Positions 1-64,000 of a stretch of 64,000 bases of DNA are shown here, piece after piece. The notes beneath the pieces were generated by a model. The model was not told where the DNA came from. It saw nothing but the letters and a program-made list of their open reading frames with translations, and searched no databases. The first letter of the stretch is position 1. Every line of letters starts with the position of its first letter. This DNA comes from Massalongia carnosa (lineage: Eukaryota), in assembly GCA_965645245.1 (NCBI GenBank), contig OZ287076.1:806001-870000 (forward strand). The letters run 5' to 3'. Position numbers and translations under genes: made by a program.

Positions 1-141
1 ATTCTTTCCATCTCTCGTCTTTTCCTATGAACGGAAGCTTTTGCGATATAGACACGTTAGCAAACGTTTGGCCTAATTTTGGATGACCGGGGGAATTCCC
101 GCTTTTACTTAAATATGTTGCGAGATTCGCTACCTGTATAG

Positions 142-282
142 AAGCATGCATACCCCGGGGGTTCGTTGGCAACAGGGATGGAAATGGTCGGAATGGTAAA
201 AAGAAGGTGGAACACTCAACCGGCACAAGAGCGCCTCTCTGGCCCTGTTGGTTTCTTCGCAAAACAAAACGGATGGGGATAA
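142..282 (+). CDS. Possible terminal exon of a gene entering from the left edge (KHAYPGGSLATGMEMVGMVKRRWNTQPAQERLSGPVGFFAKQNGWG*), product uncertain
   Basis: 47 open codons after a TAG acceptor at 139-141, ending TAA at 280-282, with protein-like composition. Upstream exons are not visible. Confidence 0.3.
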   Translation, partial: KHAYPGGSLATGMEMVGMVKRRWNTQPAQERLSGPVGFFAKQNGWG

Positions 283-1017
283 CGAGGTCGTGTGAAGATA
301 GCGCTGTGTGATTATTATTCTTCGTGTAATCAGAGCATTATGGGACGGGTGATTCGTATTCATAGAGCCCATTTTCCCCCCACAAAAACAACGAATTTTG
401 CTGTACATGTATCTAGCCTGATTAAGTCTTGACCTATATTATGCTTGTGACAGTAACTGAGGCGAAGAGGAAGGGTGGAAAAGCGGGCGGTCGGTCGGTC
501 GGTTGGTTCTGTTGATTGATTTGTTTATTATTTTACGCCGATTTCAATGGTTTGATTTCTTGCATTTCCCCCTTTCCTGATCGTGGGGGAAACTAAAGAA
601 AGAGGGAATAGGAAAGGGGGAAGGAACAGAGAGAGAAGGTGACTACATATTACATATAGATACATAACTACATGCATACATACGTACATACACACATACA
701 AAACAGACAGCTACCACTGATACAGAGTAGATCGATCGATACGTCCTCACTACTTGCTTTTTTTGGTCCTTTTTGTCCTTTTTGTCCATCCATGCATCCA
801 TCACCTCCTCCTGATGTAGATATGTAGCTTCCAACCACCCCATTCGCTCTCTCTACCCCTACCAAAAAACCAATTCCTCTTCCCCTCAACTGCACGCATC
901 CCGAAACCTTCCCCCCCCCCTTCCCAAACCATTGGGACTTCCTTAAAAGTTCAGAGCGAAACACGGACGTAAAAACCCGGGCCTTCTGGGGCTGAACGAA
1001 AGGAGGGGGTAAAAGGA

Positions 1018-2257
1018 TTACGAATCCCTCTTCTTTCTCCCATCTTTCCAATCCGACATGTGCGCCTTGATGATGCTCGCCGCCTTCTCCGCCGAATGCT
1101 GGCGCCCAATCGCCTCGACGAAATCGCCTTCGGGATCTAAGCCAGTTTCATGGGAGTTTAGCAAATCCAATCCTGCCTTTTTCCTTGCCCCCCCAAAAAT
1201 TAAAACAAATAAAAACACGAAGAGAACGTACCCATTAAGTAGAAATAGATGCTGTGATCCACCAAGTAGTCCATTCCTGGCTGGGCTCCCTCGGGTGTGC
1301 TGAAATATACCCGATAGGCTTTGCACACTTGCTTGATCTGCGCCCAGGAGCCCGTGAGACCGACGATGGCGGGGTGGAACTCGGAGAGATAAGATTTTAG
1401 GACCGGGGGGGTGTCGCGGGCTGGGTCGCAGGTTATGAAGAGGGGGAGGAGGGAGGGGCGGGAGGTTGGGGTGTTAGTGCTGGTTGAGGATGGAGATGGG
1501 GGGAGGACAGATAAGGAGGGAGGGGAGACGAGATCGATCATGGTGGACAATTTGTCGAGTTCTTCAGGGCAGATGTCGGGGCAGTGCGTGAAGCCGAAAT
1601 AGACCTGGAAGGAAGCAGGCGGGTTAGCATTGCTTTCCAGCTGAAATGGAAACTCCTCCCCTCCCACCCCGAGAAAAAAACAAACAAACAAGAAACCAAA
1701 AACACCTACCAACGAAAACCCCCCCCTCATGTCCTCGTCCCCAAACGCCCTTCCCTCATGATCCACCAGCTCGAACTTCCCGCCCACCTTCGGCCTCCCC
1801 ACCCCCTTCGCCGCCTCCGCCACGCGCTTCCGCTCCATGCGCGCCTTCTCGTACCGGAAGTAGAAGATCATCCCCGCACCTGCCGTCATGAACAGGAGCG
1901 CTGCGCCGATGGTGAATGGCTGTGTTTTGGGAAAGAGGGATTTTGGTGAGTGTTAGCTGGGTTTTGCGCTGGGTTGATTTTTGGAGGGGGGGGGGGAGGC
2001 GAAGACAGGTCTGAAATTAGGGAAAGAGAAAAGCTTACACCTGAACGAGTGCGCGAGCGGGCTTCCTCAATTGTTTTGTAGGGTCGCCGGGGGGTGGTGG
2101 TAAAAGCACGAGGGAGGGAGGGTTTGCGGGCTCGGCATATGCGTGAGGAGGGGAAAACATGGCGAAGGGAGGAAGGCGGAAGGGGGGAAACACAAAGGGG
2201 AAGGCGAATGATGGATTTGAAAAGGGAGGAGACGGGGCGGGGGTAGGGGAACGACAT
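1018..2257 (-). CDS. SCO1: Mitochondrial copper chaperone Sco1/Sco2 (cytochrome c oxidase assembly), 4 exons, ~306 aa
   Basis: Exons 2257-2039, 1919-1710, 1604-1232 and 1136-1018 splice in frame (921 nt). N-terminal Arg/Ser-rich presequence, one TM segment, VYFGFTHCPDICPEELDK (CxxxC), FITCDPARD, YLVDHSIYFYLMDPEG. Confidence 0.96.
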
Positions 2258-2755
2258 GGACGAGGGGCATAAAAGAAAAAGATTTTTGGTAACAGGAATA
2301 TCTTTTCGGTTGAGGCTAGCGTAGGGTAGGTAAATAGCTTAATTACTTCCAGATGAAGAGACATCAGCTTCAATCAATGTTTGAGCGTTTGATGACAAGG
2401 GTTTACAACAAGCAGCAGATTATCATCTCAGCGGTTAGGTCTTTTGAAAATGATTGATCGACCTCTATGTATGTACTTTTTAACGAACCATCATTTCCTC
2501 CGTAAGCTCTCAAGTGTGGCTTCCAAACCAGGAGGCTCTTCATAAAGATCCCGAAACCATGACCTAACGAAGAACAGCTCCAGAGCAGTTCTAAACGATG
2601 CTGACGCGCCGGGAAGAATATCCTTAACCCCCCCTTTTTTTGTTGCAGCAACTCACGCAGAGATATCCGGCTAAACACCATCGCTTGCCAGTATGATGCT
2701 GAAAACTCAATCTGTTCACATTCACCTCCAGCTGTCCCAAACCGTCCTTTCCAGC

Positions 2756-5548
2756 TCAACGAAGCCCTCTACTGGTTTGACTAGCCCTGCTTGGGCTGGT
2801 TCGACTCCTTTCATCCTCCTCTAGCACATCGCTAAGTCTTGTAGGATGGTGGTGGCGAGGAATCGCTTCCCAACCGAGCCCGCTCCCATAGTCACTCCCG
2901 CTGTAGTCTACAGCTATGGTCTGGCCTCCTGGGCTAGCTGCGGTGGTGTAAGTAACCTGCGGCCGTCCACCTGCTGGACTAGGACGACCCGGGGATGAAC
3001 TAGTCGGACCTGCGCCATACTCCACGCCACGAATCCCGGTGCCATAACGCTGTCGATACATGTGCTCACGCTCCTGCTGATCTTGCACGTCGTATTCGTC
3101 GCTATCTTCCGAACCAAGCCCGCCTCGGGATGGAACTGGCCTGCCTTGGGCGTCACGTCGGACTTCACCGTTCTCGTTAAGCTCATACTCCTCTTCACTC
3201 AAAGTGTCCACGGATTGCACGTATGAGCGCTCGTCGGGTTCGGTGGTACGAGGCTGGCGCGCATCTTCATGGAGAGTGGGGCCTGAATGCTGGTAAAATG
3301 ACGAGGTGGCAGGTTGGCTTGGCGGAGTCCCGGGACCATAGCGGAGATAGGTACCACCTGTTGTAGCCGAGGTTGATGTAGTGTCGCTCTGCAGAGACTT
3401 TGGTTGTTGAGCCGAAGACAAGGCAGGTTCCCCAACCGCCTGAACAGCGGTAGCAGCAGTATTGGACGTCTGCTGGCGAGGCTGAGAAGCAGTGGCAGGA
3501 AGGGAGGGGAAATTCTGCTGATAGACAGGTTGCGAGGGATTGCCGCGGCCGCTTTCGGTAAAAGGATCAGTGTCTGTTTCCGACCTCGCAGGATCGTATG
3601 CAGTAAAACCACGTTCGTCTTCCACCGGACTCTCTCCCGCCCCTTGCGTTGATTGTACGGAAGAAAGGTTGGTGGGACCTTGTGCATAAGGCCCCTCTCG
3701 AGTAGAGGGACGGTTCGAGCTTCCTTGTCGGCTGGGAGCACCCTGCAACATGGGGACAACCTGCACCCCTCCAACAAGAGTAGGCTCCCCGTTTCTCAAT
3801 GAGGTTGTGCGGTCTCGCTCCTCTTGCACCCTTCGTCCGAGCTCCTCCCATGCTCTTCGCGCTTCTTCTTTAGAAATCTGTAGTTCACGTCTCATTTCTT
3901 TGACCATTTGCTCCGCGGTGCTTTTCATTTGATACGCCGTATTCTTCTCTGTCTCTAGCCGCGCAACGTCCGCAATAGCATCCGCACGAGCTTGTCGTTC
4001 CATGCGAAGCGTGTTCTCGAGGCCGCCATGCACTTCCTGGGCACGTTCCTGCTCCGCTCTTGTCTCAAAGAACCAGCGCTGAAACTTGCGTTCGGAGGAG
4101 GCTCGGAGGCGCTGAAGCTCGACGACCGCATGGAAGAGATTGGCTCCGGCGGCGGAAAGATCCGTTACTTGGCGAGCCATTTGTTGGTTCAGAGGTTCTC
4201 GATTCATTTCGTTGCTGTTCTCTTGAAGTCGTCGAATCCAATACGACGTAAGTCCCTCCCAATGTGAGGAGAGTGTTTCCCATCTCTCAAATGCATGAGG
4301 AAATGAGGATGTATTGCGAGGTTGCGCTCCTTCTGCTGGTTCTCGGGATGCCTGAGGCCTTTGTCCTGAAGCCGAGGCGGAAGGTTCCGCCTGTGCTTGA
4401 GAATTTACGGCAGCTGAAGAAGTTTGCCTCGTTTGCGAGGGCTGCAGTTGGGTGCTAAACGGCGCGGAGGCCGCTCGAGACGATTGCCGCTGCTGCACAG
4501 GTCTGGGCTGGCCTTGGGAGACGCTACTGACCCGAGGTCGTGGCACCGCCGCCTGCGGCATCGCGCTTGTGTCTGTCGCGGTTCGGGATGTTGTTGGAAT
4601 GTATACAGATGGTTGAGCAGCTGCAGACGCATTGACTTTCACGCTGCCGCCACTTTCTCGTTCTCCCGACCTTCTGTCAGTTCCGGGAGCGATGGGGCCA
4701 TCACCACCCGAGATCCTTACGGATGCGTCTCCAGATCTCCGATTACTCGTGCGATCTTTAGTATTACCGCCGCCAGGCGCAACGATAGCAGCAGTCCTAC
4801 GGTCTGCGTTCATGGATTCCTCCTGCGCCCGTCGCTTTTCTTCCTCTTCCCTCTCCCTTTCCGCTTTTTTCTTAGCCTCCCGATCACGCCGCTGTCTCAT
4901 GATATCTGTCGGTGTCCGAACACCACCGCTAGGATACTGAGGTACTGGCCCGCCTCCCGATGCAACCCGTGAGCCACCATTCTGTACGCGCCCGTTTGTG
5001 ACCGGTGCTGGTATCGGTCCTCCACCCGCCAGGTCGGACATTGAAGCGTTTTCCTCAACTAGGTCGGGGGTAAAAAGGAATGGCGTCCTTATCGCTTCCT
5101 CGAGGGCGTAGAGGATTGCAGATGCGGTGCGACGTGAAATATGTGTACTCCTACGAGGCCAGAACGAGGGCGTTCGAGAACTCTGCCTAGTAGGGCGAGG
5201 AGTGGTTGAGTTGTCGCCTTCCTCGCTAGGTGGTTCAGTAGACTGGACAGCAGGCTCAACAGCTTGTTCGGTTGGGCTTCGGGGTGCGGTGGTGATAACA
5301 GGGGCTTGACTGGGAGCTCGCTGCTCAAACTTTGGAGTTCGCCGTAGCGTACGGACACTGCCAGACGAGCTTGAGGGTCGCGATTGCTGAAGTAGGAACG
5401 GTTGAGATAACGCCTGCCGACGCTGCTGACGCTGCGATATAACTTGTGGGCTCCTTACGTAGATATCGTATTGCTCGTCACCCAGGCGTGGAATGTATTG
5501 AGACAGGATAGGCAGTCTGGCGGAGGCTGCTGAAGAGGATGAATACAA
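2756..5548 (-). CDS. Large, mostly disordered protein with a central coiled-coil; conserved hypothetical filamentous-fungal protein. First in-frame ATG is at 5041, but the frame is open to a TTG at 5548
   Basis: 930-codon single-exon ORF. S/P/Q/G/R-rich flanks around an ordered block (SSFPHAFERWETLSSHWEGLTSYWIRRL...LFHAVVELQRLRASSERKFQRWFFE...EEARRAWEELGRR) and a C-terminal motif RHHHPTRLSDVLEEDERS. Confidence 0.85.
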   Translation of the reverse strand: MYSSSSAASARLPILSQYIPRLGDEQYDIYVRSPQVISQRQQRRQALSQPFLLQQSRPSSSSGSVRTLRRTPKFEQRAPSQAPVITTAPRSPTEQAVEPAVQSTEPPSEEGDNSTTPRPTRQSSRTPSFWPRRSTHISRRTASAILYALEEAIRTPFLFTPDLVEENASMSDLAGGGPIPAPVTNGRVQNGGSRVASGGGPVPQYPSGGVRTPTDIMRQRRDREAKKKAEREREEEEKRRAQEESMNADRRTAAIVAPGGGNTKDRTSNRRSGDASVRISGGDGPIAPGTDRRSGERESGGSVKVNASAAAQPSVYIPTTSRTATDTSAMPQAAVPRPRVSSVSQGQPRPVQQRQSSRAASAPFSTQLQPSQTRQTSSAAVNSQAQAEPSASASGQRPQASREPAEGAQPRNTSSFPHAFERWETLSSHWEGLTSYWIRRLQENSNEMNREPLNQQMARQVTDLSAAGANLFHAVVELQRLRASSERKFQRWFFETRAEQERAQEVHGGLENTLRMERQARADAIADVARLETEKNTAYQMKSTAEQMVKEMRRELQISKEEARRAWEELGRRVQEERDRTTSLRNGEPTLVGGVQVVPMLQGAPSRQGSSNRPSTREGPYAQGPTNLSSVQSTQGAGESPVEDERGFTAYDPARSETDTDPFTESGRGNPSQPVYQQNFPSLPATASQPRQQTSNTAATAVQAVGEPALSSAQQPKSLQSDTTSTSATTGGTYLRYGPGTPPSQPATSSFYQHSGPTLHEDARQPRTTEPDERSYVQSVDTLSEEEYELNENGEVRRDAQGRPVPSRGGLGSEDSDEYDVQDQQEREHMYRQRYGTGIRGVEYGAGPTSSSPGRPSPAGGRPQVTYTTAASPGGQTIAVDYSGSDYGSGLGWEAIPRHHHPTRLSDVLEEDERSRTSPSRASQTSRGLR

Positions 5549-7872
5549 CTTGAGTGGTTACCCGCCAGATGGTTTGCTACCGTCAATGTTGATACAGAAT
5601 GCGGACTCGCTAAGGAGGCGATTTCCTTGTGAGGGAATACGGTGCGTGGTCGCAGCGAGGAGCTTGCACACAATGGCTGGGAATGGGGAGCTGTGCACAC
5701 ACAATGTATGAACATTGCAGTCGAAACGGAGCGTTGAACTATAGCAATTGAAGTGGTTGGTAAAGGCACGGTGGCTGGATTGTGATGATCGAAAATCGAT
5801 GGCTGGGAACACACCGTTGCACAATCCTATCCTATGAACAAACCAGCAGGCCAAGAAGCATTACAGAGTACCACCAATACCGTCGTGACGCTGGTATGTC
5901 CTTGGTCAATTTAGCTCGTCGTGTAGAAGAGCAATTGCAAGGCCTGCTGGTTTTTACTCTATGTAGACGCTCTCCTGTTTTATCGCCCAATCCACCTTCC
6001 GGCACAACTCTTCCCTACCGATAGATGATGGAACGGTGCACAGCTCCTGTGCGTACGCTTCAGGTCTGAAGAATCCTTCCCGTCCTCGTCAATCATCATC
6101 CAGGTAACGGTGCTGCCCCAATGGCAATGGAATCACGACAGAGAGGTGGTCAGGATTGACATTATTCTCACGCGGAATTGAGAGCTTTGCGGAGATGGAA
6201 TGTTGAGTGGAGAAAGTGCAAGACTAAGATTTCGAGAGCGATTGAGACAGTGGGAGGAGTGGGAGGATGAGAGGAATGGTGTAACGAGTGTAGCGGAACG
6301 GTAAGCTGACGATGCCATCTCGACCGACAGCCAGACATGGGCCCGTCTTCGAAACGATTTGTCTGGGCCAGATCGAGAAATGCGTGGCTGGGACTTTCAA
6401 TGCGCTGGCATGGGCGGGACATTGTCACGCTAAGTCGTGTGGGGCTAAGCGGCGGAATCTCAATCGTCCTCTGAAATCCCGTGACGCAACACTTCATTTT
6501 CTTTGTGTACCTGAATACTCCGTACCTAACTACTCCGTCCCTCTACTCCGTACACAGACGACTTTACCTCCATCTCTTGGTCATTCTTTTTTCTTGTTGA
6601 CAGAAATCCTCGACAAGAATGCAGATCTGTCACGGTTATCATTCATGGATCCTGCATGTATTGAGTAACATGATGTCATTCGTGAAACGATCCTCCACAA
6701 CTGGATTAGGCTTATAATCTGCTAAAAGCATCACATCGCAGCTTCACTCACGGTTTTTGCTTTTGCGTTTTGCGTTTTCCTTTTTTTTCCCGGCTCTTTT
6801 CTCTGTCACGTCTGAATTGGAGTTGTAAAACAAGGGATGGATCACTCGGACCGTCCACGATACCTTTACAAAGTCCAACGTTTCATGTGTAACCTGTAAA
6901 TCTCTCCAGAATGCTGCTGCGAAGGCCCTCTCCGTCGCAGGTATGCATTCATTTAAGACATGGCCCCTTTTCGCAGATTTCATGTACAGAATACATAATT
7001 GAGTTGTAGAGTTCAAGGGTGCCCGCAAATAGACGCAGCTGTTGGCTGACGAGCCGATGAGATCGCTTGAACTCGGTTTTGTCTTGTTGCCTGCCTTCAC
7101 TGACGCGTGAGATCTGAAAGCATTAATACACCGCTGAACAGTACCTAGCTATGGTCACATACCGAAAGAAGATAGTCAGCCAGTAAGCTTCTGTATGTCG
7201 GTATTGCTCGCAAATCTAAGAAGTCGAGTTAAGCACAAAATTACTCTGCGTGATGCATGTCAAGTCCATATATATTTCAAGTGCAGCGCCTTTGTTTGTA
7301 CACTTGGATATTCTATGAATGCTGAGGCTACTCTACTCCATGGCTAGGGATCTACGTTGTACGTTTGATCAAAAAACAGCAGAAATTTTGCGAATGAATC
7401 CTCTTTACTTGACAGTTTTTATGCTTATTTCTATAATTCGGGTTTTTGACGCCTAGACCAAATTCTTTGCCAGCCACGAGCCACATGTTAGATTTTGAGT
7501 GCGTTGCGATGCGCGTTGGATGAGAGGCTGCATCGCTGTCTTAAACGCCCCTTGCTCTACCAGATGAGACTTCGGATTGGACCCTATTGGTAGATCTCAC
7601 AACCATCTCCACTTTTATTGGCTCTCGAACGTCTTTTCAAGACGTCTCGATAGCCTTTTTGCGGGGAAGATTGGAATGTACTTGGACGGGATGGGAGGTT
7701 TAGACATAATATTTACTTTTAAGGGAGAACCGCCATAAGTAGTCTGACTCCCGCTGACCTTACTTTGAAGGCTCGTTCTCAGAGCTCTCATTCTCCTATA
7801 TAGTCATATTTACAACAGCCGCACGTTTCAAAACCCAACAAGTAATAAACATCCTATGACGCTACAGCATCT

Positions 7873-8718
7873 ATGACGCGATATTGGACCCAGCCCAGCC
7901 AGGCCGGGCTCTCCTGTCCACCTTCTTCGCCTAGAAACGGGACGCAGACTGACCTCGGAGATGTCGAGCCTTCCTTGTCCCTTCACAACGATATGATGTA
8001 CCTTAGAGCTCAACTCGGAAACATCTCATCTTTGAGCTCTGTTGATCACTCCTCTGGATCACGATCTCCACAGGTTTTGCACGCCCCCCTTTTTGTTCCC
8101 GGTCGGTCCTCATGTCATAATTGCGAGTCAACGAACCCTTGTCCCAGGCATGCCTCGCTCAACGATGACGACGATGCAACGGTATGTGATGCGTCCAGTC
8201 CTGTATCATCCAGATATAGCCAAACGGAAACCATCCTCGAGATCCCCACCACGTATCACGATAGACTAGAGAAATGGGACCTCGAAAATCCTCGAACCTC
8301 GGGCAGATCATACCAGGAATTATGGCCTTCGTCTTCCACGTCCCTCGCGAATACCTTACCACCTACACTACCTTCGGAAAATGACATGGCTTTCCCGGCC
8401 TATCCATTTTCTCGAAAGAAGCGAGCCCGTGGTCCGCAGCCCTCAGCTGCCATGGCTCAAATCTCGCCTCCGGTCTTCAGTCCATCTATAGCTAATGCCA
8501 TAAATCGTCTTCCTATCTCAAGACCAGGAGCGGAAGTAATCCAACCATGGTCCGGGATTGCGCCTTGTTGCCCGCACCGCAAAGTTCCTACACCCAATAA
8601 AGAAATGGAAATATCCAGGTTCGATGCAGATAGTGATGACGGGGAGCAAAGAGCATTTTTAAGGTTCCGTCGTAGAGTGTCAAATGGTTTCCAACACCTT
8701 TTGTGTCGGAGTGGATAA
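7873..8718 (+). CDS. Hypothetical protein, 281 aa, S/P-rich, with a small CxxC-x4-CxxH motif
   Basis: Single ATG-initiated ORF preceded by TATA-like tatata near 7797. No recognisable family. Confidence 0.55.
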   Translation: MTRYWTQPSQAGLSCPPSSPRNGTQTDLGDVEPSLSLHNDMMYLRAQLGNISSLSSVDHSSGSRSPQVLHAPLFVPGRSSCHNCESTNPCPRHASLNDDDDATVCDASSPVSSRYSQTETILEIPTTYHDRLEKWDLENPRTSGRSYQELWPSSSTSLANTLPPTLPSENDMAFPAYPFSRKKRARGPQPSAAMAQISPPVFSPSIANAINRLPISRPGAEVIQPWSGIAPCCPHRKVPTPNKEMEISRFDADSDDGEQRAFLRFRRRVSNGFQHLLCRSG

Positions 8719-9179
8719 TGGAAAGCTCCGTAGAAGGGACTTGGCCATATTGCACGCAATACAAAATTTCTGACGATCAAAAATAATTTCGGATTTTATC
8801 AACGGTTGGATATGAATTTATGACTATACCGATGTTTCGGTGGGCTGCCCGAGCATCGTATTCGGAGAGTGTTGCTCTGTTGTTCTGATTGTTTTAGTAC
8901 GAGTTTCTTCAACCCTGGTTTATGGTTGCTGTAGGCACGTATCAAGCTGGAGCTTGGCCCACTGCGGGAGCTCTGCGTCTCTGCGACCGCGAGTTGTTCA
9001 AACGTCAGCCTTGGGATCGTGCTTCACTCGGTGCCCGTACGTCGGCTTTGTATTTCACCTGTTCGTGGCATGTTAAGCGGAGAGCTCCATGTGCATTCGG
9101 GGTCCAATGGGCGCTTCCCCTGGTCCAGATTTGAAATCTCTTGAATTCGTCCCTGTGTTAGAGCAGTCCGAGTTCGGGC

Positions 9180-9908
9180 CTAGACCTCTTCGCTCCTAAC
9201 CCGTCCATTTTCCCATTCCTCCCCCTCAAAATTTCCCCCGTGAACACCCCACCGATTCAGCTCTTCCCCAACCCTCCCGGACCATAGTTCCAGCAGCGGA
9301 TGCTTATCCGCTACTTCCACAAACGTCAAATCCCCTCTGTATTTGCCCTCAGGACCGTCCTCGAGCCCCTCGACCGCAAACCTCCATGTCCCATCCTCCG
9401 CCCACCATTCCTTCCCAAACACATTCTCCATCGCCAATTCACGCCTCGCACTCACCAGCAATTCTTCCAATCTCGTCCTCTCTATCGTCCAGCTCCGACT
9501 CTGCATCTCCTCATCTTCCTCCTCCTCCCCATTCCCATCCCCATCCCTATCCTTATCCCTATCCCCATTCCTATCCCCACCTCCAACAATCACTGGCTTC
9601 CCTCTAAGCGCAGCACACAGCCCCTCCAGTGCGCCAAGCAAATACCCGACCCGCAACCCCAGCACGGCGCCAAGCGCGTACCCCTCATCGAACCCTGGCT
9701 GCAGGGACTCAGTCTTAGAGGCGGATATGCCGGTGCGGTAGCCAGCCGTCGAGTGCGTGGCGCGCAGGCGTGGGATATCAGACGGGTGCGGTTGTTGTTT
9801 CGTGGGGGTGGTGGGCGGGGAGTCGGGGAAGATATCGGAGAGGGGGTGCAGGCGGGGAGGGGGCGATGTGCTGGGCTGCGGGGCAGGGAGGGGGGGATGA
9901 GTGGACAT
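9180..9908 (-). CDS. YAE1: Yae1 (cytosolic Fe-S assembly adaptor of the Yae1-Lto1 complex)
   Basis: ATG at 9908 (MSTHPPLP). Deca-GX3 motif region RLRATHSTAGYRTGISASKTESLQPGFDEGYALGAVLGLRVGYLLGALEGL and a typical fungal C-terminus (VFGKEWWAEDGTWRFAV...HPLLELWS). Confidence 0.9.
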   Translation of the reverse strand: MSTHPPLPAPQPSTSPPPRLHPLSDIFPDSPPTTPTKQQPHPSDIPRLRATHSTAGYRTGISASKTESLQPGFDEGYALGAVLGLRVGYLLGALEGLCAALRGKPVIVGGGDRNGDRDKDRDGDGNGEEEEDEEMQSRSWTIERTRLEELLVSARRELAMENVFGKEWWAEDGTWRFAVEGLEDGPEGKYRGDLTFVEVADKHPLLELWSGRVGEELNRWGVHGGNFEGEEWENGRVRSEEV

Positions 9909-11083
9909 TTGGAATCTGGAATGACTTTGGAATGTGGGGTTTGGAGGTGAGTTGGAGATGGTTGGATGTTGGTTGATTGGTTGGTTGGTTGATTGGTGGT
10001 AGGGTACAGAGTACAGAGTATACAAAGGGGGGTTTTGGGTTTCGAATGGTTTTTGGGGAGCGGGGTTTGAAAAGAGCGGGTTATGGTAGTGATCGGATTA
10101 GGTTAGAACAAAAACCTATAACACGGACGAGCCGACTGAAAGGTACCTAGTACTGTGTACATTCCGGCACGACCGGTAAACGGCGAGTTAGATTCTTGAC
10201 TTTCATGTTAGCTCTATGCGAGGACACTAGAGAAATCACATCCCTCATACCTACTTCGTACTTCGCCATGACATCTCACCCGGTTCCTTTCAAATTACCA
10301 TCCCACGGGTAATGCAGATCTCATAACATGATTTGTTCGGCGCAATGCAACGCAGGCGGCGCTCTTAATTGTCCATCTTATTCGATGTTCAGCATGACTC
10401 GAGTATTCCTTTCTTCTTCTGCCCCTCATCTCCTTCACCACTCAAGGCGTTGTACGTAAAGGTGCAACGCATTTTGCAAAGCAAGACATGGACCTCGCTG
10501 CATACTCTGACCTTGCTCGCTTCTTGTTCTGTGGCTATTTGTGTCTGGGTTCTTCTCCTCATCAAGCTTCACATGCAAACCCCGCGCTCTTTCTTCAATC
10601 AAATAGAAGCGGGAGCAACAAAAAGTCAATTATTTAAGCAAGACGCATATATTCAAGAAATTTGCTGTTGGCCCCGCTTTCTCTCGTTGGGTTCGCATCG
10701 TCATGCTTTTCGCGCCCAAGGATTGTGATAGCATTGCTATTGGGTAGGGTTTTTTAACGGCTTTTCCTTTCAGCATATGTCTTATTGATGTGGTTTCACG
10801 ACATGGGGCTTATGGCGATTTTGATCATACGGCATTCGAAATGCAGGATGCATTGAATCATCACACCACAATGCCTATCGGCTCAAGGTGCTCTGTAAAC
10901 ATTTTTTCTATAAGTTGACCCATCTTGCCTTTCCTTAGAAGAAATCCGAGAACCCTACATTCCAACTTTGATCTCAGGTCTTGTTGATCCCGTCATTGCC
11001 AAACCTCCCCACCCGAGGTTCCTCAAAGCTATTCGCCTTGTGTAGCCTAACCTGATTTATCAGGATCAACAAGCTTAAAAACC

Positions 11084-14000
11084 ATGGGGGAAAACTCCAC
11101 TGACAAGCCCAAGTGCAACATTTACACCACCAAAGAATCATCTGAGGATGTCTCACATCAGATAATCAGCTCTTTGTTCCTCGGCCCTCAGGCTGAGAAT
11201 ATGGATTATTTCAAGAAGAATGTCACTGCTATTCTTGACGCCCAAGCAGCGTCAAGGAAGAGCTACTGCCCTGGAGATGGAGTAGGTACTCTTGATTCTG
11301 ACGTTTAGTTTATATTACCCCTCACCATTGCTTTAATGGGTGCTAGCCTTCTCAAATCCCTAAACAAGGCTGATGGTTATGATAAATTATATAGGATTTT
11401 ATAAGTGTTGCGGTCAAGGAGTCTCCGGCATTTACAGAAAATGCCGATAGGATTAGTGCGGCAGTTCAGAAAGCTGCTGAACTCCTCGGGAAGCATTCAG
11501 TACCTTTTTGGTCTCCTAGATACGCGGCACATATGTGTATGGATATGAGCATGCCCTCGCTTCTCGGCTATTTCATGACCATGCTCTACAATCCCAACAA
11601 CGTATCAATCGAGGCGAGTCCGTTGACCACCGTGGCAGAGATTAGGGCTGGAGAGCAACTCTGTGAGCTATTTGGATTCAATATCAAACGAAATGATCCG
11701 AAGGCTGTCGTTGCTTGGGGCCATATTACCTGTGGTGGTACTGTCGCCAACCTGGAGTCTATCTGGTTAGTTTCATCGGTTACGATACCTAGTTGGGCTG
11801 TTAACCCTCTCATCCAATGACTATGAATATGCAGAACATTAATGTGTGAAGCTAGAAATACAGTTGAGCATGGCTAACGCAAGGCTTAGGTCAGGTGTGA
11901 TTACACCCTATATTAGGCTTTACTTATGATTCGGATCTAACTCTTTCTCTCAGCACGTAATCTAAAATTTTACCCCCTTTCCCTGCGAAACGCAACTAAG
12001 GATTACGCCCCGCTATCGTTTATTGCTGGTACCTTTGCAGTCGAAACGTGCATTGGGGAGCAGAAACTGTTCAAAAATCTATCTCTTTGGGAAATACTTA
12101 ATCTCAAGGTTCCCACCATTCTCGAGATCCCCCAAAGGCTGTACGATGAATACGGTATCTCATCAACTTTCTTGCAAAACGTAATGGAGAAGTATACTAT
12201 CCAGTCGACGGGGAAAGGAATCCTCGAGCAGCAGTATGGCATAGAAAACCCCATTCAGCTCATGGTAGCAGGAACTAGGCATTATTCTTGGCCAAAAGGA
12301 GGCGGTTAGTATCTATGCTGTCTGGCTGTTACTGAGAAATCTACTGATTATCTTTTCCTCCCTCTGTAGCCATTACCGGCATCGGATCCGACAACGTGAT
12401 TGGGGTTGAGGTAGACGATGGTGCTCGTATCGACATTAAGGACTTGGAGCGTCGTCTTGATGCCAGTTTGAACGAGAAGCGGGCGGTCTATGCCGTAGTT
12501 GCTATCATTGGATCTACCGAAGAAGGAGCTGTGGACCCTCTTGCGAAGATTGTTGCTCTTCGAAAAAAATACCAAGCTAAGGGGCTTTCTTTTATAATCC
12601 ATGCCGATGCTGCTTGGGGCGGCTACTTTGCCTCTATGCTACCTAGAGATTTCCAACCAGGCGTTCCCTTTAATGCGCCACCAGCTCAGACAGGAGATGG
12701 AGAAGGCTTCGTGCCTGACGCTACTCTTCGAGCCGAGACCCAGGAGGATATTTTTGCGATTCGATTTGCTGATTCGGTGACGGTTGATCCTCACAAGGCT
12801 GGATATATTCCTTATCCCGCTGGCGGGCTGTGCTATCGCGATGAGCGACAAAGGTACCTCGTCACGTGGACTAGCCCATATATCTCTCGTGGGGATACAA
12901 CCACTAGCATTGGTGTCTTTGGCGTTGAAGGGAGGTCAGTAGCCCCAAACCACGTGGCAGCTTCTCTTGGAGAGTACAATCGACTAAATTATGACTGACA
13001 TTCTACTTATTCCATAGCAAGCCTGGCGCCTCCGCTATGTCTACGTGGCTCTCTAACGTCTGCATTGGAATGGGTCCTGAGGGCTACGGAGCTTTACTAG
13101 GAGAAGTCTCATTTACCTGCAGTAGAGTAAGTCAAATGCGGCAGGAAATTTATTTTGCAAAGCAACGCTGACCTTTCGGGTCATCTAGCTTTCGGCTCAT
13201 TGGGCGGCCATGTCTACGAAGGACACCAGTTTCATAGTGGTTCCTTTCAACTTGCTTCCCTCTGAAAAAGTCAAAGGCTCAACCCCGCAGAAGGTGGAAG
13301 AGGAACGGCAGAAAATTCGAGATCATATCCTCGATAAGTCCAACAAAGAATTGGTTGAAGCAGATGCGCAGAAACCCGATAATGACAAAGCCATGGTTCT
13401 TCTTCGCGCAATTGGATCTGACCTCAACATTAACGCATTTGCGCTCAATTTCCGGTACTCGAATGGGACTATGAACCGCGATGTCGAAGAGGCAAATTAC
13501 CTCAACAGACGTGTTGTTGAGAGGCTTTCGGTGGACTCGCCCCACGATGACCCAACCTCCATGGAGTTTTTCCTCACCTCGACCGAGTTTACGCAAAGCC
13601 TATATGGCAAATGTGCCGATACTTTCAAACGGCGTCTCGAGCTTGAGGTGGATCAAACGGATTTGTTTGTTCTTCGCAATGTGATCATGTCGCCATTCCC
13701 GACTGAGGGAAATTTCATTGGCAAAATGGTTGATGTTTTCCGAAAGGTTGTTGAGGAGGAGGTTGAAGTACGTATATAGCGGAGAGTGGACGACTCCCCC
13801 GATATGTGTGCTAAACCACTTATCCGCAGGTCTGTCGCAAGCGCAACGAGACCCGAGCGAGTCATCATAGTTTCATCCTTCAAGGCACCGACCAGATCTA
13901 CCTTGTCCACCGGTCCATGTTCCATTTGGCCTCTCTCCGCCGTCAACTGATTGTCTCCGCGAAACTCGATTCCGAAGCATTGAAGAAATATATTGAGGCG

Positions 14001-14785
14001 CAAAAGGCCAACCCAACGGAAACCTTCATCTTAACTACTCAAAATAAGGAGGATCTCAACGCCATAGTTACAGGTCATAAAGATTTCGAGGCCGTCATCT
14101 TGACTAAAGGAGGGTGAATCCCCTTTTGCATTTCCCTGTCAAAACCAACCCCCTATCAAGTACTATCAGTATGAAGAACCACAAAAGCTACATCTCACTG
14201 ACACAGCATTCCAGCAAAACCATAGCTCAACCCGCCACCGTCTCTAAAGTCCACCGGCTCAAAGACCGGCCTCTAAACTCCAAATACCGTGACCTCACCT
14301 ACCCATCCGGGCACATGCCCTTCTATCTCTACGGCACCCCATCCCAACCGCACATCGACCACCTCCTTACCCGCGCCCCAAATATCTCACTCTCCGCCTC
14401 CTCCATAACCCTCAACATCAAACCGCCACTCCCCGCCGACCTACTCTCCAACGGTTGCCTACTCGTTGCCGAAGGCGTCCAAGAAGCCGCCTTGCAGCCC
14501 TTCCTCCCCACCAAGTCCCTCCTTGCGGACAAGAATTTCTTCTTCCGCCCTGGTGCCCGCTTCACCGTGACCGTGTACCGCGACGCCAAACACTCCGATG
14601 CGCAAGGGCCAGGGCTGGCGGAGGTGTCGTATACAGACCGCTTTGGTACGGGCGAGGCGGTGTTAGGGGAGAGCGTATATGTGGACAGTGAGATGGTCAA
14701 CCGCGATCCGTACAAGCGGCGAGAGGTCTTCAAGGAGTGGCAAGAGGAGTTTGATCTCATTGGCAAGGAGCTAGAGAGGAAGTAA
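11084..14785 (+). CDS. PLP-dependent group II decarboxylase, non-canonical aromatic L-amino acid decarboxylase (ncAAAD) type with C-terminal extension, 9 exons, ~1010 aa
   Basis: Exons 11084-11281, 11395-11765, 11890-11894, 11954-12304, 12370-12934, 13018-13126, 13189-13767, 13830-14113 and 14215-14785 total 3033 nt, in frame. Motifs FLGPQAEN, PFWSPRYAAHM, YNPNNVSIEASP, WGHITCGGTVANLESIWSARNLKFYP, HADAAWGGY, PLP-lysine VTVDPHKAGYIPYPAG, GVEGSKPGA. Confidence 0.92.
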
Positions 14786-16571
14786 ATTTATAGAGACGGA
14801 GAGGAGTCGTCACGAAGGGGTTTGTGTGTCATTCGAGTGAAGCAATTCGGCTAGCCCTGCACGTATTACGAAGTTTCGTTGCACCATTTATTAGCTAACT
14901 ATATTACAATGGACGATTAGATGAACGCCGGTATAGCTAAAAAAAAAAGATATTCAGCAAAGACCTGGATCCCTGTTATTGCCGCAGCAGTCAGTGTTGC
15001 AAATAAGACAAGAAATGATTTTTCCTCTCGAGCTTAAAATTCCCCCTAAACATGAGCCCGGTGTGATGAGGCTTCTTACACGCGCCCCGAAGATCTTCAT
15101 ACAATGAAACTAGACCCCGTAGAATATCACAGATCTCAACGGCGGTTTGGAACAAAGCAGTCGGAAGCTGTGAACCATCGTGACAAAGAAGGGAGAGGTA
15201 ATCACGACAAATCCTATTTCCGTCCCAGAGTTCTCGCCCAGACGAAAAACATTTCCAACCCGTTCACCGAATGAGGTCCATCCCTTTCCCGAACTTTACC
15301 GTTTGGGTGGGGGGGGGCCGGGGGGGGGGCACATATCGTCTCTTCCACTACCTTCCCCTAACTAACTAACTGCTCCCTGGTTATAAGCCCGCCCCCCCCC
15401 CCTTTGGCGGTTTTCGACATGGGGGCGGGTTTTCCAAGTACCCAACTCCTCTGTGATAGCTGCGCAAAATGAAGCGTCCCCGCGATCTGCTTAGAACGGG
15501 GGGCAAGATTAAAATTGTGGTTTTATGTTGTTGTAGGTTTTTTAAAAGAGGGCATCTGGAATGGGATACATATACCAGACACCCCGGAACACTGTTTTTG
15601 GGTTGCGGTAGCGGCACTTCTTAAATCAAAGCCTGAAAATTTATAAGAGATCTTTAACCTGTCATGATCAGCTGTGAAGACCGTATGCAAATGGACAGCT
15701 TTGCTGAGGAGGTGAATTTATAAAAGAGGGGAGGATTTTGGCATGGCAGAGAGAAGCAGATTATCATGATTTGGAGTCCTTCCTGTTCGATCTCCCCAGA
15801 ACAGGCATGCCATTCTTTTTAGATGATGGGACCTTTAGAGTTAATAGAGGTTCTGCGTGACTGTGTTACGGTATGCCCTTGACTATGCGCCGTTTAATCG
15901 AAAATTAAATCGGACGTTCTAGTACGGAAAGAGAAAACTGTGAAATACAAGGTTACAACGAAAAACATTATCTCGTCTGGTGAACGGTTCATGTCGGATC
16001 TCTACTATGTTTCGCTATAAGATTTCTCAGGGAAGAGCAGAGTTGAGATCCCGCTATAAAATGGGCTACTTGCTTGCAGCAAGTAGCCTGTTTACGAAAA
16101 ACAGATTGATAGTATTTGAGAAAGGAAGGGGTTATAAAAGCGGTTGAGCTTCGGGAGACATGCATAGAAATTAGATTCGAGTAGGTGTGGAACCTAAGGG
16201 AAAGAAGAGAAAGTAGGTAGGAAAGCAAAGAGGCGAATTATATAGGAACCGGAAGGAGTACTCCGTAGAAATAACCCTGTAAAGCGGAAACGTCTTGGAG
16301 AACGGAAGGGAGATTCGGATTGTATAGAAAATATAATAGTTGGCTGAGAAAAGCGTGCGCGAAATAAACAGTCAACCAGCTTGTCTGGATGTCTCGAATA
16401 TCCTTTCAAACCTGGTTAGATCATGAGATCTTATTGTTTGGATTTAGTCCAAGAGAACCACAGGTCTCCACGTGATGCGGAAGGTTATCCGTGGTTCCCG
16501 CCAACGCAATCTAACTACCCAAAATCCCCGAAGTATGGCGGTTCCTTTCCTGAGCAGTAGACGATCTAAGT

Positions 16572-18108
16572 ATGCCTATAATATCTTCGCATGATGCCCA
16601 ATTTCCAAGTGATGACAACTCGCGTTTCACTGTCTTCATACGCCTTCCATTCCCGCGAGGAGATTTCGTGGATCCCCCTCTCGTCCGTGATCAGTCAGGC
16701 TCCAACGGTCGTTGGCAATGCTGACTTTTCTTCAGATCGAATGGGGCTCATCGAATGATCGTGCTCTATGGAATGTACTTTCCAGAGGAACAAAAGGCCA
16801 CGAGATAGACTGTAAAGTATCTTGTTACTCCTTAGATTCTTTCGATGAGGGCTGACTGGATGCCAGGGCAGGGACTGTAAGGAAAGACCATGCTGAACCA
16901 CAGAATCTTGAATACTGATTTTTCTCCCCGACAGTGCTGCGCAGTTTAATGTCACTTTGCCATTTCTGCTGCAGCAAGCTGCGTGGCTCTATGAGCAACA
17001 GCTTTCCCAAGTCAAAGCTCAGCTTCGGAAAGCCAGTAAACCTGCGTCGATTGGTACATCTCCAAGTCCAGGTTCTGCCTCCGGCAGTGGTATGGGAGGA
17101 GGGCATGCCATGACAAGAGGTGGTAGTGGTGGTTAGTACACCAAATCTCGCTACTCTCCGTAACTGATGAAGTCAAGGTCCCCGCGTACCCTCAGCTTTG
17201 TCGACTCGGCCAAGGGAACGTCCATCTTCCAAAGATGGAGGAAGTACAGCTGAGCTACCTGCTCATGTTAGGGGTGTGCTGCAAGTCAATTTTATAGTAA
17301 GAAATCCACTGCTGATCATCCAGTAGGCCACCCACTCTCTCGAAATCCATCCACCAACACGATACCTCAGGTGTCAAAGCTCTCACCTTCCATACCTCAA
17401 CGACCAACGATGGAGAGGAAATCTAGCCTTGCGCAGCCCCTGAGCAACCGAGAGCCTTCCCGAAAGTCAACGGATTCCTCCGTGACACCTGGACCCCGTC
17501 CACTGGATCGACCACGGAACATTTCTGACAAAGCGAGCGAGCCGTCCGACTCGTCCTCAAACTCGGACTCGGATGCTGCAGCTCCATTATCTCGAAGCCG
17601 GGCATACATGCGTCGATCTCGCTACTCCATCTCAAAACCTCTGCTCAAACGTCTGTCCGACGCTGATGAGGATCAAGATGGTTCCCCGCCTTTCCTTCCC
17701 TTCTCCGACCCTAAGGCTTTAACTCCAGCCCCTCTACCCGACCCTAGCGCTACTCTCCGAATCAATTTGCATAGTTTACCTCCACACAGTCTTCCAGATC
17801 CGCCGCCCAAGTCCGAGGTGCCCTTATCCCAGACCGTTCACTCCTCTTCATCTTCTGCTCAATCGCAGCCACAGTCGCGGAACTCTCGCCCGCCTCAGAA
17901 TCCTTTGTCTTCGCTCTCTCCTCGTCAGCGCCGTATTGCAAAAGAAGGGAGCGAAGGTACTCCAAGCATGGGTAGCAGTTTTAGCGACCTGGACGATGCG
18001 AGCGTGACTCAAAGCGCGTTAGAAGAAGCTCTCGCGAACGAGATGAACCACGGGGTTGCCAGTCGCATGAGCACAATCAGCCAGGCATTAAGGTCCCGAT
18101 ATCTGTAG
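16572..18108 (+). CDS. ATG29: Autophagy-related protein 29 (Atg17-Atg31-Atg29 complex), multi-exon; mostly missed by the ORF track
   Basis: ATG at 16572. Spliced N-terminal domain FTVFIRLPFPRGDFVDPPL|IEWGSSNDRALWNVLSRGTKGHEIDW|QGL|AAQFNVTLPFLLQQAAWLYEQQL (exons 16572-16682, 16736-16811, 16867-16876, 16935-17131, then further exons). C-terminal motif SMGSSFSDLDDASVTQSALEEAL. Confidence 0.92.
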
Positions 18109-18930
18109 AATAATTGTCTAGTGCAGGCGTCTCCCGCCTGCTGATTAGGCAGGCTTTCCATAGATCCTGCAATCAATAAACTCGGTGAAGAGTTGACCAA
18201 GATCTTAGATCGCTGATTAAGGAATACGAGTATATCCTTTGGCTGACCTGACTGGCTGAGGGTTCAGATACATGGCGCTCCATCTAACGACTTCACTATC
18301 TCGAGGAACGAACCCAAAAACACCAAGTCTATAACTGAATCTTCTTATATAACCTGTATGACCTAAATTGGACGGGCTTCAAGAACGTCGGGAATATCGC
18401 GTTAACACGTGACTTGATCAGTAAATGTGAATAATAACATCCACGTATCCTTAGTCTGTTCAGAAACACACCTACATTCGTCCTCTTAGTCCCATCTTGC
18501 GGTCTCCTCTCGCCTCAACCCTAATCATGATTAGGTAAGGTAAAATAAAATTGAGGCCAGCAGTGCACTCAGAAATCCGAGTGCTGTCCATTTCTTATGG
18601 ATGCCTCCCTTAAACAATAAGACCTCTTCCTATGACCTTCCTCCACTGCCGCCACCTGCACAACAGTCACCTGTCTTCCCCTCTCACTCATCATTCAACA
18701 ATACCAAGTTAGAATCAATTGGGTCGCCAGAATTACCCCTCCATAACGAAGGAGGTGACTGGATCTTGCTTAAAGGCCACCCTGAGGACAAGCAGGCTCC
18801 CAAAGCGATACTCAGTCAAAAGCCTAGAGAGAAACCAAAAACTATAGTTTTTACAAGCTTGCCAAACGAGGGTGAAATTCCCATCTCAAGTCACGTCTCA
18901 AGTGGGGAACCGCAATTGGAGGAATCTCAA

Positions 18931-20773
18931 ATGGGACGAAAATCTCGAAAATCTCCATCACAGGACTCAGATCGGGCTACATCCACAGCGTCGGGAGGCC
19001 AGAACGGTCACGCCCAGGGTGATATGGACTCCAGGCTCGAGATGCGACGAAAGAATCCTTCTCTCGACTCTCCAACGGCAGCATCTCAAACAGCTCATCT
19101 CATGAGCCGGGAGAGCTTTACTCTGGACGATGAACCGCCACTTACTACACTCAATTCTAACGTGAACTCTAGCTTCTTCGAGTTACCACGGCAAGATCGA
19201 CGAAATTTCTTACTCCTTATTCTATTATATTTCCTTCAAGGGATACCCATGGGCTTGGCGGCAGGATCCGTACCCTTTCTACTCAAATCGCACCTTTCTT
19301 ATGGACAAATCGGGGTTTTCTCGCTCGCAACATATCCCTATTCGCTGAAGCTACTCTGGAGTCCGATTGTAGATGCCGTATGGCACCCGAAACTTGGAAG
19401 AAGAAAGAGTTGGATCTTACCTATACAAATGTGCTCGGGCTTTGGGATGATATACTTAGGAGGACGAATTAAAGAGATGATGATTGCCGCAGGCGCAAGT
19501 GATGGATCGGGTGTTTGGACCTTTACCTGGTGGTGGTTTTTCCTGGTTTTCCTCTGTGCTACTCAGGACATTGCTGTTGATGGTAAACAGTATTTTTTAC
19601 GCAAAAACCTCCATTTGCTGACCTTCGGTCAGGTTGGGCGCTCACACTCATATCTCCACAAAACCTCTCGTATGCTTCCACCGCTCAAACTGTTGGGCTC
19701 ACAGCCGGACAGTTTCTCTCGTTTACAGTATTCTTAGCATTGAATTCTGCAGATTTTGCTAACAGATGGTTTCGCGCCACTCCTCATGAAGGGGGTTTGG
19801 TGACTCTTGGAGGTTATTTAACTTTCTGGGGATGGGCTTACATACTTGTAACTATAGGTCTTGCGGCATTGAAACGGGAAGAAAAGACAAAGGAGCGGGA
19901 CGGTATTGCAGATGTTTACAAGAGCATGCTTGGGATTCTTAAGCTCAAGAACATTCAAACGATTATCATAATACACCTTATTGGCAAACTTGGCTTCCAA
20001 GCTAACGACGCGGTTACCAATCTAAAACTCTTAGATAAGGGCTTTAGCCAAGAAGACATGGCTCTGACGGTCCTGATCGATTTCCCCTTCGAAATCTGTC
20101 TTGGTTACTACGCCGGTCGATGGTCTACGGCTTATCCGCCTGTGCACGTTTGGTGCTGGGCTTTTATCGCGAGATTGCTTGCCGCTATTATCGCCCAAAT
20201 CACTGTAATGTTGTTCCCAAAGGAAGGAGTGCAGACATGGTATCTCCTAACCGTGATTGGATCCCATATCTACTCTACATTCTCGAGTACCGTTATGTTC
20301 GTTGCCATTTCGGCTTTCCATGCCAAGATTGCAGACCCGGTCATTGGTGGGACTTATATGACTTTGCTCGCTACGTAGGTTTCCTCGTCCTTCAATCCAT
20401 TTCAACGATGCAATTTAACCGATACAGCGTCTCCAACCTTGGTGGTACTTTCCCTCGATTCTTCATCCTTAAGCTAGTCGACGCATTTTCCGTCGCAACA
20501 TGTTCCCCTCCCGTGGTCCTTCCTTCCAATAGCACAGACCTCAAAGGCCCCCTCATCACCTCTTCGTTCTCCTGCGTCGCTGAGGTCGAGAAGCATCGTT
20601 GCATCGACGGTGCGGGATCTTGCATTATTTCGCGCGACGGTTACTACATTACCAATATCGTTTGCGTGATCATTGGCGTGGTGACATTTTGGGGCTATAT
20701 AAGGCCGGCGGCGATGAAGTTGCAAGCGCTGCCGTTAAGAGCTTGGCGGTTGACTTCTGGGGGAGATTCTTGA
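18931..20773 (+). CDS. Acetyl-CoA transporter (AT-1/SLC33A1, Acatn family MFS), 3 exons; an alternative in-frame ATG lies at 18601
   Basis: Exons 18931-19582, 19633-20374 and 20428-20773 splice in frame. Motifs LLYFLQGIPMGLAAGSVPFLL, PYSLKLLWSPIVDA, GRRKSWILP, ATQDIAVDGWAL, DPVIGGTYMTLLATVSNLGGTFP. Confidence 0.93.
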
Positions 20774-21100
20774 TGTAAATTCTTTGTACTCAGTCACGAT
20801 AGATGTAAGTGTTAGCATTGGGATAGAGATATAAATCTAGAGTTGAATGAGTTTTTCTAGTGAAGCTGTCACAGGTTGGATGGCTTGGCCGCCACAAGGT
20901 AAGCGATCTTGAGTTCAATATCACTCCAGCATTACTTCTCCACCGCCAGCACTACGACTTTATAATATACAGAATCTATCTTATGGTGTCCTGACCGCCA
21001 AATTCAGAGCCCTCGTTCGGTCCAGCATTGAATATAGCCTCTCTGAATGAGCTGACGTTCCCCTTGCCAAACCTTCCCATGTATATTCATAGCCCACCTT

Positions 21101-21715
21101 TCAAGCATCAATCACAAGCCCTACAAATTCTCTGAATCTTTTTTTTCTGCTTTCAATAGTTGCATCAGTTGAAAATTGAAATACGTCAAGCAGCGTTGTT
21201 AATGCATTGCCTATGATTATATCATTTTGATGAAAAGGCTCTTTCATGTGAAACTTTGTCTGACCTGAAAGCCGCATCAAATTGGCTGAATCTCTTGGAA
21301 ATCCTTCCACCGCCATGTTGCATTGATTATGCAGTACACGAAGTGGTGTATCTCGACTGGAGATGTGAGTTGTACACTCTGGCTGTATGATTTATAGAAT
21401 TATAGAATATCACTATAATGAAGCTTAAAATGGGGTGAAATAAGCAGACTCTGCTCGCATACGAAGCTCAAGGCTGTCAAACTTGCTATTCATATCGGTC
21501 CTTAGAGCAGTGCCATCAGTCTTCAGAGCGGTGAAATCGGTTCTGAGGTTGTTGACGCTCGTAGTTAAGGGCTCAATTGCTTCAAAAAGACGCTACCCAT
21601 CATTGAAAGTAGGCACATTGGGAATAAGGGCGATCTCATGAAAGGCAGCAGCAAATGCTATAGATCTGGTAGTAAATGCTTCAGAAAGTTTCTCGAAATC
21701 AGGTTGAGCATTCAT
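21101..21715 (-). pseudogene. Decayed small coiled-coil hypothetical gene (MNAQPDFEKLSEAF...LIPNVPTFNDG*RLFEAI...KKRFREFVGL)
   Basis: ATG at 21715. In-frame TAG at 21593-21595 (plausibly CAG>TAG). Downstream blocks remain protein-like (heptad region, FPRDSANLMRLS, RKKRFREFVGL). Confidence 0.5.
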
Positions 21716-24700
21716 GCTCAGAAAGGAGCTCGAATCGAAAAATAGTACTGTGGTTTGTATGATGTTTTGTTATGTTCAGGTTTCAACCCTTAACACTCGA
21801 ATGATCTTCCCTTCTCCTTATCACGATCATACATACCTTTCTTATTACAGGGCCATGTTGCCATAGTTATATACCTATTCAACAGTTCCAAATCATTTAT
21901 ATAAATAGAAGTAATGAAAATATGCAGCAAAGGGAAGAAGAATAAAAGATAATGTAACTGTGTCAAAGCTCTTCAGGGTTTGCCCAGAGAATCTGAATAT
22001 CTCGACGCCAGGGCACTCGCGAGTAACATTGCACATCCACCCTTGGTAGTTCTCACTTATCAACCTAATTGAACGCAGTTCGCAGGTTATATTTCTTTCT
22101 AGGATGGTGAGTCCGGGTTTGGAGCAACGAAGTCCTGCTCTTATGGTCCAGTTGTGGGGATTGACATTATCAGAGCCAAATAGAGAAACTGGAATATTCA
22201 AGATTGTATCATGTTAGACCTCATTACAAACGCATAAAAACCTGTCGCATGATAGAATACGCTGGCTTTCTTATTTATTCTTGATGCTCTTTTCGTACCT
22301 AGTCATCAATGGATGACGTATGACAAACAGGTTTTAATGTCAAGGGAAAGCTAACATACATCAGCCAGGTTTCATGCGAGAGAGCTCGTTTTTGTCTCTG
22401 TCCTCATTACGACGAAGCCAGTAAATCAAACGAAAGGGCTTAGCAGATCATTTGATGCTTGAAAATTCTTACTTCATCTACGGGAGGGCGAATTCCGTTC
22501 ATGAGAAAGTAGCTGCATCTCTCGTTCATATGACGCTTTATGTCCGCCAACAGTTTAATCAAGAACAGGTCCCTGTATCAAAGCAGGGGCTGACGCTATC
22601 CGTGAAGAATGGGAATGCCCTTTCCAATGAGCGTTTGTTGAAAGTGTGATTTGAAGAATCAACATCTTCGAAACCAAGTATAAGTTCACGCGATCAAGCT
22701 TGAGCCTATGCTCGTGGTAGTGGTAGTGGCGCCTCGGAAAACCTCAATCCCATTGTGGCCTCCGATCTAGGAGGAAAACTTGTCAACCAGCACATTTAGG
22801 GGAAACTTATGGTTCTGCCTCGTCGAAGGTATCCGTTGGCGTTGCGGAAGGTGGTTCTTTGTCGGTACGGTCTCCCGAACATCGGAGACATAAAATGCGG
22901 TCGGGGAGGCCACTGCGGAGAAAGAGGGCAAAGAATGCTACATTCGCCTCCAGTAACTTTTCTCTGAAAGCGGTTGCGGATACTTTTCACTCCTCGCGAG
23001 CTCTGGTGGGGCTTTGTCGAATAATCGAGACACGGTCGACCCGAGCGCACGAGATATAACGACCACGGATGGCATATTCTCCTCGTCATGACTTCTGCTA
23101 ATTTTTGTCTCGGCCTAGCTATTTTGGACTTCACCGATCAACGTCGTTGCTATTTAGAGCTTTTTCTGGACGCCCTTTTTTCAAACTCCATGTTGCTTTT
23201 CCAGTCCCGCTTGGACATGCAACTCTTCGAAGGATTAGTCTGTCGATTAATGATATCGTACATCCAACGTTCATGCATAATCGCTATTTTTATCTTTCCG
23301 TGCCTGGGTTACTGCCTCGCTCTAGGTTCTCATCCGTTTCCTTGATAGATATGTATAGATTATAGGTAATGTCCTTTAGGTGAGTGTGAAGTGCCTTTAG
23401 TATCGACTGGCTCTTTGAGCAACTTTTATTCATCAATGAGTCACATATGGTTATTTAACGAGGAGCTTGACTGCCTTAGCTCGTCGATTTACCACTTCTT
23501 TCCCTTGCCACAATTTATGTCATTATCTTTCTCTGTCGTTTCTCTGTGTTAAGTAGTAAAATCCAGAATTTTCTCTTCACGCTCGCGCTCTATCTTTTCT
23601 GTACTTCTATATCCATCGCTATACATTCCGCGGTCAATGGATTTTAAAACCTTTGCCGATTAAACCGAAAGAGCTTGGCGACTGACACATGATGTCAGGG
23701 AAATCTTGTGTGCTGAAATCGGGTAGTGATGCATGTACTCCTATTGGCTTGATGATAATAAAACACATATGCCATATCGGCGAGTAGCGTATCCCCTATT
23801 CGAATTATCAAATCTAAAATACTCGCATTTGCGGCACCCCTTTGCGTTTTATACTCCTGGTCAATAGATCGCAACGGCTTCTAGAATTTTCATCCCCATT
23901 TACCCGTCAAGTCCGGCCGCAAAGTCGTCTCAGATAGAACGCTATTTCGTGCCTGGATCCACTCGTGTGGCTCCACGTAGCGAGATTTGCACCGCCTTTC
24001 AACTTTTATACCTCCCCCCTTGATGAGTTGCTTCATGTAGGTCAAGTATCTGGTGTTCAAAGCAGATGAAAAACAGAAATTGGAAATCTCTAATCAGACA
24101 TCCCTGAAGAGTGCCTTTGGTGTTAATAGACATGTCACCAGGATGTATTAGAAGATATTTTTTTACTTGGATCGAGATGCGAGGGAGTTGGTCATTCGTC
24201 CGAAAATAGGGCGATCAAATTTGAGGAAAGGTCAGTGAACAAGAGTAGTAATATAAATTCTGGTTGGCTAGAAGAGCTGAAATAATCTTGCTGGAGCGAA
24301 TCCATGACTACTCAGTCATAGATAAGTGTTCTTATTCGCAGTGCTTCAATCAATTTTAAAAACTCCTTTTGCATCTTAACTTGGTTTTTTCTGGTCTTTC
24401 TCTTCACGACTGCTTGATTGATCGTTGTTGCGATATGAACATAGGAGTAGCAAACAACGTGTTTGCGGACATTAATTAGAGCATTTTCGTCATATTCAGC
24501 ATATAATATCAGATCAATGTTTTCCAAATGTCGTATGATCGCTCGTGTCATTTTTTCTCTCCTTGGTCTTGTCTTTAGCTCTCAGAGCTATCTTTTTCAC
24601 ACGATCAAGCTTATTTTTTCATGAGCTGATGCATCTCAAAACTTAAAAATCGTTTTATTCAATTGAATCCTCGTTTATTGAAAGAAAATCGTTATTATCT

Positions 24701-27700
24701 TTTGGACTCGTAAACGGTTTGGCGGCGGCAAGTATTAAAATACGATTGTTGTTGATGCGTTTGACTTGCCCACAAGGTCTTGAACCTAAAAATGCTTTCG
24801 CCTGGATGCTGAGGACGCTATTTTACGATGTCGGTTCGTTTCTTGCCTTATGACCCAAGATTCTTCCCCTTGATTAAGCTTGAGCTAAGTAAATAGGTGT
24901 TCAAAGCCACAAATAGACCATCACGAGATGCCGCAAGATACTGCACATGCTTGCCCGCCCGGATGTGCTAACTAATCATTCCCAGCAACAAGGCAAGGCC
25001 ATTAAAGGCCATTAAAGGGGTTTTGCGGTGACTGAGCGGGTGAACTCCTAAATTTCACCTCCGTTTTGAACATAAGTATCACGCTCGTTTGCCAAAATTT
25101 TGACATGTTGCCCAGTGAAGATTATTGTTTGGTGATGGGAGCCAACCACCCGTCTTTTCGTGCAGGTGTCCATTCTAGGGCAGCTGTGTTGAGTATACAC
25201 ATTTCCCCTCGCCCGTAGGCTTATCTGTTTTCTTCTACATTACGTATACGTGGTTTGGGTTGATCTGTCGGAGGAATATCTAGAATCATGTATAAAAATT
25301 GAGTGGCCCTTGTAGCAAAAATCGATGGTTAGTGACTAGTTGAATTTTCCTACCTTTCGGATTCCTCTCGCTGAAGTTGTGAGAGTCTAGAGGTCTGTAG
25401 TCTCTGCCAAGGAACTGTTCGACGGAATGACATTCGCTGGTGAGAAAAGAGCAGCGGTCGTCAGAACGCATTATCACGCTGGTGGTCAAGGGGCCGGAAA
25501 TATATTTAGATGGTATTATTCATACGCCAGTCAGCCACTCAGTCGATGATGAAGTAGATAGTGAGCGGGCGACCATCCGAGTTCATGAGCCAACGTTAAC
25601 TATGGATGATTAGGCTGGATCATGTAATATTTTGGAAGTATCCCAGCAGCACTGGATGATCGCTTAGCTCCCATTTGTCACGGTTTAATAGTCATGGTAT
25701 TGTGGCGTATATGGATGTTTTGCTACAATCATATTGTAGCTCCATCGTTCTCATGATAAATCTACTCCATGTTATCGGCAAATTTTCATCCTGATTCCTC
25801 ATAACAAGATTCCAGACATCGTGAAAGACTAGAAACCTTTTAAAACGTGATTTGATTTGTGAAATGAAAACGCTGCGAACCTGATTAGACAAGAGAATTT
25901 CTAATATTTCTGATTTATCGTACAAAGTAATTCAGCGTGTCTTGATAGCCGCTAAAAACGACTTTATACGCCTCGAGTTTGTCGATGAGTCTTTAATGAA
26001 GGTTCAAGAACTCGGGTCTTTTGGCTTCCGTGAGACAAGAAATTCTTCCAATCTTCATGAGCAAAGTTGAAATCAGCTACACATCAATAGGGCAGTTATT
26101 TTCACTTTGTGAAGATTCTTGCCGTACACTCTAGCTACTTTCTCTTATATTTTCTTGCCTGGTAATGATTCCTTTGATATGCTTGTAATCTTTGGACCTA
26201 GGTAGTGTACTGGTCATGGATGAATAGGAAGTTATATTGCCCTCCTCCTTAAACATGTATTCTTAAAGAGGATTTGGAAAAACCGTAGAACGAAAAACTC
26301 GAAGCAACAACCCAAAAAATGGTGGGATGAAGAATTTCCCTCATGAGCTAAGGCTGACGTAAGAAGAGAGGAAATCATGAACTCTTTCGATTGGTATCCA
26401 CAAGTGTGTCAACAAAGTGGAGATATGTTAGGACATATATTAATATATGTAGCACGAAATCCAAATAGTTTAAGGAAGCCTCCAACCGAGAAAGATCAAG
26501 AAATATATCTAGAAATGTATGAGAGTAGTAACCTCTTCGAGGGAATCCCATCATTCATTTCCAAATTGGTAGAATAACAACCATGGCTCTTGTGCCATGC
26601 AAAGTTCGTAGGATTTTCGTATCCCTAAATATCTGCACCTTCACTCCTCAAAAAAGACGCATGTAATAGGTGGGGGTATCATCACGGTCTGCAGCATGCA
26701 GGTAGTAATCTGTACGACGATCGAGAGAGAAAGAGCTTTGTAGATGATGCTTGAATAGTTTTTTAGTAAGTATAACGCTAGTATAATCGAGTTTTCACTC
26801 TATCAAAAGATTCGCAAGTGATAACAGATAGTTTATATTAATGGGCGAAGCACAACTTTCGGACTTAACCGCCCAATATAATTCGAGGCCTTCTATGTTT
26901 GAGGCTGGGAACGGGGCGGACCGGAAGAGAAGGAGCTAGACGTGGGCGCAAATTGGCCGGCGCAGCACCGGGAGAGAAGGGAAGACGAAGAAGGGAAGAG
27001 GACGGAAGAGAAATTTTAGGATTTTGACCACTCACGGCCGCAAACGAAGGAACACCTGGCTCGTTAAGAGCACGATGGACTTCTTATAAGATTTGGTGGG
27101 CTATCGGGGGCTGTCTCCCAAAATTGTTGGTAAGCGAAGGCTACCAACGAGAGGGATGGGGCTCCCTACTAATCTTCTAAATATAGGGAGTGGTTTCTAA
27201 CTCTGGATCCAACCCGGAAGCTCACCATGGTTCCTAGCTGAGGTTCATTCCAATATTCGGGTAATCTGATGTGCTGGTAAGTACCTTGACAAATCCACAA
27301 GCTACTTCGCTAAGGGAGCTTCGTAGGTCGTTGTATAGGTTTTTGAGGAGGACTTATCGATGGTTCAGTAATAAGCGGGCTATAATTCTTTGGCGTTCGA
27401 GTAAGATGATACATACATTGCAATCTGAGATATATTCAGAGACGGCTAGAAAAGATGATATACTTTCTGATCAAGGCTCAGAGAGTAGAGCGGGATTAAA
27501 GGGAGAAGGGGAAGGTCTGACAACGGTGTTTTAATTATAGAGGCTGGGAGATCTCATCGACGATATGAGTATAACTATGTATGAGGGATGCCGCTTCCCC
27601 GATCTTCGATCTTCAATAGAGCCCTAATGTACCGGTATAGATAGGATAAGAAAGAAGCAGAGAAACTTTTCGCCAACTTCGAACCCAGATTCGATAGAGG

Positions 27701-28820
27701 GATCTAAGTTAATTAAGCAACACCAACATTAATTGTAACGAGGCTGTGGTCTTTCCCAGTCCCACACCGTCTGACAGAATCCATCGCCTAGAAGGGATAT
27801 CTTCCTAAAGAAATATAGAGAACAGATGGTCCTTTAAACACAAACTAATAGCCAATAACATATGTTGAAGAAAGAAAGGGATTATTCCTTCAACTACGGC
27901 ATAAATGGCGAGATCTGCGCCAGAAGAAAAAAAAAAGATCTGAAGATAAGTGAGAATATGGAAACCGAAACGAAAGAAGGGTGTGGAAGGAGGTAAATCA
28001 ACCAGGGTCTAATTGGTAAGCTAGAGTGAAGTAAATAAAGAGGGAGAGATAAACATTCTTGTATGTGCGATTGAGAATTTGGATTGAGAATTGCACTCAA
28101 TGTTGGCAATAGAAGAAGCGATGAAGGATGGTATAAGAGAAACGCACAGTTGGGCATAATGGAAATAAGTCACGTTCCGTTATAAATTCAAAGATTTGTA
28201 AAGAGTATATCTTAAGTCAAAATGGAGATTCTTCTTCGAGTCTTCATCTTTCGTTTAGTGGCTTTGAAAAAAAGCTTTATGTCTAAGTGAATTCATATTT
28301 TAGTTGTAGGGGAGGTTGACCTGAAAGTAGGTGAAAATTTCCAATCAAAGAGAACTAAAGGTCCAAGATCCAACTGGATGCCACCCGTAGAACTTGCTCT
28401 AACTATGGCTCCTAGTACTGGGCACGAGAGCTTAAAATGAAATACTCATCTGAGTCTAATGCAAATTTCTCACTGGCAACAGCGAGGACGAGGTTTTTAT
28501 GGGTAATGCGAAAGCCTAGCTACCGATTAAATAATCCGAAGAGCTAGAGGTGTCATAATCTTAAATAAAGCAAGTGCAGGGCCGTTGGGAGAAAGTTTTA
28601 TATCCTTCATGAAGAGCTCGGCAGTGTTCGCGGAGAAAACCTTCCCAGCTATCGTGTATAGCATTGCACATAGAGCCTTCGCGCCAATGGGGAGGTTGAA
28701 AATACCCACCAAGACCAACATGCCGAATATTGTGATTGGGAAGAGCCAGTTGTGATTAGATATATAGAGAAAATCCGGGTCGCTATGTCCCCAGCGTAGA
28801 AATCCACTCGAAGAAGATAC

Positions 28821-28974
28821 TGTCAGGCGATTAGGGGTCACATGACCCGCCATGGGTCACATGACCCACGAACCCCTATAAGATATCCCTCAGTTAGCTA
28901 GCCTAGACCTCCCATAGATCAATACACACCACTCCTTTTCACCCATATTCCACATTAGCCCATACAGCTTGATA
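28821..28974. mobile_element. Solo LTR (154 bp) of an LTR retrotransposon, with transition-mutated ends
   Basis: Starts TGTCAGG and ends CTTGATA (two transitions from CCTGACA, the perfect inverted repeat). Flanked by the 5-bp direct repeat GATAC (28816-28820 and 28975-28979). Internal doubled GGGTCACATGACCC, a TATAAG and an AATACA poly(A)-like motif. Confidence 0.8.
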
Positions 28975-31900
28975 GATACTTATTGCAAAGATGGGATGGT
29001 GCTGGTTCTGATCCCGGCTTCATAGAATAATATCAGTGCCCCCTGATATAGCCGCTGCAGGCCTGTTGAGAAGGAGGAACCTTGTCGTCAAAAATGCACG
29101 CAGGCGTCACAAGTAGGGATTTTGCCGACGTAATAGCCAGGGAGAGAGGTTGGTAGACAGCTCCGTCGATTTTAATGAAGTGCCGTTGAAGAATTCGTCG
29201 TGCTCTACCAAGGCTCAAGACAGCGTTGACGGCATTAAAAACGCTCTTGATTTTGGGGTGACCCCATGCCAATCTACGAACCAAAAGTAAAATGCCCCAC
29301 CTAATAAGAGATTGTGTAGAAGCTGAAAGGATGAAGAGTTCTCCTCAGAGCAACAAGCAATAAATGCCGATCTCTTAGAGGAAGCCTTAATGACTGATTG
29401 AGCAAATAAATGGCTCAATATCTAATTGCAGAAGGAAAGGGGTTGGTCAAAATCTGATATTCCATTCAATAGATGACTTGGAAGCAGCCCTAGACGCCAC
29501 GGATTCTACCTTCACTACCGCAGAGGTAGCTGTTGTGCGGATGATTCGTGAGGAGACAGATAACGCTGAATTTAGATAAGAAGTTGCCAGGGCTAGGCGT
29601 ATCTACAGAGAAATCGACGTGAACCCCAACAGTAGTTCACCACGAAGAAGTGAAACCGAGCTAATATCAAGCTATACCATCTTCAAACCTCGACTAGGAA
29701 ATAAAGCCAGAGAACTTCCTGAGGATGAGGAATGTTGCTCTTGCGGTCCTACGAGAACGCAGGAATCAGTTGTTTCTGCTTCAGTAGTGATATGGTGATG
29801 CCACGAGGAGGTGCTCAGAAGGCAGGAAGGTATCTTTCCTATTTAGTTAGCTCAATTAGCCTTGATAAAACCGGTCTTTCGACCTGTAGAAATGATCATC
29901 TGTTCATCTACCTTCGAGGACTTCTTGGGGCATCATTCTTCTGGGGACCACGGTGCTTCTACACAGTAAATCCGAACACCCTAAGCTAGTTAAGCAAGAT
30001 GAGCTTGCCCACTTTGGGAGTAGCCTAAGTGCGCAAAGTGCTTCTGATTGGAGTTGGATAGGAGTTGGATAGGTTTCCGGCTTTGATATAAAGGAGATAA
30101 AACCAACGAATTGGAAGGTAGCACGGATACAACCCCTGAATCTTGGAGTACCATAGCCTGTTTCTGACTAGTAGAGCCACCGCTTCAAACGATACGGTGA
30201 CGGAACTCTTTCATAGAGACGGAATTCGAGACTAAAGCAAGAAAAAAAAAACAGAGAGAAAACCTTCTTTAAGAGGAGGAGGGTACAAAGCTGTCGACGA
30301 CTTGGCTTAATAAATAGAAGATCTGTCGAGTTTAGAAGCTAGGCATGTATAAATTTCATAACTTCCTTCCTGCTCGGCCTAGTTATATTGGCCTCCTCCT
30401 TTGGCGGTTCAACTATCTCTTCTCGAGTGGTAAAATCCAAGTACGATAGCAAGGAATATAGAAATTGATTATTTACTAAGAGGGTATGAAGCGATCTGTA
30501 AAACCCTGTTAGGGAAGATACTATGTCAGGTGATGAATGAGAATGTTCCTGAAAACCACACTCCCAAAAGGTTTACTTCCCCAAAATGGCAAAAGAGTTT
30601 CAAGGTAGGGGCTAGTGATGCTTCCTAACCCATGACACCGGGATTCAGCAGGTCATGAATGACCAGCTTCTATCGAGCCTGCGTGTGAGAGGAGTTCAGG
30701 GACCAGCCACTAACTTGTACGTCTCTGTGCCCTCTGAAGCCTTCTTTTGATAGTTGAGAATATTCTTCGAACCCCTGCGATCAGCGGGGCTCCAACCGAC
30801 GAGGTGTGCGTTTGCGAAGTGTGAAAGATTACACACATGCAAGGTTAGATTTATTTTTAGGCAGGCGAGGGGGACAAATAATTCGATTCGAAGTGTATTA
30901 TGCTATGGATGTTGTGATGCCTGTTTTCTTGCTTTTCTTTCTAGCATGGGTTAGCTCGGACTCGAAGGATATGTACGGCAAGTGTCATACCACCATCTCT
31001 ATTTGATGCGATTCTATGCTACATTGGTACTTATCATGATCTGCCTTGCTAGAAGCATGGCAAAATTTCCTTCGATTTTCCTTTTAACTCTAACCTAATA
31101 ATTCATTCTAGGACTTGCCGGTAGGCTCCATGACCCCTTTTTCATCTTTATCTTCTTTGCCTCGTTTCGTTGTCTTGGTCAGTTTCCCCCCCTCTTTCCG
31201 CTAGCTGATACATGATGAAGACGCCAGAGCTAAAGAAATGGGAAAGGGGACAAGTCGACAAATAGTCATTTGGCTGAGAAGAGTACCTACGAAATTGGAT
31301 GGCAGGCGGCTGAATAGCTGGCTCCTAACATCGCAGGGCAATTGGTTAGCTGGAAGAGCAAACTGATAGATGGAAGACGAGAGAAAAAAAAGGTAAGAAT
31401 ATGGAAACTATCAAATAGCTCGTTATAAGAAGGCATGGTTAGTCAGACAGGCAGACAAATTTTTTCTTTTTTTAAAAAGCAAGCACAGGGAAAAAAGATA
31501 GCTCTCTGACTCCCACAAAGCTATTTGCCAATATAATATTTTCCTTCTTCGGCTCCACAACTAGATTTGTCAAACCCATCACCAGACCTTCCTCAACGAA
31601 AGCCATTCCTAATCCAGTCAAACAGCAACCTGTTTTGTGGAACAACCAAAAACGATACAGAAAGCTACAAGACTCTGGCATCCCTGATTCCATTTCGCTG
31701 CAGCAGGCTCCAGTATGACTCTTCGCCTTGAACCTGGAGATTTGCGAGCGATTGCAGAGCTACGCGAAGTTGCCTCCGAGCGACCCGTGGGACCGTTAAG
31801 GTGGAGCTTGAAACCTGCAATGAGTTCAGCCTCCGCCTTCGCCTCCGCCTCCGCCTCCAAGTGCAGGTGCAGGTGCAGGTATATGGGTAACTTCAGCTCC

Positions 31901-32339
31901 TCCACGGAACGCATACATCCTGGTATTTGTAGAAGGTTAATCCAATAAACTGTACAGTTGAGGGGAGAAGGCGCTGTATAGGCTTTGGATAGCACTGACT
32001 AGTTAAGGAGTTAAGGGCGGATTTCTGTTTATTAAATGTAACATTTTTCTTTGTCTCAAGCATGGAATTCTCAGCATAATTCCTGCAAACCCTTTTGGTC
32101 TATAGAAAGATTGCTAAAAACATGTATTCTCAGTATCCGATCTTGCTCTTGCTCGAATGATCCAGTCCCATCATAATGCTTACACTGCCTTAACCTTATC
32201 ATTCTCCTGTTCTGGCTTCCTGAATATTTTTTGTAGCTTGATGGGAGTTAGTTCGGCCGGGGCAATGCGAGTTCTTAGTATCGAAGATGGCAGAAACTGG
32301 AATGCTGGGTACCCTAAAACCATCAACTCGGAAAGTTTC

Positions 32340-33290
32340 TCACCTGAATTTTGAAAGGGGAATCAAATTTGTTGAACCTTGTGCCTCCATCCTTCTACCG
32401 TGTTTGAATGTCTCATAGCAATTTTCCCACAGTTTTGCGCTGCTGTACAACATATTTCGAGTGCTTATATCAAGAGTTCCCTTAAGGTCGAAAGCGAGCG
32501 TACAAGCGATAATTCCTGTTATAATCATAGTATAGCAAGAGCGAAAAACTTGAGAGTACCCATGGTGCTCTAAAGCGACTGTAATATTGTAAGCACGTTT
32601 CTTCCAGGCGGTTTTTGGGGCTTGTCATTCAGTACAGAAAGCCAAAGGCAGATAGGAGACGTTCACATATGTCAATAGCTTGAAATTTTTACGGAGGTGG
32701 TGCGAGGCTTTGTTCTTGAGGACAGTGCTTGCTGCAAAAAGCTGGTTCCAGTAAGTCTTTGCCATATTGTGCTCAATAACTGTCGGAGAGGCCTTACTGC
32801 ATCCTTTACGGCAAGTGCTTTGTTCCGTTGGTTTTCTAATTGGTTGCGTATGTGTTCCAGCTTCAAGGCTAAATGATTGAACTCTTTCACCCCAGCGAGA
32901 AGCAATTCGTGTTTCTGTGCATTCCTTTAGTCTTGAGAATGCTCGCGAAGTTCGATAAATCGGAAATGGATTGACTTACAAGCATCAATAGTGGAGGAGA
33001 TTTGCAATTCAAAGGTATGTAAACTATTGATGAGCCAGAAGTATTTTCGAGACTTAGTTAAGATCTCATCATCAAAGAGCAGCCTATCATGCTTTGTCAG
33101 GCGAAAAGATTTTGGCGTTGAATCTAGAAGATTGTCGGCATGGGGATGAGTGCTACTCCACCCGTTCTAGAGCCACGATCAATGGATCCTTGGTGAAGTC
33201 AAGCATAGTGATTAGATATTACTGCTTTGACGTATTATTGCACCTGCGTCAATGCAGGCATCCCTCCAGATTCTCTTAGAAGAATAATGA
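32340..33290 (-). pseudogene. Pseudogene of a fungal CorA-like (Mg2+ transporter-like C-terminal domain) protein
   Basis: Readable blocks HDRLLFDDEILTKSRKYFWLINSL (~33020-33091), a coiled-coil ...ALAVKDA|intron|LFAASTVLKNKASHHLRKNFKLLTYVNVSYLPLAFCT, then SL*S (TGG>TAG at 32570-32572) and a frameshifted second TM (MIITGIIACTLAF). Several stops and frameshifts; boundaries approximate. Confidence 0.65.
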
Positions 33291-33492
33291 AATGGTCATA
33301 TGCGCAAAAATGCCTCTGAGCGGTCAGACCACGCCTTTAGATGGCGCAGCGGGAGAATGCTCTCTAGTAGAGTTATTGTTCTGATCATCCACTACTAATA
33401 TGTACCCAGCCAGTTCCACATTCTGCAGTTTTGTACTACATCTTCAAAACCGAAGGGCTATGCATGAATAAACCGAGCTATGAGAATGACCG

Positions 33493-34260
33493 CTATTTAT
33501 CCCTAGATTGTAAATACTGATTTATTTCGGCCTCAACGACAGCAGCATCCGATTTGCCAACTCCAATGAGATTGAAGCTTCGTGATCGCCGTGTAGATCC
33601 ATGGGACCCACGTGGATGGACATAGCTGATGCCGAAATGATTTAGCGAGAGCAGTAAATGGGCTACCCGACGATAGCCATCCAATTGGGAAGAGTGAAAC
33701 CCCGGACCTTCATAATGAGACTGGATCTCGAGGCTCTGCAGCCCTTCTAACGTGGCCAGGGCAGTCCAAAAAGCATCTTCCTTACCGAAATAAACATATG
33801 GAGATGCTATGATTCTTAATGATCTCATCTGGTGGCGACAATGTGCTGGAACCACATCACAAAAGGCCTTGAGGTCACGCCGCCTAAACTCGAAGGTGTT
33901 ATTCCCATAGTACATCCCCAAGCCTTCTGCGTAGGCTTGTCGGCAAGTGAGTAAGAAGCTAAAACGCGAAATTTGGCCTTTCATATTTCTCGCCCTAATA
34001 ACGTGAACTGGACTAATAAGATGACCAGAGCTGGTTCTGTGCAGTTTCCTGTCGCACTTGGCAAAGGAGGCTGGATTTGTGACAACTCGATGGCCTGGTT
34101 GTATGAGGACGAGCGACATGATATGGTTGCGGATTTCTGGAGGTAAAGAGAAGAGGCGAGATGGAGCTGGAAAGTTGTGAGCGTGTATTCTCGAGGGACA
34201 GGCTGAAGCATGCATGATCAGGTTTTGTGGAAGGTAATATCTATTAACTTGCTTCTGCAT
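33493..34260 (-). CDS. Hypothetical protein with an N-terminal F-box-like motif (DUF7730/2EXR-like), 255 aa; possibly 5'-truncated
   Basis: SRLFSLPPEIRNHIMSLVL ... FLLTCRQAYAEGLGMYYGNNTFEF ... MRSLRI ... LEGLQSLEI, a pattern typical of expanded fungal F-box-like families. Confidence 0.7.
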   Translation of the reverse strand: MQKQVNRYYLPQNLIMHASACPSRIHAHNFPAPSRLFSLPPEIRNHIMSLVLIQPGHRVVTNPASFAKCDRKLHRTSSGHLISPVHVIRARNMKGQISRFSFLLTCRQAYAEGLGMYYGNNTFEFRRRDLKAFCDVVPAHCRHQMRSLRIIASPYVYFGKEDAFWTALATLEGLQSLEIQSHYEGPGFHSSQLDGYRRVAHLLLSLNHFGISYVHPRGSHGSTRRSRSFNLIGVGKSDAAVVEAEINQYLQSRDK

Positions 34261-35556
34261 CTCTTTTTGAGACCCACGGTAGCTCCATATGAATGAAACT
34301 GAAGAAGCTGCTTCATAATAGTCTTATCTAATACGTGCGACACTTCATTCCTGGCTGATGATTGTACCATTGTCATGTGTGCTAGTGTCATGAGGATATC
34401 ACCTGGCTTTTACAGCGAAGGAACCCAATCCACGAGTATATCCTTGCCTTCCAATGGAGTATATCGTTTCAATCGTCGATTTGACAACGGGGTTTCAAGA
34501 CTAGGATGATTATCAACTGTCGTCTGCTCCATATGTCATAGTTGCAACGCAGGTGACTAGGCTAGGAAGCGAAGTCTTGGTAAAAAGATAGAAATCTATC
34601 TTGCCTCACCGATCGAGCATCAGGTGAGCGCCGCCTTATTGCACGACGCGGATGATCGTCCCTGAATGATACAATAACATGATAGTATCATGAATGATAA
34701 AATATCCTAATAATATTTTAACTAATAATGTCTCAACAGATTCTCAAGAACATGTTCACGTATCTATTGTTTTTAAGATATTTTGCCTTACCTAGGAGAA
34801 CATGTGATTTGCACATGGGATGAAGATGTAAAGGGAGTGAACCATGGACTAAGACCATTTCTTGTGAATGACTTCTCGCTCTAGTTTCTACCTCATCAGC
34901 TCCATCTTCTTAATCTTCATAACCTTAACCTACGTCTTTTAATCCTATATCTTATAAACAGTCATCTTCTGAACAGCTACCGTCTGAACTTTCATATTCT
35001 GAAGCTTCTTCACCTTCTCTAGAGGCTTCTATAACATCTCACATCGATCTCCAAACTCTCCTCTAACTTGCTCAAGTGCTGTACCTACTCTACATTAACA
35101 GACCTTACTTTCCCTACCTCTAATTTATATCCCGGATAAACACCACTTATTATTATTATTAATTCATTAAGCGTATGCATCCTAAGGATATGACGCTGTG
35201 ACTGCTATTTATGTACATAAACAACAGTCAGGAAGTGGAAACCTGGCCCCCAGGGTAAAACCACTCCCTTGTTCCATGTTGAACGCAACGAGACCGTCCT
35301 TCTACCACGCGGTGCATACACCCAGATCTTCAAGCGCTAGGAATCCTATAGACTCGATGAACTAGACAGTGTATTTCCACACGTTCGACGAACGTTCTTT
35401 CTCTTTAAACGTTTTGATTCAATGGAGGAAAGACTGGCCGTGATCGAGGGCAGATCGTGGTGTCGTATAAATAATTTTCTGAGTTCCCAACCCTATCGTC
35501 TTCGTCCCGCTTTATTTTCGTTAAGACGTAGGCTTCAAATACTGAGAATTTCGAGA

Positions 35557-37470
35557 ATGAATCAACCAGAGCAAAGCGGTCTAGGTAGACGTAATTTGGG
35601 TAGAGATAAGACCAAGTCTATCCCTAGCCTTGGACCTGCAGCACCGGCTCGCCGGCCCACTTCATCATCAAAGTCCTACAATCTAGTGGTATGTGGTGTC
35701 AAAAATGCTAGTGATGGCTTCATTTTCAGCGATTTCATGGGATACTGCTTTGCTCTAATGGAGGGGGGGATCTTTGGGGACTTCTATAACTGTTTGCCTT
35801 TGGACAAACATTTTGAGTGGCTCAACGAAACCGCTCCGGGTGTAACCAGTATCAAATTTGGCAAAGTCAGCACGTTTTCTACTGAAGGGCTAGTAACATA
35901 TACAAAGCAGCAGTATGAATCACGGCAGTACTTCTGGAAACAAATCGGCCCAGCAACGGTATGTTTCTCTTACCTTGGCAGTTATTCTGCAGCCGCTGAC
36001 GAGTCGCTGTAGCTCAAAGACGAAGTCTTTAGATGAATTAATAGGAAGGCAAGAGAAGTAGTTCATGGGGATGTTGTCAATATTATAATCGAGTGCCATG
36101 GGTCAAGCGGACGCGGCCTCGTGCTCGGATCGAATGATCTTTCACCAAGCGCTATGAGAGACTTCTTGAGTCAATTTGCTCCGAGCGTCCAGGTTAACAT
36201 GATTACCGGCGCCTGTCATTCCGGTGCAATCGTTGATGCAATTGCCATCTCGGGACAGAAGACAAGGTATATCGCTGCCGCGTGTACAAAGGATCAAATA
36301 GCCACCAGCCAGACGAGGTCTGGCAGCAACAGGATACGAAACAGCAAGTTCTCCCAAGCATTCTATCAATCACTCGCAAGAATAAAGATGCCGGGAATTC
36401 TACAGCAGCCTGCAAACCGCTTCGGCGAACATGAAACATGGATAGCATTAATGACATACAGGTGTATCAGTCTGAAGCATCCTCATGGATTAGATACATA
36501 CAATTCCTATGCCGAGCCAAGCGATCTTTCCAAACTTGTGGAGCACATGATCTTTCGGGAGAAGATCGATGTCGTATATGACCCTGCAGTAGCGGCCAGC
36601 AGACGACGCATTGAATACCCTACTATAAATGGGCCCCTTTGGGAGACATTTAGAGCGCATGGGCCCGACAATCCATATCCCCACGGCAACCCAGTGAAGT
36701 TGGAGGTACAAGCAATCGTCGAATTTGAAGTTGCAAAATGCGATCCAAGCTTTCCCTTAGCATGTGACTTTGCCATCTTTGAAGAGACCACATTCCAGAA
36801 AGCTCACGAACCAGACTTTACGGGTCTACTCCAGGCGCTCTACTGGCGTGGGCGGGTTCAGAACGCTGTGCTCGATGTGTTCACCATGCTCTGCGAACGG
36901 AGATTCCTTGATCCAGAGTGTCTAGTGGCGCCAATTCATATTTATTCAGTCACCACACAACCAGTGATGCTGGGTTGGTTGTTGAGTTGCTTTAAGGGTC
37001 CTCACATGGAGAGGAAGATAGACCCACCTTTCAAATACCACCACAATCTGTTTGAGCTGCCAATTACCTAGCTCACTACAATGATACTCCGCGGCAGTTC
37101 AGATATCGTTGGGCTCCTGGAGACTATTGAGGAGTCTGGCTTTCTAGGAGAACTCATCCAGAAGGCCTTTGATGAATGGGCCTCTGAAACCGAAATGACC
37201 AACTTTGCAATCAATACCCGAGAAATGGAGGCGCCTCCTCTCTTGCCCAGCGCCTTTGGATTCTGGCTTCCTCATGGTCTACAAACGACCGACGGGAATG
37301 AATTTGCAACCCGATATCACACTTTTGTCAACCAATTTAACCGCATTGAAACCGCTTTCAAGTCCTATTTTCAAGTGTCAGACGAGGACATATGGCTCGA
37401 GTCTCAGTCGATACCCTCAGAGGCTACCTGGTCACAGATTCAGCGGCTCTTGGACCCCGCCAAGTTCTAG
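35557..37470 (+). pseudogene. Caspase/metacaspase-fold (clan CD) protease-like gene, ~620 codons, two in-frame stops
   Basis: ATG at 35557; intron 35959-36012 (GTATGT...GCTGAC...TAG). One continuous frame with TGA at 36034-36036 and TAG at 37069-37071. Dyad-like motifs VNIIIECHG (His codon 36097) and VNMITGACHSG (Cys codon 36214). Confidence 0.65.
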
Positions 37471-38635
37471 CTCATCTGCATCACCGGCTTATCTCACTCC
37501 GTCTGACACGGCATACAGCTCGCCTCCTTCAGACCGAAAAGAGTGAAGATTAAGTGGTGTAGGCTTTTTTTTAAACTCATATCTTCGACCCTAGGTTCTA
37601 AAAATGCTGCTATTAAAGCTAATTTTTGTTGACGAGGTTTCTTTTAAAAGTGACTCGGGATGAGGTAAGAAACCAGATACTCTGCTTAGGATAGCTATGA
37701 CGATTAGCATTCTTGAGAGATTAATAATCTGAAAAGTAGCGGATAGGAGTTATCGAGAGGTTTCTTACGTTTGGTGAGCTTGTGAGAGGCGAGATTGCTC
37801 TAGGGGAGTCGGCTTCTAAGACGGATAGTAAGGAAAAGGTTGGCTTTGTGGATTACCTAATTGAGTAAACCAAATGATAGTGAAGTAAACAGAGCGGTTT
37901 AAATGGAAATACGTTCATATTGACAAATATAGAGAAATTCCATCATCAAATTCATCCTCGAGGTGATCCATACTGGTGGAGTAGCTTTTGATATTGTAGG
38001 AGATGCCACGGTCAGTTATAAATTGATGATAGGAAAAAATCACCATTTCAATTCAGTAATGCATGAACCCCGTCGTTTTCCTTCTTCAGACTTCGTCAAC
38101 GATGCCCCCTGTCCCAGAAAATTCCTGCCTCTTGCTGGATTTTTGATCAAGTATGCCTCTAAACCCTCTAGAGAGCAAGTTATGTAATATAGACCCGCGC
38201 ACAGAGTTGGCTCACTGAGATCAAGGCTGACTTATTCAGACGCCCAATGAGGATCTGTAGCAGTTTGGAGAAGGCAAATACACGCTGTAATTGAAGGAAA
38301 GCTACTGGTTTTATTATTGGCATTGTGTTCCCGTGGTTATCTTAAACATATGTTTCGTAGCCCGCTGCAACGTAGTTGGACGCTGCAAAATCAGCGAGAC
38401 CGGATCAGTTAGTTAGCAATAGTCCTTGTTAGCAACGGAAAGTAAGGCTAACGCAGATTCTGGGGGTGGATGAGTGGTTTGCCCTATAGCCTCGGAGAGT
38501 ATCCTACGAGCGAAGCGTTTGACAAACACGGTCAAATACTAGCGGAACCGGGAAATAACGATGATATTGACTTACATCATAGACTGAGTTTGCATTAGAT
38601 TAAATTTTTATTAAGATTCATTAATAACATCCACA

Positions 38636-38707
38636 AGCACTGTGGCGCAGCGGAAGCGCGCCGGGCTCATAACCCGGAGGGCTCTGGATCGAAACCAGAC
38701 AGTGCTA
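38636..38707 (+). tRNA. IMT: Initiator tRNA-Met (CAU), intronless
   Basis: Cloverleaf with acceptor AGCACTG/CAGTGCT (A1:U72), anticodon arm CCGGG-CTCATAA-CCCGG with three consecutive G-C pairs, and T-loop GATCGAAA (A54/A60); all are eukaryotic initiator hallmarks. T7 Pol III terminator at ~38733. Confidence 0.97.
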
Positions 38708-39246
38708 TTCATGATCTTCAAAATGGGATTAATTTTTTTGCGTATTTGGACGATCTTATGAGTTTTTGGAGGTTCAAGATATTTTGCAGGTTTTATGAAA
38801 CTTCTTCATTCGTTGTGTGCGAGCAGCACTTGTGCGGAGACTTTAGATAGGCACAGTAAGCTAGTTAAGGGTCTCACAACTCCACACTCCGGATGCTAGG
38901 CGCACGGACAAAATCTCTTTTTCAATATGCTACGACCGCTTTCGGAATGGAAGATAAGGGCTGCTCGTCCATTCCGAAAGTGAACAAGCACAAATCGTTG
39001 GGGAATAAATATGGATATACATGGGAAAAGAGAGATCACTACATTTGTCATATTTCTTTCTATGCCAGAACTAATGGGTTCTGGCCTTCGTTCCTTGAGA
39101 AAACTCAAATGAGCATTAATAAGTGTGTTAATCTCCTCTCAAAGGATGTATTGCTCTACAGTTCTAAGTATTCCATCTTACATAAATCACTGCTTTTAAC
39201 AACATATACATCCCAATAAGTCCTCCTGCTAAGAAGCCAATCGCCA

Positions 39247-39286
39247 AACGCCAAGAGACTTGAACGCCAAGAGACCTGAACGCCAA
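39247..39286 (+). repeat. 16-bp tandem repeat AACGCCAAGAGAC(T/C)TG, 2.5 copies
   Basis: Copies at 39247-39262 and 39263-39278, partial copy at 39279-39286. Confidence 0.8.
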
Positions 39287-39650
39287 ATCAATCTAAACCA
39301 AGCAATGTAGCATACACTCCGCTTCTGAAACCCCTATAAGAAACCATAATCCCAAATTGGCAGCAGAAACTCCAATGATAACAAAAATTAGCAATTCGTA
39401 GTAGATCAAAGAGAAGAGACAGATGTGCATCTGAAAGAAAGAATTTTCAGCAAGTTTCCCGATGTACATGAAGTGGCGATTCGGCAGTGGCGTGACCAAG
39501 CGGCGTAGATATCCAACGAGCGAGCGGGCAGAGAGAGACAGTAGTAACCGGGTTTCGTAAGTCGAGAGCAACGATCTGGCGAGCGACAGGGGAAAAAACA
39601 CAAGAGCGGAGAAGCGCGGCAAGAGCGTCCAAGACAGAGGGCATCTGGGC

Positions 39651-42182
39651 TTAGAACAAGCATCCGTGATCCTTATTGTACTGATTGCAGGCCTCCCGGA
39701 AACCGTAATAATCGTTGCGGTAAGCGTCAACGACAATGTAGTTCATCTGATGCTTGTGGATCACCGTGTGAAGAGGACTTGTGAAGCACATGTAGCAGTT
39801 TACATGCTCGTCGCTCTCTCCCTTGCCTAGCATAGCGCTGACTTCCGCCTGCACCGCATCACACTGCTCGTCTTTTCCCTTGAGCAAGTCGGGAGCTTGT
39901 GAGCCGTCGTTCAGTACCGGCCAGTGCCAACCATTGTGGCATAAGGACAGGTAAGTCTGCACCGGCGGTGCCCGTTGACGGCTCAAGTTCGCTTGGCACG
40001 TCCTGGCCAGTCCTTCGCCGTTCTGGTTGGCGACCCAGTTCCCAAATCCAGCCTCCTGGTGGAAGAGCTGCGTCTCGTTGCCGGAGGTATTTCCGCAAAG
40101 GCACGGGAGATCCTGACTGTGACTGTGATGCTTGTAATTTTTTGGTATCACCGCATCAGAGTAGCAGACCGGAAGGTGACTGCCCGAGCTGGTAGTAGCC
40201 GTGCCCGCCAGAAGCTCGCCAACAGTCGGAAAGAGATTTTCCGCGCTTTGATTGAAACGATGGTCCTGCCAATGCTTAAAGGATCCTGCGATGAAATCCT
40301 CGATACCCATGTCCCAGTCATTGTCCGGCTTAGCCAGGTCGGAGAGGCCGTACATTTCGACGTCTTTGCCAGACTTCCAGTTTCGCCAGCACTGTGTTTG
40401 GCACATTGTACCAGGCTCAGGCTCAAAGCGCGAGTGCGCAATCTTCGAGTGTTCGCTGGTCTTGCCGTGTGCTCGCGTGCAGTATAGGAAGCACATCTGA
40501 TCTTTCAGGATCGACGAGATTACTGAATTCTTGAAGTAAATCGTGATATCCCTGCGCAAAATGTCATCAAAAATCCTAGGGTGCCTGGGAAAGATTCCAC
40601 TCACTTCTCAACCTGTGCGGGCTCATCCACAAACCGAAGATGATCGTTCGCGCTGAGCTGCACGAATTCACCGCCATATAGCTGGTCAGCCAAAACGCTT
40701 ATTCCCATGGGGAAAAAGTTGCCTAATAGCTGATTAGCAACGTTTCTCCAAAGTATGAGCCGTGAATGCCTCACCGTTGTCTCCAAACCCAACCCCTTTA
40801 ATGATCTCGGCAATGTCTGTTTGGATATGCGACCGGAACTGGATACCGGCTCGCTCAATATTTTTATCCAATGTCAGCTCGTGCCTGTGCTCATCTTCTT
40901 TGGCTGGGTTTGGAAACTGCGCGCAGTATTTCGTTTCAGTGTCTGTGCCGGCAATCTATATCGAATAGCGTTAGTATAGAAAACTCAAGATCGGGACGAA
41001 AAAGAGAAATAGTACCATCATCGGGAAACCGGCGAAGCCAAACGAGAATGCACCAGCTTTATCGCTCGAGATCTTGCTATATGCTTTCATCCCGTTGTGT
41101 TTGACAAAGCTGTGACTCCATGGGGCACCGACGGTTTTCGGGTACCCTCTCGCTGTCGCGACTCTCCCGGCCTTGGCGGCATCCTGCATGGCGATGAGGG
41201 AATTAATCCTGGCTTTCTCGGCCGCTTCGTGAGCTTCTTTGACCGTCATTCTTTGTTCAGCCAAGGCATCTGCAGCCTCTTGCTCTGCGCTCCTGGAAAC
41301 GCCCGCCGCCTTTTCAGCTACCAGGGCTGCCTCAGCTTCACCTTGCCTGGCAACGGCGCTTGCTTCTGCAGCTGCAAGCTCTTCGGCAGCTATGCCGGCC
41401 CTTAAAGCGGTAGCCTCTGAAGTCTCAGCGATTGCAATAGCCTCCATAGCCGCTTCAGTAAGCTTTATTCCGGAGCCAGCGATAGGCGCGAGTATAAGCG
41501 TTGCCTGAACAAGAGCATTCAAGAGACCTTTGAGGATGTTGATCTCCATTTTGCATTGGGCTTCCATGCTGTCGCTGTGTTTCCAGAAGAAGGTGTGGGC
41601 CATGTTGCCTGCCATACTGGCCACGTTCATTTGTGCGGGAATGCTTTGCTCCTATCGTTGGAGTTAGCTAGAAAGCTTGGCAGCAGAAGAAAGCAGGCTT
41701 ACGGTCACAACCCCGCTTATCAAGACAATATTGTTCACCGACAGATTGATGAAGTATATCTGTCGCGCAACCTCTTTATCTTGTGTCTTGGTCAAGATAT
41801 CATCACAGGTTGGCATACGGAGGCATCCCTTGTAGGTGACGCCGCAATCCATCTCCGACCATCCCAAAACATCCTCAAGGAAGAAGCTTGGCTCCGATGT
41901 CCTCTCTAGCCATGCTTTCGATGACTTGTTTACCGACATCGACCAGTTGAGATACGCTGGCCCTGCCTCAGATTCAGCCCAGCGATCGGGGTTGAAGTAG
42001 CCATCATAATCGCAGTAAAGTTGAGGCCCATCTCCAGAGCTTATCCACTTGAACGTATCTCTTCTGGAGAAGCGCTCTACCACGGAGTTTGGCCGGTCCG
42101 AGGGATATGAGTGGATCATGGATCCACCCAAGAATGAGAGGAGGAAGGTGAACGAAACGAGGCAAATAGGATGGAACCTCAT
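39651..42182 (-). CDS. Secreted, Cys-rich hypothetical protein, 5 exons, ~771 aa
   Basis: Exons 42182-41703, 41651-41016, 40955-40775, 40722-40605 and 40551-39651 total 2316 nt, in frame, all GT-AG. Signal peptide MRFHPICLVSFTFLLSFLGGS, dibasic SRR|D, Cys-rich N- and C-terminal parts, central hydrophobic segment plus Ala/Glu helix. Confidence 0.8.
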
Positions 42183-44734
42183 GATGAAGGGAGGGTACTG
42201 TGATTGAAGCTCAAGGTAAAATTAATAAGGGAAAATATACAGTGGGGACATCAGAAAATGAAAGGGGACGGAATACTTTTATAGTTTGTTAAGGGAGAAC
42301 TAAAGAGGAAAGGTGTAATAGAGTATTTCTTCTATTGGAGTATAGAGCAAGAAGAGGGAGATTTTTTGAAGATTGCTTGACAGGTAGTACAGAAAGAAGC
42401 TCCGAAAACCCGTGGTATGTTATAGTATAGAAGTATGTAAAGGGTATTTTGGTTTCTATGCTATATAACATAAAAGGGAGTTGCTGAAGTCTGGTTGCAA
42501 TTCCAGTCAGAGAGAAGTAGAGGGTTTATATAGCTTTTCGGAACTCGAAATGGAAAGAGCTTCAAAGGCTTCATGAAACTCGAACTAGTATCTATCTGAT
42601 AAACTAAGGGTAACTGCGAAGGGCAAAACACCGCTATCAAGCCATGAACTATAAACTTATTGAGAAGCTCCACCAGCCAGTGAGATAACTTCTGGAAACC
42701 CGTGGAAAGTGCTATAGAGCAATCACAAGCCAAAAGATTGAAGGTTCTCTGAAAGATTGAAGACGGAGAGGCTGAAAAACGACGCTATTAACAAGCCATG
42801 GAATTTAAAGGCTCTCCTTATCGTCTCTTAGATGCTCGAATGGAAAGAGTCCAAAAAATCGCAAGTGCGCAGCTACCTAATACATTGAAGGGTAGGCACG
42901 CCAGACTATCACGCAATGAGCCCTATACCAAGCGGAAAGCTCCCTTCCCTCATAACGATTTCTGCAAGCTCAAGCGTAAAGAGCATTCAAAGAGTCAAGG
43001 CATCAAGATGCCTACTAGCCCGAAGGTTGAAACGAGGAACTACAGGCTCAAAGAGGAGATCCGCTTGCCACAATGAATATTTTTGTTCATCGCGGGAATG
43101 AAGCAAAGTTTTAATTTTCGAGTCACCCAAAGAAAACAAAGAAAGTATGATGATCTATGAAATCCGATACAAGGGAAGGCAAGGACATCCCAGCTCAAAA
43201 TAAACGTAACCCTTAAGAGATTTTCTGAAAATGGCCGTATAGGCTACAACAAAGGTACAGATTAGAGAACGTCCAAAACCACTTTGTGAAGGATTCTAAT
43301 CACACCCCGAGCTTCACGTATGAACAGATAAAATCTTCGATTACCCTGTAATATCCGATAGATAACGAATCAGTTTTGTGACTCTTGGAATTCCCTATAT
43401 GACTTTAAGTTTCAACGAGGTTGCAAAAGTCAGTCACAGTTTGGAAACTTCCAGCGGTCAGCCCATCGACCCAGTAACCAGTTGTTCACGGTCGCAGATC
43501 CTTGCGATAATGGTTATCTAGGTGAGCTAGAGGGGCAACTTGATGAAAGAAGAAAAGATGTGACACAGCCTCCCCATGAGGAATATCAAGGCAGGAGAAA
43601 AAAGGCAGAAGAAAATGGGGATGAAAGTACGGTAAAGGGGACGAGGTGAAGCGCCAACTGATGACTATGCGATTGAAGCCAACCCGCTTAGAGTTAGCTC
43701 TTTTACTCTCGTCATCTGTTTACGTAAGTGTATCTTGATTGGCGCGCGTGTTGAATCGAGGGTCACGAGATAGTTAATTCTTGTTGCCCGGTCGTCGGTT
43801 CTTGGCATTGTTTACGAAGATGTTTCCTTGTCGTTCACTCTCACTCAATTGTGGCCTGTTGATATCATCATCTTTCATGATTATAGACGCAGCGCCAGCT
43901 CACTCTACAGAAACGACTCTGCACGTGAAGATGAGATAAAGGCGTGCGGTATTTCATATCAGGAGTAACAGGTTAGATTTCGCTCTTGTGTATGCACCCA
44001 AGTCAAAAAGGTGGCAGTGTTGATTGAGGATCCTCAGAGCACATCTCTTATTCGCTGCTCCCATAAATCGTCTCAGCTTGATTCTGCAGCGCCGTCACAA
44101 AAGAGGTAGCATTCGGTTCGCTCCACCATTATTAGACGAAATCGATTTGCTCGCTCTTGCACCCGTCATAACATTTGAACATGCCAGAGACTTTCGTTTA
44201 CCCAAGGCATGAAGACGTGTAAATTAAATCTGGAGTTCATGGGAAGCTTTTTCCCCAACTGTAAAATTCCCGTAAGAAGTACATAAGCAGCGTTAGAGAC
44301 TTAGCCGTTGAACTTCTTATCGTCTTACTCTGTCGCCGTGCAGGCCACGTCGGCGGCTGCAGTTTCCGTCCGGCACCAGAGGAGCTCAGCTAGCTTATAC
44401 TTGATAATATTGGGAAGCGATCAAAACAAACCACCATATCGTTGAAATCCTTGGAATTCTACATCTCATCACTTCACTATAGCACGATTTACTAGCGACT
44501 TTAGTGTCCCACATCGTTCCTGAAGATCAATGTACGCCTTTCGAAGCACGTTGAGCAGAGCGTTTGGCAAGATACAAGAGAGTCGCTCGGGGTAACATGA
44601 AGCACTCTGGAAGAGCTTCATTGCGCTATCGACGAGTACAACTGAATTGTCGGGAAACAAGTCTCCAGACTTTAGTAATTGTGTCATCAATATCTCAAGC
44701 TCCGACCTCTTCCTTATAACGTCACGTCTCGGCC

Positions 44735-46831
44735 ATGAACCCTCCACCGCCTCCCCCTCCGCCTCATGGAAATACTGGTCATAAAGGATCTGGTCTGCCG
44801 CCAGGAAACTACGACATCTTCATTATCCCCCCACATTCATCGGGCTCTGGGTTCCTCTATCTACCCTCGCTTCAAACGCATCGAAACAGTTTTCTAGCTG
44901 GGGTGGCATCTACAATACTAGCGGTATCTATTTGGTCAATAGTCTTTCCCGTACTGCGAGAATGGTTTGCTACAATCGTGGCCAGCGGGGGCATGGCAGT
45001 TGTGGTTCTTCTAGTAGGAGTCGGGGTTGCCGGGTGGGCGTGGGGAAAGACACAAACAGAGACAGGTGGACCTAGTGAAGGAGGAGCAGGGGGTTCGGCC
45101 AATCCCCAGGGCAATCCTCATGCGAGCGCTCATACAAACGGTTTTCCAAGCGGAGGTTCCACGCCGCAGCCTCCGCCTCAACCTCCGCCACAACCTCCGC
45201 CGCAGCCCCCGCCTCAAGCCAATGATGCGCCTCACCCAGAACCACCACCAGCTTCCGAGTCGCGAGCTCCCCCAAAGCCAACGTGGCAACGCGCAACTCC
45301 AGGGGCGACAAGCGCCAATGGACCCGGTGACTTCGGCGCGAACAGAAACAACACTGGGTGGGCCAAGCCAGGTGCTGCGAAAGGTGGATGGGAAAAAGCA
45401 AGAGAGGAGACAAGAAAGAAAGAGGAAGATCGCAGGAAAGCTGAAGAGCAGAGGAAAAAGAGGGAAGACGACGAGAGGGAAAGAATAAGGCGGAGAGACG
45501 CTCGAGAAAGAGAGATGCGCGAGAAGAAGGAAAAGGAAGCCCAAGAAAGAGAACGTCGAGAAAAAGAGGAGCAGGATAAAGAAAGTCGGGAAAAGGAACG
45601 CCGACAAAAAGAGGAGCGGGAGAAAGAACATCGAGAAAGGGAGGAGAAGGAAAAGGAACGCCAAAAACAAGAAGTACAGGAAAAGGAACGCCACGAGAAG
45701 GAAGCACGGGAAAAAGAACGCCGAGAGAGAGAAGCGCAGGAAAAAGAGCGTCAAGAAAAGGAGGCACAGGAAAAGGATCGCCGAGAAAAGGAGGCGCAAG
45801 AAAAGGAACGCCGAGATAAAGAGATGCAGGCAAAGGAACGCCGGGAAAAGGAACTGTTGAATATCCTTAATAAGGAACGGCGAGAAAAGGAAAGGCTGGA
45901 AAGGGCACTGCGGGAGAAAGAACTTAAAGAAAAAGCCGAGGCCACAAAACCTCCCCCACAGCCCAGTACAAGAAAGACCGAATACTCAAGGCCTGCATCC
46001 CCTACCAAGCGGCATCAGCAACCCACAGCCAAGACAGCAACGGAAGATAGCACATACTCCTTCAGGCCCTACGACAAGCCCAAACGACCAGCCCACACAG
46101 CGACTTCCGCCTCCTCAATCTACTCAGAATCCTCCTACGCTCCATCGTTTTCCACCAGCCGCACAACCCCACCGCCGTCTCAACGTGGACCGTATCACAG
46201 CAAAGATCCCGACAAGATTGTTCTTAAGGCTGTTTATTCCTTCAACAACAGCTTCACCAAAACCCCCATCGCGCAGCTAGTCTCCGGGGTCGGTTCTGTA
46301 ACGGACGGTCTCGTGCTACGGATCACAACGGAAGGTCTGTTCATCGACGACGACGTAAGAGGCGTGCCTCAGCGGGAATGGGATGTCAAAGCGTGGACGT
46401 TGAAACTGGTAGAGGTATGGTGCCCCCACTTCCATGCGTTGGGAGCAAGTTCTGGCTCCACCCCTGCCGCTCGCGCCTCTGGGCTCTTTGGAAGGAAAGG
46501 TGCATCCAAGGCGCCATCAAGCGAAGAATCAGAGGAATTTTTGAAAGGCTTCAGCGGTATCTGCAAGCTTCGATCTACATTGGCAGACCGATCTAACAAT
46601 AGCACCTTTTCTTCACAGAGCGGCGAGGCCAAAGGCCTGCACGTGCTTCGCGCCAACATCCGTGACCAGGACGGCAAGCGCTACGTGTTTGTACTGCACG
46701 AGGAAGAAGGCTGGAAGGTGGCGGTCGGGTTGCAGAGGCTGCGCCGGGGGACTCAAGTCCGCGCTTTGGGCGTAAGTGGTATGAGCCCCAACGAGGCCAA
46801 GGGATTGTTGGAGAACATGGGATGGACGTAA
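44735..46831 (+). CDS. Conserved hypothetical membrane protein: two N-terminal TM segments, Pro-rich linker, long E/R/K charged-helix repeat, ordered beta-rich C-terminal domain; 698 aa
   Basis: Single-exon ORF. YDIFIIPPHSSGSGFLYLPSL, two hydrophobic helices, ~10-aa repeats EKERREKEAQ, C-terminal DPDKIVLKAVYSF...GLVLRITTEGLFIDDDVRGVPQREWDVKAWTLKLVE. Confidence 0.88.
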   Translation: MNPPPPPPPPHGNTGHKGSGLPPGNYDIFIIPPHSSGSGFLYLPSLQTHRNSFLAGVASTILAVSIWSIVFPVLREWFATIVASGGMAVVVLLVGVGVAGWAWGKTQTETGGPSEGGAGGSANPQGNPHASAHTNGFPSGGSTPQPPPQPPPQPPPQPPPQANDAPHPEPPPASESRAPPKPTWQRATPGATSANGPGDFGANRNNTGWAKPGAAKGGWEKAREETRKKEEDRRKAEEQRKKREDDERERIRRRDAREREMREKKEKEAQERERREKEEQDKESREKERRQKEEREKEHREREEKEKERQKQEVQEKERHEKEAREKERREREAQEKERQEKEAQEKDRREKEAQEKERRDKEMQAKERREKELLNILNKERREKERLERALREKELKEKAEATKPPPQPSTRKTEYSRPASPTKRHQQPTAKTATEDSTYSFRPYDKPKRPAHTATSASSIYSESSYAPSFSTSRTTPPPSQRGPYHSKDPDKIVLKAVYSFNNSFTKTPIAQLVSGVGSVTDGLVLRITTEGLFIDDDVRGVPQREWDVKAWTLKLVEVWCPHFHALGASSGSTPAARASGLFGRKGASKAPSSEESEEFLKGFSGICKLRSTLADRSNNSTFSSQSGEAKGLHVLRANIRDQDGKRYVFVLHEEEGWKVAVGLQRLRRGTQVRALGVSGMSPNEAKGLLENMGWT

Positions 46832-47578
46832 ATGAATAAAAGATGCATTTTGCCAACAAGGGGGGGAGCGAGGGGGCGGAATGGAAACAACGACTTCGAA
46901 CCACTGTGGCAGACACACCATCGCCCATCACATCCCAATCACAACTAGAACAACCCCATGGTACTTAAGCTAGGGAGGAGCGGCTATTTCCTCCAATTCT
47001 ATACACGACTTCGCACGAAGAAACGCCATCATTTTCAGTTCCCCTTTTTCTCTCTCTCTTAGGTGGTGAGGGTGGGGCATTGCATACCGTAACATGTAAC
47101 GTGTGTGTGTGTGTTTACAGACAGCGTCGGAGCATACGAGCGATGGAGTTTTTGTTTCTTAATTTCTCATTTTCTTTACATTTCGTTTTCCGTGTGAGAG
47201 GATTCGAGCCATGTTCGATAGAAAACCCCTTCTTGTCCACAGTTTGTTAACCCCGCTGGGAAGAGAAAGCTTGGGGGGTGATGATGGAAGGGGCGGAGAA
47301 AAAGGCAGCTGTGGGTGACTTGTTGGGGAAGGAGAAGGTGCTTGCTTCCTCTAGTTAGCGATCTCGCTTTCCATATTTCGTGATTGTGCATTCCCCCTTA
47401 TCCCCCCCCCCCTTTCAAAACCCCCATCTATCAACCAACCACTCTAAAGAGCACCCAAAGATCCCCTCCCCAGGGAGAGGGCCGCCAACTAGTATTCTGG
47501 TATTCAATTCTTCCCCCAGCTCTACCTCCACCTACACACCTCCTCCCATCCTATCCGCCCAACTCAACCCAGCCCAAC

Positions 47579-47926
47579 TTAGTTAGTTAGTTAGTTAGTT
47601 AGTTTAGTCTATCCGTTCCTCCCCCCCGGATGAATAGGTATCTTATTATTTCATGATTAATTGATTGATTGATTGGACCAGTTCCCCCCCTCCCAAAGTA
47701 GGTAAGTCCCCTGCATTTGAGGGGGGGGGGGGGGGGGGGCAAAAGGTAAGCAAAGATCGAATCGTCGATATATATACATTCTGAATGGGCGGATAGGTGG
47801 GTTTTCGTTGGGGGATGAGTGAGTGGGCTACCTACGGCTTGGAGCGTAGTAGGTACGTTGGAATTGATTGAGTGCGTAGATAAGGGGGGGGGGGGGAGGG
47901 TAAGGTAAGTAAGTAAGTAAGTAAGT
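47579..47926. repeat. Cluster of simple repeats: (TTAG)6, G19 homopolymer at 47721-47739, (GTAA)5
   Basis: Directly visible between two convergent genes. Confidence 0.85.
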
Positions 47927-48081
47927 AGGGCTTGAGGAAATAGACTACGAGGGAGATAAGCTCATGAACTTGTATTTCGGTTTCGCTCTGATTGCATGCG
48001 TGTCACGAGACCTAGTAATGGGTGGACCCGTTCGCCTCTCCATGCTTGCTTCCTACTTACTTTTTGTCTTGCGTCGCCAAA

Positions 48082-49834
48082 CTACACCCCTTCCAAACCC
48101 TTCGCACCAGTCACGGTTACCCAATCGTCCTCGGCGGCGCCCTCCTCCCAATCCCCAGCCTTCCCCTCGCCCCTTAAGCATGCTCTCCCGCTAGCGCCGT
48201 GAAACTCCAACAGCGCCTCCCTTGCGTCCCCTCGGATAGCCTCAATCTCTCTTCCCACTACCCCCTTGCGGTCCCTTATGATCTTAACTCCGGCCCAATC
48301 GATATCCAAGCTACCGCTGGTCGTTTTGCCGTGGATGCGGCCCTCCCAATGCGCGGGATAGGCCAGGTCGAGGGAGCCGGAGACGTGGTGGTGCGTAGCG
48401 CTGAGGTGACGGATCGGTAGGCTGGGGTGCGAGAGGGAGGGGTGTACGGACACGGAGGTGTAACCGCTGACAGTGCGGGTGCTAATATGGCAGCCAGAGA
48501 AGTCCGGAAGGGATTCGAAGGGGTGAATTTCGGCACGAATGTCGCCGGACGTGGTGAATAAGATGGAGTGTAAAGTATGCAGCAGGATTGCGTCAAGGGA
48601 GCCAGAGGTGCTGCTGAGGTGCGATTGATACTTCCTGTTTGGAATTGAGGTGTGATTGGTTGGGATTAGAGTTGTGGCATAGATGGAGCTAGAGGTACTG
48701 GAGAGGACGAGGGAGGCTGGTTTGGTATCGGCGCCTTGGGGGTTTGATTTCGGCACAATGAATATGGAGATTGTACCGGAGATGGTGGTGATGGAGAGGA
48801 GTTCATAGAGTGGGTAGGTTCCTGTGATGGAGCCCGAGATGGTGTGTATGACGATTTCGCGGGAGCGGAACGTCCCGAGGGGTTTGGAAGGTTCGGGGGC
48901 TTCCACGACGATGGGGCGGGAGACGGTGGAGAGCTTGGTACGACCAAGTACGCTGTAATCCTGTTTGCTGTAAACGGTTATGGGCAGTGAGTGACTATCA
49001 ATTTCTAGGTTCTCTAACGTAACACCAGGGGAGATCCAAATCGTAGCTTGGATGCGAACAGATGGAAATAAGCTGCTTGAGAGGTGGCTTGGTGTTCTGA
49101 TGATCAGGCTATCCACGGTATGCTCAAAGAACTCGTCACGTATGAGCTGAGAGTCTGAAGCCTGAGCCTGAACATCGACTCGCACGCTCATGTCCATGCG
49201 TTCCCTAGCCTGCCTAATGTGAATTTCGCCTTCAATGGCTACAGGCCTCACAAAGGGGTTGCCTTGGTGTTCAACCACTTGAGACAGAGAGAACCTGCAC
49301 CATGGAGGGCCTCTGGACCCGATACCGAACATGTAGGTCCTCTGAATGCCATCATATGTCTTGACCGTTGAAGTAATCGTATTTAAACCGTCAAATTGTA
49401 GAGTGGAGCTTAATTTCTGAAAGGCATGTTAGGTTGAGATGTCTGATAGGACTGATGGAAACATGAAAACGTCTAGAAGGCTTAGAAAGGTTCATAAACG
49501 CAACAAGAAATATAGGAAATAGGAAACAAATATAAGAAACTAAATAAGTCATAAAAAAAAACGAAATATGGCTAACACATGTTCTCACGAAAGCGTTGAC
49601 CGCGAAGCCAGTCATCAGAACTGCCATCAATATCATGATGATAGATCTCCCTGCAGCCCAGATTTTGCCGCACAGACTTCCCTTTGACAGGTAGGGACCT
49701 TCATCATGATACTTCACAGCACTAGAGGCTTCACACTGGCCTAATAAGTCGTCGTCAGACTTCCCGCCTTGAGGGCTTCTGCCGTCGTGGCAGGAATGCA
49801 GCCTGGTCTGTGGCGGCAGTTTGGGGGTTTTCAT
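48082..49834 (-). CDS. Membrane-anchored protein with a DUF4097/putative-adhesin-like beta-helix repeat domain, 2 exons
   Basis: ATG at 49834 and a TM segment IIMILMAVLMTGFAVNAF. Phase-0 intron (donor 49588 or 49576, acceptor 49417). Repeated T-x-SG-S-I strands (TISGSI, TISGTI, STSGSL, TTSGDI, TVSGYT, HVSGSL, TTSGSL). Confidence 0.75.
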
Positions 49835-49982
49835 AGTTATTTAGGTTCCGAAGTCTTCTTATCAATGAAAGAATCTGATGAATATTGTCGTTTCTTGAAG
49901 TAAAGAGCCCTTGCATTAGTCTATGGTGTTTAACAGAATTCGTCAAGATGGCTACGCGGGGCTACAAGTAGTTGACTATGTA

Positions 49983-50213
49983 CAGCCCCCCTATCAACTT
50001 TTTACACCCCCACTGCTTTGAATTATCAACCACCAAGTTTTTATTTTGATGCCTTGAAACTTCGTACGATGATTACATACATTCTAGCAAGGACTTTGGG
50101 CTGAGAAATATATTTTTAATATTTCGTATACCATCCTTTCGATTGGATGCAAGCTTCAATCCTTTTTTCCATGCTCTCCATTAAACTTCTCAACATTTCC
50201 TCATCTATCAAAG
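49983..50213 (-). mobile_element. 3' end fragment of a Tc1/mariner DNA transposon (transposase C-terminus plus one TIR)
   Basis: Encodes IDEEMLRSLMESMEKRIEACIQSKGWYTKY* (stop at 50116), matching the Tc1-type SMxxRxxAxIxxxGWYTKY end. Terminus TA|CAGCCCCCCTATCAACTTTTTACACCCC at 49981-50010. No partner TIR seen. Confidence 0.75.
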
Positions 50214-51203
50214 GCCCATGCTTCTTCTGTTGAACAAAAAACCAACCAGGCATACGGCAGCGGGATGCAGGAGAAGAGGGTCTAGGGCTATCAAGGATAG
50301 GCAAAGAGAAGTGCTTGGCAAACGTGATGCAGATACTCCGTACTTCCAGTGAAGATAGTCCAAATTTAGCTATCTGCTGAACTGAATTCTGAACGACTGA
50401 ATAGCTAAATTACATGAGGAATCACCGTCTCTTTATACTGCTTGAGGGCCTCCATCTCGGCCTATATCAAATGCATGAACCTGCTTCCTTTGAACCTTTT
50501 CAGCTGGGCAAAATACACCTTGTTGCTGACCGGAGACACCGAGATACTCAGTGATCATGAACAGCTGAATTGGCTCCGAAATGTAGCATTTTTGCTGCAT
50601 ACCTTTGCCTCCTCGTAGTTGCCGAAGTCGTGCCGATATCTGAAGCTTTTCGCATATAGCATATGATTGCCTAATCTGGAAATTAGTAAGCAGGAGGCAA
50701 AAGAACCTCGGTCGCAAATATTCAGGTATCTTCCAACGCTTTCCAAAGTACCTCGCGGACCTTATCATGTACACAGTATGTCAAGCGATGACGACCCCCT
50801 CTATGCCTAATCCACCCCTGACTCACTTCCATCAAGTCGATTTCATCCATCAATTACATCTCATTATTTTCAGAAAGAGCCTTATCAATTTCAAAGTTCT
50901 TCATTTCGTAAGTTCTATCGATCTGGGCAACTGATATAAACTCGTGACTCTATCGCGCTTCATCAAGTGATTTAAGATCCGCGCCGCTGTCAACGAAGAA
51001 ACACTTCGTTTTGGAAGAGATAGGGGTCCAAGGGGAGGGGAAAGAATGAAGACAGGAGATCCGTAATCAACCTGTAAAAAAATGCTAAGTCGGTGCTGTC
51101 TTCACTTCCGGTAAAGGTTTCGCTTTGCGAAAAACAGCTGATGCTCACCCCCACCTAATCACGAGCCATCTGTCACCCCTAGTCCAGCTTCTCCATCCTC
51201 CAC

Positions 51204-53389
51204 TCAAAAACTGAAACCGCCCGGAAACCCCCCCGCGGTGCTTCCCCTTGCCCGTCCTCCCCTCGCCGAAGGCCCTGAAGCCGATGCTCCAAACGGCCCT
51301 CCGGCACCCCCTGCCCCACCAGTGGAGAAGCTGAACCCTCCCCCACCTCCCCCACCATGCCCTCCCATCATGTTGAAAATGACCTCTGGGGAAATGTTCA
51401 TACCGGCCGGGAAACCCCCGCCCCCACCACCATGACCCGCCCCACCGAAAAGATCATGTGGATCGACTAGATCCTCGCCACTGTCATACCTCGCCTTCTT
51501 TTCCGGATCGCTCAATGTCTCATACGCCTCTCCAATCTCCTTGAATCGCCCCGCTGCATCTTCGTCATCAGGATTCTTGTCAGGATGATGCACAATAGCC
51601 AATTTACGATATGCACGCTTCACATCTGCCTCAGTGGCATCCTTCTCGACGCCAAGGATCTTGTAAAAGTCCTTACGTTTGCTCTTTTTAAGCTCAAGTT
51701 CCGCGGCACGAAGTTCGCGTGGAAGGGTTGCGTCCTGTGGGTTGGCGTCGCAGAGGGCTTTCAACTCGCGGGTTGCGGCGGCCCAGTCGCCAGATTCACC
51801 AAGGGCCTTAGCGCGCGTTTTTTGAGCTTTGATATAGGTCGGCTCGAGGGAAAGCGCGCGGTCGCAGTCGGCGATAGCCGATTTGTAGTCCTTGAGCTAT
51901 TTTCGTAAGATTAGACGGAGAGGAGTACTTGAGGTAGAATTTTAGCGGGGATAGGGAGTTGGTACCTTTATCAGCGCTGCCGCCCTGTTTTGTAATATCT
52001 TTGAATTAGTGCCTTTGTTCAGCGGATCTACCTCGAGTGCCTGGCCATACAAATCGACGGCCTGCCGAAACCTATTCGCTTTAAATGCCACATTTCCCTC
52101 CTCCTTCATGCGATCCAGCTTCTGCACCAACCGTAGATATTTCACCGCGTCTTTGAAGTCTGGGTCGCAGTTAAGGGCTTCCCGAAAATGTTGAAGGGCT
52201 TTTTCGTTGTCCCCTTGCCCGTATAATGCTCTTCCCCGCAACACCAGCGCCTCTGGATCCTTGCTGTTTTTCCGTAGTAATGCCATCGCCATTGTTTGCG
52301 CTTCTCCCAACGCGTTAACGTGTCCCATTTTAAGATATGCTTCTCCCCGCATCAGCTGCCATTTTCTAGGTCTTTCCACCCCAAACCCCAAACCTCGTTC
52401 CGCCTGATCGAGCGCATGTATGGCCATCGAGCCGGCTGTGCCTTCACGCAGGACATTCTCCGCTTGGGTAACATGCTTCTGCATAGAGTCCGCATGAGCC
52501 TTTTCCTGTGGTGTGACGGGTTGGATGGAGGATATGCGTGTAAAGACATCAAGAGAATCTGCCGGTCTGCCTAGATTAACGTAGATTCTTGCCAACCGAT
52601 GTAGTAATTTAACATTCTTTGGTTCTATTTCTTCCGCTTTTTTTGAGTCTGCCAATGCCTCTTCGTATCGATTCGCAGACATGTACGCTGCGGCTCGATT
52701 TGACAGATAAGTGACGGAGTTGGGCTCAACGCTAAGGGCTTACGCCGGGTCATGATTGTCAGCTAGGTGTGGAAAAAGCGAAAAGGTAGTTTGAAATTTT
52801 GTCCTGTCAAGCATAGGCCCTCACCTTTGGTGTATTCCTTAATCGCTTGCTTGTAGTCCTTGCATATGAAATACCTGTTCCCTAGTGTCTTGTATGCCTC
52901 CGCATCGATTGTAGGCTGTGAAGACGGATTTTGCATTGCTGGGGTTCGTGGTGCAGGAGGCGGTGATGAGGCTGTATTTATCCCATGGGGAGGAGGTACC
53001 GGACTTTCATCGCTATTGCAATCTTCCTGCGTTCCACCATTCATATCTTTAAAGATCCCTGGCGGCACAAGAGGTGGACTGGATGCGACGCTAGGAGCTT
53101 GACTATCGTGGTCCCATTCCATTGCAGCGGAGGCCTCGCCAGGCCCGTCCATGGCGGAGCGTCTTCGCTCCCGCTCTTCGGGGGGAAGATTAAGAGGATG
53201 TGTGTCAGTATTCAAGAGGTGGCGGGAGCTACGAGTCCGGGGGTTTTTCTGAATAGAGCGCGGCTCTCGTTCTCTCAGCGGCTTCGTAGGAGACCTGGAA
53301 GAAGATTTCGTGGAGTGCGGATTGGCCTTGGAGTCGGGGTCCGATTTCTTCTTGGGTGAGGATTTGGAAAAAAAGGTTGGGAGAACCAT
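51204..53389 (-). CDS. TPR-repeat DnaJ co-chaperone (DNAJC7/Tpr2-like), 3 exons, ~676 aa
   Basis: Exons 53389-52825, 52738-51966 and 51896-51204 total 2031 nt. Multiple TPRs ([31 protein letters not shown]), J domain DFYKILGV...HHPDKN...[23 protein letters not shown]-rich tail. Confidence 0.95.
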
Positions 53390-54248
53390 GGAGATGACGC
53401 TGGCGGCGGGTAGGTAACGCTTGAGTAGAGGAAACCGGGCTTGCGACAAAGGCCTATCCCTGCATGCACGAAAAAGGTAGGACGGTTTTGGCGTAAACCT
53501 TCTGCCTTTTTTGCTCGTGCGGACGGGCAGCGACAGCTTCTAATTGCAAATACTGTCTTCTCACACTCTCATAATGGCTAGATCAAACAGTGTGAGGTTG
53601 CCGTCTGTTGCACGACCTGACAACGGAACTAACGCTACGTTCAAAGAAACAATTCGGGCATCTATTGTCCAACGAATATTTTTGGACTGGGGTAGTGAAA
53701 GCCCTTCTCGAAGCTTCCACTTTGCTGGGCGACCGGATTGGTCTGTGTGAATAGAACCGGAATGGATCAACAAACCGCCAGGAAAACCAATGTGGATTTA
53801 CGTTTGCAAATCATATGCAGCGATGATAAACATAAAAACAAAATCGGTCAAAGTCATAGGTTCTTTCAATACATTCGAAAACACATCGACGAGAAACATC
53901 GGCGATCCGCCTTGCTGAGCATTATTGCTCCCTATATCGATACAAAGACCTCCTTTTTCACGTCTAGCCCCAACAATATCCCATCTTCCATGACTCATGC
54001 AACACTCGCTCACCCTAGGCTAGGGGAGGGTACGACTACTTCGGGCAAATGTCCTATGATTCAGGTATATCTATGGCCGTAATCGTAACGTTTATACCCA
54101 AAAAGAGGCTTCGAACAAGGAGAAGAAAGAAATGAACGTTCCCACGGCCTGCATCCATGGCCTCAAACAACGTTCACAAAAGTTGGCCTAACTCATGGCA
54201 AAGATTGCGTAAAGGGCCGAACGGCCCTCCTACAGTAGTGGCATCTCT

Positions 54249-56035
54249 TCATCCAGATACGCTAAAGGCCGAATCCAAGGAGTACGGCGACCCATCGCGT
54301 GTTTCCGATGGCGTAGGCGTGGACTTTAATGCCTTGGCGGCTTTTGAATGTGAGACCTCTCGTCGCCGTTTGGGAGTGTCCTTTACCTTTTGATGTGTGT
54401 GGCACTGACGTAATCGTTAGCTCTCGATCACGCAAACGATAAGCACCATCGCACACCTTGTAAGCATGTCTGAACCATGTGGTACCCTTTTTCTTGCTGC
54501 TGATCAAAGCAATCCAATCCCTGCAGCTATGACAGAGTCCTTCCCATACGTCAGGATTGCCCTTCATGCGCCTGGTCTCTTTTGGGCCTTCAAATGCACT
54601 TCCGGTAGCGGCGCTAATGCCATGGGTAAAGCTCTTGTCGTACCAGAAGGCCGAATTCTTCAAGACTAGCCAGCGTCCAGGTTTGCAGATACCGCACCAG
54701 CCCTCACGTCTATTGCCATGACCTCGCACATACTTTGGGGTATACAAATCGCCGTCAAATCGAAGCTCTTGGGCGCGGGGGATCTCGGAATCCTCGGATT
54801 CGACATCTTCTGGTGGTGGCGAAAGCTGGTCTTCCGTGAGAGGGCGAAAGAGATCAGGCGGCTTGGATGATCCTGGAAACTGGTGCTCACATTTCGTTCG
54901 TGCAGGGTTGCTGCTATGAAGGACGTTTACAGTTTTTGGCGATGTTTGGAGGGAGGCGCACGTGGCGTCGTAACTTGGCTCTCCCGTTGATGGAGGAACG
55001 AACAAGCCATTCTGAGCGAACTGAGCGCTTGAAAAGTTGGGGGTTGCAGGTTGGCAGAATATGTCAAAATCAATATCCTGGATAGTCGACATGGGATTTG
55101 CGCTCGATGAGTGAAATGCTTGACAAGGCTCAAATCCCATCGGTGGAGATGCGCGGTGGATGAATGGCGAGCTGCGCTGCGGTCTTGACAAGGCCAAGGC
55201 GCCAGTCGACATGCTCCTGCCACGGCCACTGGCCGCAGGGTATGGGGAGCTACGATACGTAGATCTTGGAGAGGATTCGATAGCCCCTCGAGAGCCTTGC
55301 TTGGCAAATCGGCTCTGCGGAAGTTCAGACGACCCATTCTTTGAGGATAGGACAGATTCAAGACCAGGCATCATTGTGTTTAGGTTGAGACAAGTTGAAT
55401 CTGAGTTGTTTGAAAGCTCGGGGAACTCCGAAACAAATCCTCCGCTGGAATCTGATATGGAAGACCAGGAACGTCCTTCAGGCGACCCCGGATCGAAAAT
55501 GAACGGTTCCAGTTCGGTGAGAACGGCTGGGTAAGGATACGCATTTGCATCGTTGGCGTTCACAATCATCGAGTGCATGTCGGTACCTAGCGGCTCCAAG
55601 CCTAATCCAAAATCTCCATATTCCGTGTGCTTCGGGGTGTGCCGATTGAGATTAAGCGCTGTAACGATAGTATCTCAGCATGGCGCTATGAACGGCATTC
55701 AACGATTACTTACCATCATCCCATAAGTCGGTTGCCTCCTGAATATTAGGAGTTTGCCCCGCGGAGAAATACGAGTGCCCAAAATCCGTTGATTTGGGAG
55801 TATATGCCGGATTGCTTGGGGTCCCTCGAGGCTGACCGTATGTGATATGCGAACTCATCGACGGCGTGTATCTGGGGGGGATTGGTGCTGGAAACGGCGG
55901 GCGAGTATTCCATCCGTCGACTGAGGCTGTCCTGGTTGGCGCTGGCCGATACTGTTGGTGCGGCATGTTGACGGGAAATCGTGAGCGATTCAGATGGTCA
56001 GGGACTCGATACGAGCGATATGGATTAAATGGCAT
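54249..56035 (-). CDS. Rua1 C-terminal (DUF4451)/Mug152-like Cys/His-domain protein, probable transcription regulator, 3 exons, ~559 aa
   Basis: Exons 56035-55714, 55658-54457 and 54404-54249 total 1680 nt. DLYTPKYVRGHGNRREGWCGICKPGRWLVLKNSAFWYDKSFTHGISAATG...WEGLCHSC...WFRHAYKCH. Confidence 0.85.
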
Positions 56036-57442
56036 GGAGATGCTGGTGGATAACTGCAGACTGAAGATGGCGCACGTCAGCTATATCAACGGACGCTACT
56101 TTCGATGACCTAATCTCGTACCATCGAGCCGTGTGGGCGTCCATTCTATTGGAATGCTAGTCTGCATAAGGGTCAGCCATGTGGAGCAGGCAAATGTTTC
56201 GGCCGTCCCGGTTGATGGACACACAGCAAGGGCTCTGAATGCATTCCACTTACATGGGGACTTTGCGTGCTGCGCAACGTGTCGGAAGCGACGGACAAGA
56301 GTGGAAAAGCGAAGGGGACGACGGAAGGCAGATTATTAGTGTTAAGATGCGTCCAGCGCCACCGAGGACCAGCTCTATGAACAGAATGAGCGTGTCCACA
56401 AAAGAATGTAAAGCACGAAAAGACGGCAGGAAAAGAAAGTCAATGCGCCGCAGTCACATGGAGGGGTCGGAGAAAGGTAGAAGGGCCATGAGAAGGTACG
56501 AGGTATGTATAGCAAATATTTGGATAGAGTCCGAGAGAGCCGTTTGGATTACCGCCCTTTGTTCTCCATCCGTATAATTCTTTTGGGAAAGGATGGACTG
56601 GGCTTCGTGAATCCAACAAGCACGAGCAAGAGAACCATGTCAGGATACGTGGTATTGGATTATCATGATGAGACCAGGCGGTTTGAATAGGAGTGTCTGT
56701 TAGACTGTTTTACTCTTTTACATTCCTCGTCAAATAGATCAGGATAGCTAGACGCTTGGAGGGAAAAAGGGTTGATTGGGGAAGTGGTGGGAGTACGACC
56801 TGGGGTGTTGGCTGGCGAGACGGCAATCCATGAGGATGTCAGGTAGGATCGGTGGCGGCTAGTTAGCTAGCAAAAGAATGGGGGAAAGAGAAGGTGATTA
56901 AGAGGGGCATGGGAATGGGATGTGATAGGCAGGAGATGAACAGGGTGAGGCAGGGAACGAGTGGAACGACAGGGTTGCGCACAGTGAAGCTCGGGACATG
57001 GTATGCCGCCATGCAGGGAAATGACGAAACAGGGTCGAGGGAAGTGGGGGGTTCGCTAAGATATCCATCCTTACCAACTCTCCCTCCTGGAAGGACCCGG
57101 GATAGGTTGATAGCCTCGATTCGGAGACTAGGGAAGGGCGGTAGGTATTCGAGAGCCTTGGAAGGAGAGAACACCTCAGTACGTAAGGAAGATAGTCAGC
57201 AAGCAGGCTTGTGGATGCATATCTTTCGTGACGCCTGCTGACTGCCTCTATGATCTAAAAATTACGATTACATCCGATACCAGTTGACCGTTAACATGCC
57301 CGATCTGGCGTTTAGAAGACGTACAATCCGTCCGGTATAGGTCTGTCGCTTGATAGGGGAGTTTCGGTGAGGCTCGTTAATTGAAGCACCGAGTAGGTAG
57401 GTACAGAGTATCCGTGGTGAAGATGAAACTCTCCGAGAGATG

Positions 57443-57472
57443 TAGGGTGCGCTAGGGTGCGCTAGGGTGCGC
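57443..57472 (+). repeat. Perfect 10-bp tandem repeat (TAGGGTGCGC)3
   Basis: Directly visible. Confidence 0.85.
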
Positions 57473-59375
57473 TCGGCTAACCGAACCCACCAGCTAGTTA
57501 CCCAGTTAGATGCACTACTTCATACATGGATTTTCGTCTCGCTTAAGCTAAGCCCTGCTTCTTTCGGTTTCCAGGGTCCACCTCCCGCGGCGGGAACAAA
57601 GAATAATGAGATGAATGGACCTGAGGCACGGAACAATCACCTCGTACTCGCTCCAGTCCAAATTCCCTGGTAATTTGTACCGATACGCTGTGGGAAAACA
57701 ACTCTGTAGGTATTGCTGACAAACGACCTCGGCCCTGCTCCTCGTGGGAGAACGTGTGGTACTCTGTGCCATTCTAAGTATATACACCATCGGGACAAAC
57801 ATATCGATCATGCATTTCAGAGCAATCAATCACTGGGTGCTCCATGCATATACACCAGGAGGAGAAGCTGGACAAACGAGTCTTCGACAACGGCAAACAT
57901 GTCCGAGACAGCGATCTTCAAGGGAAGACACGATGGCCGTCTTGGGACAGCGAGGACTTACCTTACCACCAGAACTCCGCGCCAGTCATGACCACGCTCG
58001 CGGCCATGTTCTGGATGTCTGTGAATATCTAGGTGTGGCAACCTTCGATAGCATGCAGACGGTCACCAGAGGAGACGACGAGGATGATGATGAGAGGATA
58101 AGAGGATAAGAGGATGATGATGGCACAACGGAGATAAAGGATTGTCCCGTGTTTGCCTGGTCCCTCCCATGATATCTCACTAAAAACCACTTGATGAGAC
58201 ATCCGGTCCTTCCCTTCCGGCCTAGAAAGACATCTCAAAAGTACCTAAATCTGTCGGAGGGAGGTAACCGGGTGTGGAGTCGTGCGATAGCCAGTCCCTA
58301 GTTAGACGCCGAGATCTCGATCCTTTAACGCCAGGTGGGGGCTTTAAGGCTTGCTTCATCGCCACAGGGGTCTGGATAGTTATAGGTATCTTCAAAGAGC
58401 AAGGGGTTGCATCGTTTCGGTGCCACATTCTGCTACTGCTGCTTCCAGTCGGGCTTGACGGTATATGATTTGAACTCTACACAGGTTTAATCATCTTCAC
58501 ATTAATGTAAGATACCTAAGCGGAAGAGGCTGTCTGAATACTCTGTAAAGTGAAGGAAGAAATGGTGGGCGGTCTACATCCTCGGAAAGGAAAATGGGAA
58601 AAAAGGGATCAACTCCCCATATCCCACATACATCACCCAGCCGCTCATTGTACCGTTCCTGCAGTAGCGCACGCAAGAGATACCTCCCCTGTCTGGGTGC
58701 AAGGGTGAACGACAGAGTGCCAGCCCAACACTTCACCTGCCTTAGGGGTCCTGAGTGAATCATCACAGGTGCCGTATCCATACCCTGTACTCTGTATTAT
58801 GTATTTCAGTTTATTCCACCTCCGATCTCACTACTCATCAATCAGAATATTTAACCATCATAGCCGTGGTCCACACACACGCGATTTGCTTTACTGTCAA
58901 TAGCTGCGCCATACTCATATCCACTGTCAGCTTATAAAGCACCATCCATTTGGGTTCACCCCACGGGATTCTTTGGGCGTCCTATGTAGAGTACTGTACA
59001 CGTAAGGAGCTCTTTTTGCCTCGGTGGGTAGGACATCAGCCTCTTTGGGGAAGCGGGATTTGAGTCCTTCGTCATTCCTTCTTCGTCATTTGACATGAAG
59101 CGCAGCAAACCGCGTGCTTGCAATAAAATAATCATGTCGTCGGCTCCTTCAGCGAAATTGCGATGAAGGGAATCGAAATCGATATCGATATCGATTTGTT
59201 CAACTTTCGTGTCAACGGTATCACCAGTAAGATAACTCCACGATTATCAGGACTAGACTGCTGGACCACATCGTGGCAACGGGGGAAGTTCGTGAGTAGC
59301 CACAACTCTCGTATCCACGCCCATAGCGGTCGCTCGCTCACCTCGACCACATTCCCTCCGATGCTGCCGCTTTGT

Positions 59376-62300
59376 TCACTTTAGCTGCCTAATTCGCTCT
59401 TGGCTGCAGCTCTCGCAATATGATTCGTACCAAGCACGGATAGCGCCGTCGTGCGTGGACTTACCCTTTAATGCTCGATTGTATACATCCCTCTCATTTG
59501 GCTGCAGCGCCTCAGTGCCATTTTCACGGATCATGATTCCTAATCGTTGACACTTGCGGTTCTCCCCCGCAAGCCAGTGCTCCCATTCGGCTTGCACCAT
59601 TTCGCGTTCAATGCTGTTGATAACACGCAACGCAACGAGCAGATCATGTCGATGCGACCCCATCTGCTGACGAGTCAATCGCAACCGACGAGTAGTGCCT
59701 CTACTGGCTAGTCCTAAAGATGATGCTTCTGTTGGTGCGTCCATGTCGCTAAGGCTGATAATCTTTCGAAAGGTCTCGTGGCTGTGTCCGCTTTAGCTCA
59801 TGATTAGTCCATGCATGCTAAAAAGAACTACGTACCATTTATTCTCGGGTCTCTTGATGGCCCCGGTATCTCCAGTAGCAACACTGTAAAGATCATACAA
59901 GTAGATAGTCTTGCTCATCCTAAGGTTGGGGCCGACGCCCATCCGCGCCATGAAATTCCCTGCGTTTCGCTCCCTCCGCCACTCCCACGTATTGCTTGAC
60001 GACAAGATTAAATTCGTAACAATACTGACCACAAGTACACCTAATATGACGCGATTAGCATTGACGGTCTTCCAACCCCATTGAAGAAAGTTGATAAGCT
60101 CTGTGAGCAGGGACGTTAGTAAGCCCTCCATTGTGGTACCTAGAGCCTCAAATAACAGATGTGGCAACGTGTACTTTCGCATAGTCCGCCGCGTACGGGA
60201 TATCAAAGGTAGGTCGGTACCAGTAAATTCAGAAGCCTGAGTCTGCTGCCCGACTGACCCGAATATTTGTATGGCCTTCTTAGTACGACTTTGGGGCCCA
60301 AGCTTTCTGACTTGGTCGTTGATAACATCTGCAAGATCCAAAGCATCTAGCTTGAGGTCGGCGAGCGCGTGACGAGTGATTACATCTCAGAAGTCAGCAC
60401 ACTTAGCAGAATACAGAAGGAAGAGGCCTACCCTGGGCATATCCAGGAGACTTGATCCAATCAACCTTTATGTAAATGGCAAGTTTACAACTTGATTTGG
60501 CGACGTGCGTAATGACAACTTTACTTAGTAACTGAAAGTTTTGGCTATACGGAAGATGCCAGGGAGTCTTCCTATCTGTCACGACATAGCAGAGGTGATC
60601 ATTCCAAACATCAATTGTTTGATAATCCATCACTTTCCTCTGACGTCGTCGGCCTTAAGTGGTAGTAAGCTAGCTGGAATAAGGAGGTGGAATAGGGGTC
60701 AAAACGGAACTTACCAAATACCCCGGAGTCAATTCGATATTCAAACTCCCGTCGCTGGATACCCTGTTTCAAACGATTCCATGACCCCTGTCTGATGCCT
60801 ATCTGGATGTGAGTACTTAGACCATGGAGTTCATATGTAAGAAAGATTCTTTACATTGTGCTTGGCGTTCATGATAAAGGAGCTGCCACACAGCACTTCT
60901 ATCTCCGAACATGACATGGAACAATGCCTTCGGGCTGATGTCAAAGATCCTTTCGACCGCAACATTATCCATGCCAGTGGGCACAAATGCGACAGGCTGT
61001 CCCGGTAGCTTGAATTTACTATTTTCTTTACCTCCATCAGGCTTACCAACTCCTCCATAGAGCCTGCCATCGACTAAGACTTTAGTTTGGAGATCACGAC
61101 TATCTTTGTGGGAAGCCCGGTGGCTTAACAAAGAGCCATCATCAAGCGGTGTATGGGCTGAGATCTCCTCCCAGCTCTCCAAGCTTGGACTACTCACCGG
61201 ATCCTCCTGCTCGAACTTGATCAGACCATTCATGATGGATTCAAGGTCCAGGCATTGGAGCAAATTACAATTTCTTATCAAGAAATTCAGCCGTCGTTGT
61301 AGAAGCCTGAGTGGCTCGAGGAAAGTCTTGATTGTGACGCGATTAAGTCCGTTTATTTCATCTGTGGCCTTCAAGTGTACAAAAAGAAAGTCGCAGTCTC
61401 TACCGGGTGCGGCGGTCACCTCCGTGATCGAATCTAGACCTATTTCCGAGATAAGAACGAGACCAAGGTGATTGCTATAAAAGTACATCTTTCCCGCTGT
61501 TACATAAACTCGTCCAGGAAATTCCTGTTCATCATTGAGGTTCCACGTAGACCTGAAAACAAGGACTGTCTTTTCGTCCCGACCTATATTAGGAAATAGG
61601 AGTCGAAATTGTGCGTCTTGATTTTTGAGCTGCGGCGGATAGAAACTCGGGTATCCTTCGTGCAAGCTCGGGGCTCCTCGTGAGTCTCCTTTACCATCTT
61701 CGAGGCTCATTACCTGTCGGTAAGATGGTGATGGAAATCGAGGCTCTATGAGAGGCTGATCGTGTCCAGAAGATGTTAGTGCCTGGGTGCTGTCTTCAAT
61801 GCTTCGAGTATTCATGGAAGTCGAGTCGCGGAATTGGGCTCTAAGGTTCTGTGGATCTTTCAACTCCTCTCGCTCGAGCCTATTCAGATAGCCCCAATTT
61901 GAGGTTCCCCATATGTTGGCAATGATGGCACTAGGCATTCCACCGGTTACATCTATGCGACTAGTACCAACTCCTTGTTCTCCATTCACCATAACTGCAA
62001 TGGAGCTCAAATTTGTTGAGGCCGGTGGGTTTACTAGCGTGTTAGGAGCTAGAGTACTCGTTGGCAGTTCCCGGGACGTTGTCATCGAGTGTCCTCGGCC
62101 TGGGGGGTTTTCGGATGGTGGAGGTGGAGGGAGCATCCCCAGTCCGACAGGCATCATATTGTGGCTTGCAGCTATAAGGCTCGCTATACCACCGGTAGGG
62201 ACCGTAGGGCTAGACGATATCGGCCCTGTTGGATATCCTGGTATTTGAGGACCATTGGTTGATTTTCGGTGGAGGTCTAGTTTTTGGATAATCTTCGAAG

Positions 62301-63940
62301 CATGATCTTTACCGCCCTCACCATCTCTTTCGCTATAGGTAGAACGCCGATGGGTGCTCGTATCAAAACCACTTCTATTTACTAAACTTGAACTTGAGTC
62401 TGCTCCAGGTATAGGTAGAGTTGGACTGCGATCAAACACGGAAGCCGAGCTATCATCACCGTGTTGCTGTATGCCAAATTCAGTAACACTCGCTGAAAAC
62501 TCCGGCGCACTTGGAGGCAAAATGGCAAATGCAGCATCTGAAGCCTGCTGGCCTGCAAGACTAGGCGAACCTATATTTGAAGGATACTCAAGAGCTCTTT
62601 GTTTGGCAACTTCGAACGCCTCGATCCAATCTAAAAGTTCGATGTGGGTTTCAGCTTGAAGCAAGGTTGTGGTATCCTTGGTCTTGACTTCGAAGCAAAA
62701 TCGACGTTCTTCCCACACAGCCAACCTTACACTACAGAGTAGCACACCAATTCTCTCGCTTTCTTCCACTCCTCCAGACCGCGAACCTTGAACAAGCCAA
62801 CCAAAAATGCCATTCTTCACATAAAACCATCTTCGAGGCCACACAGTTCTCGTGGGTTTCCCAGTCACAGTACGGATGTTGAGCCAGCCTTGTTTTTCAG
62901 GCCGATTAATCAATCGTTTTTCTTGAGGCTGCCGATTTGCGGTCACCGCCCCTTTACCTCGAAATTTAGAAGCTGACATCGCGCTGTAGTCTTCAAGATC
63001 TCGAGACGGTCGAGAAGCGAGCTCCGCGCTCTCCTCGATTTGTTTCCGCGCACTCTGCAGTTCTTGGCGGAATAGCTTCTCTCCGCTTTCTAAATCTCGA
63101 GCCCATCCTCTAACACGTTCAATATCGCTTCCCCATCGACCCATAGAGCTACCCATGTGCTCTCGAGGATTGCGCATATCTCGCCACTGGTCGGAAACCA
63201 TTTTTACCAGCATCTTATCCAGGGCCATACGCAATGTTGGTGCCAATACTCCAAAGTCCATGGATACTTTGAGGCATGCTTTACGCGCTTCGTGAAGCTG
63301 AAATGCGTCTTCACGAAGCGTAGAGGGTTCTTTCAGTTTTGTCTGCGCAGCATAACGAGATTGGAGATTGTCGAGATTTTTCTGTGATATCTCTAGATTT
63401 CTTCTGGTTTCCTAACCATGAATGGTAAGATAAGAGTCGAGATTAAAGTAATACAGAAAAAGCACGAACCTTAAATACTCGCATATCATTGTAGAGAAAG
63501 GCCCGAATAGGTTCTACCATGTTAGCTTCCATTTTTTTCAAGCCAGATAATGTCGTAGTCCAAAAGTCTCTCACGCCTTCGCCATATCTCCTCATAGCAA
63601 GCAAGGTGTAGTCATGATCAATGACAGCTTCAGATAACAGGGGAGGGGAAGTCACCGCAGACAGGAAGACATTGATACAGGTTTCGAATGCCCCGGTTTC
63701 CTGAGAGAGTTTCGTAACCGATCTTAGGTAGTTTTCTAGCCATTTTTCCAGATAATCTAATTGTTCCGAGAAGTGGGTGAACCCAGATCTGAAGGTGGGC
63801 GAGTCAAGCGCTGCTTCATTGAGCCCTACAGGTCTACACACAATCAGCTGGAGAACATCAAGGAGACACCTCAATACATACATCAATTTAATGGGCTTTC
63901 CATTCTGCCGTCGGGAAGCTATATTAGGTGTGAAAGACAT
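59376..63940 (-). CDS. SIP3: Sip3/Lam1/Ysp1-type membrane-contact sterol transfer protein (BAR-PH-GRAM-like-VASt/StART-TM), multi-exon; start may lie slightly upstream
   Basis: Spliced N-terminus PIKLIPVGLNEAALDSPTFRS (BAR), PH domain EKQGWLNIRTVTGKPTRTVWPRRWFYVKNGIFGWL...ERRFCFEVKT, QFRLLFP...QEFPGRVYVT, VASt ISPKALFHVMFGDRS...YVVTDRKTPWHLP, TM segment, C-terminal RHDLLVALRVINSIERE...CESC. Confidence 0.92.
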
Positions 63941-64000
63941 TTCGTAGAAGCAGTTCTTTGTAGGCATGGAGTGTTTTGTGGAAAAGCTCATCGGGCTTAC

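Follow-up and report, generated by a model that had tools for sequence, protein, structure and literature searches.

The protein encoded by the gene at 2756-5548 on the minus strand of the analysed Massalongia carnosa DNA (a 64,000-nucleotide stretch, hereafter called the window) very likely begins, in its full-length form, at a non-AUG codon. The overall explanation that we favour, with a probability of roughly 0.8, is a non-AUG start combined with leaky scanning to the AUG at 5041. Scanning ribosomes would cross an AUG-free leader and reach a UUG codon (5548-5546) in a favourable context, with C at position −4 and A at −3, where a fraction of them would initiate with initiator Met-tRNA. Fourteen codons further on, a CUG codon (5506-5504), with A at −3, would offer another opportunity. 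Any ribosomes missing both NUG codons would then scan approximately 500 nucleotides that carry no AUG in any frame until they arrive at the AUG at 5041. Initiation at this invariant, in-frame codon would yield a short isoform lacking the 169-residue disordered region together with the helix and the conserved short motifs that it contains. Two such isoforms, one long and NUG-started and the other short and AUG-started, are likely to exist, judging from the ATG desert and the invariant ATG. Actual initiation at the NUG codons, the ratio of the two isoforms, and any regulation are likewise inferred.

Layout of the locus and conservation of the extension

The frame of the gene is open from stop to stop over 2756-5557 (minus strand) and is closed on its 5ˊ side by an in-frame TAA (5560-5558) located three codons upstream of the proposed main near-cognate start, a TTG in the context CTC AAG TTG TAT. 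Exactly 169 codons separate this TTG from the first ATG (5041-5039), forming an N-terminal extension (5042-5548) that is mostly disordered and has no ATG in any of its three frames. The second conserved in-frame near-cognate codon lies within it, in the sequence ATC CTG TCT. The first ATG, which is the proposed start of the short isoform, encodes Met173 of the stop-to-stop frame, or Met170 when counted from the TTG, and the remaining coding sequence (2756-5038) runs through a central coiled-coil region, also conserved, to the stop codon. Upstream of the TTG is an ATG-free leader (5549-5712) that is not conserved as coding sequence; alignments of close pairs upstream of the start contain many gaps with lengths that are not multiples of three. 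From the nearest upstream ATG, at 5715, an ORF of 86 codons (5455-5715) runs in a different frame and overlaps the start region, and it would be relevant only if transcription starts 5ˊ of 5715.

On the minus strand between 4900 and 5900, ATGs in all frames start only at 5861, 5715, 5041, and 4980. This listing confirms what a preliminary description of the DNA had read by eye, namely that ATG is absent from 5042-5712 in every minus-strand frame, and the TAA likewise agrees with its statement that the frame stays open for 169 codons 5ˊ of the first ATG. No other ATG-free gap on the two strands of the window is as long as the 674 nucleotides between 5715 and 5041; the next-longest gaps span 554, 531, 499, 498, 490, and 474 nucleotides. 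The earlier figure of about 10 expected ATGs assumed uniform composition and has to be lowered, as the segment's own composition predicts 7.2 under a mononucleotide model or 5.5 under a first-order Markov model; none is found. The window has room for about 190 such segments, counting both strands, so the gap is only weakly significant when taken alone, and it exceeds chance through its recurrence in relatives. Contigs from four DNA runs in two studies span the stretch with no differences listed, and they include pieces from the second study over 5056-5298 and 5408-5634. Neither the absence of ATG nor the upstream stop is therefore an assembly error.

The comparison material consists of 80 related loci, and the counts below refer to 60 distinct sequences (window included) or to lineage representatives, mostly 37 in number. 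The loci are related by descent, and the counts are therefore not independent events. The extension is conserved in relatives resembling Lecanoromycetes, Eurotiomycetes, and Dothideomycetes, and 332 proteins match residues 1-230 at E≤0.001. Among 24 aligned proteins, 17 invariant columns plus motifs occur up to and including Met173. A dN/dS value could be estimated for the extension in 14 of 15 locus pairs, with a range of 0.12 to 0.42, and for the coding sequence downstream of it in 10 of the 15, with a range of 0.055 to 0.166. The conserved frame and the dN/dS below 1 that had been anticipated for the extension are thus both observed among the relatives. The extension in the window has itself retained the frame, every family motif, and both NUG codons; it shares 53-57% identity with the nearest loci, and the whole protein shares up to 78-79% identity with database relatives. 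Three loci carry a canonical GT..AG intron of 48, 53, or 52 nucleotides within the extension, with a branch-point-like TACTAAC or AGTAAC sequence, and only removal of the intron restores the frame and the colinearity with intronless relatives. An upstream in-frame stop is present in 57 of the 60 distinct sequences, and the other three reach the end of the locus first. Judged from these sequence comparisons, the 169-codon extension is protein-coding and under purifying selection.

The protein has a disordered region plus a coiled coil and belongs to no Pfam family. A Pfam search returned nothing above the gathering cut-offs and two matches below them (E values of 0.14 and 0.33), and the Atlas look-alikes are all labelled 'hypothetical protein'. 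The best-ordered part of the region is a conserved predicted helix, RRTASAILYALEEAIR (5087-5134; residues 139-154 from the TTG), located just 5ˊ of Met173. Mean pLDDT for 10-residue blocks is 80-93 over residues 131-160, and this confident structure prediction supports the earlier impression that the segment before the ATG is helical.

Near-cognate codons and the ATG desert

Conservation begins at the TTG of the window. At this start column, TTG is found in 28 of the 37 lineage representatives, CTG in two, and GTG in one, and GTG is also present in the three intron-bearing loci, which represent two more lineages. By comparison, TTG makes up 14.4% of the 1488 other Leu codons. The nucleotides of the context are themselves conserved: 36 of 37 representatives have a purine at −3 and 32 of 37 have C at −4, despite variation in the residues encoded at codon positions −1 and −2. 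Before position −5 there is almost no sequence information, and it rises only from there. The nucleotide at +4 is T rather than the preferred G, and UUG is generally a weak start codon. Six representatives have a codon at the start column that is not near-cognate (CTC in five and TCG in one), and each of them has a near-cognate codon one to three codons away or in the second column. Enrichment of a downstream hairpin was sought and was not found. The TTG at 5548, named in the preliminary description as a candidate start, is the codon conserved among the related loci. Conserved coding sequence thus has at its 5ˊ edge a near-cognate codon that is itself conserved and lies in a favourable context.

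Only two columns of the extension reach at least 60% strong near-cognate codons. The second of these holds CTG (16), GTG (9), TTG (5), or ACG (1) in 31 of the 38 representatives with a residue at this position. A strong near-cognate codon is present in at least one of the two columns in 40 of 40 lineages, and ATG is present at either column in none of them. Another candidate start put forward earlier, the CTG in AGA-CTG-CCT (5515-5513), belongs to a column that is not well conserved; the conserved CTG sits three codons beyond it.

None of the 60 distinct sequences has an in-frame ATG between the upstream stop (or locus end) and the conserved Met, and all 60 have ATG at the Met173 position. In the extensions of the 37 representatives (18.9 kb), frame +1 holds 21 ATGs and frames 0 and +2 hold none, compared with 329, 610, and 41 for frames 0, +1, and +2 of the downstream coding sequence (73.2 kb). 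The ratio of observed to expected ATGs is 0.20 for the extension versus 1.05 downstream, such that the AUG depletion, too, is conserved as had been foreseen. Any ATG is lacking from the extension in 20 of the 37 representatives, and one or two out-of-frame ATGs occur in the other 17. These 21 residual ATGs are lineage-specific and open ORFs of 4-76 codons, 16 of which end before the conserved ATG. From the conserved ATG, the nearest upstream ATG lies at a median distance of 632 nucleotides and the next one downstream at a median of 43 nucleotides. The desert stops exactly at the invariant ATG, and normal ATG density follows right after it. The context of this ATG is weak (pyrimidine at −3 in 35 of 37 representatives and T at +4 in 33 of 37), which is not expected for a strongly selected main start. 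In addition, Met173 belongs to a strongly conserved motif, and structural constraints by themselves could account for its invariance.

Alternative explanations

These last features bear on the possibility that only one isoform is made from the NUG codon or codons, with Met173 being merely an internal structural residue and the desert serving only to avoid out-of-frame initiation after leakage. We regard this as improbable, although the highly conserved block spans Met173, the codon has the weak context described above, and a start there would lose the conserved, best-ordered helix just upstream. Under such a scheme an early in-frame ATG would be harmless or even helpful, yet the extension contains none where approximately 85 would be expected from the downstream density of Met codons. 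Similarly, TTG, CTG, and GTG are each a single step from ATG, and this change is not seen at either column in any of the 40 lineages. The desert also ends precisely at Met173, and the established scanning model holds that ribosomes leaking past weak NUG codons will initiate at the first AUG anyway.

Alternatively, a canonical AUG might reside on a short, unrecognised upstream exon joined in frame to the extension by splicing. Models of this kind are common in the annotation of named genomes, and the window offers upstream ATGs at 5715 and 5861. However, such an exon is unlikely, to the point that we would give it little weight, because in-frame stops 3-12 codons upstream of the start column leave little room for an acceptor. 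The acceptor must follow the last in-frame stop, which in the window is only three codons before the TTG. An in-frame stop is found no more than 12 codons upstream of the start column in 22 of the 37 representatives, and between this stop and the codon, AG is absent in 11 of the 22 and YAG in 19. If the acceptor instead lay downstream of the TTG, it would be hard to see why the TTG and its context are conserved as nucleotides. Furthermore, the distance from the start column to the nearest upstream ATG varies among relatives from 79 to 684 nucleotides, and gene models from the same species contradict one another. Transcripts could in principle start downstream of the TTG. A start at the ATG at 5041, preceded in M. 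carnosa by an untranslated leader or a decaying relic in which ATG is missing by chance or through selection against upstream AUGs, would fit the weak significance of the gap in the window by itself and the known depletion of AUG in 5ˊ UTRs. This reading is highly implausible given the intact frame, motifs, and NUG codons of the window's extension, its identity to the nearest loci and that of the whole protein to database relatives, and the purifying selection on the extension in those relatives.

Comparison with known systems and implications

In yeast, GRS1 (from UUG) and ALA1 (from ACG) give rise to non-AUG extended isoforms, whose extensions are short mitochondrial presequences that lead to dual localisation. 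The proposed arrangement is similar in that the longer isoform would come from an upstream in-frame near-cognate codon and the shorter one from ribosomes that leak past it to the first AUG, but the extension described here comprises 169 residues of conserved disordered sequence and a predicted helix. Mammalian non-AUG starts include those of EIF4G2/DAP5 (GUG only) and MYC (CUG plus AUG). A conserved near-cognate start in good context is common to these genes and the present family, and the MYC type also yields two isoforms via leaky scanning, although the proteins are unrelated and belong to another kingdom.

The cpc-1 gene of Neurospora crassa is reported to encode an N-terminal extension that is translated from conserved near-cognate codons, has a dN/dS of 0.348, and has initiation sites tested in vitro and in vivo (Ivanov et al. 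2017, mBio, PMC5487733). Both cases involve a Pezizomycotina-wide, in-frame extension 5ˊ of the annotated AUG under purifying selection (0.348 versus 0.12-0.42 here). In both, several near-cognate codons are conserved and well placed in their context, and the identity of the codon varies by lineage among NUG-type codons. Whereas cpc-1 encodes a known bZIP activator, the family examined here is uncharacterised. The cpc-1 leader is described as having two regulatory AUG uORFs that are overlapped and bypassed by the extension, whereas here the leader and extension are AUG-free with no conserved uORF. Specifically, conserved gating AUG uORFs of the GCN4/cpc-1 type are absent: the window has no ATG for 674 nucleotides upstream of the first AUG, and the relatives have 79-684 nucleotides of ATG-free leader before the start column. 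Moreover, the main codon here is UUG, in contrast to the ACG, AUU, or CUG given for cpc-1, and the cpc-1 sites were tested experimentally, whereas those described here are known from comparison. A wider set of non-AUG extended isoforms has been compiled (Monteuuis et al. 2019, PMC6582344). Two features are particular to this family, namely the tandem pair of conserved NUG codons with its 14-codon spacing and the AUG desert of approximately 500 nucleotides in all frames.

The public models for this family begin at many different, seemingly arbitrary ATGs or at the internal Met, even within one species. For example, database models differ at the N-terminus in Aspergillus fumigatus (771, 761, 762, 758, and 579 amino acids), and the models for Histoplasma (1004, 736, 1122, 1029, and 690 amino acids) and Penicillium expansum (834, 895, and 805 amino acids) also vary. 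In many genomes, the annotation of the full-length protein is thus probably wrong. In 11 database entries the likely start does appear to have been picked up, by gene callers of the prokaryotic style, which may allow TTG starts.

Well-supported conserved non-AUG starts in fungi are few, and cpc-1 is the main example from filamentous fungi. The signature described here is unusually clean, with a UUG kept over lineages that match three classes or more, a further NUG as a backup 14 codons later, and a desert that ends at an invariant AUG, and model species would allow a direct test of it. We offer more tentatively, as a possibility that we consider rather doubtful, the idea that two weak tandem NUG codons, never AUG, have been kept so that the ratio of long to short isoforms reads out how stringently the cell selects start codons, as set by the balance of eIF1 and eIF5, eIF2 phosphorylation, or stress. 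If this were true, the isoforms would have different or opposing activities, with the long one carrying the motif-rich disordered region and the helix, and the family would represent a conserved translational switch in several classes of Pezizomycotina, residing in a protein that nobody has studied.

Coding character of the extension

The minus-strand frame of the gene is open from stop to stop over 933 codons (2756–5557), preceded by an in-frame TAA at 5560–5558. From the candidate TTG start (5548–5546) to the first in-frame ATG (5041–5039), which is Met173 of the stop-to-stop translation, there are 169 codons, as the preliminary description had counted. That description also held the minus strand from 5042 to 5712 to be free of ATG in all frames, and a script count agrees, with flanking ATGs starting at 5715 and 5041. 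No other ATG-free gap in the 64-kb window, on either strand, is as long as the resulting 674 nt; the next two measure 554 and 531 nt. The earlier estimate of about 10 expected ATGs was too high, as the segment's own composition gives 5.5–7.2, and because about 190 segments of such size fit in the window, the gap by itself is only weakly significant. Over this stretch, contigs from four DNA runs in two studies show no listed differences from the window, the pieces from the second study covering 5056–5298 and 5408–5634. Since the contigs of the two studies agree, neither the missing ATG nor the in-frame stop is an assembly error.

The nearest upstream ATG (5715, minus strand) opens an 86-codon ORF (5455–5715) in another frame that overlaps both near-cognate candidates discussed below. 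If transcripts began upstream of 5715, this would be a long inhibitory uORF. The position of this ATG is not kept in relatives, whose nearest upstream ATG is 79–684 nt away. The next long open frame upstream (7849–8718) is on the plus strand, and the intervening ~2.2 kb may be a divergent promoter region.

Residues 1–230 of the stop-to-stop translation match 332 proteins at E≤0.001 (8000 candidates scored), with named matches in Lecanoromycetes, Eurotiomycetes, Dothideomycetes, Geoglossomycetes and others. A 24-protein alignment contains 17 invariant columns at or upstream of Met173, several short motifs in common and a block of ~45 residues that spans Met173. A scan of metagenome contigs returned 379 pattern matches, 198 of them encoding a relative. 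The best 80 of these 198 were kept as loci and, together with the window, gave 60 distinct region sequences, the remaining loci being duplicates or lacking the N-terminal part. The class of these relatives rests on best BLAST matches to named proteins, which are Glonium (87%), Zopfia (60–74%), Penicillium (68–81%) and lichen-forming fungi (52–89%), with several loci reaching just 40–48%; the extension is conserved in Lecanoromycetes-, Eurotiomycetes- and Dothideomycetes-like relatives.

The conserved Met is encoded by ATG in all 60 distinct sequences, and none has an in-frame ATG between the upstream in-frame stop, which is reached in 57 (the locus ends first in three), and this Met. By the Nei-Gojobori method, dN/dS for the extension is 0.12–0.42 in the 14 estimable of 15 moderately diverged locus pairs, and that of the downstream coding sequence is 0.055–0.166 where unsaturated. 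A frame conserved in relatives and a dN/dS below 1, which the preliminary description had proposed looking for, are thus both found. As a minor point, upstream alignments of close pairs carry more gaps whose length is not a multiple of three than downstream ones, a soft contrast. Synonymous sites differ less often in the extension than in the coding sequence downstream in 15 of 15 pairs (proportions of e.g. 0.32 versus 0.43 and 0.43 versus 0.62), a hint that they are under additional constraint, for example from avoidance of ATG or from features of the RNA.

One clade, whose nearest named relative is Zopfia, has gained a short canonical intron within the extension. The introns of its three loci (L049, 3917–3964, 48 nt; L055, 3912–3964, 53 nt; L072, 3186–3237, 52 nt) start with GTACAT, GTAACG and GTAATG, respectively, end in TAG and carry a branch-point-like TACTAAC or AGTAAC. 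The part upstream is in frame only once the intron is removed, and the spliced translations are colinear with intronless relatives (95–99 of 143 residues identical to the locus L064). After splicing, the extension is free of ATG in all frames up to the conserved one. The GTAATG of L072 indicates tolerance of an ATG that splicing removes.

Two conserved near-cognate codons

Clustering of the extensions at 85% amino-acid identity yielded 40 lineages, each represented by one sequence. When the stop-to-Met translations are aligned with MAFFT, conservation starts at a single column, which is the window's TTG at 5548–5546. This codon, one of the starts suggested earlier, is TTG in 28 of the 37 representatives with a residue there, CTG in two, GTG in one, CTC in five and TCG in one; such column counts, like the ATG counts below, are not phylogenetically independent across loci. 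GTG also occupies the column in the three intron-bearing loci (two further lineages), and each of the six exceptions has TTG, CTG or ACG within 1–3 codons. Among 1488 other leucine codons of these genes, the share of TTG is 14.4%.

The nucleotides preceding this column are also conserved, with a purine at −3 in 36/37 and C at −4 in 32/37 representatives. At −1 and −2 the encoded residues vary, and upstream of −5 there is almost no sequence information. This combination points to constraint at the nucleotide level that follows a fungal start context, where the consensus C-A-M-M precedes the ATG. Position +4 is mostly T and not G; Ivanov et al. (PMC5487733) stress both −3 and +4 as start context.

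Fourteen codons downstream is a second column (CTG at 5506–5504 in the window, in ATC-CTG-TCT), with CTG in 16, GTG in nine, TTG in five and ACG in one of 38 representatives. Its leucine codons are CTG or TTG in 21 of 21 cases and its valine codons GTG in nine of nine. Within the extension, just these two columns have at least 60% strong near-cognate codons. The other start suggested in the preliminary description, CTG at 5515–5513, falls below this level and was rejected as the conserved second site, 5506–5504 being preferred. ATG is absent from both columns in all 40 lineages, each of which has a strong near-cognate codon at one or both of them.

Two loci, L022 and L024, have CTT in the first column and then an in-frame stop, with the second-column CTG four codons after it, so only the second site can serve. 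The 5ˊ end of these loci appears to have been remodelled so as to depend on the second site alone. An upstream in-frame ATG ORF terminates here at a TAG four codons ahead of the second site, and the altered region (L022 3588–3887) is located ~170 nt before the conserved region.

Serine codons follow both the second site (TCT, 5503–5501) and the first ATG (TCC, 5038–5036) in the window. Positions +4 and +5 of the first column are mostly T and C in relatives, and the window has TAT (Tyr, 5545–5543). The proposed starts may share a Met-Ser N-terminus, a kind typically subject to Met removal and N-acetylation.

The extension might instead be reached from an upstream ATG exon spliced onto it in frame. 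Any acceptor for such an exon must fall after the last in-frame stop, which is at most 12 codons from the first column in 22 of 37 representatives (three codons in the window), and that interval lacks AG in 11 and YAG in 19 of these 22. Were the acceptor downstream of the TTG, conservation of this codon and its context would have no explanation. Database models do place N-termini upstream of the start column, but these are scattered and conflict within single species. Among 120 homologues, they lie 0–128 residues upstream of the column or well downstream. Model lengths are 771, 761, 762, 758 and 579 aa in Aspergillus fumigatus, with four different N-termini, one at the conserved internal Met; 1004, 736, 1122, 1029 and 690 aa in Histoplasma; and 834, 895 and 805 aa in Penicillium expansum. 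Methionine is placed exactly at the first column in ten Logan or ENA proteins and one Histoplasma Logan protein, and we infer that the gene callers behind these eleven accept TTG or GTG starts.

ATG depletion and proposed initiation at the first AUG

The extension of the 37 representatives (18.9 kb) contains 0, 21 and 0 ATGs in frames 0, +1 and +2, whereas about 85, 157 and 11 would be expected at coding-sequence densities. Under a first-order Markov model, its observed/expected ratio is 0.20, compared with 1.05 for the 73.2 kb of downstream coding sequence (329, 610 and 41 ATGs), so the AUG depletion foreseen in relatives does occur. The interval from the first column to the conserved ATG is entirely ATG-free in 20/37 representatives, and the leader before the first column is ATG-free for 79–684 nt. 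The nearest ATG upstream of the conserved ATG is at a median of 632 nt, versus 43 nt (range 9–102) for the next one downstream, so the conserved ATG marks the exact end of the desert. ORFs opened by the 21 residual ATGs run for 4–76 codons; 16 of them stop before the conserved ATG and five stop 16 nt past it.

The absence of in-frame Met codons, and of the one-step change from NUG to AUG in 40 lineages, suggests that it is inefficient upstream initiation itself that is maintained, and with it initiation at the first AUG. Against this count the weak context of the conserved AUG (pyrimidine at −3 in 35/37, T at +4 in 33/37) and its position within a conserved block. Four Penicillium-like loci (L036, L041, L043 and L045) have kept an out-of-frame ATG 8 nt upstream of the conserved ATG. 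Its 7-codon ORF overlaps the conserved ATG, ends 16 nt past it and could modulate, in this lineage, use of the first in-frame AUG. MFE z-scores at +7 to +66 in the 37 representatives gave no convincing signal of a downstream hairpin that boosts non-AUG initiation (mean −0.45, 3/37 below −2; upstream mean −0.52; internal control +0.33).

Protein features and relation to known systems

Pfam gave no match above cut-offs, the ESM Atlas returned only 'hypothetical protein' clusters and an Rfam scan of window positions 1–12000 found no family. Source names of homologues include 'SMC domain-containing' and 'reticulocyte-binding protein', which probably reflect the coiled coil. Our literature search found no paper on this protein family, its locus tags or its start codon. 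The closest described case is Neurospora crassa cpc-1 (PMC5487733), whose extension is likewise conserved, contains several conserved near-cognate codons and has a dN/dS of 0.348. Unlike the present family, cpc-1 has regulatory AUG uORFs, a known function and experimentally tested sites. At the sequence level, the putative non-AUG signature of this family is unusually clean and deep.

AlphaFold2, given 37 aligned sequences, models residues 1–229 counted from the TTG as largely disordered (mean pLDDT 58). The first residues of the extension are poorly conserved. The segment before the ATG had been proposed to form an ordered helix, and one is predicted at residues 139–154 (5134–5087, minus strand), with 10-residue block means of pLDDT 80–93 over 131–160. 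A short helix (163–166) and the start of the coiled coil (213–228) are also predicted. A putative short isoform from the first AUG would lack helix 139–154 and every upstream motif, and the candidate start codons described here bear on how this protein family is annotated.
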